In this document: positions 1-12,068 of the stretch, one piece after another
How the letters are laid out: every line of letters starts with the position of its first letter
How positions within the stretch are numbered: position 1 is the stretch's first letter
Virus genome (UHGV): UHGV-1564381
DNA: 12,068 nucleotides
Direction: 5' to 3' (one strand)
Source of the DNA: a virus
The notes under the pieces: model-generated
Databases searched by the model: none
Seen by the model: the letters and a program-made list of their open reading frames with translations, nothing else
Told to the model about the DNA's origin: nothing
Program-made: the position numbers and the translations under genes

Positions 1-120
1 GAAAGTCCTAGAAATAAAAGCGAGATCGTCGAAGGTGTTCCCTAAATAAATAATTAATTCCGGCTTTTAACCTTATATATTTATACGGGGTTGAATTGAA
101 AGAGTATTAAATGAGTGGCG

Positions 121-153
121 TGTAAAATAATAACCGGACTTAGCCGGTTATTA
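121..153 (-). terminator. Putative rho-independent terminator ending the leftward gene block
   Basis: Perfect 10-bp inverted repeat TAATAACCGG (128-137) / CCGGTTATTA (144-153) with a 6-nt loop, starting 14 nt past the stop of the 167..466 gene. On the minus strand the stem is followed directly by TTTTACA (plus 121-127), extending a U-rich 3' arm. Confidence 0.55.
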
Positions 154-166
154 CCCTTATAGGAAT

Positions 167-466
167 TTACATCTTTTTTGCATAGTTCCTGATTTCTTTT
201 ATTATATATTCCTGAAAACGCTCCGAGTTTTCGCATTTGTCTTTCGAAGGCTCATCAAGTCCCAACTTGCATCCCGCAACGGTCAGTCCATCTTGATATG
301 CAGCGCCTAAAGCCATGCTTAGGTCTAACATGCACAAATCGTAGTCTTCCGCCTTTGAACACAACTCTGTAGAGACACGTTGCACTCGTTCAATGCTATT
401 TTCTTGAGAAAATGCGGAAGAGCTAAAAATGAAAGTTAAGAATGTGAATGCTGCTACAGTTTTCAT
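167..466 (-). CDS. Small exported cysteine-containing protein, function unknown
   Basis: 99-aa ORF with ATG start. N-terminus MKTVAAFTFLTFIFSSSAFSQ looks like a Sec signal peptide (basic residue, hydrophobic core, small residues before the cut). Four Cys in the mature part. AGGA lies about 8 nt upstream of the ATG; 9-nt gap after the upstream gene. Confidence 0.6.
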   Translation of the reverse strand: MKTVAAFTFLTFIFSSSAFSQENSIERVQRVSTELCSKAEDYDLCMLDLSMALGAAYQDGLTVAGCKLGLDEPSKDKCENSERFQEYIIKEIRNYAKKM

Positions 467-475
467 ATCAATATC

Positions 476-997
476 CTAAAACGGTAAAATTCGTTCAACC
501 CAATCGAAGAAAACAAGAATTTTTCTGCCGTCTTTCAACTTAAGTGTGACTAGGCAGGCATCCACGCCATCTGACGTTCCCTCAATTTCGCGGCCGTCTG
601 CCATGTAGACCCTTATAGATTGGCCGTTTTGATAAGCCTTGCGACATATCTTAAAAAAGTCACGACGTGATGGCTGATTAACCATCTGTTCATTGTTTAG
701 CGTTAGTCGACCTGTGAATGAAGTGTCAACCTCTTCTATGCCCGACTCAATTGTGCTAATGCGTTCAAGAGGGAGCCTTATACGATTTGTGTTGCTAAGC
801 GGATCTGGTGTGAGGTTCAGCTTATTTCTTGCGCTCAATAGCCCGTAGACATACATGCAAAACACTTGGCCGTCTTCGAGAGTGACTCTTACAGGAAATT
901 TTGCACTCCGCCAGAAGAGCAAGGCGCGCTCAGCATGTTCGTAGTCTCGCGGCCAGACTTCAGCCGGTATGCCGTAGGTGATGTCCAATGTTCTCAT
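476..997 (-). CDS. Hypothetical protein, 173 aa
   Basis: Long ORF with ATG start whose start overlaps the stop of the upstream gene (ATGA on the minus strand at 994-997), indicating translational coupling. No motif recognised by eye. Confidence 0.55.
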   Translation of the reverse strand: MRTLDITYGIPAEVWPRDYEHAERALLFWRSAKFPVRVTLEDGQVFCMYVYGLLSARNKLNLTPDPLSNTNRIRLPLERISTIESGIEEVDTSFTGRLTLNNEQMVNQPSRRDFFKICRKAYQNGQSIRVYMADGREIEGTSDGVDACLVTLKLKDGRKILVFFDWVERILPF

Positions 998-1593
998 TCT
1001 GATACTCTTAGAGGTGTTTTCAGCAACCCAAATTTAAATTCTTTGTTACCAACGACAAAGAAGGGAACCTCAACATAGATTTTTTTATCGACGGATTTAG
1101 AGTTCGCTGTTTTCTGTATGTCACGAACGATACGTTTTGAGGTATTTTCATCGATAAACAATACCTTTCCACTTGTATTCCCTTCAGCCTTGGCGTAAGT
1201 AACGATAGGCTCTTCATTGCCAACCCTAATGTTTACTTGGCAACCTGTTGTAGCCATTTCATCACAGTAAAGTGTGCCGTCTTGAACTTCTAAAACAATT
1301 CCAGATGGCTTCATGGCTTCGTCAGAGCTTACATTAACGTTTTCTGGTACAGCGGTCCCGTTAATTTGCAACCGTAATCTTTCTTTTCCTCCATTAAGTA
1401 TTGTTTCTTCTGCGTTGTCTGAGAATCTGAACCAAACTGGCTGATTCAGACCTCGTGATTTGTATTCTACTACGTCTTCGGAGGTAAACATGCTGTACGT
1501 TTTTTGCATGTCAGAGACGAAATCTGATAATGCGTTGGCGGAAAACGCCGGGAGGCATATACAAGCAAGGAGTAACGAAAGTTTCATTTTCAT
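994..1593 (-). CDS. Exported protein with signal peptide (possibly lipoprotein), function unknown
   Basis: The ORF track opens at a TTG at 1608; the first in-frame ATG is at 1593 (another at 1587). From 1593 the N-terminus is MKMKLSLLLACICLPAFSANA: basic start, hydrophobic core, ANA cleavage-type site, and an LLAC that could alternatively be a lipobox. Start is 15 nt after the upstream stop. Confidence 0.55.
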   Translation of the reverse strand: MKMKLSLLLACICLPAFSANALSDFVSDMQKTYSMFTSEDVVEYKSRGLNQPVWFRFSDNAEETILNGGKERLRLQINGTAVPENVNVSSDEAMKPSGIVLEVQDGTLYCDEMATTGCQVNIRVGNEEPIVTYAKAEGNTSGKVLFIDENTSKRIVRDIQKTANSKSVDKKIYVEVPFFVVGNKEFKFGLLKTPLRVSE

Positions 1594-1608
1594 ATCATGA
1601 TAATCCAA

Positions 1609-2097
1609 TTATTTAACATCACACTTTCTAAGTTTTTCTATTTGTTCTAATTTTTCATGATCATCATTTAGATTTCCTTCGACTATCTCCGTTTCAAGTT
1701 TGCTGATTAGCATGTTAAGTGCGTTGTAGTTATTGCATTTTACTTTGTAGGCGTAGTATGACCTTGTCCCTGGTTTTTGTACACCCATATCATTAAAGTT
1801 AGAGCTTAAAGTATAACCTTCAAGTTCAACCCCTTTTATTGTTGGAAGAATTATATTAAATGGTTCTAATTTAAATGGGTAGATATAAATATGTGATATG
1901 AAGTACTCTTCTGAAGAGATTTTCTTCATGTCTTTTGTGATTGAAACTGAATATTTACGGTTCCGAGTGATATAAAATTTTGTACATTTGTACGGCTCTA
2001 AGTTGAATAGATAATATTTGTCTTTAAAAAGAGCATCTTTTCCATGTGATATTTTATGTCGTAAAGAGTTAATTATTTTGTTTATAGAAATACTCAT
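1609..2097 (-). CDS. Hypothetical protein, 162 aa, in AT-rich accessory DNA
   Basis: Uninterrupted ORF with ATG start; K/N/Y/I-rich product. Sampled GC is about 30%, against about 50-58% in the ParB/ABC operon. No recognisable motif. Confidence 0.5.
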   Translation of the reverse strand: MSISINKIINSLRHKISHGKDALFKDKYYLFNLEPYKCTKFYITRNRKYSVSITKDMKKISSEEYFISHIYIYPFKLEPFNIILPTIKGVELEGYTLSSNFNDMGVQKPGTRSYYAYKVKCNNYNALNMLISKLETEIVEGNLNDDHEKLEQIEKLRKCDVK

Positions 2098-2206
2098 CTA
2101 CAGTATCCGACCTTAGTTATCAATTGAAAAGCCTACAAATATCGTTCAGCCAATCAAGAAATTTTTTCAGCCGGAGGTGTGTACTTCAAAAAATGTGATG
2201 AATGTC

Positions 2207-2236
2207 ACATGCAGGTGCTCTCATACACCTGCATGT
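2207..2236. promoter_or_regulatory. Perfect 11-bp inverted repeat between two leftward genes (hairpin or operator)
   Basis: ACATGCAGGTG (2207-2217) and its exact reverse complement CACCTGCATGT (2226-2236) around an 8-nt loop, 6 nt past the stop of the 2243..2809 gene. On the minus strand a T6 run follows only after about 13 nt, so it is not a canonical intrinsic terminator. Confidence 0.3.
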
Positions 2237-2242
2237 AGACTA

Positions 2243-2809
2243 TTAATCATTCAATAATCTATATTTTCTTTTGATTAAATCTTCACCTTTTTTGGTGAAC
2301 ACAAAACCAAATTGCGATTTTTTGTTCAGCCTAAGGACTCTGTTATCCAACGCATCGGTTGATGGAATCAATGTTTGATCATCTATCCAATTAAGTAGCG
2401 TAAGAAAGTTCAGCAGCCTCAACGTTGTTGTGCGAAGCTCTTTCGATATATTTTCAATGCTGGCAATTCGTCTTTCTTTTTTCTCAGGTGGTACAGATAA
2501 TTGTTCTTGAGGTTTCGTGGGTAGATAATCAATTTCGTTTGCTGAATCGAATGATATGTGTGGCGTAATTTTGCTAAAAAAGCCTTTCGCTGACTCACTT
2601 GATAATAAACCAGACCTATTCATATCGTTTGTTATTCTGTACAGGAGTGGACTGTGTTTCATTTCAGGATAACGTTGATAAAAGTTAAGCAATTCAAAAG
2701 CAGCATTAGCACCAACAAGAAAATCAGAAGGATCGCTGACTTTCCAGAAAGAATGATTTTTCTTAGCGCCAGTGGTGTCAACAAATGATAATTCTTTTAA
2801 CCAACTCAT
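2243..2809 (-). CDS. Hypothetical protein, about 188 aa
   Basis: The ORF runs 2243..2842. I place the start at the internal ATG at 2809 (MSWLKEL...) because the minus strand reads GAAAGGAGCACATC-ATG there, a strong AAGGAG Shine-Dalgarno 6 nt upstream. The MMCSL... start at 2842 has none. GC is lower than the helicase and packaging genes. Confidence 0.55.
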   Translation of the reverse strand: MSWLKELSFVDTTGAKKNHSFWKVSDPSDFLVGANAAFELLNFYQRYPEMKHSPLLYRITNDMNRSGLLSSESAKGFFSKITPHISFDSANEIDYLPTKPQEQLSVPPEKKERRIASIENISKELRTTTLRLLNFLTLLNWIDDQTLIPSTDALDNRVLRLNKKSQFGFVFTKKGEDLIKRKYRLLND

Positions 2810-2874
2810 GATGTGCTCCTTTCTAACAAGTGAGCACATCATAGAATTAGTAGATAGGGGGTAAATATGAAATG

Positions 2875-3153
2875 TTACGGCAACCTGCTCAGTATTTCCT
2901 CTAGATCTTTTTTTGTCATATTGGAGTTCTCATAGATGCGCATGATTTTCTCACGCGTCTTAGCGGAAACCCCAACGGCAGATGTGACTTTGTCAAATTC
3001 AGCCATAGTCATCGTCTCCAGAATGGCATTGATAACTTCAGCCTTAGACATCTTGATTTTTTTCTCTTTGAGTTTTATTTGAAATTTTCCAAGTTTTTCA
3101 TTGGCCTTATCAGACAATGCCACTTGGCAATAAGTTGTTTTCTTTTCGCTCAT
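2875..3153 (-). CDS. Small putative DNA-binding protein (possibly ribbon-helix-helix-like)
   Basis: 92-aa ORF with ATG start 2 nt after the helicase stop. The N-terminal segment (TYCQVAL, then SDKANEKLGKF..., then MSKAEVINAILET) fits a strand-helix-helix pattern by eye only. Lys/Glu-rich. Confidence 0.4.
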   Translation of the reverse strand: MSEKKTTYCQVALSDKANEKLGKFQIKLKEKKIKMSKAEVINAILETMTMAEFDKVTSAVGVSAKTREKIMRIYENSNMTKKDLEEILSRLP

Positions 3154-3155
3154 AA

Positions 3156-4715
3156 CTAATCTCGTTTCAGAACTCCAAAATCGAATGCGCCATCAATAGG
3201 CAATACACCTTCTGCAAAGCCAGGTGTGGTGTCGATGATGTGTTTTCGCTCATAAGAGTGAGACAACAGGTATTTGTTGCTAATGTCAATGAAATCAGTG
3301 ATAAAACACACGTTTGCCTGATTTTTTTTTGCTCGTAAGCCACGACCGACACGCTGTCTCATTTCAACTTCTGCTTTCCCACCACCAGCAAGAATGACCG
3401 CGCCCACGCTTGGCACATCAACACCGACATCCAGAATAGTCGAGCCTATTAAAACATCTATTTCGCCAGACGCTAAACTGTTCAGCTTTGCTTGCCTTGT
3501 CGCCTGGTTCGATTCCCCATAAATGAAGTCAACTCTAAGGCCGGACTCCTTCATCATCTCCATCAGGATTTGCCCGTGGCGTTTAAGACGAACCAGAGTC
3601 ATACAATTGAGAGAATGTTGCTTATAGAGCAATGCTTCGCGCACAATGGCCTCGTTACGTCCCAAATTATACACGATCCCCAACTGATAAGCCTTTTGGT
3701 AGGCAGTGCTCATACCTACTCTAAAATTAAGGTGTTTGTTGGCAAGTTCCGCCTTGATTCTGACCTCGTCTGGCTTGTAAGCAACTTTATGATAAAGGAA
3801 GTACGGTTTTGCCAGAATGCCTCGATCAATCAGGTACTTTTCTGTGACTTTAATTTCAATTCGCCCGGCCACCGCCATCAGGCGCATGTTGGCTTCCGTC
3901 GAATCCTTCATGAACGGCGTGGCTGTAAGCGCCAGACGATAGTCTGCGTTCACACATAATCTGGCGATGTCATAGAAATTTGAGCCTGAAGACTCATGCG
4001 CCTCTTCCAGAATAAGAAGAGAGACACTTGAAAGGAAGCGTTTCACCAACTCCCGACGTTTGAGGTGGTAGCTTTTCTTATCTGGTGTTGCATCGCGTGG
4101 TGGTTCTTCGAGGAAACTTGCAAGAGTTTGAACTGTAGCGACGTTGATATGTCGTGATACCTGGAACTCACCCGAGCCAATGACTCCAACCTTTTGGTCT
4201 TTTAACCACGGTTCGCCATTTTCGGCGCGGTAGTCGATGGATCTCTGGAAGTTTTCGGCCATTTGAAACATCAGAACAGAGCGGGTTGTTAAAAATAATG
4301 TCATTCGACCGATACGTGCAGCTGCTTTGCAGGCAACGTTAGATTTCCCGCCACCAGTAGCGATCTGCGCAATCATCATTCCCTCTCGAACCAGTGTTTC
4401 CACAGTCTGATCCTGATATGCATAATCAGGATTGTATGGGAATGGGTTAACCGCCGGATTTGGTTTACCAAGCGCCGGGGCTTTGTCTTTGCGGATATGA
4501 ACACATTTGATGCCCGCCTTGTTCAAGTTCGCCGCTACAGGCTTGGCAAAGCCAGCAGGGAACGAGTTTTTACTCCAGTTGAACATCGTGCTTGTGCCCT
4601 TCCAGTCGCCAGTCTCGACTTCGTAGCTCAACATTTGCTGCACCAGTTGCTTTACCTTGTCATCTGCGCCAGAAATAAGCGCATTTACTGCGTTAGATAC
4701 AATCCGAACAGTCAT
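3156..4715 (-). CDS. Superfamily-2 DNA/RNA helicase (DEAD/DEAH-box, type III restriction Res-like ATPase core)
   Basis: 519-aa ORF with ATG start and upstream AAGGAAAGAGG. Motifs read in the translation: Walker A QIATGGGKS, motif II LLILEEAHE, motif III LTATPF, C-terminal helicase domain with motif VI QRVGRGLR. About 120 aa of N-terminal sequence precede the motor core. Confidence 0.85.
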   Translation of the reverse strand: MTVRIVSNAVNALISGADDKVKQLVQQMLSYEVETGDWKGTSTMFNWSKNSFPAGFAKPVAANLNKAGIKCVHIRKDKAPALGKPNPAVNPFPYNPDYAYQDQTVETLVREGMMIAQIATGGGKSNVACKAAARIGRMTLFLTTRSVLMFQMAENFQRSIDYRAENGEPWLKDQKVGVIGSGEFQVSRHINVATVQTLASFLEEPPRDATPDKKSYHLKRRELVKRFLSSVSLLILEEAHESSGSNFYDIARLCVNADYRLALTATPFMKDSTEANMRLMAVAGRIEIKVTEKYLIDRGILAKPYFLYHKVAYKPDEVRIKAELANKHLNFRVGMSTAYQKAYQLGIVYNLGRNEAIVREALLYKQHSLNCMTLVRLKRHGQILMEMMKESGLRVDFIYGESNQATRQAKLNSLASGEIDVLIGSTILDVGVDVPSVGAVILAGGGKAEVEMRQRVGRGLRAKKNQANVCFITDFIDISNKYLLSHSYERKHIIDTTPGFAEGVLPIDGAFDFGVLKRD

Positions 4716-4797
4716 AAACCTCTTTCCTTAGTGCCTTTTGTATGTTATTTGGCTATTATAATAAGTAAGTGATTACTTAGTGGATTGTAGCAATAAA
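4716..4797. promoter_or_regulatory. Divergent intergenic region between helicase and ParB-like operon; candidate bidirectional promoter
   Basis: 82-bp AT-rich spacer between divergent starts. Contains the palindromic octamer ATTATAAT (4755-4762), which reads as a consensus TATAAT -10 on both strands. No good -35 hexamer found at 16-18 bp spacing on either strand. Confidence 0.3.
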
Positions 4798-5478
4798 ATG
4801 GATGTAAAAATCACGATTTTGCAGGTTGATGTTGCCAACCTTCGCCCGAATACCTGGAACACCAATTCGGTTGGTGCGCAGAATTTTGAAAAACTGAAAG
4901 GTTCTATCGAAAAATTGGGCTTTTTTAAGCCAATTTTGGCTCGTGAACTTGAAGATGGATTTTTTGAAATCCTCGGCGGTGAACATCGCTGGCGTGCTGC
5001 TATTGAGCAAGGAATTTCAACGGTTCCGGTGCTTTCTGTGGGCAAAATTAGCGATGTCGTAGCTAAACAGATGTCACTGGTGGACAACGAGCGATACGGT
5101 GAAGACGACCAAATCGCATTGCAACGCTTCATTGAAGAAATTCAGTCAGAACTTGACTATCAACTGTCTGAAATCGCTCCGTATGACGACGAAATCTCGA
5201 TGGTTTTAGCAAAAGAGGCGGCAATCGACCTTGAAGCACTGGAGGCGTTGTCTCGTGGTAGTGATGAGCCTGTCGATACCGACAAACGAGAGAAAACCGA
5301 ACGTGTGGGTGCGGAACATCAGACCATGCGCTTCAAAGTAACTTTCGATGCGTCAGATCGTGTTGCAGAAACCATAAAAAACATCATCAAAGAGCAGGCT
5401 ATTAACACCGGTAATGAAATGGAGAACGCTGGTGAGGCTCTGGTGTGGCTGGTCGACTACTACAAGGAGCGTATGTAA
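4798..5478 (+). CDS. ParB/Srx-fold (ParB N-terminal domain-like) protein, paralog 1
   Basis: N-terminal ITILQVDVANLRPNTWNTN followed by ILGGEHRWRAAIEQGISTVPV matches the ParB/sulfiredoxin GxxRxxA signature. C-terminal half is strongly acidic. The ORF track opens at GTG 4780; ATG 4798 is chosen by analogy with the paralog's N-terminus. Stop TAA overlaps the next start (TAATG). Confidence 0.75.
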   Translation: MDVKITILQVDVANLRPNTWNTNSVGAQNFEKLKGSIEKLGFFKPILARELEDGFFEILGGEHRWRAAIEQGISTVPVLSVGKISDVVAKQMSLVDNERYGEDDQIALQRFIEEIQSELDYQLSEIAPYDDEISMVLAKEAAIDLEALEALSRGSDEPVDTDKREKTERVGAEHQTMRFKVTFDASDRVAETIKNIIKEQAINTGNEMENAGEALVWLVDYYKERM

Positions 5479-6146
5479 TGACCAAAAAGTTTGAAATCGT
5501 ATATCGCGACCCGGCAGATCTTATTCCCTATGAGATGAATGCCAAAAAGCATGATGAACAGCAGATCAGAGATCTGGCCGCAGCCATTAAAAAGCGCGGA
5601 TTTGACCAGCCAATTACGGTCGATAAGAACGACGTAATTATTACTGGCCACGGCCGCCGTGAGGCTGCAATTTTTGCTGGACTTGAGCGCGTACCGGTTA
5701 TTGTTCGCGATGATCTCAGTGATGACGAGGTTCGTGCGAAGCGCCTTGAAGATAACCGACTTGCCAGCATTGATTACGATGCAATTAAGCTACAGAAAGA
5801 GCTTGAGTCGCTTGTTCTGGACGATATCGAGGTTTTCGGCTTTGAAGAGCGTGAGTTGAATGTTCTCGTTGGCAGTATGACAGAAGAAATGGACACCGAC
5901 TCGCTAGTTATCGATCTTGGCGAAGAAACTAAACGACAGAAGGATGAACACACCGAGATCAGTCGTGAAGTTGCAGCGGAAGAAGTACGTGTTGTCGACG
6001 TATTGGGCTTTAAAACGCTCCCTGCTGGCTCTGCCATTGTTGTTGGTGATTTGCTTGCCCATATGGAAGAAATGACGGGAGAAAGCGGGGTAGACGCATT
6101 TGTGGCATATGCGGAGAAGATCTCTTCCGGGGAGATGGCTGCATGA
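5478..6146 (+). CDS. ParB/Srx-fold (ParB N-terminal domain-like) protein, paralog 2
   Basis: ATG at 5478 preceded by AGGAG (5464-5468); the track's GTG 5445 start is rejected. Motif ITGHGRREAAIFAGLERVPV fits the ParB/Srx signature. Same architecture as the upstream gene: ParB-like N-domain plus acidic C-terminal half. ATGA overlap with the downstream ATPase. Confidence 0.75.
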   Translation: MTKKFEIVYRDPADLIPYEMNAKKHDEQQIRDLAAAIKKRGFDQPITVDKNDVIITGHGRREAAIFAGLERVPVIVRDDLSDDEVRAKRLEDNRLASIDYDAIKLQKELESLVLDDIEVFGFEERELNVLVGSMTEEMDTDSLVIDLGEETKRQKDEHTEISREVAAEEVRVVDVLGFKTLPAGSAIVVGDLLAHMEEMTGESGVDAFVAYAEKISSGEMAA

Positions 6147-6808
6147 GCAAATACATCATCAACGTATCGTTTCAGACACGCGTAAATAAAACCACGCGCA
6201 CGTTGGAAATCGCTGAGTCGTTCGGGCTTGGCCTGGACGAAAAAGAGTGGACGCTTTACGACAATCTGGAGCTGGAAGTGAAGCAGGGCGATGTGGTGTA
6301 CATCACCGGCCAATCCGGTTCCGGCAAATCCGTTGTGCTGCGCGAGTTGCAACGACAGATGAAGGATGAAGGGCTGTCTGTAGCCTCCATCGATGATTTT
6401 ACCTTCGATAATGAGGTTAACGTCATCGATCAGTTGGGCAAAACGACCAGTGATGCGCTTGGGTTGTTATCTATGGCTGGTCTGAACGATGCATATCTGT
6501 TTGTTCGCAAGCCTTCTGAAATGTCAGACGGCCAGAAATATCGTCTCAAGATTGCCAAACTGATTGAGTCAGGCGCTAAAGTATGGGCTGCTGACGAGTT
6601 CGGCGCTGTTCTCGACCGTGTAACCGCTCAGGTTGTGGCGTCTAACCTCCAGCGTGCCGCTCGAAAGGTTGGTGCGACGGTAATGGTGGCGACGACTCAC
6701 GAAGACCTGAAGAACGCGCTGCGCCCTGATATGCAGATCACCAAGCACTACAAAGAACGCGTGAAGGTGGAATATCACAATGGTAGTCATGATGAGGTTC
6801 ATTTATGA
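6143..6808 (+). CDS. Stand-alone ABC-type ATPase (nucleotide-binding domain only)
   Basis: 221 aa. Walker A GQSGSGKS, ABC signature-like SDGQKYRLKIAKL, Walker B VWAADEF, D-loop AVLD, H-loop ATTHED, all in canonical order and spacing. GGGGAG RBS upstream. ATGA overlaps at both ends (6143-6146 and 6805-6808). Confidence 0.8.
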   Translation: MSKYIINVSFQTRVNKTTRTLEIAESFGLGLDEKEWTLYDNLELEVKQGDVVYITGQSGSGKSVVLRELQRQMKDEGLSVASIDDFTFDNEVNVIDQLGKTTSDALGLLSMAGLNDAYLFVRKPSEMSDGQKYRLKIAKLIESGAKVWAADEFGAVLDRVTAQVVASNLQRAARKVGATVMVATTHEDLKNALRPDMQITKHYKERVKVEYHNGSHDEVHL

Positions 6809-7695
6809 CGGACATCATCATTAAACGCTACCGCCCTGAAGAGTTTCCGCGTCATCTGGACTTTCTGGAGCGAATGACTGTCACAAAGGGAACTGTAGAG
6901 GACTGGCACGCTCTTAAGTCGCTTCACTACAAAACAGACGGCAAACCTTTCGCGCCAACATACTATCGCTGCGAACTGGATGACCGTCTGGTGGGCGTCG
7001 TGGTTATGGCTTACCCGAAACTTCTGCTGGCACCTCGCCATCGCATGTTTCCTAAGTTGAAACCAACCACCAATACCACCGTGGCTAACCAGTACTGGGG
7101 CCGGTACGTGAATAACAACTTTGCGGTGATCAGCCGCTCAGTTGTGGATACTCAGTACCGTGGCGTAGGCGTCTCTTATCGAATGATTAACCTAGTTAGC
7201 AGGATGCATGACCGGCCAATCATTGAGATCCAGTCATCGATGAGCAAATACAATCCCTTCGCCATGAAAGCAGGGTTTAAGTTCATCCGCCCTGAGCGAC
7301 CGAAGAGCTATGAAAGTGCACTGCGTGTGTTCCAGCGCCATTTCCGCTCCGACCCGGGTGATAACGAGGCGATCGTCAAAGAGTTGTTCGCTATGAGCGA
7401 GTCTCGTCGTCGCCGTGCGCTGCGCGATTTGGTGGCGGACTACCATAAGAACAGTTCCCTGGCAAAAGCTGGGCGGAATCGTGGCACGACGATTCAGGAC
7501 ATTGCCGACAGTCTGGTGGACGAGGCCAGCATTGTGAAGCTGCTCAAGGACATTCACAACCTGAGCTTTACGTCTCCGTTGTATGGTGTGTACCGAAACC
7601 CTGACTTTGGCCGTCGACTGCCTGACACGCTGCCACTGCTGGCATTCGACAAACAACCTTTGGATAAACCGTTAGAAATTGCTTTACCGGCATAA
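6805..7695 (+). CDS. GNAT-like acyltransferase-fold protein with a roughly 110-aa C-terminal extension
   Basis: 296 aa. VVDTQYRGVGVSYRMINLV resembles GNAT motif A (R-x-x-G-x-G/A acyl-CoA pyrophosphate loop); NPFAMKAGFKF resembles motif B. The C-terminal third is Arg-rich and matches nothing I recognise. Fold assignment is by eye. Confidence 0.55.
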   Translation: MTDIIIKRYRPEEFPRHLDFLERMTVTKGTVEDWHALKSLHYKTDGKPFAPTYYRCELDDRLVGVVVMAYPKLLLAPRHRMFPKLKPTTNTTVANQYWGRYVNNNFAVISRSVVDTQYRGVGVSYRMINLVSRMHDRPIIEIQSSMSKYNPFAMKAGFKFIRPERPKSYESALRVFQRHFRSDPGDNEAIVKELFAMSESRRRRALRDLVADYHKNSSLAKAGRNRGTTIQDIADSLVDEASIVKLLKDIHNLSFTSPLYGVYRNPDFGRRLPDTLPLLAFDKQPLDKPLEIALPA

Positions 7696-7704
7696 GGATT
7701 TGCC

Positions 7705-7971
7705 ATGACGTTAACCGATAAACAAAAGGACATCATCAAAACGCTCAATCTCGGTTATGAGCGAGGTCATCTACTTGACCTGGACGAATTGCTTGAAGTT
7801 TTGCCGTACAAGACAACCAAGCAAAGTATCCAGTTCTCAATTCGCGCTCTGATAAAAAAGGGGCTGGTGGAGAAAGGGCATACGCGCCAACGCAGTGACA
7901 ATCGCTATCACCGCCGGACTCTTGGGTTAACCACTTTAGGTCGAGCCAAAGCGAAGTTACTGGTGATGTAA
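7705..7971 (+). CDS. Small putative winged-helix DNA-binding protein
   Basis: 88 aa. ATG at 7705 with AAGGA 6 nt upstream, 9 nt after the GNAT stop. The segment DELLEVLPYKTTKQSIQFSIRALIKKGLVEKG has the pattern of a wHTH recognition helix and wing; basic C-terminus. Confidence 0.45.
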   Translation: MTLTDKQKDIIKTLNLGYERGHLLDLDELLEVLPYKTTKQSIQFSIRALIKKGLVEKGHTRQRSDNRYHRRTLGLTTLGRAKAKLLVM

Positions 7972-8007
7972 TCGGTCTGGGAGCTTATTTAAAGACCTGC
8001 ATCTGTA

Positions 8008-8040
8008 TATATAAATAATAAGTAACTTATTAAATATATA
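8008..8040. repeat. AT-rich 33-bp near-palindrome upstream of the terminase genes
   Basis: Centred on A8024. Perfect 17-bp core TAATAAGTAACTTATTA (8016-8032); arms extend to 8008 and 8040 with two mismatched pairs (8014/8034, 8015/8033). Flanked by the 9-bp inverted pair CTGCATCTG (7997-8005) and CAGATGCAG (8104-8112). Confidence 0.5.
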
Positions 8041-8127
8041 CGGAAGCAGGCTTCGTAAGACATGCCAGACCTAATTAAACACCCCAGAAAACAAGTTGGT
8101 TAGCAGATGCAGTAAACAAGTTGTTTT

Positions 8128-8147
8128 AGAGCGCATGGACGCGCTCT
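8128..8147 (+). promoter_or_regulatory. GC-rich hairpin flanked by a direct repeat, just upstream of the small terminase start
   Basis: AGAGCGC (8128-8134) and GCGCTCT (8141-8147) around a 6-nt loop, followed by GTGTGTTTTAGAGGG. GTTTTAGAG occurs at 8123-8131 and again at 8152-8160. The GAGGG at 8158-8162 is the likely RBS for the ATG at 8167. Confidence 0.3.
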
Positions 8148-8166
8148 GTGTGTTTTAGAGGGATCT

Positions 8167-8799
8167 ATGACGGTCGAAAAAGACGAGGTAAAAACTCGCC
8201 TGACACCAGCGGAGTGGGCCGAAGCTGAAGCCAAATGGACGTCAGGCGAATATACACTCTCAAAGCTGGAGGAAGAGTACGGCATTCGTCGTGAAACACT
8301 CTCCAGACATTTCAAAAAGCGAGGATTAGAGAAAGGCGCGGACTCTGTTGGGAAGATGGTTCGTGAGTCTCTTAAATCTGACGCAGAGCTTCGCGCTAAA
8401 GCCCGTGCGGAAAAGATAGAAGAACGTCGTACACGTTATGACGGCTGGGCGTATGCGTTGGGGCAGATGGTGATGGTCGAAGTCACTACGGCCAAACGTG
8501 AGGGTAAGCCTTTAGGGGCGATTGAGGATTCTCTCAAGAGCTTACAGAGAGCCAGTAATACCCTTGCAAAATGCTTTGAAGTTTCGTCCAAAGCATTGGG
8601 CATGGATCATGCGGAAAATGACGAGGAAGAAATTCCGAACCTGGTATTTGGTGAGCTTACGCCTTCCCAGGTGGCGAAATTACGTCAGGAAGACGACGAG
8701 CCTGAAATCATCGATGACGAATTGCTTGAGACGTTGGAAGAAGAAGCTCTAAGCGAATTTGATGCGACAGATGATGGAATTGAAGGGGAGGACGAATAA
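8167..8799 (+). CDS. Putative terminase small subunit
   Basis: 210 aa, sitting directly upstream of the large terminase and overlapping it by 1 nt (TAATG). N-terminal region (LSKLEEEYGIRRETLSRHFKKRG) looks like an HTH. Highly acidic C-terminal tail (EDDEPEIIDDELLETLEEEALSEFDATDDGIEGEDE). Assignment is by position and architecture. Confidence 0.5.
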   Translation: MTVEKDEVKTRLTPAEWAEAEAKWTSGEYTLSKLEEEYGIRRETLSRHFKKRGLEKGADSVGKMVRESLKSDAELRAKARAEKIEERRTRYDGWAYALGQMVMVEVTTAKREGKPLGAIEDSLKSLQRASNTLAKCFEVSSKALGMDHAENDEEEIPNLVFGELTPSQVAKLRQEDDEPEIIDDELLETLEEEALSEFDATDDGIEGEDE

Positions 8800-10055
8800 T
8801 GGCAATCCCGTCCTCGCTCAGTCTTGTGCAACTGCATTCTGGACAGATGAAAGTCTTCCAGTCTCCGCATCGATTTAAAGTTGTTTGTGCTGGTCGACGC
8901 TGGGGAAAATCCCGGTTGTCGATCTCCACTATTATTCGTGCGGCGGCAAAGGAAAAAAAGCAAAGAGTCTGGTATGTCGCTCCTACTTACCAGATGGCTC
9001 GCCAGATTTTGTGGGACGATCTACAGGAAGTTCTGCCTCGTAAGTGGGTTAGGAAAAAGAACGACACCACGATGACAATCGTGTTGAAGAACGGTTCGGA
9101 GATCGCCCTCAAAGGTGCTGATAAGCCTGACACTCTGCGCGGCGTAGCGTTGCATTTTGTAGTGCTTGATGAATTTCAGGATATGAAGGCTGACACCTGG
9201 TACAAGGTGTTACGACCTACTCTTTCATCGACACGCGGCGGTGCACTGATCATTGGTACGCCAAAAGGCTTCTCGGAATTTCACAAACTGTGGACTATAG
9301 GCCAGAACGTAGAGCTGCAAAGAAAGGGACAGTGGAAGAGCTGGCAGTTTGTAACTGCCGATTCTCCGTTTGTACCTACGGCGGAAATTGAAGCTGCTAA
9401 GAACGATATGGACCCGAAATCGTTCGCTCAGGAGTACCTGGCGAGCTTTGAGAACATGTCCGGGCGCGTTTACTACCCGTTCGATCGTAACGTGCATGTA
9501 AAACCGCTTCAGTTCAACCCTCGGTTGCCTATATGGGTAGGGCAGGACTTCAACATTGACCCGATGTCTTCAGTAATTTTGCAACCTCAGCCAAATGGTG
9601 AGCTATGGGCAATTGATGAATTGGTGCTCTTTTCCTCTAACACGGCAGAGGTTTGTGATGAGCTTGAGAGACGCTTCTGGCGCTGGAAATCACAGATAAC
9701 GGTATTTCCAGATCCGGCAGGTGCTTATCGCCAACATGCTCGCGGGGAGTCTGACGTCGACATATTCAAAGAGAAGGGATTCTTACGTGTCGATTATTCG
9801 AAAAAGCACCCGCCAATTGCGGATCGTGTTAATGCTGTTAACCGAATGCTGATGACCGCATCTGGAGATATCCGGCTGTATATCGATCCGAAGTGCAAGC
9901 ATTTGATTGATTCACTGGAAAAAGTCATCTACAAGCCTGGAACACGAGATATGGATAAGACAGGTGGCATTGAGCATAGTGCAGACGCATTGGGCTATCC
10001 AGTACATCGTAGGTATCCAGTCAAAAACCGTGTTATTCTTGGTGGTTCTCGATAG
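8799..10055 (+). CDS. Terminase large subunit (ATPase plus nuclease)
   Basis: 418 aa. Terminase-type Walker A VVCAGRRWGKSRLS, Walker B HFVVLDEFQD, and a C-terminal half with conserved acidic residues (QDFNIDPMSS, FPDPAG) consistent with an RNase H-like nuclease domain. GGGGAGG RBS 7 nt upstream. Confidence 0.85.
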   Translation: MAIPSSLSLVQLHSGQMKVFQSPHRFKVVCAGRRWGKSRLSISTIIRAAAKEKKQRVWYVAPTYQMARQILWDDLQEVLPRKWVRKKNDTTMTIVLKNGSEIALKGADKPDTLRGVALHFVVLDEFQDMKADTWYKVLRPTLSSTRGGALIIGTPKGFSEFHKLWTIGQNVELQRKGQWKSWQFVTADSPFVPTAEIEAAKNDMDPKSFAQEYLASFENMSGRVYYPFDRNVHVKPLQFNPRLPIWVGQDFNIDPMSSVILQPQPNGELWAIDELVLFSSNTAEVCDELERRFWRWKSQITVFPDPAGAYRQHARGESDVDIFKEKGFLRVDYSKKHPPIADRVNAVNRMLMTASGDIRLYIDPKCKHLIDSLEKVIYKPGTRDMDKTGGIEHSADALGYPVHRRYPVKNRVILGGSR

Positions 10056-10081
10056 GTAAGTAATTATCTAAGGTTATTCAA

Positions 10082-11656
10082 ATGGAATTGAACGACAAAC
10101 AAATTAAGGATCTGGTGGCGCGACGCCACCCGGAATACGAAAAGAAAAAAGAACATTGGGACTTCCTCGCCAGCACTTACGCTGGCGGGCGTGGTTGGTT
10201 TACAGACAATATCTTTCGTTACTTTAAAGAGGGAGATCAGGAGTTTAAGGAGCGAGTTGAACGTGCTTATCGCTTCAACCACACTCGTGAGGTGGTAAAC
10301 CTCATCAACAAATATCTCTTTAAAGAAGACATTCATAGAAATATCGAAGAGGCACCAGAGCAGATCCGCAATTTCTGGAAACGTGCGACTCGCCAGAATG
10401 CCTCTATTGACTCATTTATGGCCGCTATTGATTTGCAGTCGTCTATTTACGGTCGCATATGGGTTGTTGTCGATAGCACGATGAGTGGTGATGTTGAGTC
10501 AGTAGCTGACGAGAAAAAGAAAGATGCTCGCGCCTACGCCTACTGGATTTCACCTCAGCAAATGCTTGATGTGGCATGGGACGACGACGGGAATATGTTG
10601 TGGGCGTTAATTGTGGAAGTCGCTCGTGATGACGCAGATCCTTTTACTTCTACAGGTCAGGAATACCAACGTTATCGTCTGTGGACACAAAACGAGTGGT
10701 ATCTGTTCCGTGAGGAAGTGAAGAAGGGCGCTGGTGGAGCAGGTCGCCGTCAGGCAAAAGTTATTTTAGAGGATAGCGGTGAGCATAATCTCGGCGTAGT
10801 TCCTGTGTTTCCTGTTGATTGTATTGGAGAAAGTGAATCACCGTATTTCAGCCCATCGTTGATCGATGATATCGCTTATCTTGATCGTGCGGTTGCAAAC
10901 TATCTGTCAAACCTTGATGCCATTATTCAGGATCAGACATTTAGCCAGTTGGCTATACCGGTACAGTCGCTTTTACCTGGTGATGAAAACCACACTAAAG
11001 TGCTTGAAATGGGCACAAAGCGAGTCTTCACCTACGATTCTGAAGGTGGAAACCAGCCGTTTTATCTGTCACCAGACCCGAAACAAGCTCAGATGATCAT
11101 CACTACGATTAAGACGGTGATTAACGAAATCTACCATTCAGTTGGTGTAGCTGGTGAGCGAACGAAGCAGGACAACGCACAGGGAATCGATAATTCATCT
11201 GGTGCCGCAAAAATGTATGACTTCCAGCGTGTAAATAGCTTGCTTGTCACAAAAGCAGAGCGTCTGGAAAGGGCTGAACGCCAAATCATGCTACTGGTTG
11301 CGAAATGGATGGGGGCAGATCTGGACGAAGACCACTCTTTAATTGCGTATCCAGAAAGTTTCGATATTCGTGGCCTTACTGATGAATTTTCTGTTGCCGA
11401 GAAACTGTCATTACTTCAGGCACCGGACTCTGTACGTCGTCACCAGATGGAAATGCTTATTGAGAAGATTTTCCCGAACATTACTGAGGCGATGAAAAAG
11501 GAATTTGATAAAGATCTCTTGAATTTTCCGCCAAAAAATGATCTAAATACCCTTGAAAATAAGTCAGTACTTACTTATGATCGTGGTGCAGCCCAAGAAA
11601 GCGGGCAAGATCAACCCCGAGGGAATGGGGACTCATCTACTCAAGAGAACGAGTGA
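10082..11656 (+). CDS. Putative portal protein
   Basis: 524-aa ORF starting 26 nt after the large terminase stop. Size and position are typical of portal genes. No motif I can verify by eye. Confidence 0.55.
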   Translation: MELNDKQIKDLVARRHPEYEKKKEHWDFLASTYAGGRGWFTDNIFRYFKEGDQEFKERVERAYRFNHTREVVNLINKYLFKEDIHRNIEEAPEQIRNFWKRATRQNASIDSFMAAIDLQSSIYGRIWVVVDSTMSGDVESVADEKKKDARAYAYWISPQQMLDVAWDDDGNMLWALIVEVARDDADPFTSTGQEYQRYRLWTQNEWYLFREEVKKGAGGAGRRQAKVILEDSGEHNLGVVPVFPVDCIGESESPYFSPSLIDDIAYLDRAVANYLSNLDAIIQDQTFSQLAIPVQSLLPGDENHTKVLEMGTKRVFTYDSEGGNQPFYLSPDPKQAQMIITTIKTVINEIYHSVGVAGERTKQDNAQGIDNSSGAAKMYDFQRVNSLLVTKAERLERAERQIMLLVAKWMGADLDEDHSLIAYPESFDIRGLTDEFSVAEKLSLLQAPDSVRRHQMEMLIEKIFPNITEAMKKEFDKDLLNFPPKNDLNTLENKSVLTYDRGAAQESGQDQPRGNGDSSTQENE

Positions 11657-11678
11657 TAAGTAACAAAAGGAATTTTTA

Positions 11679-12068
11679 TGAATCTGTGGCAAATGCTTTT
11701 GGCCCGTCGTGGTCTGATGGATGTCGCTGAAGCGCATGAGCGTGGAGGCGCTGGCGGTGTAGCTGCTGATAATGAGCAGAGTACACAAGATCCTGACAAA
11801 CAGGGTGAACAAAAAGAGCAGCCGAAGGGCGATGACGAATACGCTGGCATGACTCAGGAAGAGTTACTGGCCGAACTTCGTAAAACCAAGAAAGCTGGTG
11901 CTGAACTGCTGAAGGAGAACATGAAGCGCAAAGAGAAAGAGCGCACATTGGCCGATCAGCTTGCTCAGTACGGTGATATCGATCCGGCTCGTGCTCGCCA
12001 GCTTTTAGAAGCTGAACAGGCCGCAGAAAACGCACGTCGTGAGGCGGAGCAAGCTGAACTGGAGCGTC
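11679..12068 (+). CDS. Partial CDS (3' end outside window); scaffold-like or head-morphogenesis protein
   Basis: ATG at 11679 with AAGGA 7 nt upstream; open in frame to the window end (130 codons). Charged, Ala/Glu/Lys/Arg-rich sequence with heptad-like character (EELLAELRKTKKAGAELLKENMKRKEKE...), as in scaffolding proteins. Not in the ORF track because it lacks a stop. Confidence 0.4.

Follow-up and report, generated by a model that had tools for sequence, protein, structure and literature searches.

A conserved FljA-family gene flanked by exchangeable genes for predicted exported proteins in an SSU5-like phage-plasmid

The locus at positions 167 to 1593 of the window (the whole stretch of DNA that was analysed, 12,068 nucleotides) is best explained as the distal part of a four-gene accessory and regulatory operon on the minus strand, an explanation to which, taken as a whole and including its inferred steps, we give a probability of about 0.55. 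A gene of the FljA family, conserved and syntenic, forms the core of the locus. On each side of it lies a recombination hot spot, called here slot A (upstream) and slot B (downstream), of which the envelope-targeted contents differ by lineage. The locus amounts to an ordinary accessory cassette of hypothetical proteins; a new kind of system it is not. Its features are the following.

123..153, minus strand: intrinsic-terminator-like hairpin, UAAUAACCGG-CUAAGU-CCGGUUAUUA followed by UUUUA, which ends the unit
167..466, minus strand: orf99, 99 aa, starting with MKTVAAFTFLTFIFSSSAFSQ; small predicted exported protein, the cargo of slot B
474..478, minus strand: junction of the fljA-like gene and orf99, where the stop codon TAG (478-476) overlaps an AGGA Shine-Dalgarno sequence (477-474)
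476..997, minus strand: fljA-like gene, encoding a cytoplasmic FljA-family protein of 173 aa (repressor-of-phase-1-flagellin family)
994..997, minus strand: ATGA, overlap of the orf199 stop with the fljA-like start, translational coupling
994..1593, minus strand: orf199, 199 aa, starting with MKMKLSLLLACICLPAFSANA; predicted exported beta-rich protein, the cargo of slot A
1609..2097, minus strand: orf162, cytoplasmic protein, probable first gene of the unit
2129..2170, minus strand: promoter-like non-coding block with TTGATT (2152-2157), a 16-nt spacer and TAGGCT (2130-2135)
2187..2250, minus strand: extended hairpin with core arms 2225-2236 and 2207-2218, followed by U6

The window matches the E. 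coli plasmid pEC332_01, an SSU5-like phage-plasmid, at 100% identity, and is similar to SSU5, Cyrano and PhiR41_1. The element had been read as a phage by the initial annotation, which had also placed the genes in a replication region; both views were borne out, as the locus adjoins the helicase/ParB region of the phage-plasmid. Elements of this kind are present in 234 of 5,426 complete E. coli genomes. The SSU5 type includes pMT1 of Y. pestis, pHCM2 of S. Typhi and common Klebsiella elements, and some SSU5-like phage-plasmids carry resistance genes. Rfam and tRNA scans gave no matches, a repeat search returned nothing relevant, and a literature search yielded no paper tying SSU5-type elements to FljA, motility, orf199 or orf99.

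The initial annotation had described a single transcription unit of three genes. Its three open reading frames (167-466, 476-997 and 994-1593) are present, all on the minus strand, and the existence of one unit is sustained by the tight coupling of the genes and by the conserved terminator; the number of genes, however, most likely has to be raised, since orf162 probably belongs to the unit too. The ATGA at 994-997, taken at the time as a sign of coupling, is indeed a stop/start overlap on the minus strand, and in the homologous gene pair of the related locus L016 (54% identity) the corresponding overlap reads TAATG. At the next junction the AGGA lies 9 nt before the ATG of orf99, and the same arrangement of TAG and AGGA was found in Klebsiella (L007), Cronobacter (L015) and E. 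coli (L021). Such tight coupling could reflect genome compaction with no shared function.

At the distal end, the terminator that had been placed at 121-153 was recovered as a hairpin with a U-tract at 123-153 (MFE -15.7 kcal/mol, z = -2.1). It is almost invariant in the relatives from E. coli, Klebsiella, Cronobacter, Yersinia and Salmonella and always directly follows the last gene of the unit, with or without orf99. The stem-loop, the U-tract, the position at a gene end and the conservation in relatives are those of a Rho-independent terminator. A simple terminator scan did not call it, because its A/U-rich stem, with four G-C pairs at the centre, and its UUUUA tail fall short of the stricter rule of that scan.

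At the proximal end, orf162 matches PHROG 25050 over residues 1-162 of 162, and its stop is separated by 15 nt from the start of orf199. The PGAP annotation assigns it 1609-1929 only, and L016 holds a truncated remnant of it. The non-coding block at 2129-2170 is about 90% identical to L016, though the flanking coding DNA is saturated at synonymous sites; it is probably the promoter of the unit. It scored below threshold in a consensus promoter scan, and TAGGCT is a weak -10 sequence. Further upstream, the region 2098-2250 folds with an MFE of -47.7 kcal/mol (z = -4.96; none of 200 shuffled sequences folded as well), and the hairpin at 2187-2250 within it shows one compensatory change, A-U to U-A, in L016. 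This hairpin probably terminates the upstream helicase-orf92-orf199b unit. The promoter-like block and the strong hairpin upstream of orf162, together with the gap of 15 nt to orf199, suggest that the unit most likely consists of four genes, in the order orf162-orf199-fljA-like-orf99.

The middle gene at 476-997 had been given no reading by the initial annotation. Its product matches Pfam PF03614 (Flag1_repress) over the full length of the profile (positions 1-170 of 170) with E=6.2e-69 and 231.6 bits against a gathering cut-off of 24, and its size agrees with that of Salmonella FljA (about 173-179 aa). It also matches PHROG 1444. In BLASTP its identity to FljA of strain LT2 was only about 37% (E=4e-38), a comparison that is indicative only. 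The gene was found in 835 database plasmids, which include 345 from Klebsiella and 62 from Yersinia (Y. pestis within those 62), and it is syntenic down to 36% identity. Its omega of 0.09-0.27, with the Klebsiella and Y. pestis lineages included, points to purifying selection over long distances. A tandem Sm-like architecture with internal duplication, prompted by weak LSM and DUF6982 matches, was considered as well; it was dropped because an hhalign comparison of the N-terminal with the C-terminal half was nearly empty (13 columns, probability 3.8%).

FljA and FljA(z66) prevent fliC mRNA from being translated, and motile E. coli was made non-motile by a plasmid with FljA(z66), a family member that itself lies on a mobile element (pBSSB1) (PMC2652032). 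Solely from family membership, we infer that the fljA-like protein may repress fliC mRNA. The gene is, however, as conserved in the plasmids of non-flagellated Klebsiella and Y. pestis as it is elsewhere, which speaks against flagellin as the sole target of the protein; it may even be no target at all. The arrangement resembles that of Salmonella fljBA in that the fljA-like gene is distal in its operon and is coupled to the gene directly before it, the product of which is exported. Unlike in fljBA, this upstream gene encodes a predicted Sec-exported periplasmic protein and not a flagellin, and there is neither a linked flagellin gene nor an invertible promoter. Neither the window nor any of the related loci that were examined contains a flagellin gene or an invertase, so that co-transcription with an fljB-type flagellin gene under a switchable promoter, a trait of the family, is not seen here. 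The gene further differs from canonical fljA in being a core gene of phage-plasmids that live in non-flagellated hosts as well.

From these observations a second reading can be drawn up, in which the FljA-like protein serves the phage-plasmid itself as a post-transcriptional regulator, directed at an mRNA of the element or at a host mRNA other than fliC, and the exported proteins are unrelated cargo hitch-hiking on its transcript. The purifying selection on a syntenic core gene in plasmids of Klebsiella and Y. pestis, the lack of a linked flagellin gene and the free exchange of the cargo on either side are all in keeping with it. We consider it possible though clearly less probable than the reading given at the outset, as the match to the FljA family is strong and full-length and proteins of this family encoded on mobile elements do silence the motility of E. 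coli (PMC2652032). Besides, many of the hosts are flagellated (E. coli, Salmonella, Enterobacter, Citrobacter and Cronobacter), no RNA emerged as a candidate target, and the leaders that precede the fljA-like gene show no conservation from one lineage to another.

A more far-reaching proposal, which we regard as doubtful, would join the regulator and the cargo in one function. SSU5-type phage-plasmids would have recruited an FljA-family RNA-binding repressor as a core regulator, with a target that is not, or not only, flagellin, and this repressor would be deliberately co-translated with exchangeable periplasmic proteins, as in fljB-fljA. It would then silence a component of the host envelope that the cargo replaces or antagonises.

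The contents of the two hot spots are exchangeable. Slot A holds orf199 here; in other lineages it is occupied by a lipoprotein of 266 aa, by a DUF2846-like lipoprotein or by further secreted proteins. In slot B there are none, one or two small secreted proteins with four cysteines, of which orf99 is one of two types; it is present in 151 plasmids and absent from Cyrano, PhiR41_1 and p09EL50, the second type occurs in 246 plasmids, and orf199 in 65. The presence or absence of orf99 is a clean indel of 309 nt. Sequence comparison shows recent exchange of this gene between lineages: within the same Klebsiella plasmid comparison dS was 0.068 for orf99 versus 1.73 for the adjacent fljA-like gene. 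The orf99 gene moves as a cassette with a copy of the fljA 3' end, and in L021 a duplicated fljA 3' end precedes orf99. The 140-aa DUF2846-like lipoprotein of SSU5 (SSU5_122) and pMT1 is, like orf199, an exported protein in the slot-A position and in the same orientation, with a gap of only 4 nt to the fljA-like gene in pMT1 and pTLYA-2; the sequences of the two proteins are unrelated.

Both orf99 and orf199 thus behave as accessory cargo, with presence/absence polymorphism (151 and 65 plasmids versus 835 for the fljA-like gene) and discordant dS. As they are dispensable and lineage-variable they are not virion or replication components, the outcome that would have spoken against the initial annotation. 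Like morons and other lysogenic-conversion cassettes, they are envelope-targeted genes in hot spots of a temperate element, bounded by a terminator. They differ from morons in that they are translationally coupled to a regulator; because of the coupling to a neighbouring gene neither has a promoter of its own, which is a classical moron feature.

Export was assessed by a rule-based signal-peptide check of 16 proteins of the window, with 14 negative and 7 related controls. Only orf99 and orf199 combined all three signal-peptide features. Their N-termini have an n-region containing K followed by an uncharged stretch of 19 residues, the maximum Kyte-Doolittle value over 10 residues is 2.3 and 2.9 for the pair (at most 1.7 for all others), and -3/-1 cleavage sites are found at AFS-QEN in orf99 and ANA-LSD in orf199. 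The signal peptides would comprise 20 and 21 residues, respectively. This layout is that of Sec substrates cleaved by signal peptidase I, for which a positive n-region, a hydrophobic h-region of 7-15 residues or more and small residues at -3/-1 are asked; it is kept in the homologues of both proteins. The check and the homologue alignments are in agreement with the signal peptides that had been assigned to both proteins before, and the two are very probably exported.

The LLAC lipobox that had been suggested in orf199 did not hold. PROSITE PS51257 requires that [LVI][ASTVI][GAS]C be preceded by 6 or more uncharged h-region residues. Whichever start codon is taken, orf199 does not fit this pattern, as it has K residues within 6 positions of the box. 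Alternative starts of orf199 are 1587 (PGAP) and a TTG at 1608. Three true lipoproteins of relatives agree with the pattern, namely SSU5_122, Cyrano_115 and a Klebsiella protein of 144 aa. Moreover, the cysteine of LLAC is absent in the homologues P0010, P0013, P0023, P0028 and that of L016, and the ANA-(L/V)SD site is conserved. The orf199 protein is thus no lipoprotein and is probably periplasmic.

The mature part of orf99 (79 aa) is all-helical, with four helices in the AF2 model (pLDDT about 75). The four cysteines pointed out by the initial annotation form two close pairs, C36/C45 and C66/C78, and all are conserved down to 57% identity. The protein matches PHROG 27673 and is under purifying selection over long distances (omega 0.19-0.23). 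The same applies to orf199 (omega 0.11), which carries a conserved cysteine pair, C110/C118. Its homologues formed 14 clusters in a search of 5.8 billion proteins and 9 clusters in a profile search of 1.84 billion representatives, all of them enterobacterial. A match of orf199 to a 1035-aa protein with Ig-like repeats (P0026) was judged to be a low-complexity/beta-strand artefact.

Apart from a weak match of orf99 to the family of the T4 protein Vs, neither exported protein had a match in Pfam, NCBIfam or PADLOC, and in PHROGs both matched uncharacterised families only. Sequence searches of the PDB were empty. Confidence in the AF2 models is low to moderate and their fold matches are non-specific, and no likeness in sequence or fold to known superinfection-exclusion, lysis or defence proteins was found. 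Small envelope exclusion factors are known from other phages, such as the periplasmic protein Spackle of T4 and the lipoproteins Llp of T5 and Cor of phi80 and N15. In size, in its signal peptide and in its helical mature part with predicted disulfides, orf99 is like Spackle, of which the mature part is likewise helical and has disulfide bonds; similarity between the two in sequence or fold was not detected. Superinfection exclusion by orf199 and orf99 is a reasonable guess.

In the model put forward earlier, the proteins would be outer-membrane lipoproteins of the Cor/Llp type or other superinfection-exclusion proteins that mask a phage receptor, or else factors of lysis control. That both carry predicted signal peptides, that they are dispensable and vary between lineages, as is usual for exclusion genes, and that slot A in relatives often holds true lipoproteins, is consistent with part of it. 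With orf199 not being a lipoprotein, however, the analogy to Cor and Llp loses its defining feature; orf99 is no lipoprotein either, and neither protein resembles Cor or Llp in sequence or fold. Lysis control was ruled out, since lysis genes are not adjacent and orf99 and orf199 are dispensable. We therefore consider the model as formulated to be unlikely.

As to Vs, which is annotated as binding and modifying the cytoplasmic valyl-tRNA synthetase of the host, orf99 may be weakly related to it. Like Vs, it is a small phage protein (about 100 aa) in which a hydrophobic N-terminus is combined with two close cysteine pairs and an AYxDG motif, and it matched phrog_1256 (valyl tRNA synthetase modifier, T4 Vs) with E=2.5e-5 and, in a precomputed match marked 'weak', PF26829 (ValRS_modifier). 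That orf99 would be a functional orthologue of Vs, with an N-terminus that is not a cleaved signal peptide, is nevertheless most improbable, for the match becomes marginal without the signal peptide (E=0.017), hhalign gave a probability of 7%, no BLAST-level similarity was seen in 50,697 phage records, and the canonical n-h-c signal with its -3/-1 site and the four conserved cysteines point to an oxidising compartment and not to the cytoplasm in which Vs is reported to function.

According to the preferred reading, that of a four-gene accessory and regulatory operon, the FljA-family core, which occupies a fixed position between the helicase/orf92 genes and the conserved terminator, belongs to a unit that would be transcribed in the plasmid (lysogenic) state from the block at 2129-2170. 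The FljA-like protein would repress the translation of host flagellin mRNA in motile hosts, or of another RNA in hosts without flagella. The products of orf199 and orf99 would be exported by Sec, cleaved by signal peptidase I and provided with disulfides, and would act in the periplasm as lysogenic-conversion factors. Most likely they would protect the envelope from superinfecting phages or from attack of another kind.

SSU5-like phage-plasmids are common; the plague plasmid pMT1 is one of them, and some carry resistance genes. If it is true that their FljA homologue, which is universally conserved, silences flagellin, carriage of such an element would switch off motility and would remove a major antigen and phage receptor. 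If the target is other than flagellin, the role of the FljA family in RNA regulation would be wider than known at present. The two flanking slots are natural places in which to look for phage proteins that act on the envelope.

Bases 1-2250 of the window were 100% identical to pEC332_01 (113.8 kb), a plasmid of the chicken-meat strain E. coli EC332. With the phages SSU5, Cyrano, PhiR41_1 and CMS-2020a the region shared 80-98% identity, and it was matched by 589 database plasmids. The identity to pEC332_01 and the similarity to SSU5-type phages identify the element as an SSU5-like phage-plasmid. The window's full gene combination was seen in the source plasmid only. In the direction of transcription the features are:

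4715-3156, minus strand, helicase
between helicase and orf199b, minus strand, orf92
2842-2243, minus strand, orf199b, followed by a strong hairpin
2097-1609, minus strand, orf162, after the strong hairpin
1593-994, minus strand, orf199
997-476, minus strand, fljA-like gene (173 aa)
466-167, minus strand, orf99
153-123, minus strand, hairpin

Further along the window, ParB genes, an ABC-type ATPase, terminase and portal are encoded on the opposite strand. RefSeq starts differ from those of the longest conserved ORFs (orf162 106 aa, 1609-1929; orf199 from 1587; orf199b from 2809); for orf162, PHROG profiles span all 162 aa.

The initial annotation described orf199, the fljA-like gene and orf99 as one transcription unit ending at a terminator. 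The sequence contains the three ORFs with the N-termini described, the ATGA overlap (994-997) and the four orf99 cysteines. The fljA-like gene stops (TAG, 478-476) within the AGGA Shine-Dalgarno sequence of orf99, 9 nt 5' of the orf99 ATG. The hairpin at 123-153, which folded and is kept in relatives, is a plausible intrinsic terminator; it is almost invariant in E. coli, Klebsiella, Cronobacter, Yersinia and Salmonella elements, always directly 3' of the last gene of the unit. Coupling and terminator support a single unit, but probably not one limited to three genes: orf162 ends with a stop codon 15 nt ahead of orf199. In front of orf162 the block 2129-2170 (TTGATT, a 16-nt spacer and TAGGCT) retains ~90% identity to a lineage in which synonymous sites of the coding DNA are saturated. 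Just 5' of it, between orf199b and orf162, a very stable extended minus-strand hairpin (2187-2250) with 12-bp perfect arms (ACATGCAGGTGT / GCACCTGCATGT) is followed by U6; its z-score is -4.96, and the other lineage shows one compensatory change. This hairpin is a possible terminator, or else a palindromic operator. We infer that orf162, orf199, the fljA-like gene and orf99 form a four-gene unit between two terminators. In lineages in which the fljA-like gene comes first, that gene has a promoter-like -10 element of its own. The motif (C/A)TATAAGG(G/T)T(A/G)A occurs twice on the minus strand 3' of the unit (66-78 and 150-162), one copy extending into the base of the terminator stem, and both copies are kept in relatives.

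The middle gene, fljA-like, had been given no interpretation in the initial annotation. Its protein matched the whole profile of Pfam Flag1_repress (PF03614, FljA family; E=6.2e-69) and was 37% identical to an LT2 FljA sequence, a value that is indicative only. FljA-type proteins block translation of fliC mRNA, and motile E. coli became non-motile with a plasmid carrying fljA(z66) (PMC2652032). By tblastn the gene was found in 835 plasmids (Klebsiella 345, Escherichia 229, Enterobacter 92, Yersinia 62, Salmonella 60), its place after helicase and orf92 was kept even at 36% identity, and omega was 0.09-0.27, comparisons of Klebsiella and Y. pestis elements included. These results make it a core gene of the element. 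As neither Klebsiella nor Y. pestis has flagella, flagellin cannot be the sole target of the protein. In Klebsiella phage-plasmids (345 plasmids) and Y. pestis pMT1 the gene is unbroken and purifying selection acts on it, which implies a non-flagellin target in such hosts. The SSU5 annotation (3043-3570) gives it as a truncated 'transcriptional repressor' of 148 aa, and its frame extends upstream to give a full-length 175-aa protein. In Y. pestis D182038 the match is in two unannotated pieces and may be a pseudogene. A 171-aa match labelled Gemella morbillorum joins an E. coli-type FljA-like N-terminal half to unrelated low-complexity sequence and is a likely contaminant or assembly chimera.

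The genes on either side of the fljA-like gene vary. Downstream, a clean indel (bases 168-476) comprises orf99, which is missing from Cyrano, PhiR41_1 and p09EL50; pEC7518-111k has there instead an unannotated 98-aa ORF, likewise with a signal peptide and four cysteines, 28% identical to orf99. Two types of such small secreted protein were distinguished, both starting 3-9 nt 3' of the fljA-like gene at all loci inspected.

Distribution of the genes among plasmids
fljA-like family: 835 plasmids
type-1 small protein (orf99): 151 plasmids, mostly Klebsiella
type-2 small protein: 246 plasmids
orf199: 65 plasmids, mostly E. coli

Against one Klebsiella plasmid dS was 0.068 for orf99 and 1.73 for the adjoining fljA-like gene, which therefore indicates recent exchange of orf99 between lineages. 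In the E. coli plasmid NZ_CP062854.1 (2129-2800) the fljA-like gene is followed by a tandem of an unannotated 98-aa type-2 ORF and then orf99, and the 75 nt 5' of orf99 are a duplicated fljA 3' end (ending in EDGRKILVFFDWVDRILPF and the stop). This duplication shows that recombination at the fljA 3' end mobilises the cassette, orf99 travelling with a piece of fljA, and that a deletion from one copy to the other can produce the arrangement of the window.

Upstream, the overlap of orf199 with the fljA-like start was retained as TAATG in a 54%-identical gene pair.

Occupants of the position upstream of the fljA-like gene
orf199, overlapping the fljA-like start: some E. coli lineages
DUF2846-like lipoprotein, 4-nt gap: pMT1, pTLYA-2; homologous gene in SSU5
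266-aa lipoprotein, divergent orientation: Cyrano, PhiR41_1
259-aa lipoprotein, related to the 266-aa one: Cronobacter
144-aa lipoprotein, inverted: Klebsiella

When explicit rules were applied to 16 window proteins, three signal-peptide features occurred together in orf99 and orf199 only: lysine in the n-region; a 19-residue uncharged stretch, in which the maximal 10-residue Kyte-Doolittle value was 2.3 and 2.9 (<=1.7 in all others); and -3/-1 cleavage sites (AFS↓QEN after residue 20 of orf99; ANA↓LSD after residue 21 of orf199). The signal sequences of homologues vary and the layout is kept, so that the signal peptides initially proposed for both are upheld as predictions. The LLAC lipobox suggested for orf199 is not: it does not match PROSITE PS51257, and its cysteine is missing from several homologues, which still have ANA↓(L/V)SD. 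Thus, orf199 is a predicted signal-peptidase-I substrate. Three true lipoproteins encoded at its position in relatives do match PS51257. The conserved pair C110/C118 in its mature part fits a periplasmic location. For mature orf99, AF2 gave four helices (pLDDT ~75), and no specific fold match was found; its cysteine positions suggest two local disulfides (C36-C45 and C66-C78). All three genes of orf199, fljA-like and orf99 are under purifying selection across long distances.

The model of superinfection exclusion by Cor/Llp lipoproteins found no support, as the orf199 lipobox fails and no Cor or Llp similarity was found; sequence and fold searches with orf99 and orf199 gave no similarity to Spackle, lysis or defence proteins either, and lysis control is unlikely. 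Orf99 was weakly similar to the T4 Vs family (phrog_1256, E=2.5e-5, 0.017 without the signal peptide; Pfam PF26829, marked 'weak'), and T4 Vs has the same layout; orf99 is no more than a possible member of that family. Vs (T4 vs, 5387-5734), which by its annotation modifies the cytoplasmic valyl-tRNA synthetase, has a typical signal-peptide-like N-terminus (MTKILVLCIGLISFSASASA) and four cysteines that form two close pairs, features that are odd for a cytoplasmic protein.

As read from sequence comparison, the locus is a conserved FljA-family regulator between two hot spots for putatively envelope-targeted cargo, with regulator and cargo presumably co-transcribed and translationally coupled. 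Its function is most likely lysogenic conversion, with flagellin or another RNA as the transcript that the FljA-like protein would silence, and with periplasmic cargo that would alter the envelope or shield it. The mild puzzle of the locus is that a FljA homologue is conserved in hosts without flagella.

Follow-up and report, generated by a model that had tools for sequence, protein, structure and literature searches.

Downstream of the helicase gene in a 12,068-nucleotide stretch of viral DNA (UHGV-1564381; hereafter the window) lie two AT-rich reading frames, gpA and gpB, which the initial annotation took for moron-like accessory genes acquired separately by a phage replication region. Are they genuine and exchangeable genes, and what might their products do? 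The window comes from an SSU5-like phage-plasmid of E. coli. Both reading frames have the lengths first described (162 and 188 aa) but lie on the minus strand, as do all genes at positions 1-4715. A 199-aa frame opening at 2842 is the mechanical maximum, and we took gpB to be the 188-aa product of 2809..2243. The features on which the argument draws are collected in Table 1.

Table 1. Genes and sequence elements in and around the variable slot.
Feature	Position	Strand	Properties
p92 (92 aa, phrog_1466)	2875..3153	minus	upstream (left) slot border, 2 nt after helicase stop
SD/AUG stem-loop of gpB	2799..2851	minus	perfect 11-bp core, 2808-2818/2832-2842
gpB (188 aa, phrog_13473)	2243..2809	minus	basic, pI 9.3 (9.34); no transmembrane segment
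Hairpin 3' of gpB stop	2207..2236	minus	perfect 11 bp, arms 2207-2217/2226-2236
Candidate promoter module	2130..2209	minus	conserved ahead of every gpA-like allele
TGTGACATTCATCACA, CRP-consensus-like site	2209..2194	minus	TGTGA-N6-TCACA; part of candidate gpA promoter module
CCTCCGGCTGAAAAAA	within 2130..2209	minus	part of candidate gpA promoter module
Predicted -35, TTGATT	2157..2152	minus	followed by 16-nt spacer and -10 TAGGCT (2135..2130)
gpA (162 aa, phrog_25050)	1609..2097	minus	basic, pI 9.15; soluble; GC 29.2%
p204 (204 aa, phrog_18942)	994..1608	minus	slot cargo; secreted or lipoprotein-like
FljA-like gene (Pfam Flag1_repress, E = 6e-69)	476..997	minus	downstream (right) slot border

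The low GC content first noticed in this region was reproduced: 29.3% over 1609-2100 and 36.0% over 2243-2842, against 47.2% in the helicase. The ParB/ABC block has 49.5%, and sliding windows there reach 57%. At third codon positions, GC is 27% in gpA and 31% in gpB, as compared with 44-61% in backbone genes; p92 has a GC content of 38.7%, yet a GC3 of 46%. A complete relative that is 99.8% identical (NZ_CP079892.1; 110,545 bp, 46.1% GC, standard deviation 3.8% in 500-bp windows) gave the genome-wide view. Its GC minimum (30.0%) falls inside gpA, and the block from p92 to gpA, at 34.6%, belongs to the lowest 0.05% of windows of equal length. Thus, the anomaly is local, and the early region as a whole does not share it. 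Nucleotide composition here deviates from the rest of the genome in the way by which morons and accessory cassettes are recognised.

gpA and gpB are accessory rather than core genes, as their presence varies among relatives between conserved neighbours. The variable locus that had been proposed is real but wider than first drawn: it begins at the p92 stop (2875), ends at the FljA-like gene (997) and takes in p204, which begins with a signal-peptide-like sequence and is itself present or absent among relatives. We conclude that positions 997-2875 are a hypervariable accessory (moron) slot between the helicase-p92 pair and the FljA-like gene. p92 is conserved, at 52-100% amino acid identity, in all 31 IMG/VR loci, in SSU5 and in a Klebsiella relative, and the FljA-like gene was found in every relative. 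Between these borders, relatives whose helicases are at least 98.5% identical have slots of 498 to 2940 bp with at least 10 gene arrangements; the longer cargo has 35-39% GC as against 45-51% in short (0.5-0.7 kb) slots with one gene. About 293 SSU5-like plasmids in PLSDB include 23 with gpA and 179 with a gpB-like gene. The gpB homologues are at least 90% identical to gpB in 79 plasmids, from Escherichia, and about 40% identical in some 100 others, from Klebsiella, Enterobacter and other hosts; wherever the position was checked, they lay in the slot. Much of the variation is evidently loss by deletion, to judge from the scars left in place of gpB (L022 and L033) or gpA (L059). An IS630 copy is inserted in one Klebsiella slot. 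A search for integration sites in the form of direct or inverted repeats around the cassette gave only the two hairpins considered below.

Divergence levels indicate that the cassette was exchanged horizontally more recently than the backbone. Among carriers, pS is 0.015-0.03 for p92, gpB and gpA and 0.13 for the helicase and p204; between the window and L051, dS rises from 0.27 in gpA to 1.0 in gpB and 1.56 in the helicase. L013, L008 and L059 have gpB but no gpA-like gene, and L022, L033, L045 and L049 have a gpA-like gene but no gpB. A Salmonella relative has the same gene order, helicase-p92-gpB-gpA-p204-fljA, with gpB 42% and gpA 53% identical to those of the window, so that the gpB-gpA pair must be old in the SSU5 supergroup. 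The proposal that the two genes were acquired separately is supported, then, as regards their independent turnover and recent exchange, but not as regards acquisition, because the pair is old. A toxin-antitoxin or other obligate two-gene system was also considered for gpB and gpA and rejected, since a hairpin and a promoter module separate them and each occurs alone.

Could the two frames nevertheless be AT-rich filler, or mis-called genes? They have no function in the databases, PGAP calls just a 106-aa frame for gpA, omitting the first 56 codons, and frameshifted copies of gpB exist beside the deletion scars. Among close alleles, pN/pS of gpA is 0.86 (0.05 for the helicase), a value based on a small number of substitutions (23 segregating sites), for which relaxed constraint could account. 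At greater distance, with the first 56 codons included, dN/dS is 0.34, and gpA is therefore a real, constrained protein; the corresponding value for gpB is 0.12. Full-length homologues of the same length and in the same order are found for gpA in Salmonella and Citrobacter (53-57% identity) and for gpB in Salmonella (about 41-42%), and the regulatory elements around both genes are conserved. These conservation statistics largely refute the notion of filler, to which we give almost no credence.

gpB consists of two conserved regions joined by a variable linker. A resemblance of its C-terminal region to KilA-C/ANT antirepressor domains was considered but found no support: a Pfam scan of six family members returned no KilA-C/ANT model at E values up to 10. 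Its AAGGAG ribosome-binding site, described as strong, does lie 6 nt before the ATG at 2809 but is base-paired within an 11-bp hairpin. The extended SD/AUG structure has a predicted energy of -28.5 kcal/mol (z = -7.5) and is kept in lineages whose gpB is merely 41% identical, with one pair changed on both sides (G:C to C:G) and two G:U wobbles, as fits the sense RNA. It survives in L022 although gpB is deleted there. With the ribosome-binding site and start codon locked in this way, read-through transcripts from the helicase operon would be poorly translated. Alternatively, the palindrome might serve as an operator bound by a protein or as a site for RNase III. The second perfect hairpin, originally noted as separating gpB from its downstream neighbour, is real (-27.3 kcal/mol, z = -5.4). 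Across six lineages, 97% of cells are paired and both sides have changed in 6 of the 11 pairs, a degree of covariation that none of 500 shuffles matched; in L022, where gpB is deleted, this hairpin has degenerated. It has no adjacent U-tract and was not called by the terminator scan, which found no canonical terminator for gpB. Probably, it forms the 3' end of the gpB unit, as a terminator or stabiliser.

Ahead of gpA lies the candidate promoter module. In alignments of 10 alleles, and of further lineages, GTGA-N8-TCAC is retained throughout while the spacer varies, and the homology between different alleles ends at about 2129, just past the -10. In L053, which carries two alleles, the module is duplicated, one copy per allele. 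Consensus scans found no strong promoter for gpA and did not call this one, and a single CRP-like site was found in the window against 0.51 expected, which is not significant alone. Judged by its conservation and layout, the module may nevertheless be a promoter that is controlled by CRP, or otherwise activator-dependent; the CRP-like site could bind a regulator of the phage-plasmid instead. gpA and gpB are thus distinct units, each with its own flanking signals, in keeping with the separate cassettes first proposed, and the moron-like reading is supported by composition, variable presence and unit structure.

What the two proteins do was sought in sequence and structure databases. The expectation that the replication region had received foreign defence genes found no support, as none was recognisable by current libraries: Pfam, NCBIfam and PADLOC gave no usable match for gpA, gpB or their neighbours. 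A hit of gpA to YmgB (17 bits) and one of gpB to SspC in PADLOC-DB 2.0 (E = 0.028) were below threshold and taken as noise; gpA itself, and the other stand-alone members of its family, had no PADLOC match. Searches of PDB sequences with single proteins and profiles returned nothing for either protein, AlphaFold gave no assignment, and gpA has no transmembrane segment. In PHROGs, the gpA type (25050, 31250 and 29155) and gpB (13473) are listed as 'unknown function', and we found no description of the slot or of either family in the literature. DNA-mimic anti-restriction proteins of the Ocr or ArdA type were rejected, since both proteins are basic, not acidic (Table 1), and have no Pfam match. 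We also discarded a GIY-YIG-like interpretation of the family's YIYV...FYPY motif, because the gpA alignment has none of the Arg, Glu and Asn residues conserved in that fold.

By sequence comparison, gpA is a stand-alone member of a hypervariable domain family in which sister alleles add a C-terminal HNH nuclease. Alleles of 162, 180, 191 and 377 aa are linked by pairwise and profile comparison. A profile search of 1.84 billion representatives gave just 11 clusters, and one match, a eukaryotic repeat protein (P0023), was dismissed as spurious. Members lie at the slot position in SSU5-like contigs, and almost only there; one adjoins ref in a P1-like element. The stand-alone alleles are intact, at 153-192 aa, and about 20% identical between allele types. 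Their alignment holds one invariant proline and no invariant charged residues, so that binding is a guess.

Three alleles at this position are fused to HNH: L005 (377 aa), P0021 (348 aa) and L053 (326 aa). The assignment draws on Pfam HNH, the McrA-type mREase_IV model of PADLOC (E = 3e-5) and EcoKMcrA (PDB 6ghc, E = 0.013), and the CxxC...HH...N...CxxCH motif is intact. gpA corresponds exactly to the N-terminal domain of these McrA-type sisters, and the other stand-alone proteins end at the same domain boundary. Overall identity between the L005 and L053 alleles is 57%; on inspection, the two hardly differ in the C-terminal half but differ greatly in the N-domain. An N-domain that is about 20% identical between types, next to an HNH that is at times near-identical, is the pattern expected of a target-recognition module diversified by conflict. 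A sensor joined to HNH is also the paradigm of modification-dependent restriction enzymes (PMC6182155, PMC7145662, PMC7897488). All three HNH alleles adjoin a gpB-type gene, and they are rare, the 377-aa form being found in one PLSDB plasmid only. In the window's gpA, Pfam and PADLOC find no HNH, which is limited to sister alleles at the same position; the analogy is thus silent on what gpA does. No Pfam or PDB sequence match was found between the gpA-like N-domain and known sensors (NEco, SRA, EVE/PUA, wH), and hhalign gave the gpA-family profile a probability of 0.3% against the EcoKMcrA sensor (NEco).

The HNH alleles raise the possibility that the family stems from a free-standing HNH homing endonuclease, gpA being a decayed DNA-binding remnant after loss of the nuclease. 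AT-rich, intergenic genes variably present between conserved phage genes would suit such an origin, and so would the reduced diversity around the cassette, which is reminiscent of co-conversion tracts. The stand-alone alleles, however, are intact, ancient, consistent in length and under purifying selection (see above), and no nuclease remnants lie downstream of them. Moreover, alleles swap behind a shared promoter without any contrast of occupied and empty target sites; relatives lacking gpA show a deletion scar (L059) or other cargo and not an intact target, and the HNH is C-terminal and nearest the McrA type. We consider a homing origin very unlikely.

The explanation towards which we lean is a moron slot of exchangeable cassettes in which the gpA family takes part in conflicts between mobile elements. 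The slot holds cassettes that can be exchanged independently. gpB is one unit, which would be held back by the hairpin over its ribosome-binding site and start codon and which ends in the covarying hairpin; gpA heads a second, gpA-p204-fljA-like-p99, which would be driven by the candidate activator-dependent promoter of CRP type. The gpA family would serve in defence against the DNA of incoming phages or rival plasmids, or in its exclusion. Its HNH-fused members would be nucleases in a single protein, on the plan of type IV restriction enzymes. gpA, most likely a recognition module for nucleic acid or another target but with no effector, would bind targets of that kind, most probably nucleic acid, and leave them uncut. 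A possible role in defence, anti-defence or exclusion, as originally suggested, is somewhat better grounded through the HNH-fused sisters.

The second unit can also be read in another way, with the gpA-like proteins accessory to the FljA-like function, as its partners or regulators, in a lysogenic-conversion operon that works with the secreted and lipoprotein cargo to remodel flagellar or surface expression of the host and does not act on foreign DNA. In the window, gpA, p204, the fljA-like gene and p99 are contiguous on one strand and in one predicted operon: gpA abuts p204 with no gap, the p204 stop overlaps the FljA-like start by 4 nt, and 9 nt separate the latter gene from p99, all behind the one conserved candidate promoter with its CRP-type site. 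gpA-like genes lie directly upstream of Flag1_repress in L045, L049 and L050, with a 1-nt overlap in one of them, and neighbouring slot genes encode secreted proteins and lipoproteins of the kind seen among genes for conversion or exclusion. Against this, three alleles carry an intact HNH, which has no obvious place in flagellin regulation, the member in the P1-like element has no FljA-like gene nearby, and many SSU5-like elements have the FljA-like gene without a gpA-like one. We therefore regard a FljA partnership as unlikely.

Within mobile-element conflict, gpA, gpB or both might act as counter-defence against nucleases of the host or of rivals, for example if a domain without nuclease occupied the target and blocked rival HNH alleles. 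Both proteins are small, fast-evolving and restricted to the hotspot, stand-alone forms stop exactly where the fused ones pass into HNH, and L053 carries an HNH-fused and a stand-alone allele in tandem. Anti-defence genes are, in addition, common in phage-plasmids (bioRxiv 10.1101/2025.09.12.675607). The L053 alleles, however, are of different N-domain subtypes and hence not an obvious cognate pair; the proteins are basic, unlike acidic DNA mimics, and gpA would belong to a prophage-type operon behind a CRP-like candidate promoter rather than to early injected or lytic functions. Counter-defence thus seems distinctly unlikely. Just as unlikely is a bolder form of the conflict model, in which the gpA-like domain would be a hypervariable domain for target recognition, new to the literature and specific to phage-plasmids, with HNH 'weapon' and stand-alone 'shield' alleles. 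The fusions would then be new single-protein nucleases of SSU5-like and P1-like elements aimed at incoming phages or rival plasmids, and stand-alone forms such as gpA would be nuclease-free blockers or antidotes at the same targets, the polymorphism being maintained by cassette exchange behind the shared promoter.

Clinical E. coli, Shigella, Salmonella Typhi and Klebsiella commonly carry SSU5-like phage-plasmids, whose accessory content has been screened with libraries of known systems alone, to which this locus is invisible. What we define here is a small exchange slot with exact borders and a shared candidate promoter module, together with two uncharacterised protein families that live almost only in it. 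The gpA family shuffles with McrA-type HNH, with three nuclease alleles and several nuclease-less ones at one locus, and this natural allele set offers a cheap experimental handle on a possible new recognition domain in mobile-element conflict. Even otherwise, the locus is a clean example of moron turnover. The gpA annotation, which PGAP shortens to 106 aa, can also be corrected.

The slot resembles the morons and diversity hotspots of temperate phages in its low, deviant GC content, its variable presence between conserved neighbours, its flanking regulatory signals, its secreted or lipoprotein cargo and its horizontal exchange between backbones. Unlike them, it has a 3' hairpin with no U-tract, and its gpB-gpA pair goes back far in the supergroup and is no recent one-off insertion. 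Class I CRP-dependent promoters of E. coli have the consensus TGTGA-N6-TCACA, and the site in the window matches both half-sites perfectly; in the aligned sequences, the half-sites are exact or changed at one outermost base. Also as expected of activator dependence, the -10 downstream of the site is poor (TAGGCT), but the inferred spacing of the site, about -78, falls between the canonical -71.5 and -82.5. In the fold-back inhibition of IS10 and IS50, the transposase ribosome-binding site is paired in read-through transcripts, and translation is confined to transcripts begun at the element's own promoter. Similarly, the SD and AUG of gpB are paired in a stable stem, whose 5' arm overlaps a promoter-like TTTACC-16-TATGAT (2865..2838); a transcript begun there would lack that arm. 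The promoter-like sequence itself is weak, however, and distant lineages conserve it poorly. Type IV enzymes of the EcoKMcrA kind combine a sensor with HNH, as NEco-HNH, SRA-HNH, EVE-HNH or wH-HNH (PMC6182155, PMC7145662, PMC7897488, PMC11037411). The window's gpA differs from them in having no nuclease domain, and the HNH similarity of its sisters is weak and confined to the motif region. The sister alleles are, like those enzymes, prophage-borne with no cognate methyltransferase adjoining, and they share the same plan, a single polypeptide with a variable N-domain and a C-terminal zinc-finger HNH that is nearest the McrA model.

The 12-kb window was 97-98% identical to SSU5-group records from Escherichia, filed as phage or plasmid (CMS-2020a, PhiR41_1, Cyrano); its identity to the SSU5 relatives from Klebsiella and Salmonella was about 80%. 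The 1.7 kb around gpB (188 aa) and gpA (162 aa) matched 293 PLSDB plasmids, nearly all of them non-mobilisable replicons of ~110 kb. Every gene in window 1-4715 lies on the minus strand. The FljA-like gene was kept in every SSU5-like relative examined and overlaps by 4 nt the preceding gene for a secreted protein, p204. FljA is the phase-1 flagellin repressor of Salmonella, and a homologue on a phage-plasmid suggests that lysogeny alters motility or the expression of flagellin (lysogenic conversion). The secreted p99, found in only part of the relatives, had a weak match (E = 2.5e-5) in PHROGs, with the family labelled 'valyl tRNA synthetase modifier'. Divergent from the helicase gene, an operon at 4780-7695 (+) codes for a pair of ParB-N-domain proteins, an ABC-type ATPase and a protein of 296 aa, which in relatives carries the annotation of an ATPase with a fused acyltransferase-like domain; SSU5 and some relatives have an additional small gene between the last two.

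Features of the region around gpB and gpA
Feature	Position	Strand	Remark
SF2 helicase	4715..3156	-	
p92	3153..2875	-	conserved, 92 aa
Promoter-like site	2865..2838		weak
SD/AUG stem	2808-2818/2832-2842		perfect, 11 bp
SD/AUG stem-loop, extended	2799-2851	-	
gpB	2809..2243	-	188 aa
Hairpin 3' of gpB stop	2207-2217/2226-2236		
GTGA-N8-TCAC, here TGTGACATTCATCACA	2209..2194	-	perfect match, both CRP half-sites
CCTCCGGCTGAAAAAA			element of conserved putative promoter module before gpA
-35 TTGATT	2157..2152	-	predicted; followed by 16-nt spacer
-10 TAGGCT	2135..2130	-	predicted
gpA	2097..1609	-	162 aa
p204	1608..994	-	204 aa, secreted or lipoprotein-like
FljA-like protein	997..476	-	Pfam Flag1_repress, E = 6e-69
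p99	466..167	-	99 aa, secreted

The GC figures of the initial annotation, which had described AT-rich, moron-like genes at 1609-2842, were right on recomputation: 29.3% over 1609-2100 and 36.0% over 2243-2842, against 47.2% in the helicase and 49.5% in the ParB/ABC block. The GC3 of gpA (27%) and gpB (31%) compared with 44-61% in backbone genes. As a whole-genome composition reference, a complete relative was assembled (NZ_CP079892.1; 110,545 bp, 99.8% identity over the region), with a GC of 46.1% and a standard deviation of 3.8% for 500-bp windows. Its lowest-GC 500-bp window (30.0%) lay inside gpA, and the p92-gpA block (34.6%) ranked among the lowest 0.05% of windows of its length. This makes the anomaly a local one; the whole-genome scan showed no uniformly low GC in the early region. 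Outside the window, the same genome carries a type I restriction-modification system (84040-90108), the hsdS region of which is a further low-GC island, and, at 4413-6752, a gene that bears the annotation LAGLIDADG family homing endonuclease; these indicate more accessory or selfish insertions elsewhere in the genome.

We surveyed the interval between the p92 stop and the FljA-like gene in 31 IMG/VR loci fetched via p92, and in phage and plasmid records, locating the flanking genes in each. Across the E. coli set the helicase was at least 98.5% identical; the interval came in 22 distinct sequences of 498-2940 bp. Short slots (0.5-0.7 kb) held a single lipoprotein gene and had 45-51% GC, as against 35-39% in long slots. 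The arrangements were a lipoprotein gene alone (SSU5 and 11 loci); p204 alone; gpB, gpA and p204, as here and in six loci; gpB with other cargo; a gpB scar with a 180-aa gene and a lipoprotein gene; gpB with a 191-aa gene and secreted proteins (PhiR41_1); gpB with a 377-aa gene; gpB with tandem 326-aa and 181-aa genes; a gpA scar of only the first 81 nt, with p204; and, in Klebsiella, a form into which IS630 has inserted. In the last (K. pneumoniae plasmid NZ_CP134044.1, L057 4190-5475) a gpB-type gene shares the slot with a 72-aa ORF and an IS630-family transposase, so that the slot accepts insertion sequences too. With gpA in 23 and gpB-type genes in 179 PLSDB plasmids, and in so many arrangements, these genes are accessory and not conserved core genes. 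The description as a moron-like cassette thus holds in that the genes are accessory, AT-rich and variable, but the slot is wider than had been proposed, being bounded by the p92 stop and the FljA-like gene. We conclude that an SSU5-like phage-plasmid has here its hypervariable, AT-rich slot for accessory genes.

Among close alleles, pN/pS was 0.86 for gpA (from just 23 segregating sites), 0.42 for gpB, 0.17 for p204 and 0.05 for the helicase. At greater distance the dN/dS of gpA was 0.34, including its first 56 codons (~0.3), a stretch that homologues with 53-57% identity also conserve. In the RefSeq relatives (L035-L039), PGAP starts gpA at the internal Met57, giving 106 aa; the dN/dS across the first 56 codons indicates that the 162-aa frame is real and the RefSeq call too short. 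That the genes are non-functional ORFs, the rival of least weight, is contradicted by these conservation statistics. The predicted gpA protein is basic (pI 9.15) and soluble. Sequence searches of Pfam, NCBIfam, PADLOC and the PDB returned nothing for either protein, and in PHROGs both matched only entries of unknown function. Two AlphaFold models, made before the wider family was recognised, were poor (pLDDT 47.8 and 40.5), and fold searches from them gave no informative match. The literature search found no description of the slot; a 2025 survey of SSU5-group elements with a DefenseFinder screen reported other systems, elsewhere. The evidence firmly supports gpA and gpB as real proteins of two small, uncharacterised families.

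The full order helicase-p92-gpB-gpA-p204-FljA-like is kept in Salmonella plasmid CP053410 (gpB 42% and gpA 53% identical), and the gpB-gpA pair is therefore old in the supergroup. Much of the slot variation is loss: one locus (L022) retains the gpB hairpin, start region and last codons with the gene body deleted, another (L059) just the first 81 nt of gpA, and several gpB clusters carry frameshifts. Synonymous diversity in 12 carriers was 0.13 for the helicase and p204 and 0.015-0.03 for p92, gpB and gpA, and a polymorphism map showed the same trough. When the window was compared with locus L051, the helicase had a dS of 1.56, gpB one of 1.0 and gpA one of 0.27. The cassette has also moved between backbones. 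The initial annotation suggested that both genes were acquired separately; the age of the pair leaves this undemonstrated, and what the loci do show is independent loss and horizontal exchange. Overall, its observation was confirmed and its interpretation only in part.

The perfect 11-bp hairpin previously noticed between gpB and the downstream gene is real. It folds with -27.3 kcal/mol (z = -5.4) and covaries in six lineages, with 97% of cells paired, both sides changed in 6 of 11 pairs and none of 500 shuffles equalling it. No U-tract follows the stem, and it was not among the calls of the terminator scan. A second stem pairs the SD sequence and AUG of gpB (extended, -28.5 kcal/mol, z = -7.5): the AAGGAG described as a strong RBS does precede the ATG at 2809, but it is paired rather than free. 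This stem is kept where gpB is only 41% identical; its changes, a single G:C to C:G exchange and two G:U wobbles, are those expected of the sense RNA; the stem-loop is retained in L022 although gpB is deleted there. The promoter-like site overlaps the 5' arm, so that a transcript from it would lack that arm, a layout resembling the fold-back inhibition described for IS10. The stem-loop may exert fold-back control on transcripts that read through from the helicase operon, or it may be an RNase III site or an operator.

The various gpA-type alleles are no longer homologous to one another beyond about 2129, and the module upstream is conserved even where the proteins share ~20% identity. Its GTGA-N8-TCAC core lies upstream of every gpA-type allele in the compared lineages, with a varying spacer, and L053 has two module copies, one ahead of each allele. 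The CRP half-site consensus is well known, and by this match the module may be under CRP control; one CRP-like site in 12 kb is no more than chance predicts, and the case rests on conservation. The consensus promoter scan did not call the putative gpA promoter, a result to be expected with so poor a -10. Together, these data firmly support gpB and gpA as separate cassettes, lost independently and exchanged horizontally, with conserved flanking RNA and promoter-like elements.

Pairwise BLASTP and joint alignment identified the 180-, 191- and 377-aa genes at the gpA position as distant gpA homologues, with common motifs YIY..., [FY]P[FY], L.SN[FL] and YG[FY]S. When 1.84 billion cluster representatives were searched with a profile, only 11 clusters matched; one, a eukaryotic repeat protein, was a spurious match. 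Members with readable context occupy the same slot of SSU5-like contigs, often immediately upstream of the FljA-like gene. The exception, P0025 (153 aa; L047 6001-6462, Logan SRR23468721 contig), lies just downstream of a Ref-like nuclease gene in a P1-like element with a C1 repressor and a Cre-like integrase; the corresponding region of P1 itself holds mat and a type III restriction system. Among the rival explanations, most weight goes to a possible role of gpA in lysogenic conversion, as partner to the neighbouring FljA-like function.

Three alleles (L005, 377 aa; P0021, 348 aa; L053, 326 aa) run beyond the end of the stand-alone protein and have there a C-terminal HNH domain, the CxxC...HH...N...CxxCH motif of which is intact. 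Its best matches were weak and confined to the motif region (PADLOC McrA-type model, E = 3e-5; EcoKMcrA in the PDB, E = 0.013). The overall identity of 57% between the L005 and L053 proteins comes from C-terminal halves that hardly differ, the N-domains being very different; P0021 is 40% identical to L005 over its whole length, and the fused architecture itself is therefore old. In L053 (1266-3043, Logan SRR10800393 contig) the fused allele is followed in tandem, within one slot, by the stand-alone 181-aa allele. Decay from a homing endonuclease ranks third among the rivals. Given constant HNH halves with divergent N-domains, the gpA-type domain behaves as an exchangeable, fast-diverging module before a constant effector, and the gpA of the window is this module alone.

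We infer, with moderate confidence throughout, that the gpA-type domain would be a recognition module, that the HNH-fused alleles would be single-protein nucleases built like modification-dependent restriction enzymes, that the family would work in conflicts between mobile elements, and that gpA would bind its target without cutting. A counter-defence 'shield' role is second in weight among the rivals. The pairing of a sensor with an HNH domain is the paradigm of modification-dependent restriction enzymes (PMC6182155, PMC7145662, PMC7897488). The likeness to EcoKMcrA lies in the HNH domain of the fused alleles; its sensor domain showed no similarity to the gpA family profile. Should either reading prove true, that of a recognition domain or that of 'weapon versus shield', the finding would gain interest. 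In kind, the slot is a well-known one, a moron or diversity hotspot; what is new is its content, two unannotated families, one of them with its domain shuffled onto an HNH nuclease.

Follow-up and report, generated by a model that had tools for sequence, protein, structure and literature searches.

A GNAT-fold protein of SSU5-like phage-plasmids may be the catalytic subunit of a split ABC ATPase–acyltransferase acting on viral DNA

What does the gene at positions 6805-7695 of UHGV-1564381 encode, and on which substrate would its product act? The first-pass annotation read it as a GNAT-like enzyme with an Arg-rich extension. The window, by which we mean the whole stretch of 12,068 nucleotides, is 98.9% identical in DNA sequence to the SSU5-like phage-plasmid Escherichia phage Cyrano. 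The open reading frame runs on the plus strand from an ATG to a stop codon and specifies 296 aa. Its product is 100% identical to the Cyrano counterpart, matches phrog_886 over the full length (E 1e-164) and has 341 homologues at E<=1e-3, all of ~290-310 aa; the frame called at first pass is thus a real gene. Its surroundings in the window comprise the following features.

4798-5478, plus strand: ParB/Srx N-terminal-domain protein 1, first gene of the operon (Pfam ParB_N, E 3e-13; phrog_723; box II-like GEHRWRA; start taken as annotated in Cyrano)
5478-6146, plus strand: ParB/Srx N-terminal-domain protein 2 (Pfam ParB_N, E 1.5e-8; phrog_930, E 1e-112; GHGRREA)
6143-6808, plus strand: soluble ABC-type ATPase (Pfam ABC_tran, E 6e-13; Walker A GQSGSGKS; signature MSDGQ; Walker B VWAADE; H-loop TTHE)
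6805-7695, plus strand: GNAT-fold subunit of 296 aa, the gene under study; its ATG overlaps the ABC stop codon (ATGA)
7705-7971, plus strand: 88-aa winged-helix-like protein (phrog_900, E 2e-45; weak LexA, Lrs14 and Sta1 HTH matches)
8127-8148, plus strand: terminator-like hairpin with T-run, between the operon and the TerS gene
8167-8799, plus strand: TerS-like packaging gene flanking the module
8799-10055, plus strand: TerL packaging gene flanking the module (matches for the TerS-like/TerL pair: phrog_867; Pfam Terminase_6N and Terminase_6C)

The GNAT gene is translationally coupled to the ABC ATPase gene in a ParB–ParB–ABC–GNAT–winged-HTH operon that lies beside the terminase genes. The two ParB genes are themselves packed closely, with the start of the second and the stop of the first overlapping by 1 nt, and the ATPase frame whose stop overlaps the GNAT start codon has all its motifs intact. 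The earlier reading had overlooked both this partner ATPase at the start codon and the fused relatives described below. Short ORFs of 87-113 aa lie directly downstream of the GNAT gene in three further loci as well (L003, L004 and L007). A scan for promoters and terminators, the hairpin ahead of the TerS gene included, found sites no more numerous than in shuffled sequence, and we therefore make no regulatory claim.

RefSeq and PHROGs label the protein as an ABC transporter ATP-binding subunit. This label appears in the annotations of phrog_886, SSU5_129 and nickie gp155, and the Cyrano entry reads 'MK0520, ABC-type ATPase fused to a predicted acetyltransferase domain'. The protein itself contains no Walker A motif, gives no ABC_tran match and has the GNAT fold, and no permease gene lies nearby; the likelihood that the label is right is close to nil, and we regard it as refuted and as wrong for this ORF. 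It derives from fused proteins, the ABC half of which corresponds to the upstream ORF at 6143-6808. The ABC ORFs of loci L003, L004 and L007 likewise match the N-terminal half of the fused-family profile, with E-values of 1e-88 to 1e-92.

Within the GNAT-fold protein, the following elements were distinguished.

6805-7299, plus strand: GNAT core, residues 1-165 (net charge +12; inserted helical pair at ~residues 76-105)
6925-6933, plus strand: H41-Y42-K43 motif (invariant columns; FHY invariant in the fused family; opposite Mom H58-Y59 in a low-confidence alignment)
7159-7176, plus strand: motif A, the CoA pyrophosphate-binding loop by conservation and motif location, R119-G-V-G122-V-S124
7252-7284, plus strand: motif B, NPFAMKAGFKF, residues 150-160 (the invariant E141 and M146 lie ahead of it on strand beta-5)
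7300-7569, plus strand: helical module of ~six helices, residues 166-255 (in full-length and isolated AF2 models; family-specific; homologous to the fused family)
7405-7416, plus strand: RRRR run, residues 201-204, inside the helical module and clade-specific
7576-7605, plus strand: conserved strand P258-LYGVYRNPD-267 (matching the Y-x-x-W-x-NP C-terminus of fused proteins)
7606-7674, plus strand: C-terminal peptide G-R-x-LP-x-x-LPL-x-AFD-x-Q-x-x-x-x-PL, residues 268-290, found in the split phage family only

At the level of sequence, the evidence for a GNAT domain is weak. No Pfam GNAT cut-off was reached, the sole match being Acetyltransf_10 at 14.4 bits against a cut-off of 23.6 bits (E 0.037), and PDB sequence searches gave no useful match either with the single protein or with the family profile, which found no GNAT (AlkD at E ~1, a myosin chimera at E 0.33). 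The predicted structure bears out the GNAT-like assignment: it has the mixed alpha/beta GNAT fold, in the order beta1-alpha1/2-beta2-4-alpha3-beta5-alpha4-beta6/7, and Mom is its top structural match among viral proteins. Both motifs that the first-pass annotation had picked out are present. RGVGVS, at residues 119-124, conforms to the acyl-CoA loop consensus Q/R-x-x-G-x-G/A between beta-4 and alpha-3, has R119 and G122 invariant across 63 homologues, and corresponds to RGIGLG in the fused ABC–GNAT relatives; NPFAMKAGFKF occupies residues 150-160.

Conservation of this kind bears on whether the domain works as an enzyme at all. A catalytically inert GNAT could serve as a structural or regulatory adaptor of a ParB–ABC DNA clamp, for example as an acyl-CoA-sensing or dimerization module that helps the terminase or replisome to choose viral DNA. 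The failure to reach a Pfam GNAT threshold would fit such a role, as would the description of ParB clamps as non-catalytic loaders or scaffolds. Against it, motif A with R119 and G122 is retained, and H41, Y42, R78, R111, E141 and N265 are invariant or nearly so in split and fused families at archaeal-bacterial distance; such a polar set is typical of an active site rather than of a scaffold, and we consider an inert domain improbable.

The C-terminal region proved different from what had been supposed. Its last ~110 residues had been described as a basic, Arg-rich extension, yet the query carries a net charge of only +3 over residues 166-255 and of 0 over residues 256-296, and most split homologues are neutral or acidic here: the means over 63 homologues are +0.9 and -1.8, respectively, and the pI from residue 166 to the end is 5.2-7.3 in seven sampled homologues. 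The RRRR run (within SESRRRR, residues 198-204) occurs in the enterobacterial clade only. Nor is the region an appended Arg-rich nucleic-acid-binding tail; the conserved positive charge sits on the GNAT core, at ~+10 to +12 across the superfamily (averages of +9.8 in the split and +12.4 in the fused family). It had also been said to match nothing recognized; in fact, the fused ABC–GNAT proteins end in a homologous region (HHalign, E 1e-39). The C-terminal ~130 residues belong to the enzyme proper: a helical module of ancestral origin, present throughout the family, and after it a conserved strand. A PDB fold search with the helical module (residues 166-255) gave no match. The YGxYxNPD segment forms a strand in the full-length AF2 model but not in the isolated C-terminal model, and residues 258-267 probably supply the last beta-strand of the GNAT sheet. 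Invariant C-terminal residues are Y260, G261, N265, P266 and Q284. Columns 269-290 of the terminal peptide are nearly invariant and fall outside the stretch that aligns with the fused family; the peptide is a candidate docking segment that may engage the ABC partner.

The fused relatives, of the COG2401 type, supply the wider context. Profile searches retrieved many proteins of 450-500 aa that combine ABC_tran and GNAT domains, and HHalign of the target family against this fused family gave a probability of 100% and an E-value of 1.1e-39 over residues ~2-270. By profile comparison, the GNAT domain including its C-terminal module is thus homologous to COG2401-type fused proteins of archaea and viruses. 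The split module keeps its synteny at 41-45% identity in phages of Gamma- and Alphaproteobacteria. Relatives occur in SSU5-like phage-plasmids of Enterobacteriaceae, which are found in clinical isolates. Others come from large lytic siphophages that infect Pseudomonas, Rhizobium, Stenotrophomonas or Xanthomonas, from actinophages and phages of Leptospira, and from archaeal proviruses (Bathyarchaeia, Nitrososphaeria, Asgard), of which hundreds carry one. Several relatives are fused to further domains, and the fusion partners found are all DNA-related: ParB with a Zn-ribbon (P0195, P0217, P0224, P0226), a DnaA-like P-loop with a PD-ExK-like segment, the latter read by eye (P0203), TFIIB (P0154), and family B DNA polymerase (PolB), the last in at least 24 contigs and inside a replication module (P0204). 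The contigs with P0159, P0173 and P0224 are too short to inform.

TerL is present in 42 of 80 loci from archaeal proviruses, and in 22 of those 42 the ABC–GNAT gene follows the end of TerL at a distance of <200 bp in the same orientation, with 4-bp start/stop overlaps between the two in individual loci such as L072 and L043. The unrelated phages AnClar of Gordonia and LE4 of Leptospira encode ParB and ABC–GNAT just upstream of terminase. Adjacency to TerL, DNA polymerase and ParB fits two kinds of substrate equally, however, namely DNA or a DNA-bound, packaging or replication protein. The same ABC-ATPase–GNAT machine could acetylate TerS, TerL, portal, polymerase or a DNA-bound nucleoid or chromatin protein, for instance to regulate packaging or to clear DNA ahead of the motor. 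That TerL adjoins ABC–GNAT directly in two gene orders, and overlaps it by 4 bp in some archaeal loci where it lies upstream, speaks for this possibility, as does the fact that the module heads the packaging genes of SSU5-like phages and of the Gordonia and Leptospira phages. Moreover, some phage GNATs are known to modify host proteins, Rac of phiKMV-like phages being one (PMC7824862). We nevertheless judge a protein substrate unlikely, although it is the most serious of the competing accounts: a core of +10 to +12 fits a polyanion better than it fits basic DNA-binding proteins, the PolB, ParB and DnaA-like fusions point to DNA as their common denominator, and no candidate substrate protein is conserved in all contexts: the retrieved stretch lacks TerL in 38 of the 80 archaeal loci (many of them short contigs), and so do the PolB-fusion loci.

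The stage of infection at which the operon acts can be approached through Cyrano. The operon genes there, CYRAN_119-123, are missing from the published inventory of what Cyrano expresses as a lysogen, which fits a role in the lytic cycle. Strictly lytic relatives (Nickievirus, RHEph10-like) have the GNAT gene in their conserved core. We considered and rejected a role of the ParB pair in plasmid partition, because the operon is not listed as lysogen-expressed and lytic relatives keep the module. Counting further against it, CYRAN_99, annotated as 'Septum site-determining protein', is expressed separately in the lysogen and may be a MinD/ParA-type partition ATPase.

The same observations weigh against a host-directed GNAT toxin or takeover factor, be it an aminoacyl-tRNA acetyltransferase of the TacT/AtaT/KacT type or an acetyltransferase of host enzymes. 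Such an assignment could appeal to the GNAT fold with its basic surface, to the small HTH-like gene that adjoins, and to the toxin-antitoxin modules that phage-plasmids carry. A separate KacT-type pair, CYRAN_26/27, is however expressed in the Cyrano lysogen, whereas CYRAN_119-123 are not in the list, and the gene belongs to the conserved core of phages that are strictly lytic. GNAT toxins are single domains of ~160-180 aa with an adjacent antitoxin and carrier-state expression; the present protein measures 296 aa, comes coupled to an ABC ATPase, and contains a helical module with a homologue in the fused proteins. We know of no GNAT toxin with coupling or fusion to an ABC ATPase or ParB, or with such a helical module. 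Neither PADLOC nor NCBIfam returned a match for the protein. A toxin is accordingly very improbable in our estimation.

We put at about an even chance that the protein forms the catalytic, GNAT-fold half of a split ABC-ATPase–GNAT enzyme, and that this enzyme and the two ParB/Srx proteins together act on the DNA of the virus in its lytic cycle. The best reading, by analogy with Mom, is an ATP-gated, acyl-CoA-dependent transferase on DNA. Phage DNA would be bound or clamped by the ParB-like proteins, and ATP-driven dimerization of the ABC ATPase would position the GNAT subunit, which would hold acyl-CoA in its R-x-x-G-x-G/A/S loop and transfer the acyl group to an exocyclic amine on a DNA base. 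H41, Y42, R111 and E141 are candidates for the active site. The C-terminal 130 residues would contribute the helical module, the presumed last GNAT strand and the split-form peptide as a possible ABC dock. The reaction would take place after replication and before or during genome packaging, and the acylation may mark or protect the genome, as Mom does. This reading draws on the retained motif A, the homology to fused proteins, the ABC coupling, the DNA-related fusions, the TerL and ParB neighbourhoods and the basic GNAT core, and additionally on the low-confidence residue alignment with Mom, the ParB partners of modifying enzymes and the absence from the lysogen-expressed list.

The nucleic-acid-directed acyl transfer proposed at first pass has emerged as the best-supported reading. 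Besides the structural match to Mom, it agrees with a computational prediction from the Aravind group that an ABC-ATPase–GNAT system acylates a DNA nucleobase, as given in PMC7824862 (section 3.4.7). The protein is not new as a family, and its DNA-acylation role has already been predicted in print. Iyer et al. (2013, NAR 41:7635) is reportedly the original source of that prediction. Literature searches for COG2401, MK0520 and 'ABC-GNAT' found nothing specific. We likewise found no biochemical or mass-spectrometric report of acylated bases in SSU5-like phages, Nickievirus or archaeal viruses, and none of restriction-resistant or modified SSU5-type DNA. Counting against DNA acylation, PMC13219725 reports that exocyclic amines carry N-acyl groups in an unstable manner. 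More tentatively, ParB–ABC–GNAT may constitute an ancient toolkit of archaeal and bacterial tailed viruses that installs an acyl-CoA-derived, so far unobserved N-acyl base mark, in an ATP-gated and ParB-loaded manner at the transition from replication to packaging.

If DNA acylation is correct, Mom would be joined by a second GNAT-based DNA modification, and acyl-CoA, an ABC ATPase and ParB proteins would serve such a modification for the first time. An N-acyl mark would represent a new chemical class of viral DNA hypermodification, for which Cyrano or SSU5 would offer a model amenable to genetics in E. coli, and it would bear on restriction evasion, on sequencing-based detection of modified DNA and on the engineering of the phages concerned. 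Even if the substrate is a protein, the recurrent coupling to terminase, polymerase and ParB would point to an unrecognized step in viral genome handling.

Among known systems, the COG2401-type proteins are closest. They share with the target family the GNAT core, the helical module and the terminal Y-x-x-W/Y-x-NP strand, the invariant HY[K/R], R-x-x-G and E...M...NPF residues, an ABC ATPase partner with an LSDGQKYR-type signature, and a viral setting. In the present operon, by contrast, ABC and GNAT are encoded by two genes with translational coupling, the operon also contains two ParB genes that stand alone and a winged-HTH gene, and the split form carries the extra conserved C-terminal peptide (residues 268-290).

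Mom of phage Mu (PF25680) is a GNAT-fold, glycyl-tRNA-dependent DNA adenine aminoacyltransferase in which H58, Y59, R111 and S124 are essential by mutagenesis (PMC13219725). Like Mom, the present protein would be a viral GNAT that acts on DNA late in infection. The two have no significant sequence relationship: PF25680 does not match the target at E<=0.1, and HHalign against the Mom alignment gave E 0.09 and a probability of 0.6% for the target family and E 0.0039 and a probability of 8.5% for the fused family. In this low-confidence alignment of the fused family, H41, Y42 and the beta-4 Arg R111 fall opposite Mom H58, Y59 and R111, whereas the position opposite S124 is S, A or G and the Ser is not conserved. 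Mom lacks the helical module and uses a charged tRNA as donor, and its CoA loop appears degenerate (PRNSES, from the same low-confidence alignment and sequence reading), whereas the target retains a canonical R-x-x-G-x-G/A/S loop. To our knowledge, no ABC ATPase or ParB partner has been reported for Mom.

TmcA/NAT10 combines an ATPase/helicase with a GNAT and carries out ATP-dependent N4-acetylation of cytidine in RNA. It is thereby an established example of a GNAT that uses acetyl-CoA to acylate an exocyclic amine of a base and that depends on a coupled P-loop ATPase, although its ATPase domain is of the helicase rather than the ABC type and its substrate is RNA; no homology to the target beyond the GNAT fold was detected. 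The two ParB genes, finally, recall the phage 5mYOX thymine dioxygenases, which have a ParB activator (PMC13229309), and the DpdA/DpdB system, in which ParB-like DpdB is the partner of the DNA-modifying enzyme. In both, a ParB/Srx-fold protein is encoded beside a post-replicative phage DNA-modifying enzyme, as would be the case here, and is needed by that enzyme, whereas the ParB role in the present operon is putative; their catalytic folds are those of a dioxygenase or TGT rather than a GNAT, and they operate without an ABC ATPase.

The open reading frame at 6805-7695 (+), encoding a 296-residue GNAT-fold protein, lies in a region (4780-8000) that is 98.9% identical to Escherichia phage Cyrano, an SSU5-like phage-plasmid of E. 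coli LF82; Salmonella phage SSU5 is ~85% identical to the window. Five operon genes are tightly packed on the plus strand; downstream of them come TerS-like, TerL and portal genes, and upstream a divergently transcribed UvsW-type helicase gene:

4798-5478, +, ParB-N protein 1
5478-6146, +, ParB-N protein 2
6143-6808, +, ABC-type ATPase
6805-7695, +, target ORF (GNAT fold)
7705-7971, +, winged-helix-like protein, 88 aa

The stop codon of the ABC gene overlaps the target ATG (ATGA, 6805-6808), and the ParB1/ParB2 and ParB2/ABC pairs overlap likewise. For ParB2, mechanical ORF calling placed the start at GTG 5445 and the Cyrano annotation at ATG 5478; the latter shares one base with the ParB1 stop, in keeping with the coupled-operon pattern. 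A box II-like arginine motif is retained in both ParB-like proteins (4798-6146; GEHRWRA and GHGRREA), which makes NTP binding plausible; Pfam detected no HTH DNA-binding domain in either. The 195-bp gap between the winged-helix and TerS genes holds a GC-rich hairpin with a T-run after it (8127-8148), which may terminate operon transcription or belong to a packaging or regulatory site. The operon appears lytic, and the absence of CYRAN_119-123 from the published Cyrano lysogen expression table, in which the KacT toxin pair and CYRAN_117 are present, fits its expression in the lytic cycle. For CYRAN_117, a 92-aa gene upstream of the helicase (2875-3153, −), expression in the LF82 lysogen is reported at 12-fold over background (PMC9928086). 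We regard a toxin directed at the host as very improbable, to the point of being essentially excluded.

The target matches phrog_886 over its full length (E 1e-164), and 341 homologues of it, each 290-310 aa long, pass E<=1e-3; together, these results mark the gene as real. An exhaustive profile search returned 964 homologues at the same threshold. The only GNAT match in Pfam was below threshold (Acetyltransf_10, 14.4 versus 23.6 bits), and searches of NCBIfam, PADLOC and PDB sequences gave no meaningful match. The first-pass annotation had placed the ORF correctly, along with its motifs RGVGVS (residues 119-124) and NPFAMKAGFKF (150-160) and the run SESRRRR (198-204). The entries in RefSeq, PHROG (phrog_886), SSU5 (SSU5_129) and nickie (gp155) name an 'ABC transporter ATP-binding subunit', a label that we reject for a GNAT-fold protein in which a motif search found no Walker A motif. 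The missing Walker A indicates that the RefSeq/PHROG label was mis-transferred from fused ABC–GNAT relatives, and the probability that the target is a transporter subunit is close to nil, so that this role is essentially excluded.

The first-pass annotation had also read the C-terminal region as an Arg-rich tail that could bind nucleic acid; the region proved to be conserved and ancestral rather than an appended basic tail. Comparison of the split-family profile with that of fused 450-500 aa ABC-ATPase–GNAT proteins gave a probability of 100% (E 1e-39), with an alignment that spans residues ~2-270 and so takes in the helices as well as the YGVYRNPD strand, whose counterpart is the Y-L-I/Y-W-x-NP with which the fused proteins end. 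Judged from sequence comparison, the C-terminal region is thus ancestral and common to both families. Y213, S217, G223, Y260, G261, N265, P266 and Q284 are invariant in the family alignment, and an LP..LPL.AFD.Q peptide is nearly so. In isolation, residues 163-296 are modelled with confidence as a helical bundle (pLDDT 87.8). Residues 259-264 are a beta-strand in the full-length model, but no strand is predicted when the C-terminus is modelled alone; the models suggest that these residues form the last strand of the GNAT sheet, with the helices inserted before it. Leptospira, Nonlabens and Gordonia phages have shorter ABC–GNAT proteins, which apparently lack the helical module. The net charge of residues 166-255 is +3 in the target versus a family average of +0.9, the tail averages −1.8 across the family, the pI from residue 166 to the end is 5.2-7.3 in seven sampled homologues, and the RRRR run is found only in the enterobacterial clade. 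The positive charge that is conserved lies in the GNAT core, which averages +9.8 in split and +12.4 in fused proteins (pI about 10). A non-catalytic adaptor role is quite improbable, as motif A and several polar residues are deeply conserved.

The five-gene order adjoining TerS and TerL is kept at 41-45% protein identity in an Ectothiorhodospira contig, a metagenomic chromosome, Pseudomonas phage nickie, and Rhizobium RHEph10-like, Stenotrophomonas and Xanthomonas phages; it is thus a core module shared by the lytic and the temperate members of this siphovirus lineage. The ABC/GNAT pair is sometimes split by inserted morons in relatives: in loci L002 (4994-5248, SSU5_128) and L003 (6961-7999), one to three extra small genes, including those for Phage_gp49_66 and RyR-domain proteins, lie between the two, in contrast to the 4-nt overlap in the window. 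In Xanthomonas phage JGB6 (L008, 2329-12551), the helicase, ParB, ABC, GNAT, terminase and capsid genes are each broken into several ORFs, a pattern suggestive of frameshift errors in the genome as deposited.

Distant relatives have varied architectures: ABC+GNAT; ParB/Srx, Zn-ribbon, ABC and GNAT; a DnaA-like P-loop, a PD-ExK-like segment (read by eye), ABC and GNAT; family B DNA polymerase (PolB), ABC and GNAT; and ABC, GNAT and TFIIB. Among the profile-search matches P0166 and P0154, one homologue carries a LAGLIDADG intein in its ABC domain and another a C-terminal TFIIB repeat, which indicates archaeal origin of the latter. The PolB fusion is genuine; this 1260-aa protein (P0204; L096/L097, 8001-11783) was seen on at least 24 contigs, where the surrounding viral replication module also encodes Prim-Pol, RecA, a 5'-3' exonuclease and an SbcC-like ATPase. 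Scanning one genome per species yielded 380 fused-protein loci, nearly all in archaeal MAGs (Bathyarchaeia, Nitrososphaeria, Aigarchaeota, Asgard, Methanocella), and neighbouring ORFs were clustered for the best 80 of these. The clustered archaeal loci lie within tailed proviruses, and 42 of the best 80 contain TerL (Terminase_6N, Terminase_6C); TerL ends <200 bp upstream of ABC–GNAT on the same strand in 22 of the 42, with a 4-bp overlap in individual loci (for example, L072 and L043). Portal, tail-tube and gp10-like genes also occur, as do the orders ABC–GNAT→TerL and ABC–GNAT→portal. Bathyarchaeia-type proviruses among the 80 archaeal loci (L009-L088) repeatedly encode, just ahead of ABC–GNAT or TerL, small proteins of two clusters without Pfam matches: c2 (~137 aa, 26/80 loci) and c4 (~83 aa, 16/80; from its sequence, likely a membrane protein). 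Terminase-linked ABC–GNAT is seen again in the unrelated bacterial phages AnClar of Gordonia (gene order ParB, HNH, ABC–GNAT, methyltransferase, TerL) and LE4 of Leptospira (gene order ParB-like, ABC–GNAT, three small genes, TerL).

DNA is the common denominator of the ParB, PolB, DnaA-like, TFIIB and terminase contexts. ABC-type ATPases dimerise on ATP. Given these DNA-linked contexts, the very basic GNAT core, the ATP-dimerising ATPase and the lytic-looking operon, we favour a reaction in which a base in viral DNA would be acylated between replication and packaging, in an acyl-CoA-dependent step that is gated by ATP and assisted by ParB, and give this reading an even chance of being correct. 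In the main rival reading, the acylated substrate would be a protein that is bound to DNA or takes part in packaging or replication. Terminase adjacency would suit this rival equally well; it agrees less well with the basic surface and with the polymerase fusion, and we consider it rather unlikely. Catalogues already contain the family (COG2401 label, phrog_886), and a prediction of its likely role is in print (PMC7824862); literature searches found no experimental work on the family. The target is thus a split member of a kind that is known but experimentally uncharacterised. As far as the literature found extends, this analysis apparently adds how the C-terminal region is built, the form of the operon with split ABC and GNAT genes and two ParB genes, the repeated terminase linkage in archaeal and bacterial viruses, and the residue-level parallels with Mom. 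The ABC–GNAT system is widespread, and an E. coli phage-plasmid makes it accessible.

Among known systems, one subclass of phage thymine dioxygenases requires ParB-fold proteins as activators (PMC13229309). DpdB of the Dpd system is a ParB-like ATPase. Mu Mom is a GNAT-fold, glycyl-tRNA-dependent DNA adenine aminoacyltransferase, in which R111, S124 and R151 are essential for activity, which drops drastically in the H58A and Y59A variants (PMC13219725). The target does not match Pfam PF25680 (Mom), and profile-profile comparison with Mom was significant neither for the split family (E 0.09, 30-sequence Mom alignment) nor for the fused family (E 0.0039, probability 8.5%); we therefore do not assign the target to the Mom family. 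In the weak fused-versus-Mom alignment, the invariant FHY faces Mom H58-Y59, the invariant beta-4 Arg (target R111) faces Mom R111, and target motif A faces the PRNSES124 loop, so that the alignment may be structurally sensible despite its non-significance. In a Foldseek search of the target model against predicted viral structures, a Mom protein ranked first (E 8.4e-5) and the Leptospira ABC–GNAT fourth, with many GNATs scoring alike. That the target would work like Mom is a supported analogy; the two differ in that the canonical CoA loop is kept only in the target family, which makes acyl-CoA the likelier donor.

Follow-up and report, generated by a model that had tools for sequence, protein, structure and literature searches.

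The 195-bp spacer upstream of the small terminase gene terS seems, on balance, to be a composite region controlling gene expression, built from elements that are reused across the genome, rather than a dedicated packaging site. It is located in a window (the whole analyzed stretch of DNA, 12,068 nucleotides) that was identified as an SSU5-like phage-plasmid from E. coli: the region 7705–8400 matches plasmid NZ_AP022089 with 100% identity, and the matches to the SSU5-like group comprise 834 plasmid and 12 phage records. The anatomy of the elements, their copy numbers, their conservation and their covariation were observed directly in these sequences and their relatives. The searchable literature yielded no description of the elements. 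The following features are located in and around the spacer:

7705–7971, + strand: gene of an 88-aa winged-helix protein (ORF), which closes the ParB-like/ATPase operon upstream of the spacer
7974–8071, + strand: extended hairpin of ~98 nt, copy a of a three-copy family (RNA fold, covariation)
8008–8040, no strand assigned: AT-rich 33-bp near-palindrome forming the hairpin apex, with the perfect core TAATAAGTAACTTATTA at 8016–8032
8070–8088, + strand: CCTAATTAAACACCCCAGA, a degenerate form of the class I pre-motif block gATAATtAcaCCAaCAAGA (class I consensus)
8089–8101, no strand assigned: operator-like motif copy 1, AAACAAGTTGGTT, with one mismatch to AAACAAnTTGTTT
8114–8126, no strand assigned: operator-like motif copy 2, AAACAAGTTGTTT, without mismatch; the ancestral copy, unchanged in every relative
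8089–8113, + strand: duplicated 25-bp segment (alignment of relatives)
8127–8148, + strand: terS leader hairpin UAGAGCGC-AUGGAC-GCGCUCUG (terminator-like match), with the loop GGA at 8137–8139
8149–8156, + strand: U-rich tract UGUGUUUU following the leader hairpin (from sequence), lost in STEFF14
8156–8169, + strand: ribosome-binding region with the mini-hairpin UAGA-GGGA-UCUA (invariant in the alignment; fold)
8167–8799, + strand: terS, small terminase with an N-terminal HTH (ORF; PHROG 867 'DNA binding domain')

The operon upstream of the spacer begins with two ParB_N proteins. In Cyrano the downstream gene bears the annotation 'terminase small subunit', and its 3′ end overlaps the start of terL (8799–10055). 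The spacer would mark the border between the ParB-like/ATPase/winged-helix operon and the packaging and virion operon, and the proposed order of its elements is an operon-boundary hairpin, followed by operators of a genome-wide regulon and the terS leader. A sequence search of the PDB with TerS gave no useful matches, and a search of GTDB genomes for more distant terS loci returned only four close relatives.

All four kinds of repeat listed in the original prediction are present where it had placed them. One of them, the 9-bp inverted pair CTGCATCTG (7997–8005) and CAGATGCAG (8104–8112), is a chance occurrence: when the 195 bp are shuffled with dinucleotides preserved, 69 of 2000 shuffles (3.5%) contain a distant perfect 9-mer inverted pair, and the arms of the actual pair vary independently even in near-identical relatives. 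Cyrano (99% identical) carries AAGATGCAG, in many E. coli relatives the left arm reads CCTGCTTCTG and the right arm is still CAGATGCAG, and Salmonella-type relatives show GGCACAGAA at the right-arm position.

The large hairpin and its three-copy family

The AT-rich palindrome is larger than originally described, as it forms the tip of the ~98-nt hairpin. The outer stem consists of GGTCTGG (7974–7980) and CCAGACC (8065–8071), and the inner arms (7996–8012 and 8034–8050) are 17 nt long and 88% complementary. The + strand RNA folds into one long hairpin of -44.2 kcal/mol (z = -7.7; none of 200 shuffles was as stable), compared to -37.5 kcal/mol for the - strand. Three orthologous copies (a, b, and c) of this element were found in both Cyrano and SSU5, each beginning, on the strand that is transcribed, 23–28 nt past a stop codon, and 120 of 120 hairpin matches in IMG/VR map to these three positions. 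The fold energies of copies b and c show no consistent preference for the + strand. The consensus structure of the family comprises 28 pairs over 15 variants, and three of these pairs show compensatory changes. Such changes are G-C to A-U and U-A to A-U in the outer stem as well as TCTG/CAGA versus TCCG/CGGA in the inner arm. The wobble pairs of the arms on the + (coding) strand amount to 34 G.U against 6 A.C in a set of related sequences, and this excess favors a role as RNA.

Such a role is consistent with the 3′ flanks of two of the copies. The 9 nt past the hairpin contain on average 6.0 T in copy b and 5.5 in copy c (e.g., TCTTTTT and CTTTTTAAG), and these runs are strand-specific, with 3.9 and 3.1 T on the other strand. 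Copy a is a stable, GC-closed stem-loop according to its fold energy and conserved structure, and is followed by CTTCGTAAG with a mean of only 3.0 T and no U-tract directly 3′ of the stem. The copy a of STEFF14, a Klebsiella relative with 64% identity, carries a T-run (CTCTCTTTTT), unlike that of the window. Copies b and c would most likely end transcription at their U-tracts, and the three copies would punctuate gene modules. Copy a, whose U-tract is degenerate in most lineages, is probably a leaky terminator or a 3′-end/processing hairpin, which would let part of the transcription run on into terS.

The arms show a further feature. Their sequence hardly differs among the three paralogs or between genera, whereas apex and flanks vary. 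In STEFF14 the right arm is altered alike in all copies (GAGCCAGG) with decayed pairing, and of copy c only the right arm remains. This points to sequence-specific protein recognition or gene conversion, and not to structure alone. The large palindrome could accordingly act as double-stranded DNA, either as a binding site for a phage protein, for instance one of the ParB type at dispersed, centromere-like sites such as those of N15, or as a recombination or replication element at module boundaries. The almost invariant 17-nt arms and the concerted change in STEFF14 fit this explanation, as do the positions of copy b after the parA operon and of copy a after the operon led by two ParB_N proteins, and the upstream flank of copy b, where variable cargo abuts the element precisely. 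It appears unlikely nevertheless: compensatory changes affect the outer stem and one inner-arm pair, the T-runs past copies b and c are confined to the coding strand, G.U pairs are in excess there, and every copy starts shortly past a stop codon in the direction of transcription, all of which speaks for the RNA.

Further candidates were considered for the element. A LexA box is suggested by CTGTATATAT ... ATATATACRG in the arms, but the halves are ~21 bp too distant for CTGT-N8-ACAG. A target of an N15-like telomere resolvase was rejected, since each genome has three copies, the plasmid records are circular and none of the annotated genes encodes a protelomerase. The T4-type late promoter sequence TATAAATA in the left arm occurs in many copies and is missing from the Klebsiella copy a and from copy b of Cyrano. 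Rfam contains no matching family and gave only chance matches to miRNA hairpins (14–19 bits, with 45–211 required). Small plasmids that carry the palindrome and seem unrelated are truncated SSU5-type derivatives, and offer no independent context.

The palindromic motif and its candidate regulator

The imperfect direct repeat was likewise recovered, here delimited as 8085–8101 and 8110–8126 with a spacing of 25, and the palindromic 13-bp motif AAACAAnTTGTTT occurs twice in it. The underlying 25-bp tandem duplication is present in the lineage of E. coli, Salmonella, Yersinia, Enterobacter, and Cronobacter, and the Klebsiella relatives have a single copy of the motif.

The motif is not restricted to this spacer. 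In Cyrano 18 sites were found at one mismatch or less, of which 15 lie in the intergenic 13% of the genome (P = 3e-11), at 12–74 nt before the following annotated start. SSU5 has 20 sites at orthologous promoters, and STEFF14 also has 20, with the motif unchanged. With ~18–20 sites per genome in E. coli, Salmonella, and the Klebsiella relative STEFF14, nearly all of them intergenic and beside promoter-like sequences, one motif is thus found at many promoter regions in three genomes, as for a dispersed operator. It is located upstream of parA, the helicase gene, cobT, nrdB, and many small ORFs. The original prediction of a late control region is therefore partly supported: the spacer does contain regulatory-looking elements, i.e., a hairpin whose family resembles terminators, an operator-like palindrome and a leader hairpin that is conserved, but a motif that marks ~20 sites genome-wide is not special to late genes. 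Nothing on regulatory motifs of the SSU5 group was found in the searchable literature.

The 25 class I sites of Cyrano and SSU5 share the consensus tGCCTTTT-N11-TGnGATAAT-AACACCAACAAGA-motif, in which the motif begins 13 nt after the TGnGATAAT element; this is a predicted promoter context, and the terS site has a poor -10. By its resemblance to this consensus the block 8070–8088 may represent a promoter. However, its -10-like hexamer is CCTAAT without the -11 A (CGGTTT in SSU5), and the sigma-70 promoter scan called none in 7600–8500, with window-wide counts at the level of chance. A promoter before the terS motifs is therefore doubtful, and the motif may act there without one.

The two motif copies (8089–8126) would be binding sites for a dimeric DNA-binding regulator, and the same regulator would control some 20 promoter regions genome-wide. 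In most cases the motif follows shortly after the extended -10, which would be the position of a repressor operator. Some motif-bearing operons (parA; CYRAN_101/102 and 108/109) include genes expressed in the lysogen (PMC9928086), and a simple master-repressor model therefore fits badly. The best candidate for the regulator is the winged-helix protein encoded just upstream of the spacer. It belongs to PHROG 900 (function unknown), and a PDB search with its sequence gave no useful matches. The AF2 model (pLDDT 80.8) has an H-H-H-beta hairpin arrangement, for which Foldseek reported TM values of 0.67–0.77 to wHTH proteins of the MarR/MepR type. With 78% identity in STEFF14 it is the best-conserved small DNA-binding candidate.

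The terS leader

The fourth repeat, a GC hairpin, was confirmed as the stem-loop 8127–8148 with TGTTTTAGAG on either side (8122–8131 and 8151–8160). It is followed by a ribosome-binding region with the Shine-Dalgarno sequence GAGGGA at 8158–8163, a second GGA at 8161–8163, GATC at 8162–8165 and the start codon at 8167–8169. The stem shows compensatory G-C to A-U changes, with G.U pairs on the + strand. In STEFF14 the leader has a wholly different stem (GGCGTC/GATGCC), and its loop GGA is unchanged. In the proposed mechanism the leader RNA (8127–8169), with its conserved hairpin and subsequent ribosome-binding site, would set the level of terS translation.

Alternatively, the leader hairpin and the U-tract (8127–8156) could form a transcription attenuator, so that the late operon would need an antiterminator, such as Q in lambda, which acts at tR′. 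The 8-bp GC-rich stem followed by UGUGUUUU is the sole terminator-like match in 7600–8500, it follows the operator motifs and precedes the ribosome-binding site of terS, and its stem is conserved with covariation. The pattern is not significant, however, as one match was found and 1.0 was expected in shuffles, and the main U-run does not begin until 4 nt past the stem. Moreover, STEFF14 keeps the stem and loses the U-tract (GAGUGGUAG), so that the conserved feature is the hairpin with its GGA loop and not termination. An attenuator is therefore regarded as very unlikely.

The arrangement retained in STEFF14 resembles CsrA-repressed leaders of the glgC type, which have a GGA in a loop just upstream of the Shine-Dalgarno sequence and a second GGA overlapping it. 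In the terS leader the two GGAs are 24 nt apart and invariant in all relatives. Compared to the CsrA SELEX consensus RUACARGGAUGU, in which ACA and GGA are invariant (glgC architecture and consensus: PMC7652899), the window sequence GCGCAUGGACGC matches at 7 of 12 positions and the Salmonella-type sequence GCGCAAGGAUGC at 9 of 12, with ACA replaced by GCA. With its 7–8 GC-rich pairs, the terS stem exceeds typical CsrA hairpins in stability.

Packaging, wider meaning and known systems

The original prediction had also proposed a pac site. No specific support for it was found, because neither the large hairpin (3 copies per genome) nor the direct-repeat motif (~20) is unique to the terminase locus, as would be expected of a packaging signal. 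Of the four repeats, moreover, one is due to chance and one is a lineage-specific duplication. In Klebsiella relatives with the same gene order the repeats persist in part: the ancestral motif copy is kept, but the second copy is missing, so that the loss of repeats which the original prediction had named as refuting it is partly seen.

Packaging recognition, in which TerS would bind the repeats upstream of its own gene and the DNA would be cut in or near the palindrome, possibly on top of regulation, is nevertheless suggested by several observations. The place before terS and the order of palindrome, repeats, and terS recall lambda cos and SPP1 pac, and the N-terminal region of TerS is HTH-like. 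In addition, the GenBank record of SSU5 ends with ...ACTTATTA and begins with AATATATACGG, 9–10 nt from the palindrome center, which is the only hint of a physical end. This start could equally be an assembly break at the repeated palindrome; the palindrome matches in IMG/VR are mostly internal to contigs and uninformative on such breaks. The Cyrano record starts one base from that of SSU5, but it is a plasmid re-annotated against SSU5 and thus not an independent determination of an end, and other virion-derived records begin elsewhere. No mapping of packaging ends or termini in the SSU5 group was found in the searchable literature. The best Pfam match of TerL is Terminase_6N (T4-like), and its closest solved structures are P74-26 TerL and T4 gp17. 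TerL is therefore not of the lambda GpA or HK97 type, which makes a lambda-type cos unlikely; it would fit headful packaging. Several well-studied headful phages have their pac inside terS. Together with the lack of locus-specific repeats and the loss of the second motif copy in Klebsiella relatives, this makes packaging recognition at the spacer improbable.

In the lambda genome cosN and cosB lie upstream of Nu1, and in SPP1 pacL, pacC, and pacR are arranged around gene 1, with a pac region that overlaps the terS promoters. The spacer is similar in having a symmetric element followed by repeats within the ~150 bp before terS. It differs in that its elements are not unique to the terminase locus (three palindromes and ~20 motifs) and in that TerL is not lambda-type. 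A repeat cluster before a terminase gene should thus not be taken for a packaging site until the locus-uniqueness of its repeats has been checked.

Reading the spacer as a composite control region leads to a wider, speculative proposal, to which we assign a low probability: that the SSU5 supergroup uses an undescribed code consisting of AAACAAnTTGTTT read by a winged helix at ~20 promoters, hairpins in three copies recognized by their arms, and a CsrA-gated terS. If this were true, about 20 promoters would be switched together by the conserved winged-helix protein whose gene lies close to terS, a ~100-nt hairpin with protein-recognized arms would punctuate the genome at three places, and the host global regulator CsrA would gate the production of TerS, and so packaging, via the two leader GGAs. 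The supergroup includes pHCM2 of S. Typhi, pMT1 of Y. pestis, and many resistance-carrying elements of Klebsiella and Enterobacter, and SSU5-like elements with antibiotic-resistance genes have been reported (PMC9600943). As the 834 matching plasmid records indicate, such phage-plasmids are very common in Enterobacterales. The control of their switch from plasmid maintenance to virion production was not found described in the searchable literature, and the shared operator, unchanged at 64% identity, and the three hairpins provide testable handles on it.

The large hairpin is comparable to Rho-independent terminators and to the RNase III processing hairpins that occur between T7 genes, as it is a stable hairpin just past a stop codon, related sequences are found at several module boundaries, and T-runs follow copies b and c. 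Unlike a typical terminator it is far longer, with ~45 pairs interrupted by internal loops and an AT-rich apex, copy a has no good U-tract, and the arm sequence is kept far beyond structural need.

The dispersed motif finds its closest parallel in the C1 operators of P1, which control many scattered operons. Both cases concern a phage-plasmid in which a short motif occurs about 20 times over ~100 kb at the promoter regions of many operons. The sequences, however, are unrelated: the P1 operator is asymmetric and 17 bp long, whereas the predicted operator described here is the 13-bp palindrome AAACAAnTTGTTT, for which the binder is a candidate only.

Genomic setting of the spacer upstream of terS

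In a database sequence search, the 901 bases around the repeat-rich spacer matched Escherichia phage CMS-2020a at 99.6-99.7% identity. Cyrano (phage-plasmid pLF82 of E. coli LF82) is 99.4% identical over the part included in its record, and identity was 78-84% for Salmonella phage SSU5 and the Klebsiella phage-plasmids. In a plasmid collection 834 records match, among them the S. Typhi plasmid pHCM2 and the Y. pestis plasmid pMT, and the E. coli plasmid NZ_AP022089 shows 100% identity across window positions 7705-8400.

Gene order around the spacer
Upstream of the spacer, same strand as terS: genes for two ParB_N-domain proteins and two ATPases
7705-7971, plus strand: winged-helix gene (88 aa), left neighbour of the spacer
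7972-8166: intergenic spacer between the 88-aa gene and terS
8167-8799, plus strand: terS, right neighbour of the spacer
8799-10055, plus strand: terL, following terS and followed by the portal gene

The operon directly upstream of terS (4780-7971, plus strand) contains the genes of two proteins with a ParB_N domain, of an ABC-type ATPase, of a further ATPase of 296 aa (PHROG 886) and of the 88-aa winged-helix protein. It is preserved in SSU5 and STEFF14, a distant relative with 64% identity in the region studied, and may act in packaging (as an accessory), partition or defence. A promoter-like sequence, GCCTTTT-N14-TATTAT, lies just 5′ of the first ParB-like gene (window ~4733-4759). A second recurring intergenic signature, ATAAGTAAGT, is located there directly 3′ of the -10-like element (window ~4733-4778). 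It was found four times in Cyrano (15529, 31296, 52659, 105107) and three times in SSU5 (9067, 39087, 79904), with sites 5′ of the ParB-like operon, 5′ of the gp32-like SSB gene and within the tail-gene block, and may represent a separate, possibly late, promoter class.

Three further observations concern gene content. The 173-aa protein encoded at 476-997 (minus strand) matches Pfam Flag1_repress (FljA, repressor of phase-1 flagellin; E = 6e-69) and is homologous to CYRAN_114 and to the annotated transcriptional repressor SSU5_121; such a homologue on a phage-plasmid may alter host motility or antigenicity. The 29.6-kb contig JAEWTL010000044.1, labelled "MAG: Bacillota bacterium", encodes a TerS 87% identical to that of this enterobacterial phage-plasmid, most likely a binning error. 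In the Klebsiella plasmid CP155666.1, the expected place of terS, ~300 bp past the winged-helix gene, carries the annotation of an ISKpn18 transposase on the opposite strand, and the match to the window ends at query position 549, pointing to an IS element whose insertion would disable packaging.

Four kinds of repeat had been described in the spacer, namely an AT-rich near-palindrome, a 9-bp inverted pair, a direct repeat and a GC hairpin, and all are present at their predicted positions. Three of them exceed chance; the 9-bp inverted pair CTGCATCTG/CAGATGCAG does not, as 69 of 2000 dinucleotide-shuffled versions of the 195 bp contained a distant perfect 9-mer inverted pair. Its arms vary independently among close relatives: AAGATGCAG is found in Cyrano, many E. 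coli variants combine the left arm CCTGCTTCTG with an unchanged CAGATGCAG, and Salmonella-type sequences carry GGCACAGAA in place of the right arm. Conservation in relatives was seen for three of the four kinds of repeat.

A three-copy hairpin at module ends

The 33-bp AT-rich near-palindrome is the tip of a larger element, which on the plus strand is predicted to fold into a single 98-nt RNA hairpin (-44.2 kcal/mol, z = -7.7; minus strand -37.5). Cyrano and SSU5 contain three copies each, so named a, b and c, and the element is thus not terminase-specific. All of these copies begin 23-28 nt past a stop codon.

Hairpin element and its copies
7974-7980 / 8065-8071: outer stem of copy a, GGTCTGG / CCAGACC
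7996-8012 / 8034-8050: 17-nt arms of copy a, CCTGCATCTGTATATAT / ATATATACGGAAGCAGG
Copy a: before terS
Copy b: after the parA/cargo module, before replication genes (Cyrano 31159-31211; SSU5 33458-33513)
Copy c: downstream of the DNA methyltransferase gene

A pattern scan of IMG/VR yielded 120 instances, each assigned to the position of copy a, b or c, three of these assignments being weak. Apparently independent small plasmids carrying only the palindrome were rejected as truncated SSU5-type derivatives. In the consensus fold of 15 copy-a variants 28 pairs are kept, three with compensatory changes; those in the outer stem are G-C to A-U and U-A to A-U, and the inner arm occurs as TCTG/CAGA or TCCG/CGGA, with intermediates of both kinds. 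At copy b, the 5′ flank consists of cargo genes that differ wholly between genomes, whereas the hairpin and its downstream flank are conserved in Cyrano, SSU5 and the IMG/VR variants; therefore, the element marks a module junction at which recombination swapped cargo.

Copies b and c are followed on the coding strand by T-runs (TCTTTTT, CTTTTTAAG, CTGTTTT), with a mean of 6.0 and 5.5 T in the 9 nt after the hairpin (3.9 and 3.1 on the opposite strand), which is the look of an intrinsic terminator. On the plus strand the arms show 34 G.U pairs against 6 A.C mismatches, counted over sequences related to each other. Because of these T-runs and the G.U excess, the family most likely serves as transcript-level punctuation at module ends. 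Copy a is followed by a mean of 3.0 T in 9 nt (CTTCGTAAG, TTCTGAAT, CTCTCAAAC); it would be a leaky or processing version, through which transcription from the upstream operon would reach terS, so that operon 4780-7971 and terS may be co-transcribed.

The arm sequence is almost unchanged between the three paralogous copies and across genera, and in STEFF14 the right arm is altered alike in all copies (GAGCCAGG) while its pairing with the left arm has decayed. This argues that structure does not account for everything: beyond RNA folding, either a sequence-specific protein acting on DNA or RNA, or gene conversion between the copies, is needed to explain the arms. An alternative reading that draws on this, though improbable, is that the large palindrome works as double-stranded DNA.

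A recurring 13-bp palindrome and its candidate regulator

The direct repeat consists of two instances of the 13-bp palindrome AAACAAnTTGTTT.

Motif copies in the spacer
8089-8101: copy 1, AAACAAGTTGGTT
8114-8126: copy 2, AAACAAGTTGTTT

Cyrano carries 18 sites with at most one mismatch, 15 of them in intergenic DNA, which by annotation makes up 13% of the genome (P = 3e-11), and the next annotated start lies 12-74 nt downstream. SSU5 has 20 sites at orthologous places, including parA, the DnaB-like helicase gene, cobT, nrdB and a cluster of small ORFs, and STEFF14 has 20 with the motif unchanged. No paper containing the motif was found in the searchable literature.

Two promoter-like contexts can be distinguished. 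In class I, the motif is immediately 3′ of an extended -10-like element, TGnGATAAT-tAAcaCCAaCAAGA, which a conserved tGCCTTTT box precedes by 11 nt, and would thus lie at roughly +5 to +20 of the transcript. In class II, it is just upstream of the GCCTTTT box, often directly after a terminator hairpin. One promoter has the motif at both positions, 51 bp apart. At class I and II sites of all three genomes (e.g., Cyrano 93114-93190) the tGCCTTTT box stands in place of a -35 hexamer, a position resembling that of the MotA box in T4 middle promoters; this phage group also has several T4-like replication and recombination genes.

At terS, the block 5′ of copy 1, CCTAATTAAACACCCCAGA, aligns to the class I consensus. 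A promoter there is uncertain, since its -10-like hexamer lacks the -11 A (CGGTTT in SSU5) and a sigma-70 promoter scan of 7600-8500 gave no call. The Klebsiella relatives and STEFF14 contain copy 2 only: 8089-8113, which is copy 1 with the next 12 bases, is a 25-bp tandem duplication that only the E. coli/Salmonella/Yersinia/Enterobacter/Cronobacter lineage has. Judged by the absence of copy 1 from near relatives with an unchanged order of genes, the direct repeat itself is inessential.

By its size and position, the palindrome would suit binding by a dimeric, repressor-type regulator. A simple master repressor is unlikely, because SSU5 lacks a homologue of the putative repressor CYRAN_45 and some motif-bearing operons contain genes expressed in the lysogen (PMC9928086). 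The best candidate is the 88-aa protein, the best conserved small DNA-binding candidate shared by Cyrano, SSU5 (89% identity) and STEFF14 (78%); its AF2 model (pLDDT 80.8) shows a winged-helix fold that scores TM 0.67-0.77 against MarR/MepR-type regulators.

Packaging, the terS leader and known systems

The original prediction, largely real as an observation, had proposed a packaging (pac) site or a late control region. The former is not supported: the repeats recur at many other loci and are therefore insufficient alone for packaging specificity. The SSU5 record NC_018843.1 (positions 1 and 103299) opens inside the apex of the copy-a palindrome, 9-10 nt from its centre, which could reflect either a genuine terminus or a break in the assembly at an inverted repeat present in three copies; the element, split across the record ends, is invisible in the linear annotation. 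The Cyrano record (OV696614) starts one base from this origin, but is a re-annotated plasmid that was compared with SSU5 (PMC9928086), and the remaining phage records begin elsewhere. Mapped DNA ends of SSU5-like phages were not found in the searchable literature. TerL belongs to the T4-like Terminase_6N family, with P74-26 TerL and T4 gp17 as nearest solved structures; this speaks against a cos site of the lambda type and would fit headful packaging. A packaging site overlapping 7972-8166, or inside terS, seems improbable.

The control-region reading is partly right, on grounds that could not be seen when the prediction was made. The predicted GC hairpin proved to be a leader structure kept in all relatives with compensatory changes.

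Leader hairpin of terS
8127-8148, plus strand: UAGAGCGC-AUGGAC-GCGCUCUG, kept in all relatives

In two variants the stem GAGCGCA/TGCGCTC is changed to GAGCACA/TGTGCTC, A-U to G.U changes preserve pairing on the plus strand only, and STEFF14 has a completely different stem, GGCGTC/GATGCC. The UGUGUUUU 3′ of the hairpin makes it resemble a terminator; this pattern is as frequent as expected by chance, and STEFF14 retains the stem while the U-tract is lost. Invariant are the loop GGA (8137-8139) and the ribosome-binding block UAGAGGGAUCUAUG, which may form a four-pair mini-hairpin with a second GGA (8161-8163) in its loop. Of the flanking GTTTTAGAG repeats, the left comprises the motif end and the 5′ stem arm, and the right corresponds to the Shine-Dalgarno region. 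A G.U-rich alternative fold is predicted for the E. coli sequence, in which the two repeats pair and hide the Shine-Dalgarno. A single GATC (Dam site, 8162-8165) overlaps the Shine-Dalgarno and start region of terS, and the element itself encodes an adenine methyltransferase (CYRAN_79 in Cyrano).

In glgC, a hairpin loop with a GGA lies immediately 5′ of a Shine-Dalgarno that itself includes GGA, the layout described for repression by CsrA (PMC7652899). The terS leader has the same layout, but matches the SELEX consensus at 7-9 of 12 positions and its stem is stronger than in typical CsrA hairpins, so that CsrA control may be regarded as an open lead rather than a finding.

Each component of the spacer belongs to a known kind (inter-operon hairpin or terminator, palindromic operator, structured translation-initiation leader), with no match to curated RNA families. 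Descriptively new, in a phage-plasmid group that is both widespread and of medical relevance, are the conserved operator-like set of ~20 sites and the three-copy hairpin proposed as punctuation. In the phage-plasmid P1, C1 operators are scattered over the genome; the logic of scattered sites is similar to that of the motif set, but the sequence is unlike that of the P1 operators.
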